Below the pieces are notes generated by a model. The model did no database searches and was not told the origin of the DNA. It was given only the letters and a program-made list of their open reading frames with translations. From an uncultured Nitrososphaerota archaeon (lineage in GTDB: Archaea > Asgardarchaeota > Njordarchaeia > Njordarchaeales > Njordarchaeaceae): a stretch of DNA of 64,000 nt. A program made the position numbers and the translations under genes. This document shows positions 1 through 64,000 of this stretch, one piece after another; the first letter of the stretch is position 1; each line of letters opens with the position of its first letter. Location: assembly GCA_964518475.1 (NCBI GenBank), contig CAZFGR010000001.1, positions 96,001 through 160,000 of the forward strand, read 5' to 3'.

Positions 1-523
1 AACCAAATCCCCAACCTTTCTGAACCATCTCATCAAGAAGAATAATTACAATACCAGCAAATAGTAGCTGGATGAAAACCAGTAATGCTTGACCAGGTTT
101 CAGTGACCCGTAAGCTCCTCCTATAATGTATGCAGCACTTTCAAAAATAGTCATTATGACAGCCATTGCTTTATTGGCAGCATTAAACAATTGTCGCTCA
201 GCGGGATCGGTTAGATCAACGTTTATCATCTTACTACCAACGAGAATTTCTAAGATTAAACCACCCGTTACTATGGGGCCTATTCCGAGTTCCGCTAATG
301 TACCCCTTGTACTGGCTAATATCACCCTTAAAGTCCAGAAAATATCAACCCCCGCTTCTCGCTCTATACCATATAGCGGAACTGTACTCATTATCATGTA
401 GATAACTACGGCGACAATTGTCCAGATGAGCTTTGTTCGGAATCCAGGATCTCTCTCCGGCTTTTTAACAGAGGGAACGATACGCGCAAGAGGAGCTACT
501 GTTCTAAGAAAAAGTGAAGGCAT
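1..523 (-). CDS. secY: Protein translocase SecY/Sec61alpha, 5' part (runs off the window edge)
   Basis: Manual translation from ATG 523: MPSLFLRTVAPLARIVPSVKKPERDPGFRTKLIWT...ASTRGTLAELGIGPIVTGGLILEIL...LLDEMVQKGWGFG. Lies downstream of uL15 as in the spc operon. Not in the ORF track. Confidence 0.97.
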   Translation of the reverse strand, partial: MPSLFLRTVAPLARIVPSVKKPERDPGFRTKLIWTIVAVVIYMIMSTVPLYGIEREAGVDIFWTLRVILASTRGTLAELGIGPIVTGGLILEILVGSKMINVDLTDPAERQLFNAANKAMAVIMTIFESAAYIIGGAYGSLKPGQALLVFIQLLFAGIVIILLDEMVQKGWGFG

Positions 524-562
524 AAAACCCCCTTCTTGCCAGTATTTCTAATTACTTAAATA

Positions 563-1027
563 TTACTGGTTAGGAATTAATACTTCGCCGCCCGCGGCCT
601 CAATTTTCTCTCTGGCTCTTTCAGTTAAAGCAATCTTGTCATCTAAGATCAATTTTACTGGATCTTTGACGGCGCCTCCCCCGAGGACCTTTGTTACACC
701 CATACCTCTAAGATCGACTACTATTTTTCCGTTTTCATTCTCGCTACGTATTCTACCACTTTTTGCCAATTCTATAAGCCTACCTATATTTATAGCACGC
801 TCTATCCTAAAGGGTCCATGAGGAGTAAAACCTCTGGATCCGTATTCGTAACCTTCCTTTAGAAGCCCAGGTTTCTTATGGTCCTTAATACCTGCCTTCC
901 CTTTTCCTCCTCGTTGTCCCTTGCCTCTATGTCCGCCGCTAACCTGTCCATAACCAGCGTAGCGTTTTCCCCTTAACTTCTTCGTTTTTTTCTCCTTTCT
1001 CTTAAGTCGTATCTTAGCCATTTTCAA
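563..1027 (-). CDS. rpl15: 50S ribosomal protein uL15
   Basis: GHRGKGQRGGKGKAG and KVLGGG...AREKIEAAGG motifs; precedes secY. Confidence 0.96.
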   Translation of the reverse strand: MKMAKIRLKRKEKKTKKLRGKRYAGYGQVSGGHRGKGQRGGKGKAGIKDHKKPGLLKEGYEYGSRGFTPHGPFRIERAINIGRLIELAKSGRIRSENENGKIVVDLRGMGVTKVLGGGAVKDPVKLILDDKIALTERAREKIEAAGGEVLIPNQ

Positions 1028-1146
1028 GCACCACCAGCTAGAGCGTTAATAACCATTCAACATACCTTTTATCACTAGTGTTTTCCATTCTTAAATTATT
1101 CAGCCGTATTTTGCGAAGTGAACTATATTTAGGAAGATGATTCAAT

Positions 1147-1584
1147 ATGAAAGAGCAACGCTCTCCTTACTTAGCTGTTGACGCTGTAGTCCTGAGCTCT
1201 GACTGCAAAAAAATTCTTTTAATAAAACGCCGTAATGAACCCTACAAGGATCATTATGCTCTCCCAGGTGGTTTCGTAGAGTGGGGAGAAACAACAGAAG
1301 ACGCTTGTAAAAGGGAGGTTCTGGAAGAAACTTCCTTAAGTGTGGAAATTATTGATCTCGTGGGCGTTTTTTCGCGACCAGATAGGGATCCTCGCGGACA
1401 CGTTGTGTCTATAGCATATCTTTGTAAAGCAAAGAGTTATAATGCTGAAGCATATAGTGATGCAAAAGAGACTCTCTGGGTACCAATACATGAAATTCTT
1501 GAAGGAAAAATAAGATTAGCATTTGATCACTTCGACATAATAAAAGAAGCTCTTAAAAAACTCAGAGAAAAGGAGGTGTGTTAG
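1147..1584 (+). CDS. NUDIX hydrolase (ADP-ribose pyrophosphatase-like)
   Basis: Nudix box GGFVEWGETTEDACKREVLEETSL; RDPRGH motif. Confidence 0.93.
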   Translation: MKEQRSPYLAVDAVVLSSDCKKILLIKRRNEPYKDHYALPGGFVEWGETTEDACKREVLEETSLSVEIIDLVGVFSRPDRDPRGHVVSIAYLCKAKSYNAEAYSDAKETLWVPIHEILEGKIRLAFDHFDIIKEALKKLREKEVC

Positions 1585-1796
1585 AATTGACTAATGCAGA
1601 AGAGATATACCCAATAGTAAAGAGTCCACTTCTAAGAAAGAAGCGAAAAGGAAAAGGTTTTTCGCTCAAGGAATTAGCTACTGTTGGTTTAACTATCGAA
1701 GAAGCTCGAAAACTGAGTATTCCAGTAGATAAAAGGAGAAAATCTACTCACGAAGAAAACATAAGGATATTGAAGGAAATATTGAAAAAAGTGTAA
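1578..1796 (+). CDS. rpl13e: 50S ribosomal protein eL13
   Basis: RKGKGFSLKEL...IPVDKRRKSTHEENI motif. Confidence 0.92.
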   Translation: MLELTNAEEIYPIVKSPLLRKKRKGKGFSLKELATVGLTIEEARKLSIPVDKRRKSTHEENIRILKEILKKV

Positions 1797-1877
1797 AAAT
1801 TGGGGAGTTATAATTTTTATCTAAAATTATCTATATTGTGTGGAAAAAATTTCCAAATTTTTTCGCGGTGTAAAAAT

Positions 1878-2177
1878 ATGCCGGGAAAAGAAGAAATAAA
1901 GAAACATTTTAGGGAGGGATTACTTAAACCTGGAATAATTATAGCAACTCCCGATTATTTATACGGGTTATATGAGATAGGTCCTAATAAATGGCGCCAA
2001 GTCAGCTATACTTTTTCTGATAAGGACTTATCAGTTGAGGATATCGATACACGAAAAGCTCTTCTATATCTTATCGAGGAAGTAAGTAAGAGTCTCGTAA
2101 CACTCAATAAAGGAGAGTGGAAAGTAATACTTTCCGAAGCAGAACTTGATGAGATAATCGATAAATACGTTACATAA
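1878..2177 (+). CDS. Hypothetical protein (~99 aa)
   Basis: ATG 1878 preceded by GGTG SD-like site; no family recognised. Confidence 0.65.
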   Translation: MPGKEEIKKHFREGLLKPGIIIATPDYLYGLYEIGPNKWRQVSYTFSDKDLSVEDIDTRKALLYLIEEVSKSLVTLNKGEWKVILSEAELDEIIDKYVT

Positions 2178-2189
2178 TATTGGCACTCT

Positions 2190-2729
2190 TTAGAGTCCTA
2201 ATTCTTCATAAACTCTTTTGACTTCTTTTATTACTTCCTTAAAGTCCGGTAATTCTTCTTGTCTCTTAAGCTCTGCACCACATACGGGGCATGTAAAGTT
2301 CGTTTTTTCGGCTTCCTCTCCTAAAACTTTGTGCCCACATTCTTGGCAAACATAGATTTCCTCTCGTTCTAACAGCTCGGCTAATCGGGATAGGTTATAA
2401 ATTGCTTGTTTCAGCCTATTTTTGAATGCTCTATAGATTATTAGGGGGTCAGTACTCCAATAATTTAGAGTCCAACCAGTTTCAGGATCTCTTTCTTTTA
2501 TTGAGAAAATCAAGCCCTCACTCTTGAACGTAGCAATAATATTTCTAACATCAGTTAATGGTAACCCTGTTATTTTTGCAATTTCCTCTTCTGTCAGATT
2601 TCCATTGCTTAGCAAAGCAGCAGCTATTTGAAGACCACTTTCTCCTCCTAACTTTTGCGCAAGAAAAAGAAACATTATTCTTATCTTGTTCAATTCGATT
2701 TCACTAAAGCTAGAAGCCAAGTTATACAC
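2190..2729 (-). CDS. tfe: Transcription factor TFE (TFIIE-alpha)
   Basis: N-terminal wHTH, RDPETGWTLNYW, CxxC...FTCPVCG Zn ribbon. Confidence 0.92.
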   Translation of the reverse strand: MYNLASSFSEIELNKIRIMFLFLAQKLGGESGLQIAAALLSNGNLTEEEIAKITGLPLTDVRNIIATFKSEGLIFSIKERDPETGWTLNYWSTDPLIIYRAFKNRLKQAIYNLSRLAELLEREEIYVCQECGHKVLGEEAEKTNFTCPVCGAELKRQEELPDFKEVIKEVKRVYEELGL

Positions 2730-2800
2730 CGTGATCCATAAGGTGGTTGATAAGAAAAATTACTGTACTGAATAAACACACTTTTGTTAAGGTTAACTTT

Positions 2801-4063
2801 TTAAGGCTTCTGTAAAAGAGATGCAAAGAACCCTATATCGTCATGAATATCTGGATAAGTCCTTAATGCCTTATCTCCGCCAGGAATCTCTTTTAATCCC
2901 CGTCCACCCCATCTAAAGTCCCCTTTAATTGGTTCTAAATTCCATGTTTCTATTAGATATTTCGTAATAAATTCACCTTCTGCAGGGTCGAGACTCGGCA
3001 CCATATAAAGGATTCTTCCCCCTTTTCTAACTGCTGGGACTATTTTGTCTAAGAGTAACTTAGCAAGTCTTGAGAGCCTTATAATATCCTCTTCTTTTAG
3101 AAAAGCTGTTATCCGAGGTCTTAAGCCTATTTTAGAATTACGAGGCGATACAATTACCGTGTCAAACGCTTCATTTTCTAGCTTTAAGTATTTATACTCC
3201 ACAACATGCCATTTGATTCTTTTTTCAAATGATTCTAATCTCATCTTTTTTAGCGCTTCCCTTATTCTCAAATCTTCAAGTTCGGTTTTACTAACTACTG
3301 TAATGTCTGCTCTTCCGTGAGTTAACTGAATAATATAGGCTAGATCTTCAGCGGAAGGAGATACACAAAGGATTTTCTCGTCCTCGCTTGGGTTAAGCCA
3401 CTTTAATGCTTGTGTAGAAGCCATGCTGGCTATGTAAGCGTCCCCAATCATAAAGGGTCGCAGAGTTTTTAAGTTAGGAATTCTGTAGATACTTTCTTTT
3501 ACTTCAACTACTATTCCTTTTAGATTCTTTTCCGTATGAGATACTTTCGAGATACCGTAAGCGATTACCTCACCAAATCTGGTCACTACGTTTACCTCAT
3601 CTCCAATCTCAACACCCTCACCTACTCGCAAGACGCCTGGTGCGTATAGATTTGCCCCAAGTAGTATCCCTTCAGCACTTTTATCTTTCACAACCACCTC
3701 TTTTTCGACTTTTTTTACTTCAAAGGGTCCTTCTACGCGTATGAACAGCACATCACGAAATACTCTTGATGGATAGATGTTCACTCCAGCTGATCTTAAT
3801 TCCTCGACGATTCTATCCGGATCAGCTCTTAACGTATTAACACGAATAGCCAAGTTTTTGGGGGGTGTACGTAGCGCCTTGATAATTCTTATTGCTCTGA
3901 AGATTCCATAATATACTGAGAGACGAAGAATTACATCTTCAGAATAATGGAATTGTCTCCTTAGGTTTACTAGTTCCTTACTTATGGGACCTCCTACTAG
4001 ATTTTTAGCATTCATCACAACTCCCTCAGAGCTCTTTATTGCACGTATGTAGCTACGCTTCAA
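2801..4063 (-). CDS. PUA-containing RsmB/NOP2/NSUN6-family protein with degenerate catalytic motifs
   Basis: IRVNTLR, PUA domain (GANLYAPGV), C-terminal PDIHDDIGFFASLL; SAM-binding and Cys motifs replaced. Confidence 0.85.
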   Translation of the reverse strand: MKRSYIRAIKSSEGVVMNAKNLVGGPISKELVNLRRQFHYSEDVILRLSVYYGIFRAIRIIKALRTPPKNLAIRVNTLRADPDRIVEELRSAGVNIYPSRVFRDVLFIRVEGPFEVKKVEKEVVVKDKSAEGILLGANLYAPGVLRVGEGVEIGDEVNVVTRFGEVIAYGISKVSHTEKNLKGIVVEVKESIYRIPNLKTLRPFMIGDAYIASMASTQALKWLNPSEDEKILCVSPSAEDLAYIIQLTHGRADITVVSKTELEDLRIREALKKMRLESFEKRIKWHVVEYKYLKLENEAFDTVIVSPRNSKIGLRPRITAFLKEEDIIRLSRLAKLLLDKIVPAVRKGGRILYMVPSLDPAEGEFITKYLIETWNLEPIKGDFRWGGRGLKEIPGGDKALRTYPDIHDDIGFFASLLQKP

Positions 4064-4203
4064 TGATATTATCAGTCATAATTCATCCGATCTTTCTCGG
4101 GGTTATTATCTCGTGAATAAATACTCTAGACCCATAAATAAATATTTGAGACTAAAAATGGCAAAAGGATTTGAAATAACCACTATACTTTGGGTGTGAT
4201 TAA

Positions 4204-5415
4204 ATGAATAAAAAGATGATTAAGGCTTCTGAGCGTGCACTTAGGATATCGTATGCAATTAGAGAACTCGTGAGTCTTGCTGAAAAAGTTAAACGAGAGA
4301 GTGGGGAGGAAATATTATACCTAAATATAGGAGACCCATTAAAATATGATTTCGATATACCAGAGCACTTAAAGGATGCTATTTGTGAAGCTATTAAAGA
4401 GGGTTATAACTTCTATGCTCATAGCCTAGGTCTTCCCGAACTAAGAAACGCTATTGTTGAAAGAGAGAAGAGAGATAATGGAGTTAGTATCTCTCCCGAT
4501 GACGTTCTGGTAACAAATGGTACTGCAGAAGCGATAATGGCTGTTTTTGCTGCTCTACGTCCTGGCGACGAGGTATTAGTTCCTAGCCCAACATATCCCC
4601 CATACATTTCTGCAGCTGAGTTTTTCGAGATCAGACCCGTTGAATATAGAACAATAGAGGAGGAGGGATGGGTACCAGATATCGACGACATCCGACGAAA
4701 AATCTCTGATAAGACTAGAGCAATTGTTATAATTAATCCTAATAATCCCACTGGTGCTTTGTATTCTTCAAAACAAGTAAGAGAAATAATCGATATCGCT
4801 GGAGAATATTCTCTCTTCGTAATTTCTGATGAAATCTATGATCGCATCGTATTTGAGGGAGAAAAAGCCCCTAATGCTGCAAAATTAGCTAACGATGTCC
4901 CAACCCTTGTTTTCTATGGACTGAGTAAAGTATACCTAGCTACGGGTTGGCGAGTAGGATATGTCTATAAATGGGATCCAGAGGGAGCGCTTTCGGAAAT
5001 TTGGCAAGCTATGATGAAATACTTGCTTGTTAGAATTTCTGGATTTACCCCCGCACAACGAGCCGCAATCGCCGCTTTGCTAGGTCCGCAGGATCATATT
5101 AAGGTTCTAGTTAATAAACTAAGAGAGAAAAGAGACTACTCGCATAAGCGATTAAATGAAATAGATGGAATTTCTGCTCAGTTGCCAAGGGGAGCCTTCT
5201 ACATATTCCCTAAGATAGATATACCAGCCTACAAGAACAGGGACAAAGATTTTGTAATTGATTTGCTCAAAGAGGAAAAAGTTCTAGTGGTGCATGGTTC
5301 TGGTTTTGGTAGTTACGGAGTCAATCACTTTAGAATGGTATTCCTACCCCCCATTAACATGTTAGAAGAGGCTATCAATAGGATTGAAAGATTTGTAAAA
5401 AAGAAAATCGCATAG
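4204..5415 (+). CDS. PLP-dependent aminotransferase class I/II (alanine/aspartate aminotransferase-like)
   Basis: LNIGDP, INPNNPTG, SDEIYD, GLSKVYLATGWRVG. Confidence 0.95.
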   Translation: MNKKMIKASERALRISYAIRELVSLAEKVKRESGEEILYLNIGDPLKYDFDIPEHLKDAICEAIKEGYNFYAHSLGLPELRNAIVEREKRDNGVSISPDDVLVTNGTAEAIMAVFAALRPGDEVLVPSPTYPPYISAAEFFEIRPVEYRTIEEEGWVPDIDDIRRKISDKTRAIVIINPNNPTGALYSSKQVREIIDIAGEYSLFVISDEIYDRIVFEGEKAPNAAKLANDVPTLVFYGLSKVYLATGWRVGYVYKWDPEGALSEIWQAMMKYLLVRISGFTPAQRAAIAALLGPQDHIKVLVNKLREKRDYSHKRLNEIDGISAQLPRGAFYIFPKIDIPAYKNRDKDFVIDLLKEEKVLVVHGSGFGSYGVNHFRMVFLPPINMLEEAINRIERFVKKKIA

Positions 5416-5428
5416 AAATAAAAAATGC

Positions 5429-8224
5429 TTATTTCTTTTCTCTTTTCCTCAATAAGTATCGTTTAGGTATTTTTCCTCCGAAATATATCCATACAAATAC
5501 GTATAGAATCGATAAACCAACTATAAGAGAACCCATAAGAATAGATCCGTAAGCTTCAAAGAACCTTGCAAGCACGCCTTTTCTTTCCTTAACACTAAGG
5601 CTTAGACTACCTAATAGGAATTTATCGCTAGCCCTGTATATTGTTATGTTATATTCACCCTGTTCCTTTGGAATGAAGGAGAATCGATATACCCCCACCC
5701 CTACCTCGTATAGTCCGATTTTTTCAGTGATTTCTCCCTTAGATACGTTAGCAACAATAACCAGATCACTTAAGGGCTTCTTAGTAATGTTGCAAACAAC
5801 TATAAGATCAATTGTTACTTCTTCTTCAACGTAGGCTACTGGAGGCTTTATGATATTCTCTAATTCTGGGTAGCCAATTACATTAACTCTAAGTCTATTC
5901 TTGCCATCGATTAATCTTATAATTGTCCTAGAATTGTTATGGGGTAGGAATATCTCAAACTCCAAGGAGACATTTCCTGCTGGGATATTAGGATTCACTG
6001 TGAAATTAGCTAAATATATTTTTTGGGACTCATTGTAGACTAATTTGACGATATCCCAAGTCATATTAGAGAACTCGCCAGTTCCTAGAACTTTTAAGTT
6101 AATTGATGCGTTTTCTATCCTTGCTCCGCTATTATTTGCTAATAATTCTGCATATAAGATTATTTGTTCGCCCAGTACAAACTCTAGTCCTTTAGCTTGA
6201 TCTGCAAGCCTTATCGCTAAGTCATTCAGTGTTATATTAAGTTGGAAGAGTTGATACTGTTGGGCAAAGTTTTCTTGCCATACTATTCTCAGCTCTGCAA
6301 TGAAGGTTTCACTAGGAGGTAATCTTGCTGGCAATGAATCATTAATTACTAGGAGGCCTCTATCTACCCATGAGCCTTTAATTTTTATCCATGTTCCCTC
6401 TTCATACTCTAATTCCAGCGATACATTAGATCTGGAGGGGATCTCCATTCCTGAAGAATTATACCGTAAAGAGATGTTAAATTGTAGCGGGCTCCCTAGG
6501 CTGTACTCTTCCTTAAGACCCTCATAGCTAATTAATATTGAATCGTTTATCAGAATGTTTCTTCGGGCAAATGTGTGATTGGAGCCGTGAGAATCATTTA
6601 CCCTGAACTCAATTCTATAATACCCAAGAGGCGCTGTGGGCGAAACGTTCCATTTGATCTCAACGGTCTTGTTTATTAAATCAGTATATGTAAGGACTTC
6701 CTCTTCTGAGTAATGAATTGATATGCTTACTCTTCCTTCTTGAGGAAAACTTCCATTAGCATATGTGACGTTGGTGCGAATTAGTACACTTTCTCCCGGA
6801 TGAGCAGTCTTGCTTACCAGTATTTCTAGTTGATAACCTACTCTAAACGATGCATGATACATAAAAGCTCTTTTAGCGAATAGCGGAAATGCTTGAGATA
6901 GTTCTATGGACAGCGTAAAGTTTCCGAAACCAAGAATATTCGGAACAAATGTAACAAAATACTCAGAGACATTATCAAATATTAGATATCCTTTTTCTCC
7001 TACTGGTTGAAGACTATATCTTAATTCAAAATTGTCGAGATCATTATTAATGAATAGAGCCTTGACTCGGACTTCGATCAATTCTGGATAATCGATGGCG
7101 ATTTGCTCCCCCGGAGACACTTCATGTTCAAATTTTAGATAGTTCTCATAAATACCTGTTACTAAATAAGTTAAGATAGCCCCAAAAGCTTGGAAAATAT
7201 TTTCCCCATTGGAATCTAGAGGCGATTTCTTAATGCCTCCTACAGCACTTTGGCTCTCATTGACGAAAATTATTATCTTTTCATAAAGTGACGAGTTTTC
7301 ATAACCCAGCGCGTATAGTAGGTCAGTAGCTAATCCAGTTTCAAAGACTGACGGTTCTTTTTCACCGAAACCAACCCAAAAGTTATTGCTTCCCCAGTGA
7401 GCCCATTTCTTGAGAATTGTAGTAATTATCTTTTCTTTCTCCTTCTCTACAAACTGTTCATCAATAACACTTAATACCCTTATCGCAAAGAAAGTCTCTA
7501 CCAAGTTACTTACAGCGGTGGAGTTGTCCTCGAAGACCCCATCCGAATAATACTTCTCCATAATCTCTGCAAGTCGGGTAAAGTTTGCTTTTTGCGACTT
7601 CAGTAGTTGCAATGCGAGAACTCCTAGAACTGTCGTGTATAGATCGGGAGAAGAATTATTCTCAGCAATGCCAGTGTCGGTTACGTGACTCAATAAGTAC
7701 TGCTCAGTCCTTGTTTTATTGAAACTATCAAAGTCTACCATTGTCAAATTCATTACCATTAATGCGTACGCCGTGGCTTTAATGCTCACATTCCCTCCTA
7801 TCCAATCTCTAAAGCCACCTATATCTTCTGCGTAAAGGAGCTTAAGAAAATTCGATAAATCCTCACCAGTGACATCTTCAATCTTGCCTACAAGATACAG
7901 CGCCATTATTCCATAGAACGTAGCGTTAATGTATGCATCATCATATTTTCTTAGAGGAAAGGCTCCATAGTCTGTCCTTAGAGATTCGATGTAATCAATT
8001 AATTTTTCTATATCAAGATCACTTGATTCATTAGTTTGCATCATCGTGTAGAATGGAGAAGAATGATAGTTTCTTAGCACATTTTTGTTGTGAATTCTCA
8101 CTTCTACATTTTTCTCGAAGCTCTTCTTAATGATATTCGATTGCATAGCCACTGTTGCCATAGGCACTATTAATAATAGCCATAACACAGTGACAGCCCA
8201 AGCTTTTCTCATGATCAACACCAT
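5429..8224 (-). CDS. Large secreted, C-terminally anchored protein: prenyltransferase/terpene-cyclase-like helical repeats followed by Ig-like domains
   Basis: N-terminal signal peptide; repeats such as GGFRDWIGGNVSIKATAYAL and GGIKKSP...IFQAFGAI; beta-rich C-terminal half; many N-x-S/T sequons; C-terminal TM helix with basic tail. Confidence 0.7.
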   Translation of the reverse strand: MVLIMRKAWAVTVLWLLLIVPMATVAMQSNIIKKSFEKNVEVRIHNKNVLRNYHSSPFYTMMQTNESSDLDIEKLIDYIESLRTDYGAFPLRKYDDAYINATFYGIMALYLVGKIEDVTGEDLSNFLKLLYAEDIGGFRDWIGGNVSIKATAYALMVMNLTMVDFDSFNKTRTEQYLLSHVTDTGIAENNSSPDLYTTVLGVLALQLLKSQKANFTRLAEIMEKYYSDGVFEDNSTAVSNLVETFFAIRVLSVIDEQFVEKEKEKIITTILKKWAHWGSNNFWVGFGEKEPSVFETGLATDLLYALGYENSSLYEKIIIFVNESQSAVGGIKKSPLDSNGENIFQAFGAILTYLVTGIYENYLKFEHEVSPGEQIAIDYPELIEVRVKALFINNDLDNFELRYSLQPVGEKGYLIFDNVSEYFVTFVPNILGFGNFTLSIELSQAFPLFAKRAFMYHASFRVGYQLEILVSKTAHPGESVLIRTNVTYANGSFPQEGRVSISIHYSEEEVLTYTDLINKTVEIKWNVSPTAPLGYYRIEFRVNDSHGSNHTFARRNILINDSILISYEGLKEEYSLGSPLQFNISLRYNSSGMEIPSRSNVSLELEYEEGTWIKIKGSWVDRGLLVINDSLPARLPPSETFIAELRIVWQENFAQQYQLFQLNITLNDLAIRLADQAKGLEFVLGEQIILYAELLANNSGARIENASINLKVLGTGEFSNMTWDIVKLVYNESQKIYLANFTVNPNIPAGNVSLEFEIFLPHNNSRTIIRLIDGKNRLRVNVIGYPELENIIKPPVAYVEEEVTIDLIVVCNITKKPLSDLVIVANVSKGEITEKIGLYEVGVGVYRFSFIPKEQGEYNITIYRASDKFLLGSLSLSVKERKGVLARFFEAYGSILMGSLIVGLSILYVFVWIYFGGKIPKRYLLRKREKK

Positions 8225-8235
8225 TTTCTTCTTGA

Positions 8236-10602
<2,367 letters not shown>

Positions 10603-10604
10603 AG

Positions 10605-12749
10605 ATGGGAAAACTTATGACAAAGGGAGAATTGAACAAGATGATAGAAGAAATTGCAAAAAGATTTGGGATAATTGGTAGAAGACAGGAACTTGAGGAA
10701 ATTCTCTTAGCTAAGGAGATCGGAAGACCTGTACTAATTGAGGGACCCGTAGGAGTCGGAAAAACGACACTAGCTAAAGCAGTAGCCTCTTATTTTCAAC
10801 AAAAATTTATCCGCGTAGATGGGGATGAACGCTTTGATGAATACAAATTAGTTGGTTACTTTGAGCCTCAACTGGTTCTTAAAAAGGGATGGAACTGGGA
10901 TTCATTTGTCCCCGGACCTCTAACAAAAGCTATGCTTGAAGGAGGAGTACTTTTTATCAATGAAATAAATAGGTTAAATGAGAGTGCACAAAACGTTCTA
11001 ATACCAGCTCTAGATGAAGGCATAATTGAGATACCTAAGCTTGGAGAGATTCAAGCACAAGATGGCTTCTGGGTAGTAGCAACATTGAATCCAGAAGAAT
11101 ATGTGGGAGTAACTCCCATTGGAGAGGCTCTGAGGGATCGATTTATATGGATAAAGCTAGATTATCAAAGCGAAGAAGAGGAAGTTGAGATTGCTTGCCT
11201 TAGAGCTAAGGTTCCGAAGAACATTGCTCAATTAGCTGTTACCGTAACACGAGCTACTCGGCGACACCCCGATATTCGAAGAGGAGCTTCTGTACGGGGA
11301 GCAATAGATTTAGCAAAGCTAATTTATATAGCGACTCCAAATAATTTGACATTGGATAAACTTAAGAGATTAGCAATCATAGCTTTAGGAACAAAAATAG
11401 AGATTACAGAGGGATCTGAGCGAACAGTTGAAGAAATAATCAGCGAGATTGTCGAGGAAATTTACCAAAAAAACAACTTTTTTCGTGAAAAACAAGTAAT
11501 AAAGAGGAATGAGCTAAATATTAAAAAAGCCTCTAACACGATTTCTTCTGCTACTTCTATTGACCAGCCATCTTTTCGAGATGACCTAGAGAATACAAAT
11601 TCTCATAATTATCAGCCTAACATTGACAATGACTCTTTTGAAGAATCCAGAACCGAATCCTCTACAAACACAACTGTTTTCCTTAGTTACGCAACTCCCT
11701 CAGGATCTTTTCTTCTTCTACGCGGAACGTTAGGACATTATGGTACCCAGCTAATCAGGGCTATCAAAGAGGGTCTCGATATAAGAAATATCATCTCTAG
11801 AATAGACTATCCTCTACCAACTGACCTTTTGGAAATGCTTACGAAAGAAGCTATAAAGTATAGAAATTTTTTGGCTTTAGCATCATTAGCTCAAATAAAT
11901 CCATACATTGTAGCTAAGGTACTTGAAGAAAGTCTCTCAAAAATCGACCAGACAGATGATATAAACTTGGTTCATACTTATTATCTTACGAAGGATTTAC
12001 TAAGCGAGAAAAAAAGGCGAATTTTTGCCAGATTGGCAAAGCATATTATTATTCGTAAAGCTCTCAGAATTGCTGGTAAGCGTCCAATAAGGAGCGGCTC
12101 TATAAGGAAGAAGACTTTTTACAGGCCCAGTTTAGATTTTGATTTAGAGACAACATTTGATATAGCTCTCGACAAAATTCTCTTCGAAAATATTACACGT
12201 TGGGATTTAATAGGAATCGAAAGGCGCGAAAAAAGAACCTCTGGTGTAATAGTTCTCGATATTAGCGGTAGCATGTATGGGGAAAAAAACGTATTAGCTT
12301 GCCTTATCTCCGCACTAACCATATCTTCCCTATCTACTGATGATGAAGTAGCGTTAATAGCATTTAGTGATCAGCCCTACGTGATAAAATCCGTGAGGGA
12401 TAAAGGAGATCTATCCAAAATTCTTGACACAATTTTTGATCTTAAACCGCTGGGATTTACTAATATTTCTGCAGCTTTGAGAGAGGCTGCAAAAGAGCTT
12501 AAAAAAGCTCGTCTAAAAACACGTAAGTGGGTAATTCTCATTACTGATGGCGAATATAACAGAGGTGGTCATCCGTTAAAATGGGCCTCTCTTCTACCCC
12601 GTTTACATGTAATTCAACTTGGAGGCGGAACTCGGGGAACGATCGTTTGCAAAGAACTTAGCAAAGGGCGAGGGAAATACATTAGGGTAAATGATATTAA
12701 TTCATTGCTTGAACGCGTTAGATATCTGTTAAAGCACCCCGACAAGTGA
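10605..12749 (+). CDS. MoxR/CoxD-like AAA+ ATPase fused to a VWA domain
   Basis: GPVGVGKT, FINEINR, ALRDRF, RRGASVRGAI; Ser/Asn-rich linker; MIDAS DISGSM and LITDG. Confidence 0.88.
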   Translation: MGKLMTKGELNKMIEEIAKRFGIIGRRQELEEILLAKEIGRPVLIEGPVGVGKTTLAKAVASYFQQKFIRVDGDERFDEYKLVGYFEPQLVLKKGWNWDSFVPGPLTKAMLEGGVLFINEINRLNESAQNVLIPALDEGIIEIPKLGEIQAQDGFWVVATLNPEEYVGVTPIGEALRDRFIWIKLDYQSEEEEVEIACLRAKVPKNIAQLAVTVTRATRRHPDIRRGASVRGAIDLAKLIYIATPNNLTLDKLKRLAIIALGTKIEITEGSERTVEEIISEIVEEIYQKNNFFREKQVIKRNELNIKKASNTISSATSIDQPSFRDDLENTNSHNYQPNIDNDSFEESRTESSTNTTVFLSYATPSGSFLLLRGTLGHYGTQLIRAIKEGLDIRNIISRIDYPLPTDLLEMLTKEAIKYRNFLALASLAQINPYIVAKVLEESLSKIDQTDDINLVHTYYLTKDLLSEKKRRIFARLAKHIIIRKALRIAGKRPIRSGSIRKKTFYRPSLDFDLETTFDIALDKILFENITRWDLIGIERREKRTSGVIVLDISGSMYGEKNVLACLISALTISSLSTDDEVALIAFSDQPYVIKSVRDKGDLSKILDTIFDLKPLGFTNISAALREAAKELKKARLKTRKWVILITDGEYNRGGHPLKWASLLPRLHVIQLGGGTRGTIVCKELSKGRGKYIRVNDINSLLERVRYLLKHPDK

Positions 12750-12817
12750 AGTAATTATTCATCCAGCCTTCTTCTCGATAAGTTTTTGAAAATCCTTGAC
12801 GCTGTATATGAGGGTAT

Positions 12818-13228
12818 CTAGAAATATTTCTTCAGAAACTCATTCCATTCTTTGACCCTAACAAATGGTGGATTCGTAACACCTTCTTCAAAAGCCTTAG
12901 TGAATTTCTTCTTTAATTCCTCGATTTTTCTTCTTAATCTATTTATAGCTCTGCGAACGGCATCCAGAGGATCTCCTTGCTTTGTTCTGACGATAAACTC
13001 TATTCTATCAAACAATGGGTGCTCTATTTTGTATGCCGCAAAATCCACATCTTCGTCCGCTAGTAATTCCACTCTTAACGCATTAAAAAGTGTGTGAGTC
13101 TCACCATATACTTTGAAGCGGAGTACTGTGGGCCCATACTCTAATATTTCTATACGCATTTTTTGGGATCGAGGCTTCCACCATGGAGTAGAGCCGTAGT
13201 ACTTTATAAGATCCGTCAAGGTGCCCAC
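12818..13228 (-). CDS. rpoL: RNA polymerase subunit Rpo11 (L)
   Basis: GETHTLFNALR...FAAYKIEHPL. Confidence 0.93.
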   Translation of the reverse strand: MGTLTDLIKYYGSTPWWKPRSQKMRIEILEYGPTVLRFKVYGETHTLFNALRVELLADEDVDFAAYKIEHPLFDRIEFIVRTKQGDPLDAVRRAINRLRRKIEELKKKFTKAFEEGVTNPPFVRVKEWNEFLKKYF

Positions 13229-13332
13229 CTTCTATGTTACCTAACGTACGATATTGAAATATCCTAAGTCTCATGATATATATCTCTTATCATCCATACA
13301 TAATATAGATACTCTCTATTAGGGTGATTTAA

Positions 13333-13983
13333 CTGGGGTTAGCTGAAATACGGAAAAGATTAGAGACCACGGGCCTAAAAGAAAAGAAGAAATACAAAAA
13401 AATGATCTCTGATTTTGAAAATGTGATAAAGAAGCTAGAGGAAGTTATAAAAGCCATAGAAGATTTCGAGAAAAAATGGGGAAAAACTGTTGAATTTAAG
13501 GAATTTGATCTCCACCAAATAGTGGTTCCTCTGAAAAAGCGACCAAGTCTTCTTGATAGAATAACTGGCAAATATTATTCGGATCTCGCTCTTGAAATTC
13601 TGAGTGTTGCCGATAACGATAAACTATCGCTCATAAGTGTAGGAGATTTAATTATGAGGGTGAAGAAATCGATTCCGTATGCCAATACAGATGACGTCCT
13701 GAAAGCGCTTGATATATTAAAGAGGAAGGGATTAGTTACCGACTTATTCCGGGAAGGTGGTGTATTGTATGTGGAATTTCCCACAATTTATGAGGATATA
13801 AGAAGACTTATCCAATTATTCAAGCAAGAGAGAAAAGAGTATATTACCTTGGAAGAAGCTGCCGAGAAACTTGATTGGAGTTTAGTGAAGGCATATAGAG
13901 TATTAGAGAGAATGGTAGAGCTTGGAATATTAGTTCGAGAGAATTTTCCTAGGAGATATTGGTTGATAAAGAAGACAAGATAA
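13333..13983 (+). CDS. vps22: ESCRT-II Vps22/36 (EAP30/SNF8-like) protein, probable CTG start
   Basis: Resembles SNF8 along its length: EDFEKKW, YYSDLALEIL, DDVLKALDIL, YITLEEAAEKLDWSLVKAYRVLERMVELG...YW (two wHTH). Frame is open upstream to CTG 13333, after an SD-like GGGTGA. Confidence 0.85.
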   Translation: MGLAEIRKRLETTGLKEKKKYKKMISDFENVIKKLEEVIKAIEDFEKKWGKTVEFKEFDLHQIVVPLKKRPSLLDRITGKYYSDLALEILSVADNDKLSLISVGDLIMRVKKSIPYANTDDVLKALDILKRKGLVTDLFREGGVLYVEFPTIYEDIRRLIQLFKQERKEYITLEEAAEKLDWSLVKAYRVLERMVELGILVRENFPRRYWLIKKTR

Positions 13984-14062
13984 GTATTATTTTCACTAGA
14001 GAATGCTTATTTGGATGATTGAAAAAGTAGGGAATGAACAACATTAGATACTTCGTTCTGAA

Positions 14063-14162
14063 TGGCGGGCCCGGCGGGATTTGAACCCGCGACCTACGGC
14101 TCTCCGCGTGGGATAACTCGACTCCGCAGGCCGTCGCTCTATCCAGGCTGAGCTACGGGCCC
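14063..14162 (-). tRNA. tRNA-Arg(GCG) with ~22-nt intron at 37/38 and encoded CCA
   Basis: Reverse complement GGGCCCG-TA-GCTC...ACGGC-CTGCGG[intron]A-GCCGT...GGTTCAAATCC...CGGGCCC-G-CCA; A20 present. Confidence 0.95.
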
Positions 14163-14260
14163 AATATCTGTATATCTGTTATGATGTTTCGAATATTTCT
14201 TACATCTGAGTAGATTATTTTAAACTTAACCGATGCTTTTTCCGAAGTAAGTTTTATTTT

Positions 14261-14318
14261 TAATCAGAGAGGGACCATTTCTTCATCTGTTTTCCGTGGT
14301 ACTTCCGCTCATCATCTA
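14261..14318 (-). ncRNA. C/D box guide sRNA
   Basis: Minus strand: C ATGATGA, 12-nt guide GCGGAAGTACCA, D' CGGA, C' ATGAAGA, 12-nt guide AATGGTCCCTCT, D CTGA. Confidence 0.85.
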
Positions 14319-14464
14319 GAATTTATTTTTATTTCCACAATATCTAGTGAAACTGTATATTAAACATATGGTTATTGCTCGTGGTATTCATTGTCAAAGA
14401 GATGCATTAATTTGCGAGAGAGACATTATTGTGCAAGTACCACAGCCTATAACTGGTATGTTAG

Positions 14465-17029
14465 GTGGATTCCTTGGATATCAGGTGCCCTAAATGTGGT
14501 AGTCACTTAAAAATCTTGGAAATCATGAGAGAAAACTTGGAGAACGTGAAAGTTACTCTTATTTGCGAGAGTTGCAAGACGTATTATGAAATAAAAGTGA
14601 AAATTAGTGATTCTCAGAATGTATTACCTTTAATGAAGATTGAGGAAGAGGAGCTTGAGGATATCTTAAATAAGAGAATTTCGCTAAATGACCTTCCTCG
14701 AGATACGCCCTTGCCATTGAAACATATAGTTGGTATGAAAACTCGTTCTTTTGTCCCGATTTATCTAAATAAGTTATTTAGTACGCCCCCCTTAAAAGGT
14801 CATGAAATAACTCCTAACTACCTTTCGGAATTAGGAATTGAAGAACCATATGCTAGCAAGTTAGTCCAATTATGGAAAAGAAGAGGAATAGAGAGACTGT
14901 ATAAATTCCAAGAGAAAGCTTTTAAAGAAATCCTCTCCGGCAAAAACACTGTTATAATAGCTCCAACAGGCATGGGAAAAACAGAGGCTTTTGCTATTCC
15001 AGCGTTTATGCGTGTAGTTAGTCTCAAGAAAGAATCATTATCTAGCGGCCCATTTCTTCTAATAATCTACCCCACCAAGGCGCTTGCAAGAGATCAACTG
15101 GTCAAATTATTTGAGTATGCTGCGATTTTCAATTTACGTGTTGCAGTGCTTGATGGTGATACACCTCTTAATGAAAGAAAGAAAATACTTGCAAATCCAC
15201 CAGATGTTCTATTAACAAATTTTGATATGATACATTATCACTTAGCAAGGAGAACACCTTACGGCTATCTATTTCGAAGAAGCAGGATTGTTATTATAGA
15301 TGAGTTGCATGAATATTATGGAGCCTTTGGCACTCATGTTCATTATATCTTAAAACGTCTGAGAAGACTTGTGGAAAAAGAATATGGGAAAATTCAAATT
15401 ATAATGTCCTCAGCTACGATCGAGAATCCAAAAGAATTCTGCTCTTTACTTATAGGGGACGACATAACTATTGTTTCAGAGAAAGGCAGGAGAACTCCTT
15501 TATTTGTTCTATTTATCTATTCCTTGGATCAAGTCTATCGTGTAGCAGCTGAGATACTTTCAGAAATCATTCGATTAAGGATAAAATCGCTGGTCTTTTT
15601 CAATACTCGGAGAAGTGCCGAATTAGCTCTTTACACACTTAATAAAATGTCTAGACAAAAAACTATCATTCGGGGTAAGTACGACTTGCATAGAGCTGGA
15701 TTATCAAGAAGTATTCGTATTCGAATTGAAAATGAATTCAGAGAGGGAAAGAAATTAGCTTTAATAGCAACTCCTACGTTAGAATTGGGAATAGATATTG
15801 GTGATCTAGATCTAGTACTATCAGAGATAACCCCTGTAAACAACTTTATACAAAGATCTGGAAGATCGGGGAGACGAGGAAATCCAGGGGCTGCTGCTTT
15901 GCTTCTGAGAAATGACGATCCAATAAGCGAGTATTATGCTAGGTGCCCCCAAGATTATTTTGAGGATATCTCTCTTAGATATATTGAACCTAAAAACCCG
16001 TATATAGCTGGGAAGCATATTTACTTAGCAGCGTACGAAGAACCCCTAACAAAAGAAGAAATTGAAAAATATTCTATTCCTCAAGACATTTTGCAACAAC
16101 TCTTGAAAGATGGAGCATTGATAGAAATCAACAATACATACTTTGCTAATGGCGCTGTATTTAACAAATACTTCACGAGAAACATACGGGGATCCGATAA
16201 AATTGTTCGCGTGATTCATAAGGAGAAGACGATTGATGAAAGAGAAGCCTTAATAGCTATTCGTGAGCTTCATCCAGGAGCTATTTACGTATGCAGGGGG
16301 AGAAAATACATAGTTAAATCACTAGACTTGGAAACTCTTAGAGCTGAAGTAGAAGAGGCTGGTCCAGAGTATGAAGATCTATACACTCGTCCCTTATATA
16401 TGTACAGTGCAATACCTCTAGGAGATTTCAAAACCAGAGAAACGCTAGGAACAATAATTTATCATGGAAGATTAAAAGTAACAGCTATCGTTGATGGTTA
16501 CTTAGTGTTTCGCGAGGGGCAGAGAACACCCATTGCCGAATATCCATTAGAAACTCCCATTAGATATGAGTATGAAACATATGGCCTTGTCTTTCGGGCC
16601 CCCAGACTTCCCTATACTGATAGGGAATTACTTGATGGAAGTTATCATGCTCTCGAACATATCTTGATAGAGGGAACTAACGTCGTCACCGGGGGAGGTT
16701 CGGAGGATTTAGGTGGGATCTCATTCGGATCTACTGGAGTTATAGTTATTTACGAAGCAACATTAGGTGGCAATGGTATATCTAGACTTTTATTTGATAG
16801 ATTCGAAAAAGCTGTAGAAAAAGCCTACAAAATCCTTAAACACTGCCGATGCCCCCCAAACATCATATGCAATAAGTGCGTTTACTCCTATAGGTGTGGT
16901 AACAACAACCGCCCCCTCTACCAACCTGGCGCGCTTCTTGCATTAGAGAAAATGCTACGCAAAGAAAAAGTTGAGGATGCCGACAAAGCGTTAGAGATTC
17001 TGCTCGCAATAGAAAAAGGTATTGTATAA
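14465..17029 (+). CDS. DEAD/DEAH helicase with C-terminal DUF1998 Zn domain (Hrq1/SftH/MrfA-like) and N-terminal Zn finger
   Basis: APTGMGKT, DELH, SAT, TLELGIDIG, QRSGRSGR; HALEH and C-terminal 4-Cys cluster. Confidence 0.92.
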   Translation: MDSLDIRCPKCGSHLKILEIMRENLENVKVTLICESCKTYYEIKVKISDSQNVLPLMKIEEEELEDILNKRISLNDLPRDTPLPLKHIVGMKTRSFVPIYLNKLFSTPPLKGHEITPNYLSELGIEEPYASKLVQLWKRRGIERLYKFQEKAFKEILSGKNTVIIAPTGMGKTEAFAIPAFMRVVSLKKESLSSGPFLLIIYPTKALARDQLVKLFEYAAIFNLRVAVLDGDTPLNERKKILANPPDVLLTNFDMIHYHLARRTPYGYLFRRSRIVIIDELHEYYGAFGTHVHYILKRLRRLVEKEYGKIQIIMSSATIENPKEFCSLLIGDDITIVSEKGRRTPLFVLFIYSLDQVYRVAAEILSEIIRLRIKSLVFFNTRRSAELALYTLNKMSRQKTIIRGKYDLHRAGLSRSIRIRIENEFREGKKLALIATPTLELGIDIGDLDLVLSEITPVNNFIQRSGRSGRRGNPGAAALLLRNDDPISEYYARCPQDYFEDISLRYIEPKNPYIAGKHIYLAAYEEPLTKEEIEKYSIPQDILQQLLKDGALIEINNTYFANGAVFNKYFTRNIRGSDKIVRVIHKEKTIDEREALIAIRELHPGAIYVCRGRKYIVKSLDLETLRAEVEEAGPEYEDLYTRPLYMYSAIPLGDFKTRETLGTIIYHGRLKVTAIVDGYLVFREGQRTPIAEYPLETPIRYEYETYGLVFRAPRLPYTDRELLDGSYHALEHILIEGTNVVTGGGSEDLGGISFGSTGVIVIYEATLGGNGISRLLFDRFEKAVEKAYKILKHCRCPPNIICNKCVYSYRCGNNNRPLYQPGALLALEKMLRKEKVEDADKALEILLAIEKGIV

Positions 17030-17109
17030 AGACGATCAATAATTTTAAAAAACAAGCATGTCTGAAACTTATGGGTTCAAGTCTAGAAATAATTCCAGAA
17101 GGTGAGATT

Positions 17110-17472
17110 GTGAGCAGAGTGAGACCTAAAGTAATCAAGGATACTGCAAAGAGAATTGTAGTTAATTATTGGGATGTTGTTAGAGATATTTGGGAAAAAT
17201 CCGAGGAACTATCTGCTGATCCGAAATTAGCTGCTAACTATAGATTCCAGATGTATAAAAAGCTTGTAGAATTGACTACGGATATAAAAAGCAAAAGCGT
17301 GAGAAATCGCGTAGCGGGTTATATCATTACTCTCGTTAAACAAATACTATACCTAGGGCGATTCACAATAGAAGAGCTGGCTACGAAGTATAAGCTAAAA
17401 GAAGCAAAATTCGCCCAAATGGAGAGTATAGGAGAAGAGCTCGAGGAAGAGGAAAGCGGCAAAGAGGAATAA
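17110..17472 (+). CDS. rps17e: 30S ribosomal protein eS17 with insertion and acidic tail
   Basis: SRVRPKVIKDTAKRIV...SKSVRNRVAGYI; GTG 17110 after GGTGA. Confidence 0.88.
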   Translation: MSRVRPKVIKDTAKRIVVNYWDVVRDIWEKSEELSADPKLAANYRFQMYKKLVELTTDIKSKSVRNRVAGYIITLVKQILYLGRFTIEELATKYKLKEAKFAQMESIGEELEEEESGKEE

Positions 17473-17613
17473 TCTTATTTTTAAAACCAATCTGCCATGA
17501 ATTGACCGTCCCAAAGAGCTACTAAAAAACGTTAACGTATCAGCTAATGTCGCGAAACTATGATATAGGTTTTTGAAAGCTGTATATGACCAATATTTCA
17601 CGAGGAAAAAATC

Positions 17614-17766
17614 TTAGCTGACTTTTTCTAATAATTCCCTTACTCTCTTTAGCTCTAATAACACCATATAGAGGATTGTAAGGTTTGCGACTAGCAACAC
17701 TACCACTAGGAGAAAAAATACCAAAAAACCTTGAAGAATTCCTAATTGAGCAAGATTCGTCTGCAT
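17614..17766 (-). CDS. Small single-pass membrane protein (50 aa)
   Basis: Manual translation MQTNLAQLGILQGFLVFFLLVVVLLVANLTILYMVLLELKRVRELLEKVS; ATG 2 nt after the ArsR stop, with GGGGGT SD. Confidence 0.65.
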   Translation of the reverse strand: MQTNLAQLGILQGFLVFFLLVVVLLVANLTILYMVLLELKRVRELLEKVS

Positions 17767-17768
17767 TT

Positions 17769-18089
17769 TTACCCCCTACTTTCTAGCTTGACATCTAATT
17801 CAGGAAGAAGTATTTTCAGCATATATTTTTTTGCTCTCACAAATCTCTTTACGTAAGGTGGTTCATCGGAGTGTTTAATATACATCTCTACAAGTCCGAC
17901 TTTATTCAGTTTACTCAGATGCATATATAGGAGAGGTCTAGAAATATTCAATTCCCTTGCTAATTCGGATATGTACTTATCACCCATTGATAGAATTTTC
18001 AAAATCCGTACACGAATTGGATGAGATAAAGCTTCAAAAAATTTTGATAATTCGTCCTCGCTCTCGTACATTCTACTCCTCTTTTCCAC
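17769..18089 (-). CDS. ArsR/SmtB-family transcriptional regulator
   Basis: ALSHPIRVRILKIL...YISELARELNISRPLLYMHL. Confidence 0.9.
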   Translation of the reverse strand: MEKRSRMYESEDELSKFFEALSHPIRVRILKILSMGDKYISELARELNISRPLLYMHLSKLNKVGLVEMYIKHSDEPPYVKRFVRAKKYMLKILLPELDVKLESRG

Positions 18090-18630
18090 CAGGTTTTTCC
18101 GTTCTTATAGGAGACAGATGATTTATATCAACTTCGACTAAGAGCGCACCGCCTCCCATTAAGTCGACCCATGCCTTCTTTTTACCAACAGATACGACTC
18201 TAGCTTTCTGACCTTTGAAGGGACCATCGATTATTTCGACAATCATTCCTTGCTCTATTTTCACCTCCTCTTTCTCAGCAACTGCTCTCTCATATTTCAC
18301 TTCGAATCCTTCGAGATATTGTTCAATATCTTCAAAACTTAGTTCATCTGGGAGAGCTGCTGCATAGCGGAAATTTTTAACCGCTCGTACCACAGAATCA
18401 TAGTTATCCGCTTCCACAATAACTACTCCAGTACCGCTTCCTATTGTGAAAGCCGAATATATTGGGAGCTTTAGAAGTTCCGTTCGCCACTTTATTAAAA
18501 ATATAAGTTGTAATTCTCTACCCGCTGGAACTTTTACAGCAAAAAATTTTCGATCGCTTTTTTCCTCAACTTTAATTTCTCTTTCCCTATACTCAGTATA
18601 GCTGTCTTCCATTATAAACACCCAGTTCAA
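18073..18630 (-). CDS. spt5: Transcription elongation factor Spt5 (NusG)
   Basis: NGN domain plus KOW motif VEIIDGPFKGQKARV; follows secE. Confidence 0.92.
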   Translation of the reverse strand: MNWVFIMEDSYTEYREREIKVEEKSDRKFFAVKVPAGRELQLIFLIKWRTELLKLPIYSAFTIGSGTGVVIVEADNYDSVVRAVKNFRYAAALPDELSFEDIEQYLEGFEVKYERAVAEKEEVKIEQGMIVEIIDGPFKGQKARVVSVGKKKAWVDLMGGGALLVEVDINHLSPIRTEKPGGKEE

Positions 18631-18653
18631 CTTGAGAAAATGAGATAAAAATT

Positions 18654-18833
18654 CTACATTCCTAATAGGGCGTTAAAGATGAGCCGTATTACGACATCAA
18701 TTATACCTATTGACAATATCGTAACGAAAATTATCTTAGATATCTGGTAGATTTCTTTGCGTGATGGTTTAGTAGCATACCTTAATAATCTCCGAGAGTT
18801 AACGAGATATTCTTCTATTTTACGTCCACTCAT
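18654..18833 (-). CDS. secE: SecE/Sec61gamma
   Basis: Manual translation MSGRKIEEYLVNSRRLLRYATKPSRKEIYQISKIIF...; KP-x-x-x-E motif plus TM helix; upstream of spt5. Confidence 0.92.
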   Translation of the reverse strand: MSGRKIEEYLVNSRRLLRYATKPSRKEIYQISKIIFVTILSIGIIDVVIRLIFNALLGM

Positions 18834-19088
18834 GAGACGTCACCAATAATTTCATCATGTAATTGTAACAAAAAAGCTTTTGGGGAATTTCTATCAATGA
18901 TAACCGTATTTATGTCTTTGTTTTTCAGTCTACTCTTTGCTTCAGTCAAAAACATATTAACATACTATGAAAAGTTAGTCTTTTTAGTTAATTTTGCTGA
19001 GTAATTAATGATTATTGTGTTGTAAGGGAGGTTAAGAAGGAAGAATTGAGGAAATTCAAGAATATTGATATTTTAATTCTAGGTATGT

Positions 19089-19553
19089 TTAGGATAGAGC
19101 TGGAAAAACTCTTAATTCCACTTCGCCTTTCTCAGAATCTAGTATTTTATACAAAACTCTCACTCTGACTCTTCTCGGAGGATTCTTTGCCCCTCTTGAC
19201 CATATAAGTTCGTTTAGCTCGGGTGAGATCCAAACAAACGGTTTCTTGATTCGAATTTTTTCGCCACTCTTAGGATCCTCTATATTCTTTACGTACTTAG
19301 TGACTAACTCCCGTAATACCTTAACAGCTTTCTTTGCCCGTTTCCACTTAGGTGCTGATAATATCCGTGGATAAAGACGTATAGTTAATAATCGCTCCCC
19401 GTCCCCCTCTGTTTTTTCCTCAATGATTTTTAGAGACTTTCCCGGCCCCCTCTTTTTGATTCTACGTTCTTCTTCGACTTTTTCCTCAGTTTCCTCTTCT
19501 ACCGCTTCCTCAATACTCACTTCTTGTTTTTCTTCGTTGTTTTCTTCACTCAA
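19089..19553 (-). CDS. rpl31e: 50S ribosomal protein eL31 with acidic N-terminal extension
   Basis: PKWKRAKKAV...LNELIWSRGAKNPPRRVRV. Confidence 0.94.
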   Translation of the reverse strand: MSEENNEEKQEVSIEEAVEEETEEKVEEERRIKKRGPGKSLKIIEEKTEGDGERLLTIRLYPRILSAPKWKRAKKAVKVLRELVTKYVKNIEDPKSGEKIRIKKPFVWISPELNELIWSRGAKNPPRRVRVRVLYKILDSEKGEVELRVFPALS

Positions 19554-19567
19554 CGCTAAATTCCCTC

Positions 19568-19723
19568 CTATACTTTTAACTTATTCCTTCTCCAATGTCT
19601 TCTTTTTGGCGAGGTCATGACCCTTCTATTAGTTTTGATCCTGACAAAGACTGGAGGCAGCCTATTTTGTTTATTAGCTTTCGCTAATCTTAACTTTTTA
19701 GCAAGAGGCTTATACCTTGCCAT
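19568..19723 (-). CDS. rpl39e: 50S ribosomal protein eL39
   Basis: Manual translation [51 protein letters not shown]. Confidence 0.96.
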
Positions 19724-20101
19724 TTATAACCCTCCCTTGCGTTTAAAAGTAATAGCCCCCTCTCTCCTTCTACTTGTTAATTTTTTTAAAAATTCTTTCA
19801 GTTGATCATCCGTAATAGGTTCGGTTATCCTACCACTTCTTGCTAATAAGATTAACTGATCCTCTATTATTCGGGCAAATTCGGGTCGAGCCAGTTTAAT
19901 CCTTGCCAATCTCTCTCTAGCTTCATCAGTGAGAATAGATCTTAGGATAGTCTCCCTGGCCATCTCTTCTTGAGCAGCCCTTTCACGTTCCTCTTCCTGC
20001 CTCCTCAAAAGTTTTTCCAATTCTGCCCTTCTCTTAGCTAGTAATGCGTTGAGTTCCTCCTCCTCGTCTACGAACTCATTCCCATAACTCAAGCCTAACA
20101 C
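19724..20101 (-). CDS. PDCD5-family DNA-binding protein
   Basis: ILRSILTDEARERLARIKLARPEFA...ITDDQLKEFL. Confidence 0.93.
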   Translation of the reverse strand: MLGLSYGNEFVDEEEELNALLAKRRAELEKLLRRQEEERERAAQEEMARETILRSILTDEARERLARIKLARPEFARIIEDQLILLARSGRITEPITDDQLKEFLKKLTSRRREGAITFKRKGGL

Positions 20102-20220
20102 CTCAAACTAAATTAATTGAAAGTAAAAACTAATATGAATAGTTGGTGCTACTCATATACCGTTATGTGATCAACTCATTGATAGCAAAAAATCTGGGCT
20201 TAGTAAGTAAGAATAGTAGC

Positions 20221-20649
20221 TTAAATAATGTTTAGTTCTTTTCCCACTTCAGTAGCAACTTCGTTTAATAATTTCTGCCCTTTTGAGGACACTTTTCTAC
20301 CTTCCACTGTTTTTACAACCAATCCTGCTGCTTCAAGTTGTTGTAGACACGTTCTTATTATTTTAGCCCCAGCCTTTACTTTACGTTCTGGTCTCGATCC
20401 TCTATTCTTCCGTCTCCCATAATGCTTCCTTAGATACCCCACACCTATAGGACCCCTCATATAAACCTGATATAATAGACTAGCAGCACGCAGGTACCAC
20501 CAGTCCGGTTGAATGGGGGGTCTTTCTCTATGAGGACCGGTTTTGATAAATCTCGCCCACTCTGGCATTTTAATTTGAGGAATTTCTTTTAGTCTTTCAG
20601 CTAATTTCTTAATAAGTGCGCTTGGCGGGACATCATACGGTATCAACAT
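20221..20649 (-). CDS. rps19e: 30S ribosomal protein eS19
   Basis: PEWARFIKTG...WWYLRAAS...IIRTCLQQLE. Confidence 0.97.
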   Translation of the reverse strand: MLIPYDVPPSALIKKLAERLKEIPQIKMPEWARFIKTGPHRERPPIQPDWWYLRAASLLYQVYMRGPIGVGYLRKHYGRRKNRGSRPERKVKAGAKIIRTCLQQLEAAGLVVKTVEGRKVSSKGQKLLNEVATEVGKELNII

Positions 20650-20667
20650 CCCAGCTCACCAGGCATT

Positions 20668-20970
20668 TTATACTTTGACTATTTCGAATTTTTTCATTCT
20701 CCTTAATCCAACATGCCTTGATTTACCACATACGCTGCACGTGAGAACTAAATCTATTTTCCTAGTTGTCTTCGTATGCAGTTTCCATTGTGATATAGGT
20801 CTTTTACTATATCTACCATGGTTTCCGTGCCCCTTAGATCTCCTTTCAGCTCTTCTCTGTCCCTTAGATAAAGCTCTACGCACCTTCTTAACAACTTCCA
20901 CCTTAACTTTATGCTCAGTATATGTATTACAGCGTGGACAATACTTTCTAATCTTCTCTGGAAACTTCAT
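20668..20970 (-). CDS. rpl44e: 50S ribosomal protein eL42 (L44e)
   Basis: MKFPEKIRKYCPRCNTYTEHKV...KTTRKIDLVLTCSVC. Confidence 0.96.
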   Translation of the reverse strand: MKFPEKIRKYCPRCNTYTEHKVKVEVVKKVRRALSKGQRRAERRSKGHGNHGRYSKRPISQWKLHTKTTRKIDLVLTCSVCGKSRHVGLRRMKKFEIVKV

Positions 20971-21024
20971 GGCTCGCCACCATAGTTACATACATTATGT
21001 GAAAACTACTCGTGCGTAATGTTT

Positions 21025-21699
21025 TTAAAAATATATTCTTACACCAAAATCCTTACCTATCCATTTAGCCTTACCGTCTTTAACGAGTATATCTAAGGTT
21101 TTGAGGATAATTTCTCTTGGCAGATCTGGAAATAATTGTGATAGAACACTCATTCTTACGATTTCTAGCCCTATATTTATAGCTTCTTCGTAAATAATTT
21201 GTGCCAATTTTCTTGGTGCCAACCATAGGATTACTATATGTTCTTCATCCAAAAATTTCGCAATTCCTTTCTGCACCAATAGGTTAACGGCAACCTTTAT
21301 ATCTTCTAGCCCTAATCCTCTGCCTTCTTTATCCTTGAAGGGAAAAGTATTGAGTAGATCTAGGAGAGAGAAAAGAAACCTCCCATTTTTTCTTGCATAA
21401 GTTATGATAATGTCGGCCCATTTAGTATACCAGGCTTTTAAAAATTTTTCATGCGGCTTTATTCTGAACCATGCTTCGTAAACTATCGAAGGATAATTCA
21501 CATTTTTCGACAAATTTTCTAGCCTTTCTCTCATCCTTTTCATGAATTCCTTCTCCAGAATTCGTGCAACAGGCGTGACTAATGCTTTTTCCCCGCTTTC
21601 TTCCTTCTCAAACGTCGTTTTGATAGCTTCTATGTCCTGATCTTCTTTTTCTTTAATCACTTTTAGCTCTTCCTCTTTTTCAGCTTGCTTTTCACTCAT
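21025..21699 (-). CDS. vps25: ESCRT-II Vps25-like protein
   Basis: W-x3-WADIIITY, PF...RGLGLEDI, ILW, FPDLPREIILKTLDILVKDGKAKWI...GVRI (tandem wHTH); follows vps4. Confidence 0.88.
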   Translation of the reverse strand: MSEKQAEKEEELKVIKEKEDQDIEAIKTTFEKEESGEKALVTPVARILEKEFMKRMRERLENLSKNVNYPSIVYEAWFRIKPHEKFLKAWYTKWADIIITYARKNGRFLFSLLDLLNTFPFKDKEGRGLGLEDIKVAVNLLVQKGIAKFLDEEHIVILWLAPRKLAQIIYEEAINIGLEIVRMSVLSQLFPDLPREIILKTLDILVKDGKAKWIGKDFGVRIYF

Positions 21700-21727
21700 T
21701 TCAATTACCTAATTACTCATTACGAGC

Positions 21728-22879
21728 CTACTCTGATGCATATTTACGAGCCCATTCAACGTATTTTCTTATTTCCTCTTTAGTAATACTGGACCTCACT
21801 TTACGTAAGGCTCTGAGAAAGTCCTCCATATTTACTGGCCTTGGCTTAGCATCTTTTTTGGATAATAATCCTTTTTCGGCTAATTCTCTAATGGGATACA
21901 TTATGGCTTCTCTCACTACCAGAGCAATATCGTGCCCAGTATATCCCTCAGTCAACTCGGCCAATTTATCAAGATCCACGTCACCCGCTATTTCTACGCC
22001 TTTAAGATGTATCCTAAAGATCTCTTTCCTAGCCCCGAAGTCAGGGAGGGGTACATATATTCTTTTCTCAAATCTTCTTCTAAATGCTGGATCAATTGCC
22101 TCGGGTACGTTTGTAGCTCCTATAACTACTATTCGCTCATCTGGAGAAGATAATAATCCGTCCATTTCTGTGAGAAAAATAGTTTTTACTCTATGGATAG
22201 CATCATTATCATCCGATTTCCTCACACTAGCTATTGCATCAACTTCGTCGATAAAAATTATAGCTGGCTGGTTTTTCCGCGCTAAATTAAAAATGCTTTT
22301 TACGATTTTCTCTGATTCTCCTAACCACTTTGACAGAATAAGAGCAGCATCAACATTTAAAAATGTAGCATCCACATTACTGGCAACAGCTTTGGCTAAT
22401 AGTGTTTTTCCACAGCCCGGAGGGCCAAATAATAATATACCTTTCCAAGGTCTACGCGATCCCCGAAACAAATCAGGTCTTTGCAAAGGCCAGACGATTG
22501 CCTCCATTAATGCTCTTTTAGCATTTTCTAAGTCAGCTATATCTTCCCAGCGCACTTTCGGTTTCTCAATAATTACTGCTTCTCTAGCAACTTTTTCGAA
22601 TTCACTCTCTTCTTTCCCACTGCTATAACTTCTCTTGCTTTTAGCCTCTCCAAGTAATTTTTGAATTCGCGCAGAATATTGTCTAAGTCTTTTTTCGTAG
22701 ATTTTCTTAATACGCTCCCTAGACTCCAATTTTACTAATTTTTTCAGTGTTGTAATTGCTTTATAGTAATATATTATAGCTAGTCGGGGATTCCCTTTTT
22801 CATCTGCTTCAATAGCTTTCTTAGCATAACTGGCCGCTACCTCTCGTAGCAATTCTAGGTCATACTCCATATTAGACAA
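21728..22879 (-). CDS. vps4: Vps4 AAA+ ATPase (MIT + AAA)
   Basis: MIT helix bundle; [40 protein letters not shown]. Confidence 0.95.
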   Translation of the reverse strand: MSNMEYDLELLREVAASYAKKAIEADEKGNPRLAIIYYYKAITTLKKLVKLESRERIKKIYEKRLRQYSARIQKLLGEAKSKRSYSSGKEESEFEKVAREAVIIEKPKVRWEDIADLENAKRALMEAIVWPLQRPDLFRGSRRPWKGILLFGPPGCGKTLLAKAVASNVDATFLNVDAALILSKWLGESEKIVKSIFNLARKNQPAIIFIDEVDAIASVRKSDDNDAIHRVKTIFLTEMDGLLSSPDERIVVIGATNVPEAIDPAFRRRFEKRIYVPLPDFGARKEIFRIHLKGVEIAGDVDLDKLAELTEGYTGHDIALVVREAIMYPIRELAEKGLLSKKDAKPRPVNMEDFLRALRKVRSSITKEEIRKYVEWARKYASE

Positions 22880-23045
22880 CCATCCCCTTCAATGCACTTT
22901 ATACTACTACTTCAAACAATATATTTAATAGAATTTGACTGACTATAGTTATTGGGCATCATAAGATACAAATAACAAAAAATCACTAAATAGTCCGAAT
23001 AATATATCTTAAGTATTCTGAACATAATGACTAGAAAGAGAATGA

Positions 23046-24749
23046 GTGTATAAAGAGTTGTCTCCCTTTAGTTTAACTCTCAGAAATCTGGGTGATTCCG
23101 TGTCAATAAGTAGTCTTAAGGATTATGAGAAGATTCTTCAAATTTTCGTTGAAACTCTTAAAGAGCTTAAAAGTCCAATGGAACGTCGTTTACTTACTCT
23201 CAATATCGCTGAACATGTGCCCGAGATCAAATGGTGGGGCATCTCCGTTTTAGCTGACAGAATTTTTGAGGACTTATTAAAAGAAAAACAAGATGCAATA
23301 ACTCTCGCAATAGCCGCTAAAATAATCGTTAAGGAATATCCCGAGAAATCTTTAATGTATGCTCGTAGGGTACTCTCTGAGTTAGAAAATCTTAGTGAAT
23401 GGGAATATGATCGTGCCCTCTCCTTAATATATGTAGCTCTCGCACTTGAACAATTAAATGAGCACGAAATGGCGTTTTCAGCGCTTAGAGATGCTCTTAA
23501 ATGGGCCAGGAAAATACCTGATAGATCTGATCGCTCTATAATTCTTAGCAAGCTCATACCTATGATTTATAGATCTGGCCAAAGATCACTGGCATTAACA
23601 CTTATTGATGAAGTTGTTTATACTCCCAAAAAAGTTGATGCAGTGCTAGGAATTATAAGACACTTAACAATAAGTGACGAGAATATATTAGAGCATCTCC
23701 TTAGGAAAATTCCTTCCGATGAACAACCAATAGCATTAGCGACTTGGGCGGACACTATATCTCCTAGCAATCCAAGCAAAGTTTTGGAAATATGTAATAG
23801 AGCTTTAGGCGAGTTGGAGGAAAGAGGAGAAAAAGAAAGCCTGCGTGCTGCAACAGTTTATTTACGATGCTTCTCGGCGTTGATAAGAATTAAAAATAAC
23901 CCTCTCATAAGCAATAAAGCACTTGAGATCTACTCCTCGTTACGCAATACTTTGATTAAAAAAATAGAAGAGCGCCCTTACCTTAATCTATTCCTGGAAC
24001 TTATCGAAATTCTCACACGGGAGAAGTACATTGAAAGAGTACGTGAAATACTGAGCCGTCTTAAAATATTAGCGAAGAGAAAAACTCCTCCCGATAATCT
24101 CTTTATCTTAAACAAAATAGCCTATATCTATGCTAAAATAAATGATTTCAGTCAAGCAGCCGAGAACCTCACTAAAGTCTTGGGGATTAGCCGAACATTA
24201 GAAAAACTCTTAGCCGTCCCAGCAATGATTGACTCGGCCATCACAGCAACAGCTATTATGAATGAATTTCCAGCTACTATTCCAAGAGAACTCGTTTTAG
24301 AATATGCTGATATGATTCGCCCCGCGGAGTACTTCGAACTAAAAATTCATTTATCGCGAGAAAACTTCGAGTTCCTTAAAACGTTATATCCGGGTCAAAC
24401 GCTTAGTGAGGCTATTAATTCAATAATCCTGAAAGGTAGAATTCTTGAGAGCATGAGATTGGATGAGAATATTAAAAAGTTGGTTCAAAAACTTGTAGAT
24501 CTGGGTGAATACACGATTCTCCACTATTTATTAAAGTATATCTATTCGGTAGGTATACCAGAATCTGAGAGACAAACACTTCTTAACCTCTTAGGAAGAA
24601 CTGTCGAAATGCTTACACTTAATCAAATAGATGAAGCAAAATCATATATTGAGTTGATATTGTCGAGACTCGAAAGAAATGGTATTCCATTGATACCTAT
24701 TCTCTACCAATACTTCAGCGAATACGTAATAGCTCTTCTCCTGAGATAG
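23046..24749 (+). CDS. All-helical (TPR/alpha-solenoid-like) protein of unknown function
   Basis: Repeating amphipathic helices (A-x2-A-x2-IPD-x3-R pattern); no catalytic motif seen. Confidence 0.6.
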   Translation: MYKELSPFSLTLRNLGDSVSISSLKDYEKILQIFVETLKELKSPMERRLLTLNIAEHVPEIKWWGISVLADRIFEDLLKEKQDAITLAIAAKIIVKEYPEKSLMYARRVLSELENLSEWEYDRALSLIYVALALEQLNEHEMAFSALRDALKWARKIPDRSDRSIILSKLIPMIYRSGQRSLALTLIDEVVYTPKKVDAVLGIIRHLTISDENILEHLLRKIPSDEQPIALATWADTISPSNPSKVLEICNRALGELEERGEKESLRAATVYLRCFSALIRIKNNPLISNKALEIYSSLRNTLIKKIEERPYLNLFLELIEILTREKYIERVREILSRLKILAKRKTPPDNLFILNKIAYIYAKINDFSQAAENLTKVLGISRTLEKLLAVPAMIDSAITATAIMNEFPATIPRELVLEYADMIRPAEYFELKIHLSRENFEFLKTLYPGQTLSEAINSIILKGRILESMRLDENIKKLVQKLVDLGEYTILHYLLKYIYSVGIPESERQTLLNLLGRTVEMLTLNQIDEAKSYIELILSRLERNGIPLIPILYQYFSEYVIALLLR

Positions 24750-24754
24750 AAATT

Positions 24755-25645
24755 CTACGTATTAGCATAATCAACCATTTCTGTATTCACACCTTGTTCT
24801 TTCAAAATTTTCTTTACGATTTCTCTCAAATCGCTGAAGGGTATCCTATACTTCTTGTTAAAGTATTTTAGTATTCTTAAGATGTCTTTAGACAGATACT
24901 CTGTAGCTTCAGGTCTAGTCGAAACTATATACTGAGGAAAATCGATAAGATATACCTCTCCGTTCTCTGTAACAAGTATGTTGAATTCGCTAAGATCTGC
25001 GTGAACAATACCTGCTTTAAAAGCCTTAATTATTTCTCTAATAATTTTTTCGAAAATTTCTAAAGGCTCTAATAACTTTGTCTTTACCAGTTCAACGCCA
25101 TCAATATAATCCATCACAATTACATGTCGACTCCGGGCAATTGGTCGAGGAACATGAACGCCCGAGTTGTAAAGAATTTTTAATGCGTGAAACTCCCGTC
25201 TAGCGCTTCTAAAAGCTAATTGGAACCACGAATATACTCGATTTGGCACATAATAGTATCTGTACCATCTGATTCTTCTAAAGCTCTCTCGACTAATTCT
25301 GTATAGTTTCAAAATACGCGGTTCACTATTAAAGTAAGCAATCCATATGTCTCCTTCTTTTCCCATGCCGATTTTTGGTCCTACTTTTGTAATGACTCCA
25401 TACATGCTTAGGGATCGCAAAGCTATTGCATCAAGTCCTTTATATGTAAGACTATATCCAACATACTCTTCTTGTTTCTTCTTAACTAATTTATACTTCA
25501 GGAGAAAATCCATTATCTGTTCTAACTTATTAGGTTTTACTCGCACTTTTTTAGCTATATATTGTAGTGGTACGTACTCGAACCGCCTTAGGGATTTTTC
25601 TAGAACCAATAGAATTTCGTAGTGTAGTGTGCTTAGATGCTTCAT
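24755..25645 (-). CDS. rio2: Rio2 atypical kinase
   Basis: N-terminal wHTH (FEYVP, GYSLTYKGLD), GMGKEGD, HADLSEFNI, IDFPQ. Confidence 0.95.
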   Translation of the reverse strand: MKHLSTLHYEILLVLEKSLRRFEYVPLQYIAKKVRVKPNKLEQIMDFLLKYKLVKKKQEEYVGYSLTYKGLDAIALRSLSMYGVITKVGPKIGMGKEGDIWIAYFNSEPRILKLYRISRESFRRIRWYRYYYVPNRVYSWFQLAFRSARREFHALKILYNSGVHVPRPIARSRHVIVMDYIDGVELVKTKLLEPLEIFEKIIREIIKAFKAGIVHADLSEFNILVTENGEVYLIDFPQYIVSTRPEATEYLSKDILRILKYFNKKYRIPFSDLREIVKKILKEQGVNTEMVDYANT

Positions 25646-25678
25646 TATGTCTACTACTTCTAGTAAGCTAATTTCATC

Positions 25679-26347
25679 TCACCTCTTCAATTTTTCACCA
25701 CATTCAGAATGTAAATAGCATCGAAGTATCCTTCTCGGTGTGCTAAAGATTACCTCGATAACTTCTTCATTTCTTTTAATGCCTTGCCCACATTCTAGAC
25801 AATATCCACTTCTGCTTAACTTTTTTTCTTCAAAAGCTAGGCGTACGAACCGCCATTCTCTTTTCCATACATTGAAACTCGTCTTAACGAGACTTTTTCT
25901 TTCCTCTAGATCAAGGCCCACCCACTTTAAAAGTTCGATCACATAGTCTCTATAGTGTATTAATCTCTTAACTAGTAGTCTAGGAACTCCTATTTCAATT
26001 AAGTGAAAATCAAAGCGAGCCTCTACTAGATCTTGTAATCTTGACTCTATTTTCGTCGGCATCCATCTCCAACCGTTTTCTTCGAAAAAAGCAAAAACGG
26101 GCTCGAAAAAAGTTCCTCGACAGATTTTTATGAGATCATCTTCTGGTTTGAACTTTAGCTCTTTAAGAAGACTCGCAACTGATTTTACCAATTCTTCCTG
26201 AAGAATTGACTTATCAGCTCCTTCTTTGAAAAAATCTATTGGAATAATTCTAGCGCTAAATTTGTTTCCTCTCAAACCCCCTATTACAACGCCTCCTACG
26301 GGACATCCCACCCCTGCATCATCGATTTCAACGATCATATTATACAA
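25679..26347 (-). CDS. RNase HII-like fold protein with C-terminal CxxC...HxxC zinc finger
   Basis: N-terminal IDDAGVGCPVGGVVIG resembles RNase HII IDEAGRG; CLEC...LHSEC. Confidence 0.55.
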   Translation of the reverse strand: MYNMIVEIDDAGVGCPVGGVVIGGLRGNKFSARIIPIDFFKEGADKSILQEELVKSVASLLKELKFKPEDDLIKICRGTFFEPVFAFFEENGWRWMPTKIESRLQDLVEARFDFHLIEIGVPRLLVKRLIHYRDYVIELLKWVGLDLEERKSLVKTSFNVWKREWRFVRLAFEEKKLSRSGYCLECGQGIKRNEEVIEVIFSTPRRILRCYLHSECGEKLKR

Positions 26348-26438
26348 CTCCCAGACACTACTCCTTTATAATGTATTTGGTGCTAATTTGATTACCATTT
26401 ATAAAGAGTTAAAGATCTAAAGATCCTGGTGCAATATT

Positions 26439-27023
26439 ATGGAAGTTGATGAAAAAGTAGAAGAAAAGGAGTTAGAGAAAGAAGTCGAGTTTATTAAGAA
26501 AATTTTCTCAGAAGAATTTGTGGAAAGTGAGGAGAGGAAAAAACCACACGAAAAAATCTCCGCAGAGAAAATTCGGATAGAGACTGATATTTCTCAGGTA
26601 CTTATGGAAGTTCGGGAAAACCTTTCTCATATCTCAGAAGAAATCGAGAAACTCCGAAACGATTTTGACTTACTACTCAATTCAGTTAATGAAATAAAAG
26701 GCATTCTTTTACTATCTGCGCGACCACCAGAGAAATTCCCGAGAAAAGGTATTGGAAATGTATTCAGTAGACCGAGTAGCGAAAACATTGACGAAGTATT
26801 AAGAGAAATTGAAAAAACAGTGTTTTCACCCGTTGATAAACTGATTGTACAGGCAATTAAAGTAGAAGGATTAAAGATTTGGCTTGAGGAATTATTTGAT
26901 GAGATAGAGAAGGGTCATTTAGAAATCCCTGAAGATAGGGTATCAGAGGCTAAAAAACTTTACAAACTTCTTTTGCAAGCATCTAGGAATCTACGTGACC
27001 AGATATTACTCTCTGCTAGATAG
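26439..27023 (+). CDS. Hypothetical coiled-coil protein
   Basis: Heptad-rich, E/K-rich ORF with GGTG SD-like site. Confidence 0.6.
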   Translation: MEVDEKVEEKELEKEVEFIKKIFSEEFVESEERKKPHEKISAEKIRIETDISQVLMEVRENLSHISEEIEKLRNDFDLLLNSVNEIKGILLLSARPPEKFPRKGIGNVFSRPSSENIDEVLREIEKTVFSPVDKLIVQAIKVEGLKIWLEELFDEIEKGHLEIPEDRVSEAKKLYKLLLQASRNLRDQILLSAR

Positions 27024-27939
27024 TGAATACTCGCGCCCCCCATTTCCTAATAATTTCACTCACAATAGTCTCTTCCGTTTTAATGATAACTGGTAAAGAG
27101 GATAATTTATAAAACATCTTCTTTCCCACACGTTCTCCATGTATTAATCCTAGTTCTTCGAGTTCTTTTAGATGTCGCGATATCGTAGCGGGGGATTTAT
27201 TGATGATGTCTGAGATTAATTTTGCGAAAAGTCCATTATCATAAATTGTTAAAAGCCACAAAATTCTGAGTTTTGTTCCCTTGAGCTTCTTAATCATGTT
27301 AACGACGTCTAATCCTAATTCTTCTGGGGAGCGTATTTGCAGAAGAAGAGATAATAGCGGATTCTGAACTACACGAGACACTTTTCCGAATCTCCTCGAG
27401 ACAATTTCCCTAACATCTTTTTCGCTCGGATATGTCATAACTATTATCTGCCACGCATTATCTTCTTCGAAGAGCCCTCTTTCAAGCCCTTCTAATACTA
27501 AATAAGGTCGAAGCTCGATACATATTGATTTGTTCTTAGGAAACTTCTCAAGTGCTTTCATAACGTCCTCTATCGATGTCCAACCAGAATCTAGAATAAA
27601 GAAGCAACTAGCGGAAGAATTGATATCCTTATCTAAGCTTTCTAATAGTTGCACGTTAACATATTTTTTCAAAATGTTGTAAACGTACCTTATTGTTGTT
27701 GTTTTACCTACTCCTCTTGGCCCCGTTAAAATTATTCTCATCTTTTCCTCTAATCTACAGACCGCTGCTAGAATTTTTGCAAGCGTTCTAACTGAGTGTG
27801 TCTCGATAAAAAATTGCTTAAAATCTTCATCAGACACAAGTTCAATCTTCTCTGGCTTTAAAATAGCCATGAGGTACTGCCGTATCTTGTCCCTTTCATG
27901 TTCTCCTAGGATTTTTAAAATTTCCTGCTCTATACTCAA
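27016..27939 (-). CDS. P-loop ATPase fused to a C-terminal ArsR-like wHTH
   Basis: Walker A GPRGVGKTT, weak Walker B FFILD; SPATISRHLKELEELGLI...GKKMFYKL. Confidence 0.75.
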   Translation of the reverse strand: MSIEQEILKILGEHERDKIRQYLMAILKPEKIELVSDEDFKQFFIETHSVRTLAKILAAVCRLEEKMRIILTGPRGVGKTTTIRYVYNILKKYVNVQLLESLDKDINSSASCFFILDSGWTSIEDVMKALEKFPKNKSICIELRPYLVLEGLERGLFEEDNAWQIIVMTYPSEKDVREIVSRRFGKVSRVVQNPLLSLLLQIRSPEELGLDVVNMIKKLKGTKLRILWLLTIYDNGLFAKLISDIINKSPATISRHLKELEELGLIHGERVGKKMFYKLSSLPVIIKTEETIVSEIIRKWGARVFTI

Positions 27940-28199
27940 AATTATCCCGCGTGCACAATTCCTAGTTGAGATTGTTGAGATTTATGATAATGATTGCAAC
28001 TATATTTATATTTTTAGATCGAGGGTAATACGTTAAGAAGAAGAGCTGTTTAGTTAGAATAATTGCTTAAGTGTGATTTAATACCAATATAGATGAAGAA
28101 AACACCATTTTCGGGAAATAAAATAGCTCTCTACCTACTACTAGTTATGTAGGGTTAACCGAGGCTATTCTTAATTATAATTGATTGAAAATCACAAAA

Positions 28200-28439
28200 T
28201 CAGCTAGTCTTATCGTTCAGCTCAGCGAGCTTCTTTGATATTTGTAAAATTCTTTCCTTTATTTCTTCAATATCTTCAATAAGCATAGCCGTTGTTTCCC
28301 TCGACACCCGTCTCAGATCCTCTATATCGTGTTTTAGTGCATTAATTTGATCCAATAATTTATCCAAAAAGATAATTGCTTTTCGAGCTTTATTAAGAAT
28401 CTCTTGGTCGACGTCAGTTGATCCTTCCACGGAAAGCAC
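28200..28439 (-). CDS. Small coiled-coil protein
   Basis: Continuous heptad pattern; typical composition for this genome. Confidence 0.55.
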   Translation of the reverse strand: MLSVEGSTDVDQEILNKARKAIIFLDKLLDQINALKHDIEDLRRVSRETTAMLIEDIEEIKERILQISKKLAELNDKTS

Positions 28440-28655
28440 CTATCCCTTGGGATTCGTTATAATTTCTTAAAATTATCGTCTGATTCCTTAACAATACCAG
28501 CTAAGGAAGAATATTACTTTTAACCCATTACATATTATCGTAAGTTTGACTATTTCAACATTCTGACTATGTGTATTACAACAATATTTCTTGCATTTTA
28601 AACATTCTTTACCAAAAACGTATTTCTGGATTATGAAGAATACGGTGAGTTCACA

Positions 28656-29264
28656 TTGGGTTTTCTTCGCAGACTTCTGGGTAGGGTAAACAAAAGAAGT
28701 ATTCGACTTGGAATATTTGGAGAAGTAGGAGCTGGCAAAACTACTCTCGCCAACTATATAACTAAGAAGCATTTGGGCAAAGAAGTAGGTTCAGTTACTG
28801 GAATTCCGCATGAAACTCGTCGAGTAAATACTATAGAGAATCTTATTCTCCGAATAGATGGTAAGGAATTGAACTTTACGATTATAGATACGCCTGGTTT
28901 ATCCACTTACATTGACTATCGTGAGTTTCTAAAACACGGTTTAAGCGAAGAAGAGGCTATTGAGAGAGCTAAGGAGGCTACAAAAGGAGTTATCGAAGCT
29001 ATAAAGGAACTAGATAATGTCGATGCAGCAATTATAGTTATTGATTCTACACGATTACCTTTTAATCAAGTGAATATGATGCTTATAGGAACGCTGGAAC
29101 TGAAGAAGATTCCATTTGTAATTGCAGCGAATAAGATCGATAAACCAGAGTCTAGGCCAGAATTAGTGAAAGAAACTTTCCAAAAAAAGGTAGTAGTTCC
29201 AATATCCGCTCTCACCGGTCAAAATGTTGAACAACTATTAGAAAAATTAACAAAACAAATTTAA
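28656..29264 (+). CDS. Era-like small GTPase, OapA/ArvA family
   Basis: Amphipathic N-terminus MGFLRRLLGR; GEVGAGKTTLAN, IPHETRR, DTPG, ERAKEATKGVIEAIK, ANKID, PISAL. Confidence 0.85.
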   Translation: MGFLRRLLGRVNKRSIRLGIFGEVGAGKTTLANYITKKHLGKEVGSVTGIPHETRRVNTIENLILRIDGKELNFTIIDTPGLSTYIDYREFLKHGLSEEEAIERAKEATKGVIEAIKELDNVDAAIIVIDSTRLPFNQVNMMLIGTLELKKIPFVIAANKIDKPESRPELVKETFQKKVVVPISALTGQNVEQLLEKLTKQI

Positions 29265-29277
29265 CAGAGGCGTCACT

Positions 29278-29610
29278 ATGCGCATCGGCATTGAATATTT
29301 CTCTATTGACTTCTTTAGAAAGCTGCTTAATAAAGGGTATTTTCACCAAATAGTTAGAAAGTTTCGATCTGGTTACGTAATTATAGTGGAGGGGTCACTT
29401 TCACCGCTGGAGAAATCAAACATACTTAAAGAGATAATGAAGGTGATTGATACTGAATTCTATGGTATCGAATTCTTCGAAGTTACGGCTCCTGGAAGGA
29501 TACGAAGGAAAAAAATGGTTACAATTATTACACCAAAGCTTCGCATGATGAATTTTGAAGTCACAAGGCATCTTGGCGACTACGAAATTTTGTTTCACTT
29601 AAGATCCTAG
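29278..29610 (+). CDS. DUF2073 (OapB/ArvB)-like protein
   Basis: IIVEGSLSPLEKSNILKEIMKVIDTEFYGIE...TIITP; directly after the OapA/ArvA homolog. Confidence 0.7.
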   Translation: MRIGIEYFSIDFFRKLLNKGYFHQIVRKFRSGYVIIVEGSLSPLEKSNILKEIMKVIDTEFYGIEFFEVTAPGRIRRKKMVTIITPKLRMMNFEVTRHLGDYEILFHLRS

Positions 29611-29617
29611 GTTTTAA

Positions 29618-32368
29618 TCATTGCATTACTCTTTCTAACTTTGTTAAAATTGTCGAAGCATCGATTTCCGATGATGCTATGAGACCAAATTTTATAATCC
29701 GGCCCTTAGCTCCTATCTTTTCGATAATTTCTTTCAATTTTTCTAGGAAGTTCTTTGACCCAGCCGCAACTATTGTTGTCTTGCCTCCTACTGTACTAGC
29801 CAGTATGATGTCTCTATGTAAATTGTTTAAACGTTTTAGCACTTCTATCATTAGGTTATGAGGGAAATCAATACGAACTAACAATACGTCTCCGGGAAGC
29901 TTCTTACCCTCCTTTTCAATAATCGTTTCTAGATGATTTAATATTAAGTTCGAGAGCTTCGTAATATGTTCTTGTTGATCTTTCCATTCTTCAAAGAAAC
30001 GTTTAACGGTCTTCGGCAAGTCTCCCGGCACTACTTTGAGAATTTCGCATGATTCCTTTAAGTATTTCTCTTGTTCCTTAATATATTCGTAAGCTCTTTC
30101 ACCAGCTACGAAGATTAATCTTACAACCCCGTCATGGATTCTTCGGGTACCTATTATTTTTATAAACCCAATTTCGCCAGTAGATCGTACATGTGTACCT
30201 CCGCAAGCCTCAACTTCCCAATCCTTTACAGACACTATTCTAAGATATTTTCCAGGAACCGCCCCTCCTTGATAAATCCTCACTCCATATTTCTTTTCAG
30301 CCGTTGTTCTATCAAGTATTTCGATTTTGACTGGTCTGTTCTCCATAACAATCTTATTAGCTAATTCCTCAATCCTGTTTATTTCTTCTTCAGTGAGATT
30401 CTTATGATGTGATATATCAAGTCGCGCGTACTTCTCCGATTTTTCAGCACCAACCTGCCAAACATGAGGCCCCAAAACGTATCGAGCTGCGGCATTAACT
30501 ATGTGTGTAGCTGTATGATGTTTCATGTGTAACCAGCGACGTCTCCAATTTATTTTACCGTGAATTGTTTTTCCTACTAATTCTCTTTCGACCGGAGAAT
30601 CAACAACATGAACGATAACGTTTCCTATTTTCCTGACGTCTACTACCTTAAGTATTTTTCCATCGATAATTATTTCTCCAGTATCCTCTAACTGGCCTCC
30701 ACCTCTTGGATAAAAAGCAGTCTGATCTAGAACTACGTAGTGATTCTTAACAAAGACTATCTTAGCATCAAACTCTTTCATATACTGATCTTCGTAGTAA
30801 AGAGGCTTTGTCGAAGGAAGTCCCTCCAATACTTTTCCTAGACTTCGTCTAATGGTTTCTTCTAGATCTTCTTTTCTTTCTTCTCCACTTTTTGCTTGTT
30901 TTTCTAATCGTATTAAGTCAAAGAAGTTAGGTGGTATCTCTACCTTTACTCCTTGCTTCTTTGCTATCTCTTCCACACTAGATGGGGGTAATCCATGGTT
31001 TATGTAAAGATCTCGTAGTATCTCATAGCGGATAACTTTTAGTTTCTTCTTTTTTATTAGTCTTAACAATTCAGCGATACCTTTCTCGAGCGATGATTTG
31101 TAACGCTGTAGTTCTACTTTCCAAACATCTACAACTACGTCCCGTCCTTCTTCTATTCTCGGAAAACTCTCCGAGAAATAATCTATCTGTTTATGGAGTA
31201 GTTCTTCCCAATCTATTTGGAAATTCATATTCTCCGCTAACGAAACCGCTCTTCTCAGTATCATTCTTAGGTTATATGCGCCTCCCACGTTTGATGGTAT
31301 ACCTCCGTCTGGAATCGCGAAAACTAGAGTTTTTGTGTGATCGAGTATAGCATATACTGCTTCGATGGGTGCTAGTTTATCCTCTAATTCCTTAAGGGAG
31401 AATCCTAGAAGACTTGCTATCTTTTCTCTTGATTTCTTGAACCTTTCTGGGGATTTCGTATCCAGTATACCCGATAGTTTCGCGTATTTCACCAATAGTT
31501 CTTTATCAATTTCTAATCCTATTTGGTTTTTCAACCATTCAAACACGGGTCCAAAAGTAGCTTCATAAATCGTGGGTGTTCTTTGCCTAAACCAAGCGAT
31601 TCTCTCTAGTCCCCACCCAACATCAAGAACTTTTAATTTGAGTGGTGCCCATCTACTATCAATGAATTCATACTGCATAAATACTCCATTAACTATTTCT
31701 AATCCATAAGCAAAAGTTTCAATAGAAGGACCAAAGTTTCCTCCTCCGCTCCATACATCTTCCTTATAGGTGAGTTCCTCTGACGGTATTTCAAGGACTT
31801 TTGTCATGAATTCAAAGTTGTATCGAAGATACTCGTCTTTCCAGTAGATCCATGATTTCTCTGAGTTGAAAGCGTGTTGACCTCCCATCGTAAAACTCGT
31901 GAGATGTCTTCCCGTTTTACCAATGTTATCTATATCGCTAAACTCACCTCCAAACCTAAGACATGGCTGAGGAATAACTAGAGGATTTGCTGGGGGATCC
32001 ACAATTCCCTTAACAACCCAGGGCTGAAAAACAGCTATAGACGCTATTGTGAATTCAATATCATCTCGCCACCTAGCTACCACGGGGTAAGGATCCAAAA
32101 CAGCGTGTCCTCTCTCAGCAAAAAAGCCCGTCCATTTCCGTATGGTGTTGTGAATATCCCACTCCCTAGACCAAGTGTTGTCTTCGATAAATCTATATTC
32201 TCCTTCACATTCAACGTCTCCACAAGTTTCTCGATCCGGATTTAATGTCCAGAAAAACCTTCCACAAACCTTACACTGTTTGCGCACGAATCCCATTTCT
32301 TTAAAGAATTCAGTCTCATATTCTTCCTTACCAAATAGTTTGAATAATTCCTCTTTACTAATGCTCAT
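29618..32368 (-). CDS. alaS: Alanine--tRNA ligase (archaeal type, with editing domain)
   Basis: YPVVARWRDD, FTIASI, QPCLR, DVGWGLER, PSN, editing motifs HTATH and CGGTH. Confidence 0.98.
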   Translation of the reverse strand: MSISKEELFKLFGKEEYETEFFKEMGFVRKQCKVCGRFFWTLNPDRETCGDVECEGEYRFIEDNTWSREWDIHNTIRKWTGFFAERGHAVLDPYPVVARWRDDIEFTIASIAVFQPWVVKGIVDPPANPLVIPQPCLRFGGEFSDIDNIGKTGRHLTSFTMGGQHAFNSEKSWIYWKDEYLRYNFEFMTKVLEIPSEELTYKEDVWSGGGNFGPSIETFAYGLEIVNGVFMQYEFIDSRWAPLKLKVLDVGWGLERIAWFRQRTPTIYEATFGPVFEWLKNQIGLEIDKELLVKYAKLSGILDTKSPERFKKSREKIASLLGFSLKELEDKLAPIEAVYAILDHTKTLVFAIPDGGIPSNVGGAYNLRMILRRAVSLAENMNFQIDWEELLHKQIDYFSESFPRIEEGRDVVVDVWKVELQRYKSSLEKGIAELLRLIKKKKLKVIRYEILRDLYINHGLPPSSVEEIAKKQGVKVEIPPNFFDLIRLEKQAKSGEERKEDLEETIRRSLGKVLEGLPSTKPLYYEDQYMKEFDAKIVFVKNHYVVLDQTAFYPRGGGQLEDTGEIIIDGKILKVVDVRKIGNVIVHVVDSPVERELVGKTIHGKINWRRRWLHMKHHTATHIVNAAARYVLGPHVWQVGAEKSEKYARLDISHHKNLTEEEINRIEELANKIVMENRPVKIEILDRTTAEKKYGVRIYQGGAVPGKYLRIVSVKDWEVEACGGTHVRSTGEIGFIKIIGTRRIHDGVVRLIFVAGERAYEYIKEQEKYLKESCEILKVVPGDLPKTVKRFFEEWKDQQEHITKLSNLILNHLETIIEKEGKKLPGDVLLVRIDFPHNLMIEVLKRLNNLHRDIILASTVGGKTTIVAAGSKNFLEKLKEIIEKIGAKGRIIKFGLIASSEIDASTILTKLERVMQ

Positions 32369-32454
32369 TGTACCGCCCCAGTCATATATAAGGCTACTCA
32401 ATTATATACGTCTCAACTAAAGCTACAGTCTAAAATAATAATAGATGGAGGAAG

Positions 32455-32472
32455 ACGAAAGCTTTTTTAATG
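32455..32472 (+). promoter_or_regulatory. Probable BRE/TATA promoter of tRNA-Ala
   Basis: GAAAG-CTTTTTTAA about 40 nt upstream of the mature tRNA 5' end. Confidence 0.4.
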
Positions 32473-32509
32473 ATGATGGAAGAGATAGATATACCTTTTA
32501 TGGTAAGAT

Positions 32510-32584
32510 GGACGGGTAGCTCAGTGGTAGAGCGCCGGCTTCGCAAGCCGGAGGCCGCGGGTTCGAATCCCGCCCCGTCCACCA
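32510..32584 (+). tRNA. tRNA-Ala(CGC) with atypical A3-U70 pair and encoded CCA
   Basis: GGACGGG-TA-GCTC-AGTGGTA-GAGC-G-CCGGC-TTCGCAA-GCCGG-AGGCC-GCGGG-TTCGAAT-CCCGC-CCCGTCC-A-CCA folds into a perfect cloverleaf. Confidence 0.96.
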
Positions 32585-32703
32585 TTTTCAAGCTAATCAG
32601 ATTTTCTTCTCTTTTCTACCGCCCAGATCTTGATTCCGTATTCTTTATATATCAGCTTTTCTTAAGAATTGATTGAGTAGTACAATTTTAAGCGGTGCCT
32701 TAA

Positions 32704-33501
32704 TTGGTTAAAGCGATTAGATATGCGGCAGGTCTAGCTCACTTCTTAGCAATCATTGCAATAATATGTGAAACAGTGGCTGCGGTTATGTTATTTATAA
32801 TGGCTACTATTATCTGGGGCATCGCTCTAATACAGAATCCTAGTATTTGGTGGCCAGTATTCGAGAAAATAACCATTGCAACTATAGGCATCTCTTTCTT
32901 GATAACTTTTGCTCTCTTATACACACCATTGTATGAGTTCCTATCATATGTGTGGCGAACATTCGTAACTTTCTTTTTAACACTTGTTTCCCTTTATACA
33001 ATAATAGTGGTGAGTTGGCCTTCTGCAGTTAACGCTCAACAAGACACTCTTTTACAATTCGCCTTCTTAGCTATGATAATCTTCATTGCTGAAATTGTTC
33101 TTTTCTACATATTGTATATGATAAGAGGCAGGAAACTATCTTTCATTATTCGTCACAAAAATGCATTGGAAGAGATTTCTAGAGGATTAGGCACTTTATC
33201 TGAGATAATTAAGGAGAAAAAAGATTTAGACCCCATACTTAGAGCTAGTAACGCTGCTTATCAGTCTTGGACACACATTGTTAAGTATGAAGTATTAGAA
33301 AGATGGGACATAAGTAGAATAATGTTTCAGGCATTAATAATCTCGCTTGCATTCTTCATAGCCGGTGTTGCCTTGACTTATCAACAAATAGGTTATTCAG
33401 ACTTGGTAATATTCCTAGGCGCTGCAACTTTTGTTGTGCTAGTATTGCTCATAGCAATAGATATAATTCGCAGCGAAAAAACTAGAGCTATGTTGCTCTA
33501 A
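32704..33501 (+). CDS. Polytopic membrane protein (~6 TM) of unknown function
   Basis: Long hydrophobic segments separated by one soluble helical loop. Confidence 0.7.
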   Translation: MVKAIRYAAGLAHFLAIIAIICETVAAVMLFIMATIIWGIALIQNPSIWWPVFEKITIATIGISFLITFALLYTPLYEFLSYVWRTFVTFFLTLVSLYTIIVVSWPSAVNAQQDTLLQFAFLAMIIFIAEIVLFYILYMIRGRKLSFIIRHKNALEEISRGLGTLSEIIKEKKDLDPILRASNAAYQSWTHIVKYEVLERWDISRIMFQALIISLAFFIAGVALTYQQIGYSDLVIFLGAATFVVLVLLIAIDIIRSEKTRAMLL

Positions 33502-33971
33502 TGTTTTCCTATCATACAGGGCTTAATAAGTAACTCCTCAATTTTTTTCTCAATACTGTCGTTAACGCTGCATAGATCATTAATCTCCATCACAATTGAG
33601 CTATTTGAGTCGTATACTATGAAAGAACGTCCATCAGTTAAAATTACATGCGAAGGTTTTAGAAGATAGAGATAGGTCCTAACAACGAGCCTTTCCAGCT
33701 TCTTTTTAACTTCCTCTTTTCTCAAGTTCCATTCTTCTTCCGGCTCAATAATCTCCCATACACTTTCAATCTTCTTATCATTGCAGAGGACCACGATGTC
33801 TGGTAAGACTTCAAGGATTTCTTCCTGAACTTTTATTTTTTCCTCAAGAACTCCTTTGGATACAAGCCACATTTTGAACATGACTACTATCATATCATGA
33901 CTTTTTTTACCTTCTCTGCTCACCAATTCCCCAATTTTTTTAAGAGAGATGCCATTCATAATGCTCACCAT
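33498..33971 (-). CDS. PD-(D/E)xK-like (HsdR N-terminal-like) protein, probably degenerate
   Basis: PDIVV...WEII and ILTDGRSFIVYD resemble HsdR_N motifs. Confidence 0.45.
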   Translation of the reverse strand: MVSIMNGISLKKIGELVSREGKKSHDMIVVMFKMWLVSKGVLEEKIKVQEEILEVLPDIVVLCNDKKIESVWEIIEPEEEWNLRKEEVKKKLERLVVRTYLYLLKPSHVILTDGRSFIVYDSNSSIVMEINDLCSVNDSIEKKIEELLIKPCMIGKH

Positions 33972-34299
33972 TTCAAGCCAAGGAAATTTCGTTCTAAAAC
34001 ACGATATTTCATTTTTATATCATGATCCTTTACTTGTTTCGAACTACGGTATTCCAGTCGCTACAATTAGGGCTTTAAAACCTATCTCAAAACTTTGAAA
34101 AGGATAGTGAGCTAAGAAATGAAAAGAAAAATACTCACCTCTTAGTCGACCGTAAATCTTTAATATTAAATATGCCATACGACTTTTTTCTTTATTGTAG
34201 TACTAACTAAAGATAGAGATTGAGAAGTCATGCTTAGACAAGTCTCGCTTCTTGTAATATTTGCCTTATTCTTAGTGTTGAATTGTTAGGGAGATATGT

Positions 34300-37200
34300 A
34301 TGTACTTCGAAATACCAAAGAAACTAGCGAGTATTAGATTCGGGATAATGTCTCCAGAAGAGATTAGGAAATTAGCTGTAGTGAGAATAGACCAGTCCAC
34401 TTTATATGATGATGAGGGCAGAGGATTCCCAGGAAGTCCTCTGGATAGAAGGCTGGGTTCTCCAGATAATAGAGAAAGATGCGAATATTGTGGGCTTAGA
34501 AGGCGTGAAGGGGAAACTGGTTGTATAGGTCATTTCGGTTATATTTCTCTTGCAATGCCTGTCTATCATCTCGGATTTGTTAAATACATAGAAAAGGTTT
34601 TAAATGCTATTTGTGAAAGGTGTGGCCGCCTTACTTTACCTCCAGAAAAGCGCGAAAAATATTGGGCTAAAATGAAAGAATTCATTGATCGGTATGGATA
34701 TCCTAGTCCAGAAATAGCGAAAGAGGTACTTAATGAGGCTATAAAGGAAAAGAAATGTTATAACCTTAATTGTGGTCATGAAAAAGTTGGAAAATTTATT
34801 TGGTCAAAAGAATATCTCACATTTATCAAGCGAATCGAAATACCTCCAGAAAAACTTGAGGAAATCAAAAAATCAGAGAAAAGCAGTTTAAGCGCTTACT
34901 TAATTGGTAGGCGAAGGCCTCGTATCGTTAAAGGTCGTGGCAATAAGTATTATGAAAACCAATACTTAACAGCTCAACAAATAAAGCAAATTCTCGAGAC
35001 CATTTATGATCCTAAAGAGGATTACTCCCCAGAAGAAAGAGAAGAACGCAGAAAAGACGTCTTCTTATTAGGTTTCCACCCAGATTATGCTCTTCCTCAA
35101 TGGACTATTCTCCAAGACCTCCCTGTACCTCCCATAACAGTTCGTCCACCAGTTGTGACGGCTGATGGTAAACGATCCGAGGATCACTTAACTATAACGC
35201 TTCGAGACATTGTAAGAATAAATGAACAACTAAAAAACAAACTACGTGGGGGCCCATCCCCTGTCATAGAATCTAACTGGCAAAAACTTCAAAAACTTGT
35301 CATGGTTTTGTTTGGACTTCACAAAGTTGGTGAAATTAAGCTTGAAAGCTTGTATGTTAAGGGTATTGTGCACAGACTGTCTGGTAAGGAGGGTAGATTC
35401 AGACATAATCTGAGTGGAAAAAGAGTTGATTTCTCTGGCAGAGCTGTTATATCTCCGGATCCATACTTAAGTGTTGATGAAATCGGTGTGCCAGAAAAAA
35501 TGGCACGAGTTCTTATAGTGCCTGAAGTAGTTAATGAGCTGAATATCGAGAGACTAAGACAGCTCGTTATAAATGGCCCGGATAATTATCCAGGAGCTGT
35601 ATTCATATGGCAAAAACGAGGAGAAATGTATCATAAAATATCCTTAGAAGTCTTCAAAGGTGTTGAGGAACGGAAAGCCAAAGCTCTTGAATTAAAGCCT
35701 GGGGATATCGTAGAGCGACATTTAATGGATGGGGACATAGTAGTCTTCAATAGGCAACCCACACTTCATAGAATTTCCATGATGGGGCATTATGTACGTG
35801 TACTGCCTTACAATACACTCCGTCTTCACTTACATTCCTGCCCTCCATATAATGCAGACTTTGATGGAGATGAAATGAATATTCACTTGCCAAGATCTCT
35901 TGAGACGCGCGCAGAGATATCAACAATAATGGAAGTGAAAAGACATATCATTACTCCAAGATACGGGGGCCCAATAATTGGTCCCAAGCAAGACTATATT
36001 ACTGGGGCCTACCTCCTTACGAAGGATGATACCCTATTATCGCTCGAAGAAGCCGTTCAAATTTTATTCTATGCTGGTATTACATCATTACCCGAGCCAA
36101 CAACCGTTATTGGTAGAGAGCCTTATTGGAGCGGAAAAGATCTTTTCTCTCAGATCATTCCACGGTATATCTTTTATGAAAAAGACGTAAAAGGCGCTTT
36201 GTGTGGTAAGAAAGGCTCAGAGAAATGCAAAGTTAAAATATGGGATGGTAAAATCCTCGAAGGCGTTATAGATAAGAACGCTATAGGTGCTGAAAAACCA
36301 GAAAACCTTGTTCAGAGAATCATTGATAGGTGGGGATACGAAGCTGGTAAGAAATTCCTGAATAGTATGGGTGCAATGATTATTCGGTATCTAACTGATA
36401 GAGGTTTTAGCTTGACATTATGGGATATAAAATTACCAGCTGAAACTAGAGAAAAAATCAGAAAGGTACTGGCAGAGTACATAGAGAAGGCGAATAATCT
36501 AGTAAGACAATATCTTGAAGGAAAACTTGAACCAGACCCAGGAAAAACTCTTGAAGATACATTCGAGGACAAACTAGTCGAAATCCTAGATGAGGCGAGA
36601 ACGAAAGCTGGGGAGATAGTAATGGAATCAATGCCTATGGATAGCCAATTCTTAGCAATGACTGTAACGGGCGCGAGAGGAGATGAGACCAATATTCAGC
36701 AAGTACTAGCATGTATTGGCCAGCCAGTGGTTAGAGGGAAACGATTAAGAAGAGGTTATGACCAGCGTACTTTGCCTCATTTCAAGAAGGGGGACGTAGG
36801 TCCTTATGCCGGTGGTTTCACGATAAACAGTTTCTCATCTGGCATGTCACCTATCGAGTATTTCTTCCATAATGCTGGTGGAAGAGATAGTCTTGTCGAT
36901 ACTGCGGTTAGAACAGCTGATAGTGGATACTTCTATCGACGATTAGTCAATGCTTTGCAGGATAGTAGAATAGAATATGATGGTACAGCGAGAATGATGA
37001 GTGGTCATATAGTTCAGTTCAGATACGGTGGAGATGGCATTCATCCAGGAAAAAGCTTCCATGGCAAGCTTACAGATTACGAATCATTGTTCTACGAAAT
37101 AATTGTACGTAGAGAAGATAATGGTAAGAAAGTTAAAACTTCTAGGAAGACTTGGCCGAAGTATTATGATGAAGTGATAGAAGAAATCACTGAGAAAACT

Positions 37201-38361
37201 TCTAAAGCTATCGCTGAAGATATAAGAAAAATATTCAAAGACATGTTGAAGAAAGGTTATGTGCTATCCGAAGAAGAAGTAAAAGAATACAAGGAGAAAA
37301 TACTCGAAAAGTATCTACAAGCGCAAATAGATCCAGGCGAAGCGGCTGGAACGGTAGCTGCTCAATCTGTAAGCGAGCCAGCGACGCAATTAACTCTCCG
37401 TACATTCCACTGGGCCGGCGTAGCAGCCTTTAGCATTACAACGGGTCTACCAAGGCTGAAAGAGATTTTTGATGCTGTGGAGAGGCCTAGTACTCCGATG
37501 ATTTCCGTGTACCTAGAGAGTGATTACAAACGAAGTAAGAAGAAAGCCGAGGAAATCTTCAGCTACATACGAGCAGTCACTATCTTGCATCTAATTAAAC
37601 AAGATGGGCTTCAAATAGAGCCTGGAGAAAACAGAATAAAAGTTGTTTTGAGCAGGGAAAGACTCCGCCACTATAATTTAACCCCAGAGATCGTTAAAGA
37701 GAAAATTGAGAAAATCGGAAAAGTCCGAGTTGAGCACCCAAGCAGTTATATATTATATATCTACCCAGCAGACACTGATGTAAGCTTAACTGAGATCTAT
37801 CGAAAACTCCGCGAAAAAGTCTTCAAAGGTTTCAAGGAATATGAGCGAGCACAGCTTAGGAAATCAGATGAATTCGATGAATATTATATTGTAATAGCAG
37901 GATCCGATATTACACCCCTACTGTACGTGAAAGGCGTTGACGTGTCTAGGCTAGAAACAAACAACATCCACATGTTCGCAAAGATTTTCGGTATTGAGGC
38001 TGCTCGAAGATTAATTGCAAAAGAAGCTAAGAACGTCCTTGATCAGTATGGTCTTGACGTGGACATGCGTCACATTCTCTACATAACTGATGTCATGACT
38101 ATGCATGGCCACATCGAAGCTATTGGAAGATATGGAATTGCTGGAAAGAAACTAAGTGTACTAGCCCGGGCAGCTTTTGAAGAAACCGGTAAGCATTTGT
38201 TCCGTGCTGCTGCAGCTGGTATGGTAGATCCCCTCTTAGGTGCTACAGAAAATGTCATAGTGGGAGGAGTTCCACCTTTGGGTACGGGAGTAGTAAAGCT
38301 TGGATTTTTCAAAAAACCAATTAAACAAAACCAGGCTCAGGCCACGATCTCTAACTCTTAA
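34300..38361 (+). CDS. rpo1: RNA polymerase largest subunit, unsplit Rpo1 (A'+A'')
   Basis: CIGHFG, GKRVDFSGR, NADFDGDEMN, DTAVRTADSGY, then in the same frame AAQSVSEPATQLTLRTFH and ARAAFEET. Confidence 0.98.
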   Translation: MYFEIPKKLASIRFGIMSPEEIRKLAVVRIDQSTLYDDEGRGFPGSPLDRRLGSPDNRERCEYCGLRRREGETGCIGHFGYISLAMPVYHLGFVKYIEKVLNAICERCGRLTLPPEKREKYWAKMKEFIDRYGYPSPEIAKEVLNEAIKEKKCYNLNCGHEKVGKFIWSKEYLTFIKRIEIPPEKLEEIKKSEKSSLSAYLIGRRRPRIVKGRGNKYYENQYLTAQQIKQILETIYDPKEDYSPEEREERRKDVFLLGFHPDYALPQWTILQDLPVPPITVRPPVVTADGKRSEDHLTITLRDIVRINEQLKNKLRGGPSPVIESNWQKLQKLVMVLFGLHKVGEIKLESLYVKGIVHRLSGKEGRFRHNLSGKRVDFSGRAVISPDPYLSVDEIGVPEKMARVLIVPEVVNELNIERLRQLVINGPDNYPGAVFIWQKRGEMYHKISLEVFKGVEERKAKALELKPGDIVERHLMDGDIVVFNRQPTLHRISMMGHYVRVLPYNTLRLHLHSCPPYNADFDGDEMNIHLPRSLETRAEISTIMEVKRHIITPRYGGPIIGPKQDYITGAYLLTKDDTLLSLEEAVQILFYAGITSLPEPTTVIGREPYWSGKDLFSQIIPRYIFYEKDVKGALCGKKGSEKCKVKIWDGKILEGVIDKNAIGAEKPENLVQRIIDRWGYEAGKKFLNSMGAMIIRYLTDRGFSLTLWDIKLPAETREKIRKVLAEYIEKANNLVRQYLEGKLEPDPGKTLEDTFEDKLVEILDEARTKAGEIVMESMPMDSQFLAMTVTGARGDETNIQQVLACIGQPVVRGKRLRRGYDQRTLPHFKKGDVGPYAGGFTINSFSSGMSPIEYFFHNAGGRDSLVDTAVRTADSGYFYRRLVNALQDSRIEYDGTARMMSGHIVQFRYGGDGIHPGKSFHGKLTDYESLFYEIIVRREDNGKKVKTSRKTWPKYYDEVIEEITEKTSKAIAEDIRKIFKDMLKKGYVLSEEEVKEYKEKILEKYLQAQIDPGEAAGTVAAQSVSEPATQLTLRTFHWAGVAAFSITTGLPRLKEIFDAVERPSTPMISVYLESDYKRSKKKAEEIFSYIRAVTILHLIKQDGLQIEPGENRIKVVLSRERLRHYNLTPEIVKEKIEKIGKVRVEHPSSYILYIYPADTDVSLTEIYRKLREKVFKGFKEYERAQLRKSDEFDEYYIVIAGSDITPLLYVKGVDVSRLETNNIHMFAKIFGIEAARRLIAKEAKNVLDQYGLDVDMRHILYITDVMTMHGHIEAIGRYGIAGKKLSVLARAAFEETGKHLFRAAAAGMVDPLLGATENVIVGGVPPLGTGVVKLGFFKKPIKQNQAQATISNS

Positions 38362-38908
38362 GCAGATCCTCTGCTACAGCTACTACTAATATATCATCTA
38401 ACGTTTCTTCTAAACTCTTTTTAGGCTTCTTTTCTTCTTTTACTTCAATGCCTTCTGCAACTTTTAGTTCAGGAAGAACTAATTCTTGAGAAGTACCCGT
38501 AGCTTTTCGCTTCATAGCTATTGATTCTTGCGCGCTTACGGCGATACTTGGTTGAGATATGATATTACTTATTCTTTGAACCTGTATTATATTCTCGTTC
38601 AATGTTCCTATTAGGGAATTTAGTACTGATATCATTTCTTTTAATTCCTTAAGAGTCTTTTCGTTTTCTCCCTTCTTTGTTTTTTTCTTAGCTATCTTCT
38701 TTTCTCGAGCTACTCGTCTTCCAAAAAGTTCTTTGTAGAATTCGTTAAAAGCTCTTTTAATTATTTCCTCAACGGAGACTCCTAAGAGATCAGCAGCGTC
38801 GATCATTTTTTCAAACAGGTCCTTGGGAAGAACAAACATTACTTTAACTAAATTTCTATCCTTGTCCTCATGGAGAATCCTAGAATACGGATCAGATAGA
38901 CCACTCAC
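38351..38908 (-). CDS. Hypothetical protein with RHH-like N-terminus and coiled coil
   Basis: VMFVLPKDLFEKMIDAADLLGVSVEEIIKRAF resembles a ribbon-helix-helix. Confidence 0.55.
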   Translation of the reverse strand: MSGLSDPYSRILHEDKDRNLVKVMFVLPKDLFEKMIDAADLLGVSVEEIIKRAFNEFYKELFGRRVAREKKIAKKKTKKGENEKTLKELKEMISVLNSLIGTLNENIIQVQRISNIISQPSIAVSAQESIAMKRKATGTSQELVLPELKVAEGIEVKEEKKPKKSLEETLDDILVVAVAEDLLKS

Positions 38909-38978
38909 AACAGCTCACATTATCTTATAGTGATTAAATTAGGGATAGAGGAAACTACAAGCAATTACCTCGTTTGGA

Positions 38979-39330
38979 GGGCACGGCCATCCCCGGCGGG
39001 AAAGCCTCCCTACTCTCTGATCTCGAATCTCAACTTTTCCCCGCTTAGTCTCGGAGCATAGGGGCGCTGGGTTAGGCGCGCTCCCTTCCGGGCCTACGCC
39101 GATTCCCCACCGCCCCACGACGGGCTCCTAGACACCCGCCTTCCAGCGGGTGTCTAGGAGCACGCCCCTATCCCCGAGAGGCGGGGAATCATCGTCTCGA
39201 TTCGAGATCAGAGAGTAGGGTTTTAACTTCCCCATCCGGGGACTTTCGGGCCCGCCATATCGGGGATTTGCGGCCGGAACCGCTGTGCGGTTCCGGGAGG
39301 GACCCCGAGCCCCTCGCCCTAGCCGTGCCT
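38979..39330 (-). ncRNA. ffs: Archaeal SRP (7S) RNA, ~350 nt
   Basis: GC-rich island; terminal helix GGCACGGC/GCCGTGCC; Alu loops UCGGGG/CCCCGA; long helix 5; helix 6 with GGAA loop; helix 8 AGGCCCGGAAGGGAGC. Confidence 0.95.
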
Positions 39331-39509
39331 TTCTCCCTAGCCTAGTTAGGGTATCTAAATATATATGTGTTTTCTTATTTAATATATTGCTTCCTGGTGG
39401 CTTTTAAAGTCTTAACTCTTCATACAATAAAGAAAAATAATGGTGCAATTATATGAATTGAGGTCTTCTCAGAAGTGGTCTCGTTTAGCCTATATTTTAG
39501 TCTTGTAAC

Positions 39510-39776
39510 TCATATTCTAGAAATGGATTTTATTTCTGCACTGGCTCCTTCGATACTGTTTAGGATCTCTTCAAGTTGCCTAATTTTTTCTTCTTTCTCG
39601 GGGACAAGAAAAGCTATTATCAACTTATTTATTCCGAATGCTAATGGCTCTATCTTGTGATCTTTTATTTCAATATCATCAGGAAGGCTCTCCTTAAGAT
39701 CCTTTAAAACGCGTTCTAGGTCCGTATCTGTATCATCTGGATATATTTCCACAATAACAGCGTTGTAGGCTGTCAT
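39510..39776 (-). CDS. ef1b: Elongation factor 1-beta
   Basis: IYPDDTDTDL...EPLAFGINKL. Confidence 0.94.
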   Translation of the reverse strand: MTAYNAVIVEIYPDDTDTDLERVLKDLKESLPDDIEIKDHKIEPLAFGINKLIIAFLVPEKEEKIRQLEEILNSIEGASAEIKSISRI

Positions 39777-39788
39777 ACCTATACCACC

Positions 39789-40052
39789 TTAAGGATACTC
39801 ATAACCACATACAGGACATTTAGCAATATTTCCAGCCTTTCTACATTTAGAACATCTAATAAGAACACCCTCTCCACAGTTTGGACACTGCATTGCTATA
39901 GCTCCTATGTCTCTCGGAGAGATAACTTTGCTGCACGAGGAGCACCTAGGCATATCAATGTACCTTGGCTCAGTAATGCTCCTCCGATCTCTTATTGTTG
40001 GCATCTCGTTTTCTTCTCTTCTAGCTACTCTGAAGAGATTCGCTACCTTCAT
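39789..40052 (-). CDS. Double Zn-ribbon protein (DUF1610-like)
   Basis: CSSC...CPNCG...RCSKCRK...CPVCGYEYP; usual neighbour of ef1b. Confidence 0.88.
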   Translation of the reverse strand: MKVANLFRVARREENEMPTIRDRRSITEPRYIDMPRCSSCSKVISPRDIGAIAMQCPNCGEGVLIRCSKCRKAGNIAKCPVCGYEYP

Positions 40053-40127
40053 GGGAATCCCTCAAGAATTAAAAATATTAATGGTGAGAAAAACTAGATA
40101 TGGCTATAAAAGTTTTAGGGATTTACA

Positions 40128-41120
40128 ATGGATAGGGATGAGTTTATTAAGAGGCTAAAACCTGTCCAAGACATTACTATTCGAAAGGATATGAAAGTAA
40201 GGGAGCTGATAGAAGAATTCTCAAAAATTGGGGGATTTGTCGCTAAAAAAGTGTATATAGCAGCAGAAATTCTTGCAGACATGCTATTAGATGATAAAAG
40301 CACGAACTTTCTAGCTTTCCCAGCAGCTATTATCGCTACTGGTTTACGAGGAGTAATCGTTGAGATGGTGAAAAGAGGGTTCTTTGATGTTATAATTACG
40401 ACATGCGGGACTATTGATCATGATATTGCTAGAACGCGGCGGAGATATTATCAGGGATGGTTTGAGGCTGATGACTTATGGCTAAATGAGATGAATATTC
40501 ATAGGCTTGGAAATATCTTTATTCCGATAGAAAATTACGGAATTATAATAGAGGAAGTTGCACAAAAACTCTTAAAGAAGCTATGGAGAGAGGGAATATC
40601 AAGGATTTCAACGAGAGAATTAATTTGGCAATTAGCTGATGTCATTGATGAGCAGAAAGACTCTCGAGAAAAAAGCCTCATATGGTGGGCTCGAAGGAAA
40701 GGAATTCCTATATATGTTCCTGGGATAACCGATGGAGCTTTTGGATATCAGATATGGCTCTTTTCTCAAGACAAAGACTTTATCATTGATATCCTAAGAG
40801 ACGAGACGGAAATATCTGAGATAATATATGATTCAGAAAGAACCGGAGCTCTAATAATAGGGGGAGGCATTTCAAAACATCACGTAATATGGTGGAATCA
40901 ATTCAAAGAGGGTTTAAATCGAGCAGTGTACATTACAACGGCAGTTGAATGGGATGGCTCCTTGTCTGGAGCAAGAACTAGAGAAGCGATTTCTTGGGGA
41001 AAAATCTCTAAGAAAGCCCAACACGTCACTGTAGAAGGGGATGCAACATATATTCTGCCTCTACTAGCTAGTTATTTGATAGATAAAGTAGGAGAGAGAA
41101 AGAATAAGAAACTCCTATGA
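40128..41120 (+). CDS. dys: Deoxyhypusine synthase
   Basis: HRLGNI, ITDG, GGGISKHH, DGSLSGARTREAISWGK, GDAT. Confidence 0.96.
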   Translation: MDRDEFIKRLKPVQDITIRKDMKVRELIEEFSKIGGFVAKKVYIAAEILADMLLDDKSTNFLAFPAAIIATGLRGVIVEMVKRGFFDVIITTCGTIDHDIARTRRRYYQGWFEADDLWLNEMNIHRLGNIFIPIENYGIIIEEVAQKLLKKLWREGISRISTRELIWQLADVIDEQKDSREKSLIWWARRKGIPIYVPGITDGAFGYQIWLFSQDKDFIIDILRDETEISEIIYDSERTGALIIGGGISKHHVIWWNQFKEGLNRAVYITTAVEWDGSLSGARTREAISWGKISKKAQHVTVEGDATYILPLLASYLIDKVGERKNKKLL

Positions 41121-41144
41121 TTGCTATTATGATTTTATGATTAT

Positions 41145-41202
41145 CTATCAGAGCGTCGCGAGATCTTCATGAGGATCCGATTGGAGTGGCTTCATCATGC
41201 TC
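41145..41202 (-). ncRNA. C/D box guide sRNA
   Basis: Minus strand: C ATGATGA, guide AGCCACTCCAAT, D' CGGA, C' ATGAAGA, guide TCTCGCGACGCT, D CTGA. Confidence 0.87.
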
Positions 41203-41286
41203 TAAATGAATTTTGCAGAGTAAAGATTATACGCGGACGAGATTAAACATAAATTTAAAGTTCCCAATCTAGATTAAACCTTGCAT

Positions 41287-41356
41287 GCCCCCGAGTCGGG
41301 GAGGCGGACCTAGAAAGATCTCTAGGGATGACTTCCTCCCCACGGGGGCTACATTA
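41287..41356 (+). ncRNA. H/ACA-like single-hairpin sRNA with K-turn
   Basis: GC-rich hairpin GCCCCCG...CGGGGGC followed by T-ACA; apical GA/GATGA K-turn capped by CCTAGA/TCTAGG stem. Confidence 0.6.
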
Positions 41357-41360
41357 TTTA

Positions 41361-41969
41361 TTACTCTTCTTTTAACACTTCTTTCAGAATTCTCTCTATC
41401 TCGTCTTCTTTAACTTTAACCTCTTTCTTCTTAGGAATCTTTATTCCTTCACGTTCTGCAATTTTTTCAACTAATTTTTCTGCTGACTCATCCAGGTCAC
41501 TTTCCGATATTTCACCAAGCGTCTCTGTAAAAAGTTCTTCCGTACTTGCTATTTTCTCAGATGTTTTAGCTAATTCCGAAAAGGCTTCCATTAGTTCTTT
41601 ATCCCCAACCATCGTAGCTACCTGCGTAATATTAGGAGCTAGTTCCTTAATGGAATCTGCCAGATCTTTTATTATTTCGCCGCGTTCTATATAGCCTCGA
41701 AAAGTACTTACTAGAGATCTGATTCTTGTAGCACTTATTAATCCTCTATCAAGTAAAATTGCTTGTTTTGCATGTTCCCTAGCTAAATCTATATTCCCAC
41801 TTCTTAATGCTTCCCTAATCCTTATTATTTCTTTCTTCCTACGCTCTCTAAGCTCCATTTCATGCCTTTCTAATCTTCTTTCAAGTATTCTCAACTTTAT
41901 CTTGATATTAGTTTTAGTAGGGGATGGTTCCCCTCTTAACCACTTCCAGAATTTTTTAAGAACAGACAT
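41361..41969 (-). CDS. ESCRT-III protein (Snf7 family, Vps2/24/46-like)
   Basis: Amphipathic N-terminus MSVLKKFWKWLRG; basic helical hairpin (IREALRSGNIDLAREHAKQAI); acidic C-terminal half ending EIERILKEVL. Confidence 0.85.
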   Translation of the reverse strand: MSVLKKFWKWLRGEPSPTKTNIKIKLRILERRLERHEMELRERRKKEIIRIREALRSGNIDLAREHAKQAILLDRGLISATRIRSLVSTFRGYIERGEIIKDLADSIKELAPNITQVATMVGDKELMEAFSELAKTSEKIASTEELFTETLGEISESDLDESAEKLVEKIAEREGIKIPKKKEVKVKEDEIERILKEVLKEE

Positions 41970-42037
41970 CCAAAAACACCAGATTATAAACTATGAATTA
42001 TTAAGAGTTATTAGCTATATTATCGTTTTTCTAACAA

Positions 42038-43984
42038 CTACTGGTTAAGCTCTTTGATGACTTGTTGCAGTTTTTCCCGTAATCGCTCACTAACAGTCTT
42101 TCCATCGATTTTTCCTCGGACAATTTTCATCACGTCACCCATTAGGGGTTTGAATGCCCTTTCTCTTCGCTTCTTTACCAATTCAATATTATTTCTTATA
42201 ATTTTCTCTATTATCTTATCCAATTCCTCAAGAGAGATCTTCTTGATACCTAACTCTTTTAGAATATCACTAATCTCCCTCTCTGGATTCTTAGATAATT
42301 CTTTAAGAACCTCTGGAAGAGCTTCTTTGGAGAGTTCTCCTTTCTTATAGTATATGAAAACCTGTACTAATTTTTCATCTGGGATTCTGTCCACTAAGAA
42401 GCCCTCTCTCCTTAGACTCGTCATTGTTTCCAGGATTACTGTTGCTACTAGTTTTGGCGGAACTCCTATTCTAACTATTTCCTCAAAGACCTCGCTTCTC
42501 TCGGAAAGTACAATTCGTTCAGCGTATTCTTTACTTAATCCGTACTCTTTCATGTATCTTTCAACACGTTTCCATGGATACTCTGGAAGAGATTTCATGA
42601 TTCTCTCAATAATCGATCTATTGAGAACGATGGGTGGTGAATCCGTGTCTGGGTATAACCTAGCAGCCCCTCCTAAAGGTCTTTCGAAACTAGTGGTTCC
42701 GTCAGGATTAGCTTTACGAGTCTCTGTGGGAACACCATCTAGTGCTTCTTTTGCTCTCTCTCGTACCTCTTCTAGCGCCTCTATGGCTTTTTTCTCTGGC
42801 CCAACTACTATAACGATGCAATCTCTCTCCCTATCCGCTTTCAAAACTTCAAACAACTTTTCTTTCTCTTCTTTCGATATTCCATACGCTGGTAACTCAT
42901 CTGTATGAATTATTCCCTTTAACCCAGTTATTACGGAAACTCTTTCAGCAAACTCCTTTCCAAATCTCTTACCCGGCAAGATCTCTCTTCCTAATAATCC
43001 GCCAAAGTTGGGTAGCTTTATGGCGAAAACTTTTTCTCCTCTTTTAATTGCTCTTGAAATGAATTTTGCCTCAGTCCCCATGAAAATATCAGTCACGTCT
43101 ATTATCGGCTCCTTTTCGATGCTTTCTTTCGTAACACCTCTTGCCTTAAGTTCTTCTGCAATTTTAATTAAAGCTAGTTGTCTCTTTATCTCGTTATCTA
43201 TTAATGACTTAAACCATTCTGGTCGTTGCACTCCCTTAATTTCTACTCTGTTTCCGCCTTTAATACTAACATTTATGTCTTGTCGAATCGTTCCAATGCC
43301 TCTTAACACTTTTTTCGTAGCTCGTAAGAGAGCACCGATTCTTAATGCGGCATCCAAGACCTCTTCAGGAGAAGATAGTGATGCATCAGTGGTTATTTCA
43401 ACGAGAGGTATTCCTAGTCTATCCACTCTATATACGGTTTCTTTATCATTTTCAGCGATTTTTCTAGCAGCATCCTCCTCCAGACATAACTGAAGAATTC
43501 GTAATCGCTTTCCGTTTGATAATTCAACATAACCATCAAGCCCAACAATTACTGTTCTTTGAAAACCAGAAGGAACGCTACCATCTAAGTATTGTTTTCT
43601 AGATACTAGCAAGATATCTGGGATTTTCATATTGAATAAAAGCGCAATCATTAGTGCTATCTCTAACGCTTCTTGCGAAATTTCATAAGGTGGTATCTCG
43701 TCTAACTCATACAAGCATGTTGTATCCTTATAAGCTTCATAGATAATTGTCTTTCTCTTCTTGAACTCTTTTTGCATTGTAGGATCTATCTCACCCGTCT
43801 CTCCAAGTGTGGGTCTCATGAACCTAATAACTCTAATATCAGGATCATCCCGCCTAAGTATAGGAGGACAGTAACAGAATAGTTTTCGTGAAGTCTTTAA
43901 TTGCTGGTGAATCTCCAGCCCAACCTTTAATCCAACCTCTCTATAGAAGTCGCTCTCAACACTTTCCGCGGCCATAAGAATCAC
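42038..43984 (-). CDS. gatE: Glu-tRNA(Gln) amidotransferase subunit E
   Basis: GLKVGLEIHQQL, DGSVPSGFQRT, LEEDAAR, RGIGTIRQD, AARLYPDTD. Confidence 0.97.
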   Translation of the reverse strand: MILMAAESVESDFYREVGLKVGLEIHQQLKTSRKLFCYCPPILRRDDPDIRVIRFMRPTLGETGEIDPTMQKEFKKRKTIIYEAYKDTTCLYELDEIPPYEISQEALEIALMIALLFNMKIPDILLVSRKQYLDGSVPSGFQRTVIVGLDGYVELSNGKRLRILQLCLEEDAARKIAENDKETVYRVDRLGIPLVEITTDASLSSPEEVLDAALRIGALLRATKKVLRGIGTIRQDINVSIKGGNRVEIKGVQRPEWFKSLIDNEIKRQLALIKIAEELKARGVTKESIEKEPIIDVTDIFMGTEAKFISRAIKRGEKVFAIKLPNFGGLLGREILPGKRFGKEFAERVSVITGLKGIIHTDELPAYGISKEEKEKLFEVLKADRERDCIVIVVGPEKKAIEALEEVRERAKEALDGVPTETRKANPDGTTSFERPLGGAARLYPDTDSPPIVLNRSIIERIMKSLPEYPWKRVERYMKEYGLSKEYAERIVLSERSEVFEEIVRIGVPPKLVATVILETMTSLRREGFLVDRIPDEKLVQVFIYYKKGELSKEALPEVLKELSKNPEREISDILKELGIKKISLEELDKIIEKIIRNNIELVKKRRERAFKPLMGDVMKIVRGKIDGKTVSERLREKLQQVIKELNQ

Positions 43985-44199
43985 ACTAGTTTTTAGACTT
44001 TTCTAAGCCAAAAGTTTCAGCTTTGTCTTACTAAGTTAAGTTTTCCCTTTCTTATGTAGTTAAAGCTTTTTTCGCAAGATTGCTTAGGAAAAGTGGGGTA
44101 TCAATAATCCCCCTAGAACATAGCGCTAAGCAAACTCTGTCCGAGAAATTTAGTTTTAAAGCATAATAACAGCTACCCACAATACGTTTTTCAAGTGTC

Positions 44200-44877
44200 T
44201 TATACATAACGACTTACTTGATAAATTGCTTCCTCAGCAGCTTTTCCTCGGACAATAATATAATAAGGTTCCTTCTTACTTAGCTCTAATAACTCCATTC
44301 TATAAATTGAGGGAGCTAATTTAGAGAGAATCGTTAATCGAATAGCACTTCTGAATACTGGTTCTATGCCGGTTCCTCTTATAGCTATTGTCGGATAAGC
44401 AACAAAAGGTCTATCAAGGTTCAAGACTCGTAAGATAACTGTTATGGGGAGAGCATCTATTAAATCTCTCTTATTCAGAGCAATCACTAGAGGAATCGTC
44501 TTAAACCTGCTTCCAAAAAATGTTTTAAGTTCATTCATACTCTCTAGATTTTCCCTTATTGCCCTAGGATCACTATCAGCCACGAAGATTATTCCATCCA
44601 CTCCCTTCAATAGAATAATCCTTTGTTTACGATGCCTTTTTTGACCAGGAGCAGCATATACGTCACAGTATATGTTATTATGAATTTGTACTGTAGTATA
44701 ATCGAAGAAAATTGTTCTCCCATCATCCTGCTCAATAGATAAAACTTTTGCTACTTTATCAGGATTCATACTCTTAAAGCTTCTCAGCATCGTTGTTTTA
44801 CCGGAAAGAGATGGCCCATATAGAATTACTTTAAACCTATAACTACCATCTCTAGCAATATATACCACAATTAGCAC
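44200..44877 (-). CDS. MglA-like small GTPase
   Basis: YGPSLSGKTT, RTIFFDY, APGQ, LKGVDGIIFVADS, NKRDL. Confidence 0.85.
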   Translation of the reverse strand: MLIVVYIARDGSYRFKVILYGPSLSGKTTMLRSFKSMNPDKVAKVLSIEQDDGRTIFFDYTTVQIHNNIYCDVYAAPGQKRHRKQRIILLKGVDGIIFVADSDPRAIRENLESMNELKTFFGSRFKTIPLVIALNKRDLIDALPITVILRVLNLDRPFVAYPTIAIRGTGIEPVFRSAIRLTILSKLAPSIYRMELLELSKKEPYYIIVRGKAAEEAIYQVSRYV

Positions 44878-45364
44878 CTACTTCACTAGGAACGATTATG
44901 CCCTATTAAATATTTTCAATAGATTAATACATTAATTAACTTTTCGTTTTTTCTGATAATAAGCAAAGCGAAATTATGAATAATATCCCATTTAACGCGT
45001 CAGTTAATAGCGGATTGGATTGTTGGTAAGAAGTGAAAGTAACTACATTAATAGCCCTTAAGCCCTAGAATATAAATGCTGAAATTCATTGACAAAGCTA
45101 ATAGAGGAAGCTCTATGTTGGATCACACTATTTGTCATAGAATGACTGGCTCGAAAAGAATATAAGGAAAATGTTAGCGCAAAATTATATATAGCAAGAG
45201 CCAGTATATTCTAGATTCTTATCTATCCTGATATCTTAATAAGATGTAATATTCTGGAACCGCAGAACCTTGCCTTCGCTAATTGATAATTAGTTTATAG
45301 TCGGAGAGTGTTATCATAATGTTAGGGATCTCAAGTATCTATATGTGCCTTTAGGTGTACTCTT

Positions 45365-47083
45365 ATGGCTACTCAAGCATTGTCAGTATCTCCAGCAAAA
45401 TTTTTCGCTGATAATAGAAGTATAGCTGGGTTTGGTAATCCAGCAAAAGCTTTGTTTACATCGATCAGAGAGTTAGTTGAGAATTCTTTGGATGCTGCTG
45501 AGAGTGTGAATGTATTACCAGAAATTAAAGTTAGATTAAGAAAACCAACTTCTGATGAACTGAGAGAATTAATTGGAATATCCGACGAAATACACAAACG
45601 ACTTTTAGAACTCCAGGGAGCTCCAGAAGAAAGTGATTCAGAACAAGCCGAGACCGAGCCTTCTGCGGAAATCTTTGAATTAATAGTGGCCGATAACGGA
45701 TCTGGAATGTCGTATGACGAAATTCCTTTCCTTATGGGTCGCGTTTTAACATCGACTAAATATTCCCTCATACAGCAGAGAGGAAGGTTTGGTCTAGGAG
45801 GTAAAATGGTAATAATTTACTCATTAATGGAAACTAATGCTCCAGTGGAGATCTGGAGTGCTAGGAAAAAAGATCCTTACGTTTCCCATTATTTGCTAAA
45901 AATTGATCTGATAAAAAATGAACCCATAATCAAACTTCGTAAAAAAATACCTAAGAATAAATTCCGTGACCCATGGAATAGGCCACTGGAGCACGGTACC
46001 ATTATAAAGGTATTCGTATTAGGGGATTGGAGACGATCCAGGCGGTACATCTTAGAATACTTTAAACAAATGGCAATTATAACCCCCTACGCAACTTTCA
46101 TATTTGAGGATCCTGATGGAAATATCCATGCCTACGAGAGAATAACCGATGAGATGCCGTCTCCCCCCAAACCTTCTAAGTTCCATCTTCAGGGTATTGA
46201 TGCTCAAACGCTCAGCATGCTTCTAAAAAGTAGTAAGGCTAAGACAATCAAGGAATTCCTCATTAAAGAGTTTCAACGCATAGGTCCTAGAACCGCTGAG
46301 CAATTCTTACATGTTGTCGGTATAGATCCAGATACTCCTCTTCGGGAAATAATCCGAAACGAAAAAATAGTTGCTGCATTAGTAGAAGTTGCTAGAAAGT
46401 TTAAATTTAAACCGCCCGATCCCTCTTGCTTATCTCCCCTAGGAACAAAACTACTAGAGGAGGGAATTAAACGAGTCCTAAATCCCGAATTCGTTTATGT
46501 GACACAACGTAAACCTTTCTCGTACATGGGTCATCCAATGATTGTCGAGATAGGCATAGCTTACGGTGGTAATATCCCACCTGGGATCCATCTATATAGA
46601 TTCGCTAATAGGGTTCCTCTACTATATAAGGAGAAAAGCGATGTTTCTTGGAAAGTATTGGAGAGCATTGATTGGACACGATATGGTGTCAAAAAAGATG
46701 AAGACCCAGTAGCAGTTTTTGTCTCAGTCGTTAGCACTCGTGTTCCTTTTTCTGAGACGTCCAAGGATTTCATTGATGATGTTGATGTATTGCGAAGAGA
46801 GATAAAATTGGGTATTCTAGAAGGACTTCGAAGACTGCGAGAGTACATAAACAGGAAACGTAGACGAGAACTACAGTTAAGAAGGCGAAGAACGTTCATA
46901 CATTATGCTAAAAATCTCGTTAGAAGCATTTCATCCATTCTTAAAACAGACGAAACTCTTCGAGATTTGCCGATTCATTCGGAGGACTTCCTATTTGCTA
47001 CATTGGCGGACTTAATAGAACTTAAGGTTGAAAAAACGTCTATAACAGAGCCAGAAGAAGAGGAGAATATTAATGAGCAATGA
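45365..47083 (+). CDS. top6B: DNA topoisomerase VI subunit B
   Basis: RELVENSLDA, DNGSG, QRGRFGLG, H2TH, RFANRVPL. Confidence 0.95.
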   Translation: MATQALSVSPAKFFADNRSIAGFGNPAKALFTSIRELVENSLDAAESVNVLPEIKVRLRKPTSDELRELIGISDEIHKRLLELQGAPEESDSEQAETEPSAEIFELIVADNGSGMSYDEIPFLMGRVLTSTKYSLIQQRGRFGLGGKMVIIYSLMETNAPVEIWSARKKDPYVSHYLLKIDLIKNEPIIKLRKKIPKNKFRDPWNRPLEHGTIIKVFVLGDWRRSRRYILEYFKQMAIITPYATFIFEDPDGNIHAYERITDEMPSPPKPSKFHLQGIDAQTLSMLLKSSKAKTIKEFLIKEFQRIGPRTAEQFLHVVGIDPDTPLREIIRNEKIVAALVEVARKFKFKPPDPSCLSPLGTKLLEEGIKRVLNPEFVYVTQRKPFSYMGHPMIVEIGIAYGGNIPPGIHLYRFANRVPLLYKEKSDVSWKVLESIDWTRYGVKKDEDPVAVFVSVVSTRVPFSETSKDFIDDVDVLRREIKLGILEGLRRLREYINRKRRRELQLRRRRTFIHYAKNLVRSISSILKTDETLRDLPIHSEDFLFATLADLIELKVEKTSITEPEEEENINEQ

Positions 47084-48200
47084 CTATTTTCAGGGCTACT
47101 CTTATAAACAATTCTTCATTGTTATGCTAGCAGAAGATCCATGGAGCTATTTACGAACATTGAGAATACCTTCGGAAATTAAGGTATTATCTGGCTTGAG
47201 AGGATTTAAGAGGAAAAAAACAGATATAGAGACGGTAGCGATCGGGGATAAATACACGGGTATGCATATTCTTAATAGTGATTTCATCGTCGCACCCATC
47301 AAAGTTCCCAGAATTAAGGAAACATTAATTCCTTATATAGCAGGCAGCGTAAGAAAGGAGAGTTTAATAATTTGGAGAGACCCTCATGATTATCACCCCC
47401 TCTACTACTCAAGGCTTCCAGATGGATATATTTTTTCATCAAGAATGGAATGGATTTGGCGTATTGGTTTTAGATCCAAGATCTTCCCCAAAGAAAAAAA
47501 GGCGCTAATAGATAAAGCAAGTATTTATTTCAGAAATAGAGAAATCCAGAAACAATCTAAGTCAGCGCTTTTTTTACAAACAATTAGTAGAGTTCAAAAA
47601 GTACTAAAAAATAGAGTATCGCTTAACATTATTCTTCTTGGTACTCCAGAGGATATTTTCCTGTTAAATTTCTTATCAGATATCAAGGACTCCTTGGACA
47701 ATGTGCAATTAAAGGTATTAGTTCCAGACGTGGTAAATGGAGAATTACAAAGACTTACTGTTGAGGATGTAGAAAGCATTCCAGTAAATGATTTAACCAC
47801 CGACGAGAATATACGCAGGTGGATTGAGCTTTCAGAAAGCTCTGATCCGGGTCTCTTCCTTAGAACTAGTCATCTTCTATCATATAGAGAGAATCTGGTT
47901 AAAAATACTGTTACAAATGTGAATGTGCTACCTATTGCAAGAGAGAATAACAAGGATAAAGCGTTACAGTGGGTATCTTTTAAGCTTTTATGGCCAGCAC
48001 TATGCGTGTTTATTCCGCCCTCAACCAGAAAACTAGCGGAAAGAGAGACTATAAGATTGCGTCAATATATGGATGCTTGGAAAAAATATCGCGAAAAACT
48101 TGTAAAGGAGCTTCAATTTAAAGCAATGGAAAAAAATTTAAAGCGGGTTGAGGAATATTTTGCTATTATCTTCAAAGACTTATTTCCCTACACTAGATAA
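47073..48200 (+). CDS. Degenerate asparagine synthetase (Ntn amidotransferase)-like protein
   Basis: RDPHDYHPLYYS...IFSSRM resembles AsnB RDxxGxKPLYY...FASE; no N-terminal Cys and no SGGxDS. Confidence 0.4.
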   Translation: MSNDYFQGYSYKQFFIVMLAEDPWSYLRTLRIPSEIKVLSGLRGFKRKKTDIETVAIGDKYTGMHILNSDFIVAPIKVPRIKETLIPYIAGSVRKESLIIWRDPHDYHPLYYSRLPDGYIFSSRMEWIWRIGFRSKIFPKEKKALIDKASIYFRNREIQKQSKSALFLQTISRVQKVLKNRVSLNIILLGTPEDIFLLNFLSDIKDSLDNVQLKVLVPDVVNGELQRLTVEDVESIPVNDLTTDENIRRWIELSESSDPGLFLRTSHLLSYRENLVKNTVTNVNVLPIARENNKDKALQWVSFKLLWPALCVFIPPSTRKLAERETIRLRQYMDAWKKYREKLVKELQFKAMEKNLKRVEEYFAIIFKDLFPYTR

Positions 48201-48234
48201 TACTCGTCTTCTAGTAAAAAAAGGTGATACAAAA

Positions 48235-48579
48235 ATGCCAGAATACTGTGAACGTTGTGGATCGTTCATGCGAGTAAAGGAAATAAAGGACAATGGTATC
48301 ATCATATACACCTGCCCTGTTTGCGGTTGGTCAAAAGAAGTAACTAATAATAAGCCAGAGAGTAGTGCTTCCTTAGTCATTGACAAAGCTGCTAGTACAG
48401 TCGTTATTATTGATGAATCAAAAATTAAACGTCGAGGAGTTGTTGCTAAGGTGCAATGTCCTAAATGCGGTAATTTAGGAGCATATGTTGAAGTTGTACA
48501 AACAAGAGCTGCTGATGAGCCTCCAACGAGGATATATCACTGTACAAAATGTGGTTATACGTGGAGAGAATACTCCTAG
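48235..48579 (+). CDS. tfs: Transcript cleavage factor TFS (RpoM/TFIIS-like)
   Basis: Two Zn ribbons; QTRAADEPPT...CTKCGYTWREY; ATG 48235 after GGTGA. Confidence 0.95.
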   Translation: MPEYCERCGSFMRVKEIKDNGIIIYTCPVCGWSKEVTNNKPESSASLVIDKAASTVVIIDESKIKRRGVVAKVQCPKCGNLGAYVEVVQTRAADEPPTRIYHCTKCGYTWREYS

Positions 48580-48689
48580 GTAAAAATCATGTACAGTATC
48601 TAACATTTGTTAGCATTTTACATGAGTCATCAAAGATCATCTCTTTCACTACACTCCAATGAAATTAAGATAAAAGATATTAGATAACG

Positions 48690-49640
48690 TTGTGTTCTGA
48701 AATGACTTACAAGCGTTGTCAGCCTATATATTATAAGCCTGAAGCTGGAAAATACTTTTGTCGAGATGAGTTTATTAGATATTTCAAGAAACGCGTTCTA
48801 AAAACCATTCAAAAATGGAAAATGTTTGAGAGAGATAGTCGCATTGCTGTGGCGGTCTCGGGCGGGAAGGATAGTATGACTCTCTTGTACGTGCTTGAGG
48901 AGATAGAAAGGGATTTTCCGTCTGAGCTCATAATCGTCCATTTGGATGAGAATATCAAGGGATACTCTGATGTGTCGCGCGATCTCGTACGAAAAACGGC
49001 TAAGAAACTGGGTTTACTCTTGTATGAAGCAAGTTATAAGGAGCTATTTGGCTACTCCATGGATGAAATAGCTAATATCGAGAGAGAGAAAAGGATATAC
49101 GCTGCATGTACTTTTTGTGGAGTATGGCGACGTTGGGGACTAAACTATTTAGCTCTAAAAGCGGGTGCAGATAGACTCGCTACTGCCCACTGTCTTGATG
49201 ATGAGGCTCAAACTATAATATTAAATGTTCTAAAGGGAAACCTCCGGAATATCCTTAAATTAGACCCTCGCCCGCGTAGAATTGCTGAAAACGTTGTTCC
49301 TCGTGTGAAACCTTTCAGAGAGATCCCAGAGAGAGAAGTAACCCTCTACGCTCACTTAATGGATATCCCATATAATGATATCCCTTGTCCTTACGCTACA
49401 GAAGCGATGCGTTGGAATATTAGATTATGGTTAGCTGAGATGGAACGAGCGCACCCTGGAACACTTTATAATATTCTGCGCTTTGGGGAGAAATTAGCCT
49501 TGTTGTACGGGAATGCAAAGACCGAAGAGAGAATAAATCATTGTGAAATATGTGGTTTCCCCACGGTTGGACGCATCTGTAAAGCACATCAGTTAAAAGA
49601 ACATCTCAACAAGTTATTCAGCAAGAACAAGAAGAGATAG
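48690..49640 (+). CDS. TtuA/Ncs6 tRNA 2-thiolation enzyme
   Basis: SGGKDS, CTFCGVWRR, CPYA, C-terminal CEICG...ICKAH. Confidence 0.9.
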   Translation: MCSEMTYKRCQPIYYKPEAGKYFCRDEFIRYFKKRVLKTIQKWKMFERDSRIAVAVSGGKDSMTLLYVLEEIERDFPSELIIVHLDENIKGYSDVSRDLVRKTAKKLGLLLYEASYKELFGYSMDEIANIEREKRIYAACTFCGVWRRWGLNYLALKAGADRLATAHCLDDEAQTIILNVLKGNLRNILKLDPRPRRIAENVVPRVKPFREIPEREVTLYAHLMDIPYNDIPCPYATEAMRWNIRLWLAEMERAHPGTLYNILRFGEKLALLYGNAKTEERINHCEICGFPTVGRICKAHQLKEHLNKLFSKNKKR

Positions 49641-49686
49641 AGCTTATTTTTGAGGCAAATATAGAAAAATATTTGGTTGAGAAAGA

Positions 49687-51882
49687 TTATTGGAACAATA
49701 TTTCTCGATTCTCCGAGATCATTAACATTGGCCCTAGAGAGTATGTTTTTATCAGAAGGTTCGCCGATCTTTCGCTACAACATTCATTTCTCATACTCTT
49801 TGTTTGCAGGGACGAATTTCCACTAAATCCCCCGCCTCTAAATGGTTCTGGTGGAACTACTTCATCCCTATAGACAACTCTATATAATTTCACTTGATTA
49901 CCGCTAATTATTGGTTTAAAGTACGAAAGCTTGAGAGGAATTAGACCAGATGGATTCTGTCTCAAAGATTCTTCTCCTATCATGTTAATCCATCTAGATA
50001 CTGTGGATACTTCTTCACCATAAGCTAGCAAATTCCACAGCATGCTGCTAAAGAATGGCTTTTTATAAACACCCTTTTCTTCATCAAAGTAATCTTCTTC
50101 TGTAATGTTGTACTGAGGAGCGTGTTTCTCGGCTATTCTGATCATCCAAATGGCTTTAAAGAGATCAACCGTATAGACTACCACCCATTTAACGTTATAT
50201 TCCCTTAACAATTTTATTGATTCATTCTCGGGCAAAATTAACATCGCCCCTACTATTCCCATTTGCGTAGAATTATTTGTCCCATTATCTGCTAGTGTTG
50301 TCACATTAGCGTATGCTTTTAATCTATAACCATAATCCCACCAGCTCAAAACAACATCTGTTGGTTCAGCATACAGTCTTAAATATTCGAACACTTCGAG
50401 TTCATCTTCACTTAGATCATATTGGGCTAAGCCTTTCGTTGCAACAATTCCGTTGTATAGAGAGAATATCAGCATCATTCCAATGATTAAATAAGCTATG
50501 ACCGCTTCACTTCTTGGTAATCTAGCCTCTCCGGCAAGCAATCGAACAGGTCTTATAGGGTGTAATATCCATTCTCCCTTCAATGCTGTTGTGAAAGGTT
50601 CCAAGAAGTAATCAATAGCAACTCCTGCTGCTATGGCAAGGAGAGGAGCGCCAACGACAATAAATCTAGAGATGCTAGCAGAGAAATAAAAACCAGTGAG
50701 AATTATCAATAATAGCATCATTTCATTTGGTGTTCTTTTTTCTAGGATATAATTAATCGCTAGAGGCGCCAGAAGAATGGATAGGAAGCCTCCAAACAGT
50801 ATTGTACTCCAAGTAGCTGGCTGATTCTCACTAACGCTACTGAATGTTGGTAGGAGGTTTCGGAGGGCTGGATTTATCACGCTAGCGAACTTTGCTCCTA
50901 TATCGATTAACTGTCCAGTAGCGTATAAGTAAATAACTCCCACAAGAATCGCTGTTATTCCACCCCCGAGAATGATTTTGTATGCTTCCTTTTTGCCTCC
51001 TGGTAAACTTTCTCCAAAGTACGTTCCCAGATAATTAACAATAATTATGAGAAGGGAGAATATTGCGAGTAGACCATCCGGTCTTAATAGGATACCATAG
51101 TTTCTTGGCAAGACGGATATTAAGCCTAAACCAATAGGAATCGAAACACTATATGTTAAACTAATTTTATCATCGAGCTTATTTGTAATCCATAATAGTA
51201 CCACGAAGATAGCTAAGAGGTCAATAACATAACGATAGAGACCCCAAGTCCACCCTAGTAAACCTAAAGATACGCCCGCTAATACTGATGAGATAATAGA
51301 ATCTTTTTTGTAACCTCTTATGAATAGATAAATGGTAAGAAAAATCAGGAAAATTCCCACAGATTCGTTGTCATAGAACCCTGCAATTGTTCTTTGGATA
51401 AGTCCTGGACTAATAGCGGCCAGAAACGCGGCGAAGAGCCCTGCTCTTGAGCTTTTAAGTTCTCTGGCTATTAAATATATTAGAATAATTGCTAGTGAAC
51501 CAAAAATTGCTGGAACCACGCTTATTACTGTGAGAAGATCAATCTCGTAACCTAGGAGAATGAGGAGTTTATGCAAGATAACTCCAGTGAGCGGTATTCC
51601 TATGTAGAGAGCATTCCATGGTCTCCCCCATGGATACCAGATACTGTAGTCAATATCACAAAGAAACACCTTTAGACCACGCTCCTCTATGTATCTTGCT
51701 GCTTCCAGTTGAATAAATGGATCATAAGCTCTAAGAGAAGCACCATAAACTATGAATGGATAGATCCTGATGATAAATGCGATTGTTACGATTAGCAATA
51801 GCGCGAGGAGATTCATTGCACTACTCACAGGAATTTTGAAGATTTTTATGAAATCTCTTAACTTCTCTTTCCAAGAGACCAA
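49687..51882 (-). CDS. aglB: Oligosaccharyltransferase AglB/STT3
   Basis: AYDPF, WYPWGR, GFYDNE, SVSENQP, WWDYG, DNGT; probable TTG start at 51882 after GGTGA. Confidence 0.96.
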   Translation of the reverse strand: MVSWKEKLRDFIKIFKIPVSSAMNLLALLLIVTIAFIIRIYPFIVYGASLRAYDPFIQLEAARYIEERGLKVFLCDIDYSIWYPWGRPWNALYIGIPLTGVILHKLLILLGYEIDLLTVISVVPAIFGSLAIILIYLIARELKSSRAGLFAAFLAAISPGLIQRTIAGFYDNESVGIFLIFLTIYLFIRGYKKDSIISSVLAGVSLGLLGWTWGLYRYVIDLLAIFVVLLWITNKLDDKISLTYSVSIPIGLGLISVLPRNYGILLRPDGLLAIFSLLIIIVNYLGTYFGESLPGGKKEAYKIILGGGITAILVGVIYLYATGQLIDIGAKFASVINPALRNLLPTFSSVSENQPATWSTILFGGFLSILLAPLAINYILEKRTPNEMMLLLIILTGFYFSASISRFIVVGAPLLAIAAGVAIDYFLEPFTTALKGEWILHPIRPVRLLAGEARLPRSEAVIAYLIIGMMLIFSLYNGIVATKGLAQYDLSEDELEVFEYLRLYAEPTDVVLSWWDYGYRLKAYANVTTLADNGTNNSTQMGIVGAMLILPENESIKLLREYNVKWVVVYTVDLFKAIWMIRIAEKHAPQYNITEEDYFDEEKGVYKKPFFSSMLWNLLAYGEEVSTVSRWINMIGEESLRQNPSGLIPLKLSYFKPIISGNQVKLYRVVYRDEVVPPEPFRGGGFSGNSSLQTKSMRNECCSERSANLLIKTYSLGPMLMISENREILFQ

Positions 51883-52046
51883 GTTAGTCACCACTTTGCG
51901 AAGCAACCTAAAATAGTTTTGAATAATATTATCTTGGCCTTTCTCCAAAATCTTCTTTGCTTGATAGATTATAAAGTTTTTATTTCGTGGAAGTAGTATT
52001 GTATTGAAAAAGCAAGACATAACGTAGAAGAATAACAAACTTAGTA

Positions 52047-52107
52047 GCGATGATCGGAGTCTGGCCTTCTGAATTTTGCTCATGATGAAGATCTTGAGTG
52101 GTGAGCC
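52047..52107 (+). ncRNA. Possible C/D box sRNA with degenerate terminal boxes
   Basis: ATGATCG, 12 nt, CTGA, spacer, ATGATGA, 12 nt, GTGA. Confidence 0.4.
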
Positions 52108-52284
52108 CTCCTTATTTCCCATTATTAGTTATCCACCCTCTCCACCTATCTACTAATAGTGAGATTGAAATAATGAATGTTAATGTTTAGTGTATTATTT
52201 CGATAGGTAATTTGGTTATGCTGCACCAAAAATACTTGCAGAAGCTCATGAGTAAGAATCTTATGTGAGCAGGGGTGTCATGAA

Positions 52285-53922
52285 GTGTCAGATAGTACTC
52301 AGGGATATCCAAAGAAATATGTGCTCGATCTAAGTTTGATTCTCTCTGGAGCATTGAAGAGTACGAAGATTTTGGAACTAATTAGAACAGGAAAATTCTA
52401 CATTCCCTGGATAATAATTAACAAGTTAAAACAGATGGCCAATCAAGGACTCGAAGAGGGCATCGTGGGAATTAACGAGTTAGTTAGGCTACGTGAGTTA
52501 GGGGCTGAGATTGAATATTTGTTTCAGGATACCAAAATTCACGGGAGCTTAGAAGAAGTTGTCCTGGAGACCGCAAAGAACATAAATGCTACTCTATTAA
52601 CAAGTGACGAGACACTATACCAACTGGCAAAAGTTGCTGGAATAGACGCTTTATTAATTAAACGCCAAAAAAGAGCAGAAAAGTGCTTGAGAATCAGAGA
52701 TTTTTTTGACGAAGATACGCTATCCATTCACTTAAAAGAAGGAGTAAAACCGATGGCTAAGAAGGGAAAGCCTGGAGAATGGGAATTCGTTACTCTGAGG
52801 GATGAACCACTTACAAGAGAAGAGTTAGAGGAACTTATTCGTGAAATAATAGAGGAAGTTCGCAAAACTGATGTGAGAGGATTTATTGAATTAGAACGAC
52901 CATCCTCGACAATAATACAGCTTGAGGATCTTCGAATAGTTATCACAAAACCACCATTCTCGGATGCACTTGAAATCACTGCCGTGAGACCAGTTAAACG
53001 ACTTAAACTAGAAGATTATAATTTACCACAGAAGCTGATTAATCGTCTACTTTTTCGAGCAGAGGGAATCTTAATAGCTGGAGCTCCAGGTATGGGCAAA
53101 ACAACATTCGCCCAAGCTTTAGCCGAGTTCTATATGAGAAAAGGAAAAATAGTTAAGACTATCGAGGCTCCCCGAGACATGGTTCTACCCAGAGAGATAA
53201 CAAGTTATTCTAAGTCATTTGGTACATCCGAAGAAATTCATGATATATTGCTATTATCAAGGCCCGATTACACAATCTTTGATGAGATGAGGAATCCCGA
53301 AGACTTCAAATTATTTGCTGATTTACGACTTGCTGGTGTGGGAATGGTAGGAGTTGTTCATGCTACAACCGCTATTGATGCTATTCAACGATTTATAGGC
53401 AAAGTAGAACTCGGAATGATTCCTTCCATAATAGATACCGTAATATTCATGCACAAAGGAAAAGTAAACCGGGTTTTAGCATTAAAGACCGTAGTTAAAG
53501 TCCCACATGGACTCCAAAGCGAAGACTTAGCTAGACCAGTCGTTTTAGTGTACGATTTCTTAACTAACAAGCCAATGTATGAAATATACACTTTCGGAGA
53601 AAGAACCTTTGTAGTCCCCGTTAGTAGAGAGGCTGTTGAAGAACTATACGGTGTAGAAGAAAAAGCGGAACGACCCGAGGAAGTCCGGGGAATGCCCCTC
53701 CCATATGTTATTAGAGTTAAAAAGAAAGCCTATATCTTCGATTTTGGCCGTGCACATGGAGGGAAAACGGTATCAGCGTATCTCGGTTCACGATTCCTTT
53801 TCGCTGATGTTATAGGGAAATCGGGAACCATAAGAATTGATAAGCGAGGAAGAATAGGTCGAATAATAAAGGAAGCTCTGGAGAGAGGAGAAAGAATACA
53901 ATTTTACGAGGAGGAAGAATAA
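52285..53922 (+). CDS. PIN-domain ATPase (PINA-like)
   Basis: N-terminal PIN; GAPGMGKTTFAQAL, FDEMR, GVVHATTAIDAIQRF. Confidence 0.92.
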   Translation: MSDSTQGYPKKYVLDLSLILSGALKSTKILELIRTGKFYIPWIIINKLKQMANQGLEEGIVGINELVRLRELGAEIEYLFQDTKIHGSLEEVVLETAKNINATLLTSDETLYQLAKVAGIDALLIKRQKRAEKCLRIRDFFDEDTLSIHLKEGVKPMAKKGKPGEWEFVTLRDEPLTREELEELIREIIEEVRKTDVRGFIELERPSSTIIQLEDLRIVITKPPFSDALEITAVRPVKRLKLEDYNLPQKLINRLLFRAEGILIAGAPGMGKTTFAQALAEFYMRKGKIVKTIEAPRDMVLPREITSYSKSFGTSEEIHDILLLSRPDYTIFDEMRNPEDFKLFADLRLAGVGMVGVVHATTAIDAIQRFIGKVELGMIPSIIDTVIFMHKGKVNRVLALKTVVKVPHGLQSEDLARPVVLVYDFLTNKPMYEIYTFGERTFVVPVSREAVEELYGVEEKAERPEEVRGMPLPYVIRVKKKAYIFDFGRAHGGKTVSAYLGSRFLFADVIGKSGTIRIDKRGRIGRIIKEALERGERIQFYEEEE

Positions 53923-54566
53923 TGGCAAAGGATATTCAGGGGAAAAAAGTAGTAGTTCCAGGAGAATATATTGGCAATGTCAAGGAATATATTCCAGGAG
54001 AAGGCACTTATACTGCTAATGGGAAGATATTTTCGTTATATTATGGCGTAGTAATGTATGATAAAGAGAAAAAGAAAATAAACGTAAGACCTATTAAGCA
54101 GCCTATAGTTCCGCAGAAAAACGACATCATACTAGCCGAGATAACTTCATCCGGAGACAGCATAGCTCAAGCAAAGATATACTTCATAATACGTCGAGAA
54201 GACACTGAATCAAAGCTTATTCCATTAATTCCCCCCTTCTCTGGATTAATTCATGTATCGCAATTAGGGATCAGAACAGAGGCTATAAGCAGATACATCA
54301 AAGTTAGTGATAAGATAATAGGAAGGATAACTATAGATTCTTATCCTCCGTTCGGAATAAGCTTAGCAGGAAAAGATTACGGCGTTGTAGCTGCGAGATG
54401 CAGCAATTGTGGCACGCCCTTAACCCGTAAAAATAATAACTTATTCTGCCCTAACTGTCATAAAAATAACCCTCGAAAAATCTCTCCACTCTATAACTTC
54501 GAGTTATTCGAGGAATTGTTTAGAAAGTATAAGAGAAGGGTAGAGGTTATAGGAGAGGTCGAGTAA
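53922..54566 (+). CDS. csl4: Exosome RNA-binding subunit Csl4
   Basis: VVPGE...PGEGTY, S1 domain, GVVAARCSNCG...CPNC...RKIS. Confidence 0.93.
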   Translation: MAKDIQGKKVVVPGEYIGNVKEYIPGEGTYTANGKIFSLYYGVVMYDKEKKKINVRPIKQPIVPQKNDIILAEITSSGDSIAQAKIYFIIRREDTESKLIPLIPPFSGLIHVSQLGIRTEAISRYIKVSDKIIGRITIDSYPPFGISLAGKDYGVVAARCSNCGTPLTRKNNNLFCPNCHKNNPRKISPLYNFELFEELFRKYKRRVEVIGEVE

Positions 54567-54568
54567 GT

Positions 54569-54826
54569 ATGAGCGATAATAATTTACTAACACTTATTCG
54601 GTTAGGTTTTCTTCCTCCTAATTTTAAAACACAGGATCTTGAAAGAACACTATATTATATAATCTGGGATCGATTTCGTCTCGTCTGTAATTTTGGGGAA
54701 ATAAAATCTCTTTCTCCGCCAGTTATATTCTGTAAAAAGGTACAAATGAATTGTGACTTTATATATTGCCCTATAATTAAGAACGCTTTGAGAGATTATG
54801 AAAGAAAGAATTTGACTACACTATAA
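54569..54826 (+). CDS. Small Cys-containing hypothetical protein
   Basis: Four spaced Cys; closely follows csl4. Confidence 0.55.
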   Translation: MSDNNLLTLIRLGFLPPNFKTQDLERTLYYIIWDRFRLVCNFGEIKSLSPPVIFCKKVQMNCDFIYCPIIKNALRDYERKNLTTL

Positions 54827-54830
54827 GTTC

Positions 54831-55796
54831 TTAACCCATCAGAATCTTTAAGATGATTATAACAACCGCGAGAGATATTGGAATCGGTAAGGCTGGTAAC
54901 GTAACTTCGCGTCCTCTGCTTAGATTTCTTACCAAGATAAGTCCCGTGATGATTACACCAGCTATTATAGCTGCCCCAACGACTAACGCTATGATTTCAC
55001 CAAAGTATGCTAGAGAGTAACTAACTGCAAGGGAATAAAAGAAGATATCTCCAAGACCTAGCATTAATGCTTTTTCACTATTTTCTCTTACTCTCTTTGA
55101 AAGTTCCTCTGAAATTTTCTTGATGGGACCTTTAAAAACTGCAAAAATATCATAAAGCACGAAACCTATCATAAGCACTAAGGGAGTATAAAAGCCCATA
55201 AAAAGGCCTATGAGAGAACCTGCCCAGGTAACTGATAGAAGAAGAGTATAGTTTCGTAAACGTATCCATTCACTCTTTAATAAACTGATAGCTTGCAAAA
55301 CACCAAACAATACGAAAATCGCATAGGATAATACGCCAAACCAGTTAACTAAACTATGTAAAATAGCTATGAACTCTTCGTGGAGTATTGTTAAGAAGGC
55401 TATGAATATTAGAAGCCATATTGGTATGACGAACGAAGCCATGCTAGCTGTAAGATATGAGAGAAGAAGAACTTGTATAATAACAATTAACTTCAATTTA
55501 CCACTTCTCAAGAGGAGATACAATATTACGGAGAATAAAATTACCATGGATATGTAAAATAGTAAGTTAAGTACCGCCGCACTCTCCCCCATAGTACTCT
55601 CTTTAAAAATTGCTGCTTCTTCTCCTACACCGAAGATCCAATATAATGGTATAACTGTCCCTATAGAAATTAGAATCGTCAAAAGTACGACTCGTACAAG
55701 GATTCCGAGCAAACTCCAAGTTCTTTTTTTATCCTTAAGGTTAAACATTAATACTGGAAACCATTGAGAAATATTGTCCTCACTCATTACTAACAC
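54831..55796 (-). CDS. Presenilin-family (GxGD) intramembrane aspartyl protease
   Basis: About 9 TM helices; YDIFAVF, LGLGDIFFYS, LPALP. Confidence 0.93.
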   Translation of the reverse strand: MLVMSEDNISQWFPVLMFNLKDKKRTWSLLGILVRVVLLTILISIGTVIPLYWIFGVGEEAAIFKESTMGESAAVLNLLFYISMVILFSVILYLLLRSGKLKLIVIIQVLLLSYLTASMASFVIPIWLLIFIAFLTILHEEFIAILHSLVNWFGVLSYAIFVLFGVLQAISLLKSEWIRLRNYTLLLSVTWAGSLIGLFMGFYTPLVLMIGFVLYDIFAVFKGPIKKISEELSKRVRENSEKALMLGLGDIFFYSLAVSYSLAYFGEIIALVVGAAIIAGVIITGLILVRNLSRGREVTLPALPIPISLAVVIIILKILMG

Positions 55797-55818
55797 GCTC
55801 CATAATAGGTGTTAAAAA

Positions 55819-56964
55819 ATGCTCGTAGATGAGGTAGCTAAATCTAGGAAAGAAAGAGTAATCGACCTTTTAAAAAAATATGATGCTGATGGCTGGCTTG
55901 TTATTTCCTCCAAAAATGATCCTAATCTGGATTATCTCTTAAACGCATCTTACTATGGTCTAACAGCAGCGCTTCTTACTAGGGATTCTCTTAAGATCTT
56001 AGCTAGTAAGCTTGAAGAAAGCATGGTCTCCAAACCACATGTTGATCAAGTTATCACTTACTATGGTTCAAGAGATTTTGTAGCTAAATTGCTAGAATTA
56101 TTAAAAGATGTACGAGACGGTAGATTATTGCTTAATATTGCCCCTCCTCTTGTCTCCACCCACGCTTCTCGAATATCGTACGGCCACGCAAAAGTTATCA
56201 TGAATCTCTGCGAACTATACGGCATAACAGTCGTTTCTTCTCATAATTTTGTAAATGAACTTAGGAGCATTAAGACCGATGCAGAACTGACCGCGTTAGA
56301 AAAAAGTGTCAAATTCACGTTAGAGGCTATAGATAATGTTGTTGAAAAAATAAAAATTGGTATGAGTGAGAAAGAAGTAGCAGCCATGTTATATAAGGAA
56401 ATCTACTTAATAGCTAAGCCAGCTTTTGAAACTATAGTTGCTTTTGGGGAAAATACAGCCAATCCCCACCACGAAACTTCTGATAAGAAATTAAGAGCAG
56501 GGGAGATAGGATATATCGACGTTGGAATAAGATATGCGGGCGTATGTTCTGATATTACGCGAGTTTTCTTCACCAGTACTGCGGATGCAGAATTTAGTAA
56601 AATTTATCTGGCTGTAAGGGAGGCACAGGATGCCAGCATCTCTAAGATTCGTGATGGTATTTCTGCTGTAGAGCCAGATACTGTCGCTCGTGAAACAATT
56701 AAAGCACACGGTTATGATCCCGAAAAACATTTTACACATGGCTTAGGTCATCCACTAGGAGTAGAAGTACATGACGTTGGGCCAGCACTAAGCTTTTTGT
56801 CTCCTCCTAATGTTTTGCTTCGAAAAAATATGGCCTTAACAATAGAACCCGCGATATATATTGAAAAGAAAGGAGGCGTTAGACTAGAAGATGATATTAT
56901 TGTAGAATCTACTAGTGCTAGAAGACTCTCTAGATCTCCTGAAGAACCTCCTAAAGTAGGTTAA
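55819..56964 (+). CDS. Xaa-Pro peptidase (M24B)
   Basis: PHH, D-x-G...SDITR, HGLGH...EVHD, TIEP, GVRLEDD. Confidence 0.94.
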   Translation: MLVDEVAKSRKERVIDLLKKYDADGWLVISSKNDPNLDYLLNASYYGLTAALLTRDSLKILASKLEESMVSKPHVDQVITYYGSRDFVAKLLELLKDVRDGRLLLNIAPPLVSTHASRISYGHAKVIMNLCELYGITVVSSHNFVNELRSIKTDAELTALEKSVKFTLEAIDNVVEKIKIGMSEKEVAAMLYKEIYLIAKPAFETIVAFGENTANPHHETSDKKLRAGEIGYIDVGIRYAGVCSDITRVFFTSTADAEFSKIYLAVREAQDASISKIRDGISAVEPDTVARETIKAHGYDPEKHFTHGLGHPLGVEVHDVGPALSFLSPPNVLLRKNMALTIEPAIYIEKKGGVRLEDDIIVESTSARRLSRSPEEPPKVG

Positions 56965-57018
56965 GGAAATTAAAGTTAGGAGAATGACCTAATAATATTT
57001 TCCAAGTTTATACTCTTA

Positions 57019-57681
57019 CTATTTTTCTTTTCTTGGAATAATTTTATGAGCTGTTAAGGCGAATCCTAGCGGGAGAAAAACTAATACAGCAAGTAATAGC
57101 TCCCATGCCTCTATACTTCCTTCTGGTGGTTGAGTATACCTCCTTCCACTAACCGATACTGTTAATGCGGGACATACGATGGAGCTTTTTTCTTTCAATT
57201 CACCTTTTACACGTTCGAATGTGATTCTGAACGAATCAAATGCATACTCGCCTTCTTCAGTAAACTCAAGCAGAATCCAATAGTAGAACGTCCTATTCAT
57301 ATCAACTTTCTCTATTCGCGATGTAACATTGGTACCCTCTCGTACAATTTTAATACTCGAAAAAACAACTGATGAATCATTTCTAGTAGCTAGTACTTTG
57401 ACATTCTGAGGGATAAGCATCCAGAATGTGACGTTATAAAGAATCCAAGTTGTGGGATTATGAATTACTAAGATTAGGTAAACGGGCATGTTCACATAGA
57501 TCTCAGAAGAATTGAATACTCTATAAGATATTATCTGAGACTCCTGTTGCATTTCTTTTATAGGAAGTTTCGTTACTTCATAACTATGAACTAATGGTGC
57601 CGAAAAGCTGTACATTATAATGAGACTGAAAACTAATATTACTAGCCGCCTCTTTTGTGCATAAGAAGAATTTTTAGCCAT
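57019..57681 (-). CDS. TRAP-beta (SSR2)/BatD-like single-Ig membrane protein
   Basis: Signal peptide, one Ig domain (IHNP...NVTF...IP...EGEYAFDSFRITF), C-terminal TM WELLLAVLVFLP and basic tail. Confidence 0.6.
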   Translation of the reverse strand: MAKNSSYAQKRRLVILVFSLIIMYSFSAPLVHSYEVTKLPIKEMQQESQIISYRVFNSSEIYVNMPVYLILVIHNPTTWILYNVTFWMLIPQNVKVLATRNDSSVVFSSIKIVREGTNVTSRIEKVDMNRTFYYWILLEFTEEGEYAFDSFRITFERVKGELKEKSSIVCPALTVSVSGRRYTQPPEGSIEAWELLLAVLVFLPLGFALTAHKIIPRKEK

Positions 57682-57987
57682 TTTTCTCCCTCAACATAAT
57701 AATGTTTTTCTAAATAGCCTCTCCAGGAATTCGTTTGAAGGAAATCTAGAGTTAAAAAGTTTTAGAAAAATTTAATAAAGATGCCACAAAGAGTCTTTTA
57801 GAAAATGTTCTCCCAAACAAACAGACTAAGATGTTGGCAATCTTACTTATCACGTGAGCAGAGTTTTAGTTTATCCTAAATCCTAAGTTGTTTCTCCTAC
57901 TAATAGCTGGTGAAGAACCAATAAAAAGTAATGCATAGCTAAAACTAGGATCGTAGTAAGTTGGAGAAAATGTTGAAAAGGGGTTTT

Positions 57988-59880
57988 CTACTCGATTATC
58001 TTGAAGAGATCAGAAACTTTGTGTCCTGGTTTTCCGATAACTGTGTATTTGATCTTGTACTCCGATTTCGCTGGAATCTCTTTGATAATCCATCTAACCT
58101 CTAATCCCCCTACTACCTCCTCAACGCTCTCCGCTGCAGGTTCTGCTTTCTCTGCTATAAAATCAAATGTTTCAGGTATGCGTTCTATAAATTCATAGTT
58201 TTCTACGGGTAGGTCGCCTTCATTCTTAAGCGTAACGATAACTACATACTCATTCTCGGTCTCCCCTGGTTCGACCTCTTTGCTCTTCGCGATTTTCCTA
58301 AGAGCCTCCATGGTTTCAAGCTTTGGTACTTCATCCAGTACTATCCTCAGAGGCCTTGTATCGGGAGAGAACGCGATTTCTGCTTCAGCAGGGAACTCAT
58401 AAATAACTCCTGGTTTGGGATCTACTGATTGAATTGTATATCTTATAATAATGGATTCACCACGCAACAAGGGTTCTCCAAGTATCTCTTTGAACCCAGT
58501 CATCACGATTCTTAGCGTATGCTCTTTTGATGGATCTGGATCTTGAGGAGACACGTCTATCTGTACCATCTCTGGAGGGAGTTCAAATTCTCCACCGCCT
58601 TTTACTGCGTATACTTTAACATTAACTGGTCGTGGAGGCTTAAAGTCTGCAGGTATTTTTGCTGTTACAACGACCCTATCTAGCGACGCACTTCCTAAGT
58701 TATCAATCCTAACTGTTGCATGGATATTCTCCGCTAAGTGTCCGACTAATTGATGCTCAGTTAATCCTTTAATGTAGGGTGGGTGTTCAACTTTCAGTTC
58801 CTTAGTAATTCTACCCCAGACCACCGGAATTTCTATATCTTCTATTCTGAATTCGCCCGCGGTTCTCTTTATTACCTCTGGTATAATCCATACTTTCAAA
58901 TTCGTGACAAGTTTAGGCTCCGCTTCATGCGCTATCGTAAATGGACCAATTCTAGCGGTTTCTGCTGGATTTACAATTACTGGTTCCCAGATGATTGTAT
59001 CATAGTCTCTCTTGCCCGGAATTTTTCTTTCAATAGAACCTTTGATCTCCGCTCCACCTTCTTCCGGTGATAGTGCTTTTCCTTCCACCACACCTATTTC
59101 CGCTATTACTTTGATAGGTGCCTTACTCTTATTATCGACGATTATGTAATAATCCCAAACTCCTCTATGCTCTAATCTTTCCGTTTTATCAACATGGTGA
59201 ATAACATTCAATACTCCTTTTACTTCCTCCACATCAAGACCGCTTACAGTGAGCCCTTCAGAGAAATATCTGTATACAACGACACCTGATCTAAACGCCT
59301 CTTCACTTTTCGCCGAAACTGTTGCATCAATCTCTACTTTAGTTTCTTCGTGTGGCCTAACTATAAGACCCTCTATTATTAATCTAGAATCTTCTGTTCT
59401 TATAGAACCGCTTTCTAGTGTTGGAAGGTTTACTATCTTTATTTGGTCTGGGATAGGCTTAGCTATATTCAATGCGAATTCTTTATCTGTAGAATTCTTT
59501 ATCATGAGTCTTATCTTTATTGGAATATCTTCCTGCATCAACGCTATAGGTCGAGCAAAATCTTCCGGAAAAACTAATTGCTCTATTACTGATACCGCAC
59601 GTGCTACTTCCTTTAACTTATATTCTACTTCCTTGGGTCCTTTTACTGGATCATATTTAGGCACAAAACCTACGAAGACTTTCTTTTCTAGGTTTGTTTT
59701 TTCGAAATTCTTTAGGGAAATTTCTAGATCGTATATAGGACTCTCGGTCGCATTCGCTACTAGAATCTTCCCACTATTTCTTAGCTCGCGTTCTTGTCCT
59801 TCATGTGAGAGCACTCCTTCTTGCTTCTCAGCCAGAATTATAATTAATCCTTCTTTCTCAGGTATCTTTTCAAGTTCCAT
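57988..59880 (-). CDS. Cytoplasmic all-beta protein with mu-homology-domain-like N-terminal half and two DUF11-like Ig repeats
   Basis: No signal peptide; LAEKQEGVLSHEG...SGKILV, FSEGLTVSGLDVE and IKRTAGEF resemble MHD strands. Confidence 0.55.
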   Translation of the reverse strand: MELEKIPEKEGLIIILAEKQEGVLSHEGQERELRNSGKILVANATESPIYDLEISLKNFEKTNLEKKVFVGFVPKYDPVKGPKEVEYKLKEVARAVSVIEQLVFPEDFARPIALMQEDIPIKIRLMIKNSTDKEFALNIAKPIPDQIKIVNLPTLESGSIRTEDSRLIIEGLIVRPHEETKVEIDATVSAKSEEAFRSGVVVYRYFSEGLTVSGLDVEEVKGVLNVIHHVDKTERLEHRGVWDYYIIVDNKSKAPIKVIAEIGVVEGKALSPEEGGAEIKGSIERKIPGKRDYDTIIWEPVIVNPAETARIGPFTIAHEAEPKLVTNLKVWIIPEVIKRTAGEFRIEDIEIPVVWGRITKELKVEHPPYIKGLTEHQLVGHLAENIHATVRIDNLGSASLDRVVVTAKIPADFKPPRPVNVKVYAVKGGGEFELPPEMVQIDVSPQDPDPSKEHTLRIVMTGFKEILGEPLLRGESIIIRYTIQSVDPKPGVIYEFPAEAEIAFSPDTRPLRIVLDEVPKLETMEALRKIAKSKEVEPGETENEYVVIVTLKNEGDLPVENYEFIERIPETFDFIAEKAEPAAESVEEVVGGLEVRWIIKEIPAKSEYKIKYTVIGKPGHKVSDLFKIIE

Positions 59881-59984
59881 GCAACTCCCTCAAGAATACC
59901 TTTTCTAGAGACTTTCGGGATATCAGGATTTTGCAAGTATCATAAAAGCAATACCTTATTAATTATTTATAACTTTCATGCAAC

Positions 59985-60470
59985 TTACTCTTTCGCAAAA
60001 ATAAAACGCAATAAAAGGGAAACACTTAGCAGGAGTATCATTCCTGTTGTATATTCATGAAAATAATGCTCAAAAAACATATTAAGGATTTGGTACGAAG
60101 ATTCCGTAAGTAAATTAGTAATTGGACCTAATTCTGTATAAAGTACAACAAGTATAAAAACAGAATTAAATATAATTACTTGCCATAAAACTTCGCTCCC
60201 CGACTCTGAAGACAATGCTATTAAAGCGCAAGCTACCATGATACTAGAAATCAACACCATTGCATCAGGACTTATTAGGAGGCCGGGATTATTTATATAC
60301 TCGGATATACTCGCTAAGAACTCTACATACTTCTGAGAGAAAGCAAAGAATGTAACAAATTCTGAGAAAGTTTTAGTAACGATGCTCTTAATCGCTAATG
60401 CCAACGTATATAGGCTGAAGGTAAGCCACGCTATAAAAAGAGAGTTTACGATAGCTTTTGTGAAACTCAT
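59985..60470 (-). CDS. Membrane protein (~4 TM)
   Basis: Four hydrophobic segments; start overlaps the TPR gene stop. Confidence 0.7.
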   Translation of the reverse strand: MSFTKAIVNSLFIAWLTFSLYTLALAIKSIVTKTFSEFVTFFAFSQKYVEFLASISEYINNPGLLISPDAMVLISSIMVACALIALSSESGSEVLWQVIIFNSVFILVVLYTELGPITNLLTESSYQILNMFFEHYFHEYTTGMILLLSVSLLLRFIFAKE

Positions 60471-61627
60471 ACAGAGCCCCTTTGCGTCTCAATTATTGCT
60501 CTAATTAGTTCAATAGAAAAGCTTATCATCTCATTCTGTGAGTTTAATTTTGCCGCTCTTAATAGCGCTTCAAGACTCTTTAATTTCTTACCATTCATGA
60601 TAGCTGCGAGGCCAAGGCCATACCATATTCTAGCATTCCTCCTATTTAATTGTAAAAGCGCTTTAAATGCTTTTTCAGCATCTTTCCATCTCTCTCCCAA
60701 GTATAGTGCCCAAGCCCTAGCATACCAACATGGGAAACAGCTCGCATTTAATCTCAATGCTTCATTAATGAACTCTAATCCTTTTTCTATATCCCCTACT
60801 CTAACGTAGATGACTCCTATGTTATGGTGAAGAATTCCAAGTGTTTTCTTATCTGCTATCTCTCTTTCTTTAAGTTCAATTAATAATCGCTCGAAAATAT
60901 TATATGCTCTCAGGAGATTTCCTTCACAATATTCAAGTTTTCCCGCCGCTAGGAGAGAAAAAACATCATCGCACTTCCCGTCTTTTTGAGTGGAATTTAT
61001 CAAATTTCGTGCCTCTTGAACGTTACCTAGGGATAGACTGGTGATTCCTAGAATACGTCGCACTCTAGTTTTTGTTTCATTATCTAATTCTCCTCTTTTA
61101 ATAACTTCTTTTAGGACTTTGTAGAGTAGTTTCCGTGTCTCCCGCCTAAAAGGCAGTACTACGAAACCATCCTTTTCTGTTGTGAGAAGTCTCTGAAGCT
61201 TGTTTAAATCGTCATCATCGTATTGATTAAGGAAAGCCTCTAGTGAGAGCTCTATGTTTGGTATAAGTTCCCAATCGATTGGGCACGCATATATATCCTC
61301 AAAGAATTTCTCTTCGAAAAATTTGATAGCATTCGAAAAACTATCTGTAAAAGCCTCTAAGAAAAGATAGAGAGCTACTAAATCTTTCAATTCCTCCGTT
61401 TTTCTCGAACTTTTCCAAATATTTGATTGATCTAGAAAGTTTTTTAGTATCTGCTTAGCCTCAGACAAATTACCTTTTTTTATGAGAGTCAAGACTAAGT
61501 TATTGACGACTACTACGTTAGTGCTGTTTCTTAGATATAATTCTTTAAAAGCTTTCTCAGCTCGCTCATAATCACCATCAAGGAAGGAAAGGAATCCCTC
61601 TATGAAGCGTTCTTTGAAATTATTCAC
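60467..61627 (-). CDS. Tetratricopeptide repeat protein
   Basis: HNIGVIY...ALRLN, WYARAWAL...AF, IWYGLGLA. Confidence 0.88.
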   Translation of the reverse strand: MNNFKERFIEGFLSFLDGDYERAEKAFKELYLRNSTNVVVVNNLVLTLIKKGNLSEAKQILKNFLDQSNIWKSSRKTEELKDLVALYLFLEAFTDSFSNAIKFFEEKFFEDIYACPIDWELIPNIELSLEAFLNQYDDDDLNKLQRLLTTEKDGFVVLPFRRETRKLLYKVLKEVIKRGELDNETKTRVRRILGITSLSLGNVQEARNLINSTQKDGKCDDVFSLLAAGKLEYCEGNLLRAYNIFERLLIELKEREIADKKTLGILHHNIGVIYVRVGDIEKGLEFINEALRLNASCFPCWYARAWALYLGERWKDAEKAFKALLQLNRRNARIWYGLGLAAIMNGKKLKSLEALLRAAKLNSQNEMISFSIELIRAIIETQRGSV

Positions 61628-61845
61628 GGTTCTCCCCCTTAATTTTGCCTTTGTTTTCTGAAATTAACTTTGTTTTTCGATGGGAAAATCCTTGTATGAT
61701 TTTTCCAAGAGATCCCCAAAACCTCTATGAGTACTAGTATAATACTGTCATAGTCTTATATTATGTCTATCGCACAGTGATAGAAAAAATCTTAATGTAC
61801 TGATACTCTATTTGAGGATAGCGAAATTTTCAAGGAGGTTCACTT

Positions 61846-63162
61846 TTGAGAAAGATTAAGTACTTTACAAGCGAGATTAGTCCAGACATGGAAGGTAGGA
61901 AGGTTAGGATCGCTGGATGGGTTATTAGAGTGCGAGATTTAGGAAAAATAGTATTTGTTCGAATAAGAGATCGAGAAGGCGAGGCTCAGATAATTTTCAA
62001 GAAAGGGCTTGTAGATGACGATTTAATTACGCTCGCCAAGAATTTAAACCCAGCCTCCTCGATTATTGTTGACGGAATTGTAAAGAAAGCTGATACACCC
62101 GAAGGTTTTGAAATACTACCAGAAACAATATATGTGATTCCATCAGATGCACCCCTCCCTGTCGATCTCTTTCAGGAAACTACCGAATTAGATAAACGAA
62201 TACGTTACCGTACTCTGGATCTCCGAATTTTGAGAAATGCAGGGATATTTAAGTTAAGATCTTTACTCGTTAATGCATTCCGAGAATTTCTCTTAAACAA
62301 TGGTTTTGTTGAAATACATACACCAGTAATTGCACTTTATGTTGCAGAAGGCGGTGCAAATGTTTTCCAAGTCGATTATTTTGGTAGAAAAGCTTATCTA
62401 AGACAAAGTCCTCAACTATACAAACAATTGATGGCAGGTGCCTTAGAAAGAGTATTTGAAATAGGTCCTGCTTTTAGAGCAGAACCATCATATACTATTA
62501 GGCACTTAACAGAGTTTACTTCTCTAGACGTGGAGATGGCATGGATTGAAGGAGTAGAAGATCTACTAGATTTGTTAGAAGACTTAATGATCTACATCAT
62601 TCGAAAAGTTCGATATGAAGGGAGAAAAATTTTTGAAGCTCTTGAAAAAGAACTTCCAGATATTCCAGAGAAACCATTTCCAGTAATGAGTTATAAAGAA
62701 GCAACTCTCCTCCTCAAACAAGCGGGAATTCCACTTGAAGGAAAAGAAATACCTCATACTGGTGAGAAGTATCTTGGGGAAGTCATTAAAAAGAAAACAG
62801 GATCAGATTTCTTCTTTATAACTGACTTCCCGTGGGATATCAGACCATTCTATACTATGAAATACGAGATACTCGGAAATAATGAAATAGTAACTAAGAG
62901 TATGGACTTATTGTATAAAGGAATGGAAATCGCTACAGGAAGTCAGAGAGAACATAGATATGATGTACTAGTTAAGCAGATGCGAGAGAAAGGCCTAAAC
63001 CCAGAGAGATTCGGCTATTATCTCAAAGCCTTTAAATACGGTATGCCACCTCACGGCGGTTTTGCAATTGGATTAGATAGACTAACAATGCTTATGCTCG
63101 ATCTTAAGAACGTCAGAGAAGCTGTATTGTTCCCTCGAGATCCAGAAACTTTAGAGCCTTAA
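61846..63162 (+). CDS. aspS: Aspartate--tRNA ligase (archaeal type, possibly non-discriminating)
   Basis: OB fold, QSPQLYKQ, FRAE, RHLTEF, GMPPHGG, FPRD. Confidence 0.95.
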   Translation: MRKIKYFTSEISPDMEGRKVRIAGWVIRVRDLGKIVFVRIRDREGEAQIIFKKGLVDDDLITLAKNLNPASSIIVDGIVKKADTPEGFEILPETIYVIPSDAPLPVDLFQETTELDKRIRYRTLDLRILRNAGIFKLRSLLVNAFREFLLNNGFVEIHTPVIALYVAEGGANVFQVDYFGRKAYLRQSPQLYKQLMAGALERVFEIGPAFRAEPSYTIRHLTEFTSLDVEMAWIEGVEDLLDLLEDLMIYIIRKVRYEGRKIFEALEKELPDIPEKPFPVMSYKEATLLLKQAGIPLEGKEIPHTGEKYLGEVIKKKTGSDFFFITDFPWDIRPFYTMKYEILGNNEIVTKSMDLLYKGMEIATGSQREHRYDVLVKQMREKGLNPERFGYYLKAFKYGMPPHGGFAIGLDRLTMLMLDLKNVREAVLFPRDPETLEP

Positions 63163-63255
63163 CCTAGTCAGTAGCTTTCCCAATCTCCATAAATTTATTT
63201 ATTTAACATCTCATAGTATGTTGTCACCAATAATGAAATCGCCGAGGGATATCTA

Positions 63256-63882
63256 ATGTTCTTCTTAGTGAAGACTAGGATAACTGTGCCAATAAGTCCC
63301 GAGAAACTAGATCCCTCGAAAGATATAGACAAGATAATCTTAGATACCCTCCAAAAACGTTTAGAAGGAAGCGTTATAGAGAAGCTAGGACTAGTTATTG
63401 CAGTGATTGATGCTGAACCAAGCGATGTTGGTAAGATCTTTTACAAAACTCCAGAAGTTTATTTCGAGACAATAGCTAGCCTACTCGTATTTCGACCAAT
63501 AGAAGAAGAAATTATCGAGGGACCAATAGCAGAGGTAACTCAATCGGATGTATATGTGACCATTGGAAGCATCGACGCCAGATGTCCTGTAACACAACTA
63601 TACGACGATAAGTTTCATTATGATGTGCGAAATAAAATGCTCCGAGGACGTAATAGTAAACTGATAATTAAAGTAGGAGATAAAATTAGAGCGAAAATAA
63701 GAAGAACTGAATTCAGAATCCCCCAGATAATTCCCCCCTTAAGAAGGGGGTTAACTATAGTTCCGCCAATCGAGATACGTCAAAAATCGGAGATAAGGAT
63801 ATTATTAAATGCCAGAGAGACGGGACTGGGTCCTCTAAAAGTTTTGAAACAAGTAAGAAAAGATATTTTGAAGTCAATATAG
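63256..63882 (+). CDS. rpoE1: RNA polymerase subunit Rpo7 (E')
   Basis: LGLVIAV, FRPIEEEIIEG, S1 domain (KVGDKIRAKI), GLG near the C-terminus. Confidence 0.9.
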   Translation: MFFLVKTRITVPISPEKLDPSKDIDKIILDTLQKRLEGSVIEKLGLVIAVIDAEPSDVGKIFYKTPEVYFETIASLLVFRPIEEEIIEGPIAEVTQSDVYVTIGSIDARCPVTQLYDDKFHYDVRNKMLRGRNSKLIIKVGDKIRAKIRRTEFRIPQIIPPLRRGLTIVPPIEIRQKSEIRILLNARETGLGPLKVLKQVRKDILKSI

Positions 63883-64000
63883 TCAGTTAGAAGACTATTT
63901 TAATAAAGGGAGTTAGTAGGTAGAGTCTTATTAATACGAAAAACCCATTCCTAAAAATGCATAGAATAGGTGCCGTATTATGTTAATGGGGCGCGATTTT

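Follow-up and report, generated by a model that had tools for sequence, protein, structure and literature searches.

An alanyl-tRNA synthetase with isoleucine at the G3-reading position beside A3-U70 tRNA-Ala in Njordarchaeales

Introduction

Recognition of the G3:U70 pair of tRNA-Ala by alanyl-tRNA synthetase (AlaRS) is the textbook operational RNA code and is held to be universal except in some mitochondria, and A3-U70 is the classical non-substrate of this enzyme. The locus described here raises the question of how an AlaRS that carries isoleucine at the position of the G3-reading aspartate is related to a tRNA-Ala that carries A3-U70. It lies in a stretch of 64,000 nucleotides from an uncultured archaeon (GCA_964518475.1, CAZFGR010000001.1:96001-160000; hereafter the window), and an earlier interpretation made from this DNA alone (the sequence-only reading) regarded the isoleucine as the change expected if the enzyme had adapted to A3-U70 tRNA.

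The pentapeptide to which this residue belongs has a documented role in reading 3:70 (PMC6451123, PMC6055181), and in cytoplasmic AlaRS it was reported to be always Y-(D/E)-(S/T)-(H/Y)-G (PMC6451123). The D400A and D400N mutants of the E. coli enzyme lose about 25-fold in kcat/Km. The N359A and D450A mutants of the A. fulgidus enzyme still charge wild-type tRNA-Ala, only substitutions of Asp450 permit the charging of G3:C70, and the human enzyme behaves much like that of A. fulgidus (Chong et al. 2018, PMC6055181).

Results

The AlaRS gene of the window

The host of alaS is a Njordarchaeales (Asgard) archaeon represented by a 2.33-Mb MAG (G000) of 91% completeness, and its AlaRS is of the canonical archaeal type (Table 1). 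The ORF read from TTG 32401 encodes 927 aa. Translation likely starts at ATG 32368, giving a product of 916 aa, because the homologue alignments begin at about residue 12-26 and the database copy (P0152) has 916 aa. Pfam assigned residues 89-621 to the class II AlaRS catalytic core (PF01411, tRNA-synt_2c; E 2.9e-106) and detected the tRNA_SAD editing module (PF07973), and the closest PDB matches in HMMER were the AlaRS of P. horikoshii (2ZZE, E 1e-213) and A. fulgidus (3WQY, E 4e-199). The zinc motifs HHTATH and CGGTH were found, as were both catalytic blocks (RWRDD and GWGLER), in agreement with the earlier statement that the catalytic and editing motifs look intact.

A Pfam DHHA1 match was present in most other Asgard AlaRS and in none of the 24 Njordarchaeales clusters, the protein of the window included. 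The C-terminal region of the latter could still be aligned to A. fulgidus by HMMER until about residue 879. Only one full-length AlaRS copy was found in the 91% complete MAG, the remaining matches being AlaX-like or ThrRS editing domains, with two AlaX paralogues on genome contig C4. As the only full-length copy, alaS must encode the working enzyme.

Table 1. Features of the alaS locus, with positions counted from the first nucleotide of the window. Residue numbers are counted from TTG 32401 unless ATG is stated.
Feature	Position	Strand	Basis or remark
alaS, archaeal-type alanyl-tRNA synthetase	29618..32401	-	ORF, Pfam and homologue alignments
Residues 775-780 (764-769 from ATG)	30062..30079	-	Helical region after the editing domain
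Editing-site zinc motif CGGTH	30191-30205	-	Residues 733-737, intact
Editing-site zinc motif HHTATH	30503-30520	-	Residues 628-633, intact
Y-I-N-H-G pentapeptide, minor-groove 3:70-reading motif	30992..31006	-	Equivalent of A. fulgidus Y449-D450-S451-H452-G453
Asn371 (Asn360 from ATG), in PSN, codon AAC	31289..31291	-	Aligns with A. fulgidus Asn359, the major-groove partner; kept
Glu64 (Glu53 from ATG)	32210..32212	-	Followed directly by the fourth Cys of the Cys4 module at the N-terminus
tRNA-Ala(CGC)	32510..32584	+	A3 at 32512 pairs with U70 at 32578; A73, encoded CCA

Isoleucine at the position of the G3-reading aspartate

The pentapeptide is encoded by TAC ATA AAC CAT GGA (31006-30992, minus strand), and its ATA codon at 31001-31003 specifies residue 467 from TTG 32401, or 456 from ATG 32368. 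When residues were counted along the HMMER alignment to 3WQY, which is gap-free for 12 residues on either side of the pentapeptide, this Ile stood under Asp450 of the A. fulgidus LYDSHG, in place of the acidic residue expected in the motif. By this alignment, Ile456 corresponds structurally to the Asp that reads G3. Coordinates and alignment thus bear out both the Ile that had been described (ATA at 31003-31001, residue 456) and the retained partner Asn in PSN (31291-31289, residue 360).

Of the 24 Njordarchaeales AlaRS clusters, 21 had Ile or Leu at this position and three had Val or Thr. Since the state is conserved between independent assemblies, a sequencing error is ruled out; it had earlier been called unlikely on account of the several base changes that an Asp-to-Ile(ATA) step would need. 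This multi-base step did not stand up: the nearest G3:U70 relatives carry Val (GTT), which is a single transition from the Ile codons found at the column (ATT or ATA).

The D of RDLY, at position -3, was considered as a compensating carboxylate and rejected, since A. fulgidus also has an acid there (E447) and S, H, R, K, N or Y is found within the clade.

tRNA-Ala genes of the host genome

Three tRNA-Ala genes (GGC, CGC and UGC) were found on two contigs of the host genome. All three share the acceptor stem GGACGGG/CCCGTCC, with A3-U70 in place of G3:U70, A73 and an encoded CCA, and no G:U pair occurs at any position of this stem. The CGC gene is divergent from alaS and lies about 110-140 bases away.

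Pairing of the enzyme with its tRNA within Njordarchaeales

The AlaRS motif was matched with tRNA-Ala from the same genome or the same contig for 16 Njordarchaeales lineages. Metagenome contigs contributed one new paired lineage (L081), and L082 and L116 duplicated G002 and G005, respectively. Twelve lineages carried Ile or Leu, together with A3-U70 in 11 and U3-A70 in one (P0165, Y-L-A-Y-G, same contig), and in none of these 12 was Ile/Leu combined with G3:U70. The carboxylate was missing from all Njordarchaeales AlaRS, including the two species that keep G3:U70, both of which have Val. One is Ca. Njordarchaeum guaymaensis (G005), in which all three tRNA-Ala genes carry G3:U70 and two share the contig of alaS; the other is G009.

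Val was also found beside a different pair. The enzyme P0154, from the G001 lineage, adjoins a U3-A70 tRNA-Ala(CGC) on one contig, demonstrating that Ile/Leu is not required for a non-G:U tRNA, and the G001 genome additionally carries an A3-U70 tRNA-Ala(UGC). An N-terminal alaS fragment (L104) was accompanied by a U3-A70 tRNA-Ala identical to that of G001. No tRNA-Ala was detected in the 13.8 kb searched around the gene of the Thr enzyme P0175 (YTNYG), or in the flanks searched of P0156 and P0158. The contig end of P0159 holds the 3' half of a tRNA alone, with U70 present and position 3 missing.

Loss of the acidic residue outside the order

Among 95 Asgard clusters outside Njordarchaeales, the Asp450 column contained E in 40, Q in 37, T in 11, R in 2, I in 2 and D, V and S in 1 each, so that the acid was missing in more than half of the clusters sampled. 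In the nearest 147 representatives of clusters at 50% identity, D occurred 84 times, E 30 times and a non-acidic residue 33 times, whereas the Asn359 column held Asn in 145 of 150 representative AlaRS. The rule that the pentapeptide always carries D or E therefore fails across Asgard archaea in the samples examined.

Several of these non-acidic enzymes belong to genomes with a verified G3:U70 tRNA-Ala: Val in G014, G025 and G035 (one closed genome of 1.4 Mb with two close relatives) as well as in G017 and G036, Arg in G015 and G026, and Gln in G016. Absence of the carboxylate is thus common in Asgard archaea and compatible with the canonical G3:U70 tRNA, indicating that its loss is not specific to A3-U70. 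The correlation between this column and 3:70 that had been suggested for checking held in one respect, as Ile/Leu occurs within the order only with A-U or U-A, but not in another, as acid loss is also found with G3:U70 and Val with U3-A70.

Ile was also encountered outside the order. P0111 (YISYG) lies on a 5.5-kb contig without a tRNA and had no relatives among the genome contigs searched. P0207 and P0208 (YISQG) had no tRNA within 10 kb, and they share 92% identity with the G036 AlaRS, a Val enzyme with a G3:U70 tRNA-Ala. Another Ile enzyme, P0146 (YISEG), is encoded on a 405-kb scaffold.

The 3:70 pair as an alanine mark

The 32 tRNA-Ala genes of the order comprised 25 with A-U, 2 with U-A and 5 with G:U at 3:70, and none with G-C or C-G. 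In G000 (42 genes), G010 and the portion of G001 that was sampled, all other tRNAs had G-C or C-G at this position; among the tRNAs read in these three genomes, a weak 3:70 pair is unique to tRNA-Ala. The acceptor stems consist nearly throughout of G-C pairs otherwise, and the persistence of a weak pair in them makes it probable that 3:70 is still under selection as an alanine identity mark, which would now be read as 'not G-C/C-G'. The finding of both A-U and U-A is consistent with reading from the minor groove, where the two pairs would look alike.

AlaRS phylogeny and discriminating columns

In AlaRS trees, which were quick trees, G009 was sister to a fully supported clade of all other Njordarchaeales members, and G005 was placed with the window's genome in its genus-level group (SH-aLRT 86-93), nested in the A-U clade. 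The genome labels concur, G005 being assigned to the 'same genus' as G000, and G008 and G010-13 to other families. On the best tree the 3:70 state must have changed at least twice, and residue and tRNA changed together on two or more occasions. A tree forcing the A-U enzymes together was 21.8 log-likelihood units worse and was not rejected (p-AU 0.057). With just one or two independent contrasts, the association of residue and 3:70 state does not lend itself to statistical testing.

A first scan of 11 A-U and 13 G:U enzymes gave disjoint residue sets in 7 of 1054 alignment columns, the Asp450 column among them. In a second scan, three extra paired lineages were added and two duplicates dropped, and 13 non-G:U enzymes were compared with 12 G:U enzymes over 758 ungapped columns. 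Only columns 64, 775 and 780 (TTG numbering) still separated the groups, and column 467 left the discriminating set as a result of adding the Val/U-A lineage (P0154). Column 64 was Glu in 13/13 non-G:U lineages and A, L, P, N, K or V in the 12 G3:U70 lineages, with Ala in G005; columns 775 and 780 were aromatic or His in the former group versus Leu, Ile, Glu or Val in the latter.

Discussion

A proposed permissive background for the change of tRNA-Ala

The sequence-only reading had treated the Asp as a positive determinant of G3 and its replacement by Ile as an adaptation to A3-U70. The first of these views does not agree with the mutant data, in which archaeal D450A remains active on G3:U70 and its specificity is merely relaxed (PMC6055181). 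On this evidence the Asp of archaeal AlaRS is to be regarded mainly as a negative filter against Watson-Crick 3:70 pairs and not as an essential positive contact; tolerance of its loss is then expected, in agreement with the G3:U70 lineages that carry Val, Gln or Arg. The second view retains its foundations, namely the equivalence of Ile456 to the Asp, the A3-U70 pair in all host tRNA-Ala and the restriction of Ile/Leu to A-U and U-A lineages. A role of Ile as a switch specific to A3-U70 is made less probable by the loss of the carboxylate beside G3:U70, by the Val enzyme beside U3-A70 and by the activity of D450A.

The reading that we prefer, with a probability of roughly one half, is that Ile456 represents a permissive or fine-tuning state at most and forms part of a permissive background instead of acting as a switch. 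The Njordarchaeales ancestor probably had Val at the Asp450 position, and the distribution of residues and pairs suggests that the acid was lost before the tRNA changed. Such a loss would have relaxed the filter against Watson-Crick 3:70 pairs, after which the tRNA-Ala genes could have shifted from G3:U70 to A3-U70 by one transition per gene, and occasionally onward from A3-U70 to U3-A70. Ile456, like Ile/Leu in the relatives, may then have arisen one base change from Val. The 3:70 pair would still be read, as 'not G-C/C-G', tRNA-Ala alone having a weak pair in GC-clamped stems.

Some observations are at odds with so permissive a role. Within the order, none of the 12 Ile/Leu lineages shows G3:U70 and Val is the residue in the two members that do, and before the Val/U-A lineage was added the Asp450 column was among just 7 of 1054 separating columns. 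Furthermore, D450A was reported to admit G3:C70, yet tRNA-Ala never has G-C here, which requires that this pair be kept out by some other means.

Alternative readings

The division of Ile/Leu and Val by 3:70 state would also fit a true steric role of the larger side chain. A bulky Ile or Leu may pack on a minor groove without the 2-amino group of a purine and so exclude G3, with Val as a permissive intermediate that tolerates G:U, A-U and U-A. We hold this possible, at clearly lower odds than the permissive background. It is in line with the pairing of all 12 Ile/Leu lineages with A-U or U-A and of both G:U lineages with Val, with the nesting of G005 (Val, three G3:U70 genes, the genus label of G000) in the A-U clade, with the joint change of residue and tRNA on at least two occasions in that tree, and with the occurrence of both A-U and U-A, as expected of minor-groove reading. 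However, P0154 combines Val with U3-A70 and A3-U70 tRNAs and shows that Ile/Leu is not needed, the independent contrasts number only one or two, a tree uniting the A-U enzymes was not rejected (p-AU 0.057), and Ile may coexist with G3:U70 in the P0207/P0208 lineage, given its 92% identity to the AlaRS of G036. Somewhat more doubtful is the fullest form of this proposal, in which the alanine code has been rewritten in Njordarchaeales such that Ile/Leu enzymes accept only A-U and U-A and reject G:U and G-C, and Val enzymes accept all weak pairs. If it were true, one base of alaS, deciding between Val and Ile, would control a change of one base, between G and A, in the tRNAs.

Residue 456 may instead be irrelevant, recognition having moved to Glu64, residues 775/780, the divergent C-terminal domain or elsewhere in the tRNA. 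Columns 64, 775 and 780 separate the 13 non-G:U from the 12 G:U enzymes and column 467 does not, the Pfam DHHA1 match is missing in all 24 Njordarchaeales clusters, unlike most other Asgard AlaRS, and G:U-independent precedents exist in human mitochondrial AlaRS (PMC6451123) and N. equitans AlaRS-alpha (PMC11392972). Such a relocation is nevertheless unlikely, because an unread 3:70 should yield G-C or C-G in all-GC stems and 0/32 genes have either, and because the three columns may be shared derived characters of one clade. Deamination of A3 to inosine in the mature tRNA would restore a wobble as I:U without a 2-amino group. Geometry alone speaks for it, in that I:U preserves the form of a wobble pair and binding by a hydrophobic residue does not depend on an amino group; it cannot explain the U3-A70 tRNA-Ala of two lineages, and the fact that we know of no enzyme deaminating an acceptor-stem adenosine also counts against it, leaving it very improbable. 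Both relocation and editing are thus less likely than either the permissive background or steric exclusion of G3.

Significance and comparison with known systems

A free-living archaeal order with A3-U70 or U3-A70 offers a natural experiment on how an identity rule can change, and it singles out enzyme positions 456, 53, 764 and 769 (ATG numbering) for mutation. For engineering, natural AlaRS/tRNA-Ala pairs that disregard G3:U70 might also be of use as orthogonal pairs. In the literature searched, no paper tied G3:U70 to Asgard archaea, and the Njordarchaeales papers found were silent on both AlaRS and its tRNA.

Compared with A. fulgidus AlaRS (3WQY/3WQZ), the enzyme of the window has the Cys4 module, class II core, tRNA-recognition, editing and C-terminal regions in the same order and keeps the equivalent of Asn359 as well as the Tyr, His and Gly of Y-x-x-H-G; it differs in having Ile for Asp450, Asn for Ser451 and A3-U70 cognate tRNAs. 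The shape-based recognition of G:U by the human cytoplasmic and A. fulgidus enzymes, with an Asp that is dispensable for cognate charging and serves as a negative filter, predicts that its loss is tolerated and makes the enzyme less selective at 3:70 (PMC6055181). The Asgard lineages with G3:U70 provide this tolerance in nature, as the mutant data of both enzymes predicted. Those cases were laboratory mutants, whereas the loss described here occurs in nature throughout a lineage, together with a changed tRNA.

Human mitochondrial AlaRS is the nearest precedent for an enzyme that has a diverged pentapeptide and charges independently of G3:U70; its motif is C-G-D-L-G and the cognate tRNA also lacks G3:U70 (PMC6451123). 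That enzyme is organellar and of bacterial type, and its tRNA keeps a translocated G5:U68; in contrast, the window's AlaRS retains Tyr, His and Gly, its tRNA has no acceptor-stem G:U, and its host is a free-living archaeon. The split AlaRS of N. equitans is likewise archaeal, and its alpha subunit alone has weak G:U-independent activity, charging minihelices without G:U (PMC11392972). Unlike the system of the window, the N. equitans holoenzyme is specific for G3:U70 and its tRNA keeps that pair.

AlaRS residues associated with the 3:70 pair of tRNA-Ala

Three AlaRS columns, residues 64, 775, and 780 (counted from TTG 32401), set apart all 13 lineages whose tRNA-Ala carries A-U or U-A at 3:70 from the 12 G3:U70 lineages. 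The same columns also sorted Ca. Njordarchaeum guaymaensis (G005), a G3:U70 member nested in the A-U clade of the AlaRS tree, with the G3:U70 lineages. These columns may be mere clade markers, or as candidates for the changed tRNA choice they may outrank residue 467, the isoleucine at the G3-reading column that the sequence-only reading had put forward. Among the other Asgard AlaRS clusters (P0176-P0270), this column holds Asp in only 1 of 95, the commonest residues being Glu, Gln, and Thr, and G3:U70 tRNA-Ala was confirmed alongside AlaRS lineages with Gln (genome G016), Arg (G015/26), and Val. This distribution contradicts the published description of the motif as always Y-(D/E)-(S/T)-(H/Y)-G (PMC6451123).

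Features of alaS and tRNA-Ala in the window and in related loci
Feature	Position	Strand	Remark
Divergent alaS/tRNA-Ala(CGC) pair	window 32401-32510; loci L002, L005, L081, L241, L245, L247
U3-A70 tRNA-Ala(CGC)	L241:9801-9876; L242:9801-9876; L247:2947-3023; L036 (genome G001)
Glu64	window 32210-32212	minus	discriminating column; precedes fourth Cys of N-terminal Cys4 module
Residue 775	window 30077-30079	minus	discriminating column
Residue 780	window 30062-30064	minus	discriminating column; aromatic or His

Linkage of alaS and tRNA-Ala(CGC)

The physical linkage of the AlaRS and substrate tRNA genes allows the two to be paired on one contig. Their divergent arrangement is kept in the genus-level group and the P0163/P0165 lineage and is not kept in family f2 (G010). 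In two separate Njordarchaeales lineages, alaS is adjoined by a tRNA-Ala(CGC) with U3-A70, and because the tRNA bodies differ between them, the flip from A-U to U-A seems to have occurred more than once.

Sequence divergence and annotation

A Pfam DHHA1 (C-Ala) match was absent from every one of the 24 Njordarchaeales AlaRS clusters (P0152-P0175), including the C-terminal region of the window gene (29618-30100), and present, in the same search, in most other Asgard AlaRS. The tRNA-elbow-binding domain appears to have diverged across the whole order. The alaS reading frame first opens at TTG 32401, but homologues align from about residue 12 on and the database copy is 916 aa long, so translation more probably begins at ATG 32368.

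In relatives, ARAGORN assigns the wrong identity to several tRNA genes that contain introns (L074 and L075 in G013; L270 and L271 in G019; L196 in G001; L172 and L186 in G010). The labels given are Gly, Ser, or Leu for tRNA-Ala, Ala(AGC) for a probable tRNA-Ile, and "tRNA-Stop(tta)" for two of the genes. Within the order, it seems to be common for tRNA introns to lie at non-canonical positions (D-arm, anticodon stem).

Follow-up and report, generated by a model that had tools for sequence, protein, structure and literature searches.

The G3:U70 wobble pair of the tRNA-Ala acceptor stem is the founding example of tRNA identity. Its recognition by an archaeal alanyl-tRNA synthetase (AlaRS) has been described from co-crystals of the A. 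fulgidus enzyme (Naganuma 2014, as summarized in PMC6055181, PMC6451123, PMC8583063 and PMC11392972). According to these summaries, Asn359 contacts the O4 of U70 (PMC6055181), and Asp450 bonds the free 2-amino group of G3 in the minor groove through both its side chain and its backbone (PMC6055181, PMC6451123). Specificity of the A. fulgidus enzyme against G3:C70 is loosened only by Asp450 substitutions (PMC6055181), and the peptide Y-(D/E)-(S/T)-(H/Y)-G is said to be 'always present' except in the mitochondria of mammals (PMC6451123).

In mammalian and insect mitochondrial alanine systems the G3:U70 pair is absent or moved, and the human mitochondrial AlaRS is G3:U70-independent (PMC6451123, PMC9976931). 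The AlaRS of N. equitans, when assembled from its alpha and beta subunits, is most active on the G3:U70 minihelix and charges each of the four Watson-Crick variants less well (PMC11392972), and selections in tRNA-Ala knockouts of E. coli (Choi, Otten & McClain 2002, as outlined in PMC9976931) gave growth with non-G:U combinations at 3:70. The nearest precedents for the system described here are the mitochondrial alanine systems and the in vitro activity of the N. equitans alpha subunit, neither of which is a free-living organism with G:U-less tRNA-Ala genes. No prior report of a G3:U70 exception in Asgard or other archaea was found in the searchable literature, subscription journals excepted.

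The locus analysed here lies in a window of 64,000 nt (positions 96001-160000 of contig C1) of an archaeal metagenome-assembled genome (G000), which comprises 2.33 Mb in 121 contigs with 38% G+C, 91% completeness and 5.8% contamination. Its AlaRS shares 79% identity with the enzyme of 'Candidatus Njordarchaeota archaeon B77_G9' and 60% with the one of 'Ca. Njordarchaeum guaymaensis GB_154', which places the organism in the Asgard order Njordarchaeales. The alanine system found here shares with the canonical one (3WQY) the cloverleaf, the NGC anticodons, G1:C72, G2:C71, A73, the AlaRS architecture and the counterpart of Asn359, whereas it differs in having A:U or U:A at 3:70 with no G:U in the acceptor stem, and Ile, Leu or Val in place of the acidic Asp/Glu. 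The combination of a tRNA-Ala lacking G3:U70 with an AlaRS diverged in its minor-groove peptide recalls mammalian and insect mitochondria (PMC6451123, PMC9976931); however, those systems are organellar, their tRNAs are degenerate, the G:U has moved to 2:71 or 5:68 and the peptide is rewritten throughout (CGDLG), whereas the present organism is free-living, its tRNAs are otherwise textbook and the peptide is changed only at the acidic residue. The split AlaRS of N. equitans is also similar in that its beta subunit has the motif LYISKG with Ile in the Asp450 column, but the wild-type minihelix-Ala of that organism carries G3:U70, whereas the genes described here are themselves without G:U. Moreover, the G:U-independent activity of N. 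equitans is weak, in vitro and limited to one subunit, and alaS is unsplit in G000. The E. coli survivors, as outlined in PMC9976931, carried the mispairs C-C, C-U and G-A, which are helix irregularities obtained under artificial selection, in contrast to the regular A:U and U:A pairs of the Njordarchaeales.

The tRNA-Ala genes and the adjoining alaS

ARAGORN, Rfam (RF00005, 80.4 bits against a cut-off of 29, which is above the family threshold) and direct reading agree on the tRNA-Ala(CGC) that the initial annotation had described, with its cloverleaf, A73, encoded CCA and all-Watson-Crick acceptor stem containing A3:U70 (Table 1). The stem, GGACGGG/CCCGTCC, has seven Watson-Crick pairs out of seven and no wobble. 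The major alanine identity element G3:U70 is absent, and a G:U moved to 2:71 or 5:68 in the mitochondrial manner is likewise absent from the stem. The anticodon, which reads GCG, lies in a 7-nt loop TTCGCAA with U33 and A37, while G1:C72, G2:C71 and A73 are present and are retained in all recovered members of the order. The distance to the start of the divergent alaS had been given as about 140 bp and measures 141 bp; this spacer presumably holds the promoters of both genes.

Table 1 Features of the tRNA-Ala/alaS locus and other loci mentioned in the text. Coordinates are those of the window unless a genome and contig are given.
Feature	Location	Strand	Basis and remarks
tRNA-Ala(CGC)	32510-32584	+	ARAGORN and Rfam RF00005, bases read directly
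A3 of tRNA-Ala(CGC)	32512	+	A, direct reading
Anticodon CGC	32542-32544	+
U70 of tRNA-Ala(CGC)	32578	+	T, direct reading
A73 of tRNA-Ala(CGC)	32581	+
Encoded CCA	32582-32584	+
Divergent spacer alaS/tRNA-Ala(CGC)	32369-32509		141 bp, AT-rich, direct reading
alaS	29618-32368	-	916 aa, range includes stop
alaS start codon ATG	32366-32368	-
Glu53 codon	32210-32212	-	column separates A:U from G:U lineages
Asn360 codon AAC	31289-31291	-	alignment, equivalent of A. fulgidus Asn359
Ile456 codon ATA	31001-31003	-	alignment to 3WQY, column of A. fulgidus Asp450
Cys774 codon	30047-30049	-	column separates A:U from G:U lineages
Other two tRNA-Ala genes (GGC, UGC)	G000 C1:15330-15404; C11:32757-32831
AlaX-like paralogues	G000 C4:88996-89709; C4:71896-72504
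tRNA-Arg(CCG)	G000 C3:45435-45512
tRNA-Arg(GCG)	14063-14162	-	100 nt
Archaeal SRP RNA	38980-39329	-	Rfam RF01857, 137 bits
tRNA-like sequence (L127)	G253 C98:262-335
tRNA-Ala(UGC) (L153)	G111 C521:1315-1390
AlaRS in two ORFs (L081, L084)	G007 C10:52768-55463		residues 15-580 and 583-911

The genome contains 45 tRNAs by ARAGORN and 38 by Infernal, among them exactly three tRNA-Ala genes (GGC, CGC and UGC) that together cover all GCN codons and that have the top three tRNA scores in a whole-genome Infernal search; no fourth tRNA-Ala was found by either program in the whole genome. As had been predicted for the GGC and UGC isoacceptors, all three genes have A3:U70 in the same GGACGGG/CCCGTCC stem, and they are identical except at the anticodon-loop positions 32-34. 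Such near-identity suggests concerted evolution or gene conversion, and gene conversion among the isoacceptors would let a change at position 3 reach all three.

The fragmentation, completeness and contamination of the assembly leave some room for an artefact, in which a sequencing or assembly error, contamination or pseudogenes would account for A3:U70 and the real G3:U70 genes would have remained unassembled. However, the same stem is found at three loci, one of which is on a 403-kb contig beside alaS, the set of isoacceptors is complete with the highest tRNA scores of the genome, and a dozen independent MAGs agree. In addition, an independently assembled contig of 3,995 nt from a public sediment metagenome run (depth 38) shows zero differences over 32200-32532 and reads A at 32512, a position at which no variant was reported; the sole variant reported within the tRNA, C to G at 32542, gives the anticodon of the paralogous GGC gene. 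We regard the chance of an artefact as negligible. The gene is best explained as a genuine, functional tRNA-Ala, and since the other two isoacceptors and independent MAGs of the order carry the same feature, A3:U70 lies far beyond chance or error.

Reassignment of the GCN codons does not account for the unusual stem either, since these codons still stand at conserved alanine positions: in a small sample, 13 of the 17 GCN codons of alaS at outgroup-conserved columns align to Ala, and both alanines of the cdc48 AAA+ Walker A region motif are specified by GCG (codons at 9916 and 9922), as the initial annotation had pointed out.

The synthetase shows full-length homology to solved structures (E-value 1.3e-213 to P. 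horikoshii 2ZZE and 3.8e-199 to A. fulgidus 3WQY, residues 15-868), with the catalytic, tRNA-recognition, editing and C-terminal regions all present, and it is the only full AlaRS in its genome, where the search gave one match at E<=1e-50. The major-groove asparagine (A. fulgidus Asn359, E. coli Asn303) is retained as Asn360 in a PSN motif. The acidic minor-groove residue (A. fulgidus Asp450, E. coli Asp400) is absent and Ile456 takes its place in the local motif LYINHGLP, compared to LYDSHGIP in 3WQY and the canonical LYD(S/T)HG. The adjoining synthetase is indeed altered, as had been proposed, and the change falls on the residue that contacts G3 in A. fulgidus.

Two free-standing AlaX-like editing-domain paralogues with 36-37% identity to the AlaRS editing domain are also encoded in the genome.

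Distribution among Njordarchaeales and other archaea

The order was sampled by 14 species genomes, from each of which at least one tRNA-Ala was recovered. The expectation that sister genomes would also have A3:U70 was borne out for most of them: 12 of the 14, G000 included, carry it (G000-G004, G006-G008 and G010-G013), and it did not hold for the other two, G005 (which is GB_154) and G009, where all recovered tRNA-Ala genes keep G3:U70. Families f1 and f3 have the A3:U70 stem GGACGGG/CCCGTCC, and family f2 has GGAGGGG/CCCCTCC. In G001 and G006 the CGC gene is U3:A70 while the remaining isoacceptors have A3:U70, and the presence of both kinds of genes together in these genomes implies that one enzyme serves both orientations. 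The named public MAGs likewise represent all three states, with A:U in B77_G9, U:A in B6_G17 and G:U in Ca. Njordarchaeum guaymaensis GB_154. None of the tRNA-Ala genes recovered from the 14 genomes has G:C or C:G at 3:70.

The genus mates G002, G001 and G005 also have tRNA-Ala(CGC) linked to alaS, and there is no linkage in other families. The orientation varies within the genus: it is divergent in G000 and G002 (L071), whereas the tRNA gene lies upstream and co-directional at about 130 nt in G001 (L082/L006) and B6_G17 (L051) and at about 1.1 kb in G005 (L074).

Beyond the order, tRNA-Ala genes with a non-G position 3 were sought with a sequence pattern that gave no false hits in G000 and comes without a matched positive-control count; it misses intron-bearing genes and atypical T-loops, and its counts are lower bounds. 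Among 400 genomes of the phylum, the scan matched 11 of the 14 order members and outside the order gave a convincing case only in G111, an unrelated Asgard genome whose GGC and CGC tRNA-Ala genes have the stem GGACCGG/CCGGTCC and thus A3:U70; no other convincing case appeared in the 385 further Asgard genomes. Fifteen matches to tRNA-Arg(GCG) were set aside as register false positives. The same scan returned zero matches in 201 genomes from the phylum to which a Bathyarchaeia MAG belongs, and the controls from Bathyarchaeia, Methanoperedens, Methanomassiliicoccales and Desulfurococcales all have G3:U70.

Two further sequences came up in these genomes. In G253 the pattern also matched a malformed tRNA-like sequence with a UGC anticodon loop, in which U3 and U70 are mismatched, the acceptor has other mismatches as well and the D-arm is aberrant; a pseudogene or tRNA-like element is the probable explanation. 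G111 also has a tRNA-Ala(UGC) gene with a different backbone (GGGGCTG/CAGCTCC) and canonical G3:U70, located on a 4.9-kb contig whose G+C content resembles that of the MAG as a whole; the gene may be native, borne by a mobile element or a contaminant.

Covariation of AlaRS residues with the 3:70 pair

The column of Asp450 holds I, L or V in all 12 Njordarchaeales AlaRS recovered, compared to D in 8 of 8 outgroup archaeal enzymes and D or E in five other Asgard enzymes, all of which go together with G3:U70 (E in G020, G022, G024 and G040, D in G110). Val is combined with G3:U70 in four lineages (G005, G009, G014 and G017). An independent replicate is provided by G111, which has Thr and A3:U70, whereas its sister in the AlaRS tree, G110, has Asp and G3:U70. 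A quick maximum-likelihood tree of AlaRS places G009 (Val, G:U) at the base of the Njordarchaeales clade and G005 (Val, G:U) inside the A:U group. Among about 900 aligned columns, only three, 53, 456 and 774, have disjoint residue sets in the 11 A:U and 17 G:U lineages, and of these column 456 had been chosen from the crystal-structure literature before the column scan. Since the lineages are related, the independent events are few, roughly three.

Within this material, Val goes with G:U and Ile, Leu or Thr with A:U in 21 of the 21 Asgard genomes scored for both traits. As a general rule the correspondence is contradicted by N. equitans, whose enzyme has Ile and prefers G:U (PMC11392972), and within Asgard it is offered as a lead only. 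An aliphatic residue in place of Asp450, as the Ile of N. equitans shows, does not suffice for independence of the wobble pair. D or E is absent from the column in about 34 of 150 representative archaeal-type AlaRS; for two such acid-less enzymes (P0031 and P0111) metagenome contigs of 3.6-5.5 kb were recovered, and no tRNA genes lie on them. In the sample studied here, non-G:U tRNA-Ala genes occur only where the acidic residue is absent, and loss of the acid with G:U kept is also seen. The loss of the acidic residue is thus best seen as a permissive precondition, at best, for G:U independence.

Column 53 is a weak lead as an A:U correlate. The zinc knuckle at the N terminus (CGDVEC; motif CGDxEC) has Glu53 directly ahead of its fourth Cys, and the residue is Glu in the independent lineage G111 too; however, Glu is common at this column in other AlaRS, being found in 16 of about 122 representatives, many of which have D or E at 450.

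A GGxYNLR motif following Asn359 was considered as lineage-specific and dropped, as it occurs in 68 of 151 representative AlaRS, mostly with D/E at 450; the motif characterizes a large AlaRS subfamily as a whole and not the Njordarchaeales lineage.

The AlaRS of G007 reads as two adjacent same-strand ORFs 11 nt apart; the gene may be split, as it is in Nanoarchaeum, or the interruption may come from a frameshift or an error of assembly.

Possible modes of alanine recognition without a wobble pair

With a sole AlaRS, encoded next door, to charge three GCN-reading tRNAs that lack any G:U, alanine identity appears no longer to depend on G3:U70. It is likely, judging from the genes, that the Njordarchaeales AlaRS charges unedited tRNA-Ala without G:U, so that alanine identity is free of the wobble pair; the initial proposal of a G:U-independent recognition mode in a cellular lineage is thereby supported at the level of genomics.

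The word unedited matters here, as deamination of A3, or of A70 in the U:A genes, to inosine would produce I-U, a pair isosteric with G-U, and an enzyme no longer reading the 2-amino group might accept it by shape. Without an Asp that reads the G3 amino group, I-U would equal G-U for shape recognition, and the Ile-bearing enzyme of N. equitans still favours the wobble (PMC11392972). The U3:A70 genes, however, would need editing of the other strand and a reversed wobble, which is rejected by canonical AlaRS (PMC6451123), and the only CDA-fold gene in G000, found via PF00383, encodes a cytidine deaminase of the tetrameric type (TIGR01354, 128.6 bits, above the cut-off), a family that is also present in the G:U lineage G009. 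The ADAR/ADAT1 domain (PF02137) gave no match in the genome, in a search whose control was silent as well. We know of no tRNA adenosine deaminase that acts at position 3 or 70, and editing appears quite improbable.

If the genes are charged as encoded, the role of the 3:70 pair itself comes into question. In both G000 and G010, which represent two families, A:U at 3:70 is confined to tRNA-Ala: all 42 non-Ala tRNAs of G000 have G:C (30) or C:G (12) at this position, as do all 34 non-Ala tRNAs of G010 (G:C or C:G), and no G:U is found in the acceptor stems of the G000 tRNAs. Thermophile tRNAs typically have G+C-rich stems, and the uniqueness of A:U could simply follow from this. The AlaRS might ignore 3:70 altogether and rely on G1:C72, G2:C71, A73, the G5-G7 run and the elbow, contacted via C-Ala, leaving 3:70 to drift. 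That A:U, U:A and G:U are all found within one order, and in part even within one genome, would fit such drift, and there are precedents in the N. equitans AlaRS-alpha, which on its own charges minihelices with any 3:70 and needs only A73 and the helix end (PMC11392972), and in the human mitochondrial AlaRS, which uses 1:72, 2:71 and 4:69 in place of 3:70 (PMC6451123). Free drift in the G+C-rich stem of a thermophile should, however, have yielded G:C, yet neither G:C nor C:G occurs in the tRNA-Ala of the 14 genomes, despite being universal in the other tRNAs of G000 and G010. Furthermore, the Val, Pro, Ile, Met, Phe and Trp tRNAs of G000 share G1:C72, G2:C71 and A73, and these elements alone therefore cannot discriminate. 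An enzyme indifferent to 3:70 is considered unlikely.

The reading preferred here, in which 3:70 still discriminates as a weak Watson-Crick pair, is given a slightly better than even chance. From the minor groove, A:U and U:A would look alike, both being without the guanine 2-amino group, and G:C and C:G would be rejected. The aliphatic residue 456 would pack against the 3:70 pair, and the weak pair together with G1:C72, G2:C71 and A73 would set tRNA-Ala apart from the remaining tRNAs, all with G:C or C:G at 3:70. As for the origin of such recognition, the ancestor of the Njordarchaeales was most probably already without the acidic residue that hydrogen-bonds the 2-amino group of G3, and its loss would have relaxed the need for the wobble pair. 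A single G3 to A3 transition would then have been fixed and spread through the near-identical isoacceptor genes, and in some genomes one gene would have shifted further to U3:A70. On the broader proposal that the Njordarchaeales, and independently a second Asgard lineage, have swapped G3:U70 for a Watson-Crick rule at 3:70 (A:U or U:A versus G:C or C:G), read by a retooled, non-hydrogen-bonding minor-groove loop of AlaRS, our judgement is evenly poised.

The suggestion of a naturally orthogonal tRNA finds no support, as an enzyme taking any A:U or U:A would probably charge many host tRNAs. The Njordarchaeales tRNA-Ala would probably be orthogonal in bacteria, whereas an enzyme accepting A:U or U:A at 3:70 probably would not.

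If the proposed recognition is true, no earlier alanine identity system of natural cells would have lacked a G:U pair altogether, and the order would be a living example of a 'second genetic code' rewritten with the codon table unchanged. A 'universal' recognition rule seems to have been rewritten, and a free-living lineage without G3:U70 would show that the rule is not frozen. The presence of natural intermediates, namely Val enzymes with G:U, Ile/Leu enzymes with A:U and genomes with both A:U and U:A genes, means that the path of the identity switch can be reconstructed, and the enzymes offer a natural AlaRS for testing whether base pairs are read by shape or by hydrogen bonds. Annotation tools and fidelity models keyed to G3:U70 would mis-score these genomes. 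Being an Asgard lineage, the order also bears on what translation apparatus is tolerable to the archaeal relatives of eukaryotes.

Regarding other tRNAs, reassignment of CGG from Arg to Trp has been proposed in two assemblies tentatively of a Njordarchaeales family (2026 preprint 10.64898/2026.04.02.715157). The tRNA-Arg(CCG) of G000 is ordinary-looking, with the stem GGGCCCG and G73, and gives no sign of a CGG to Trp change. The tRNA-Arg(GCG) in the window contains an intron, as do many tRNAs of the genome, some of which are mislabelled by ARAGORN for that reason, and the window also encodes an archaeal SRP RNA (Table 1).
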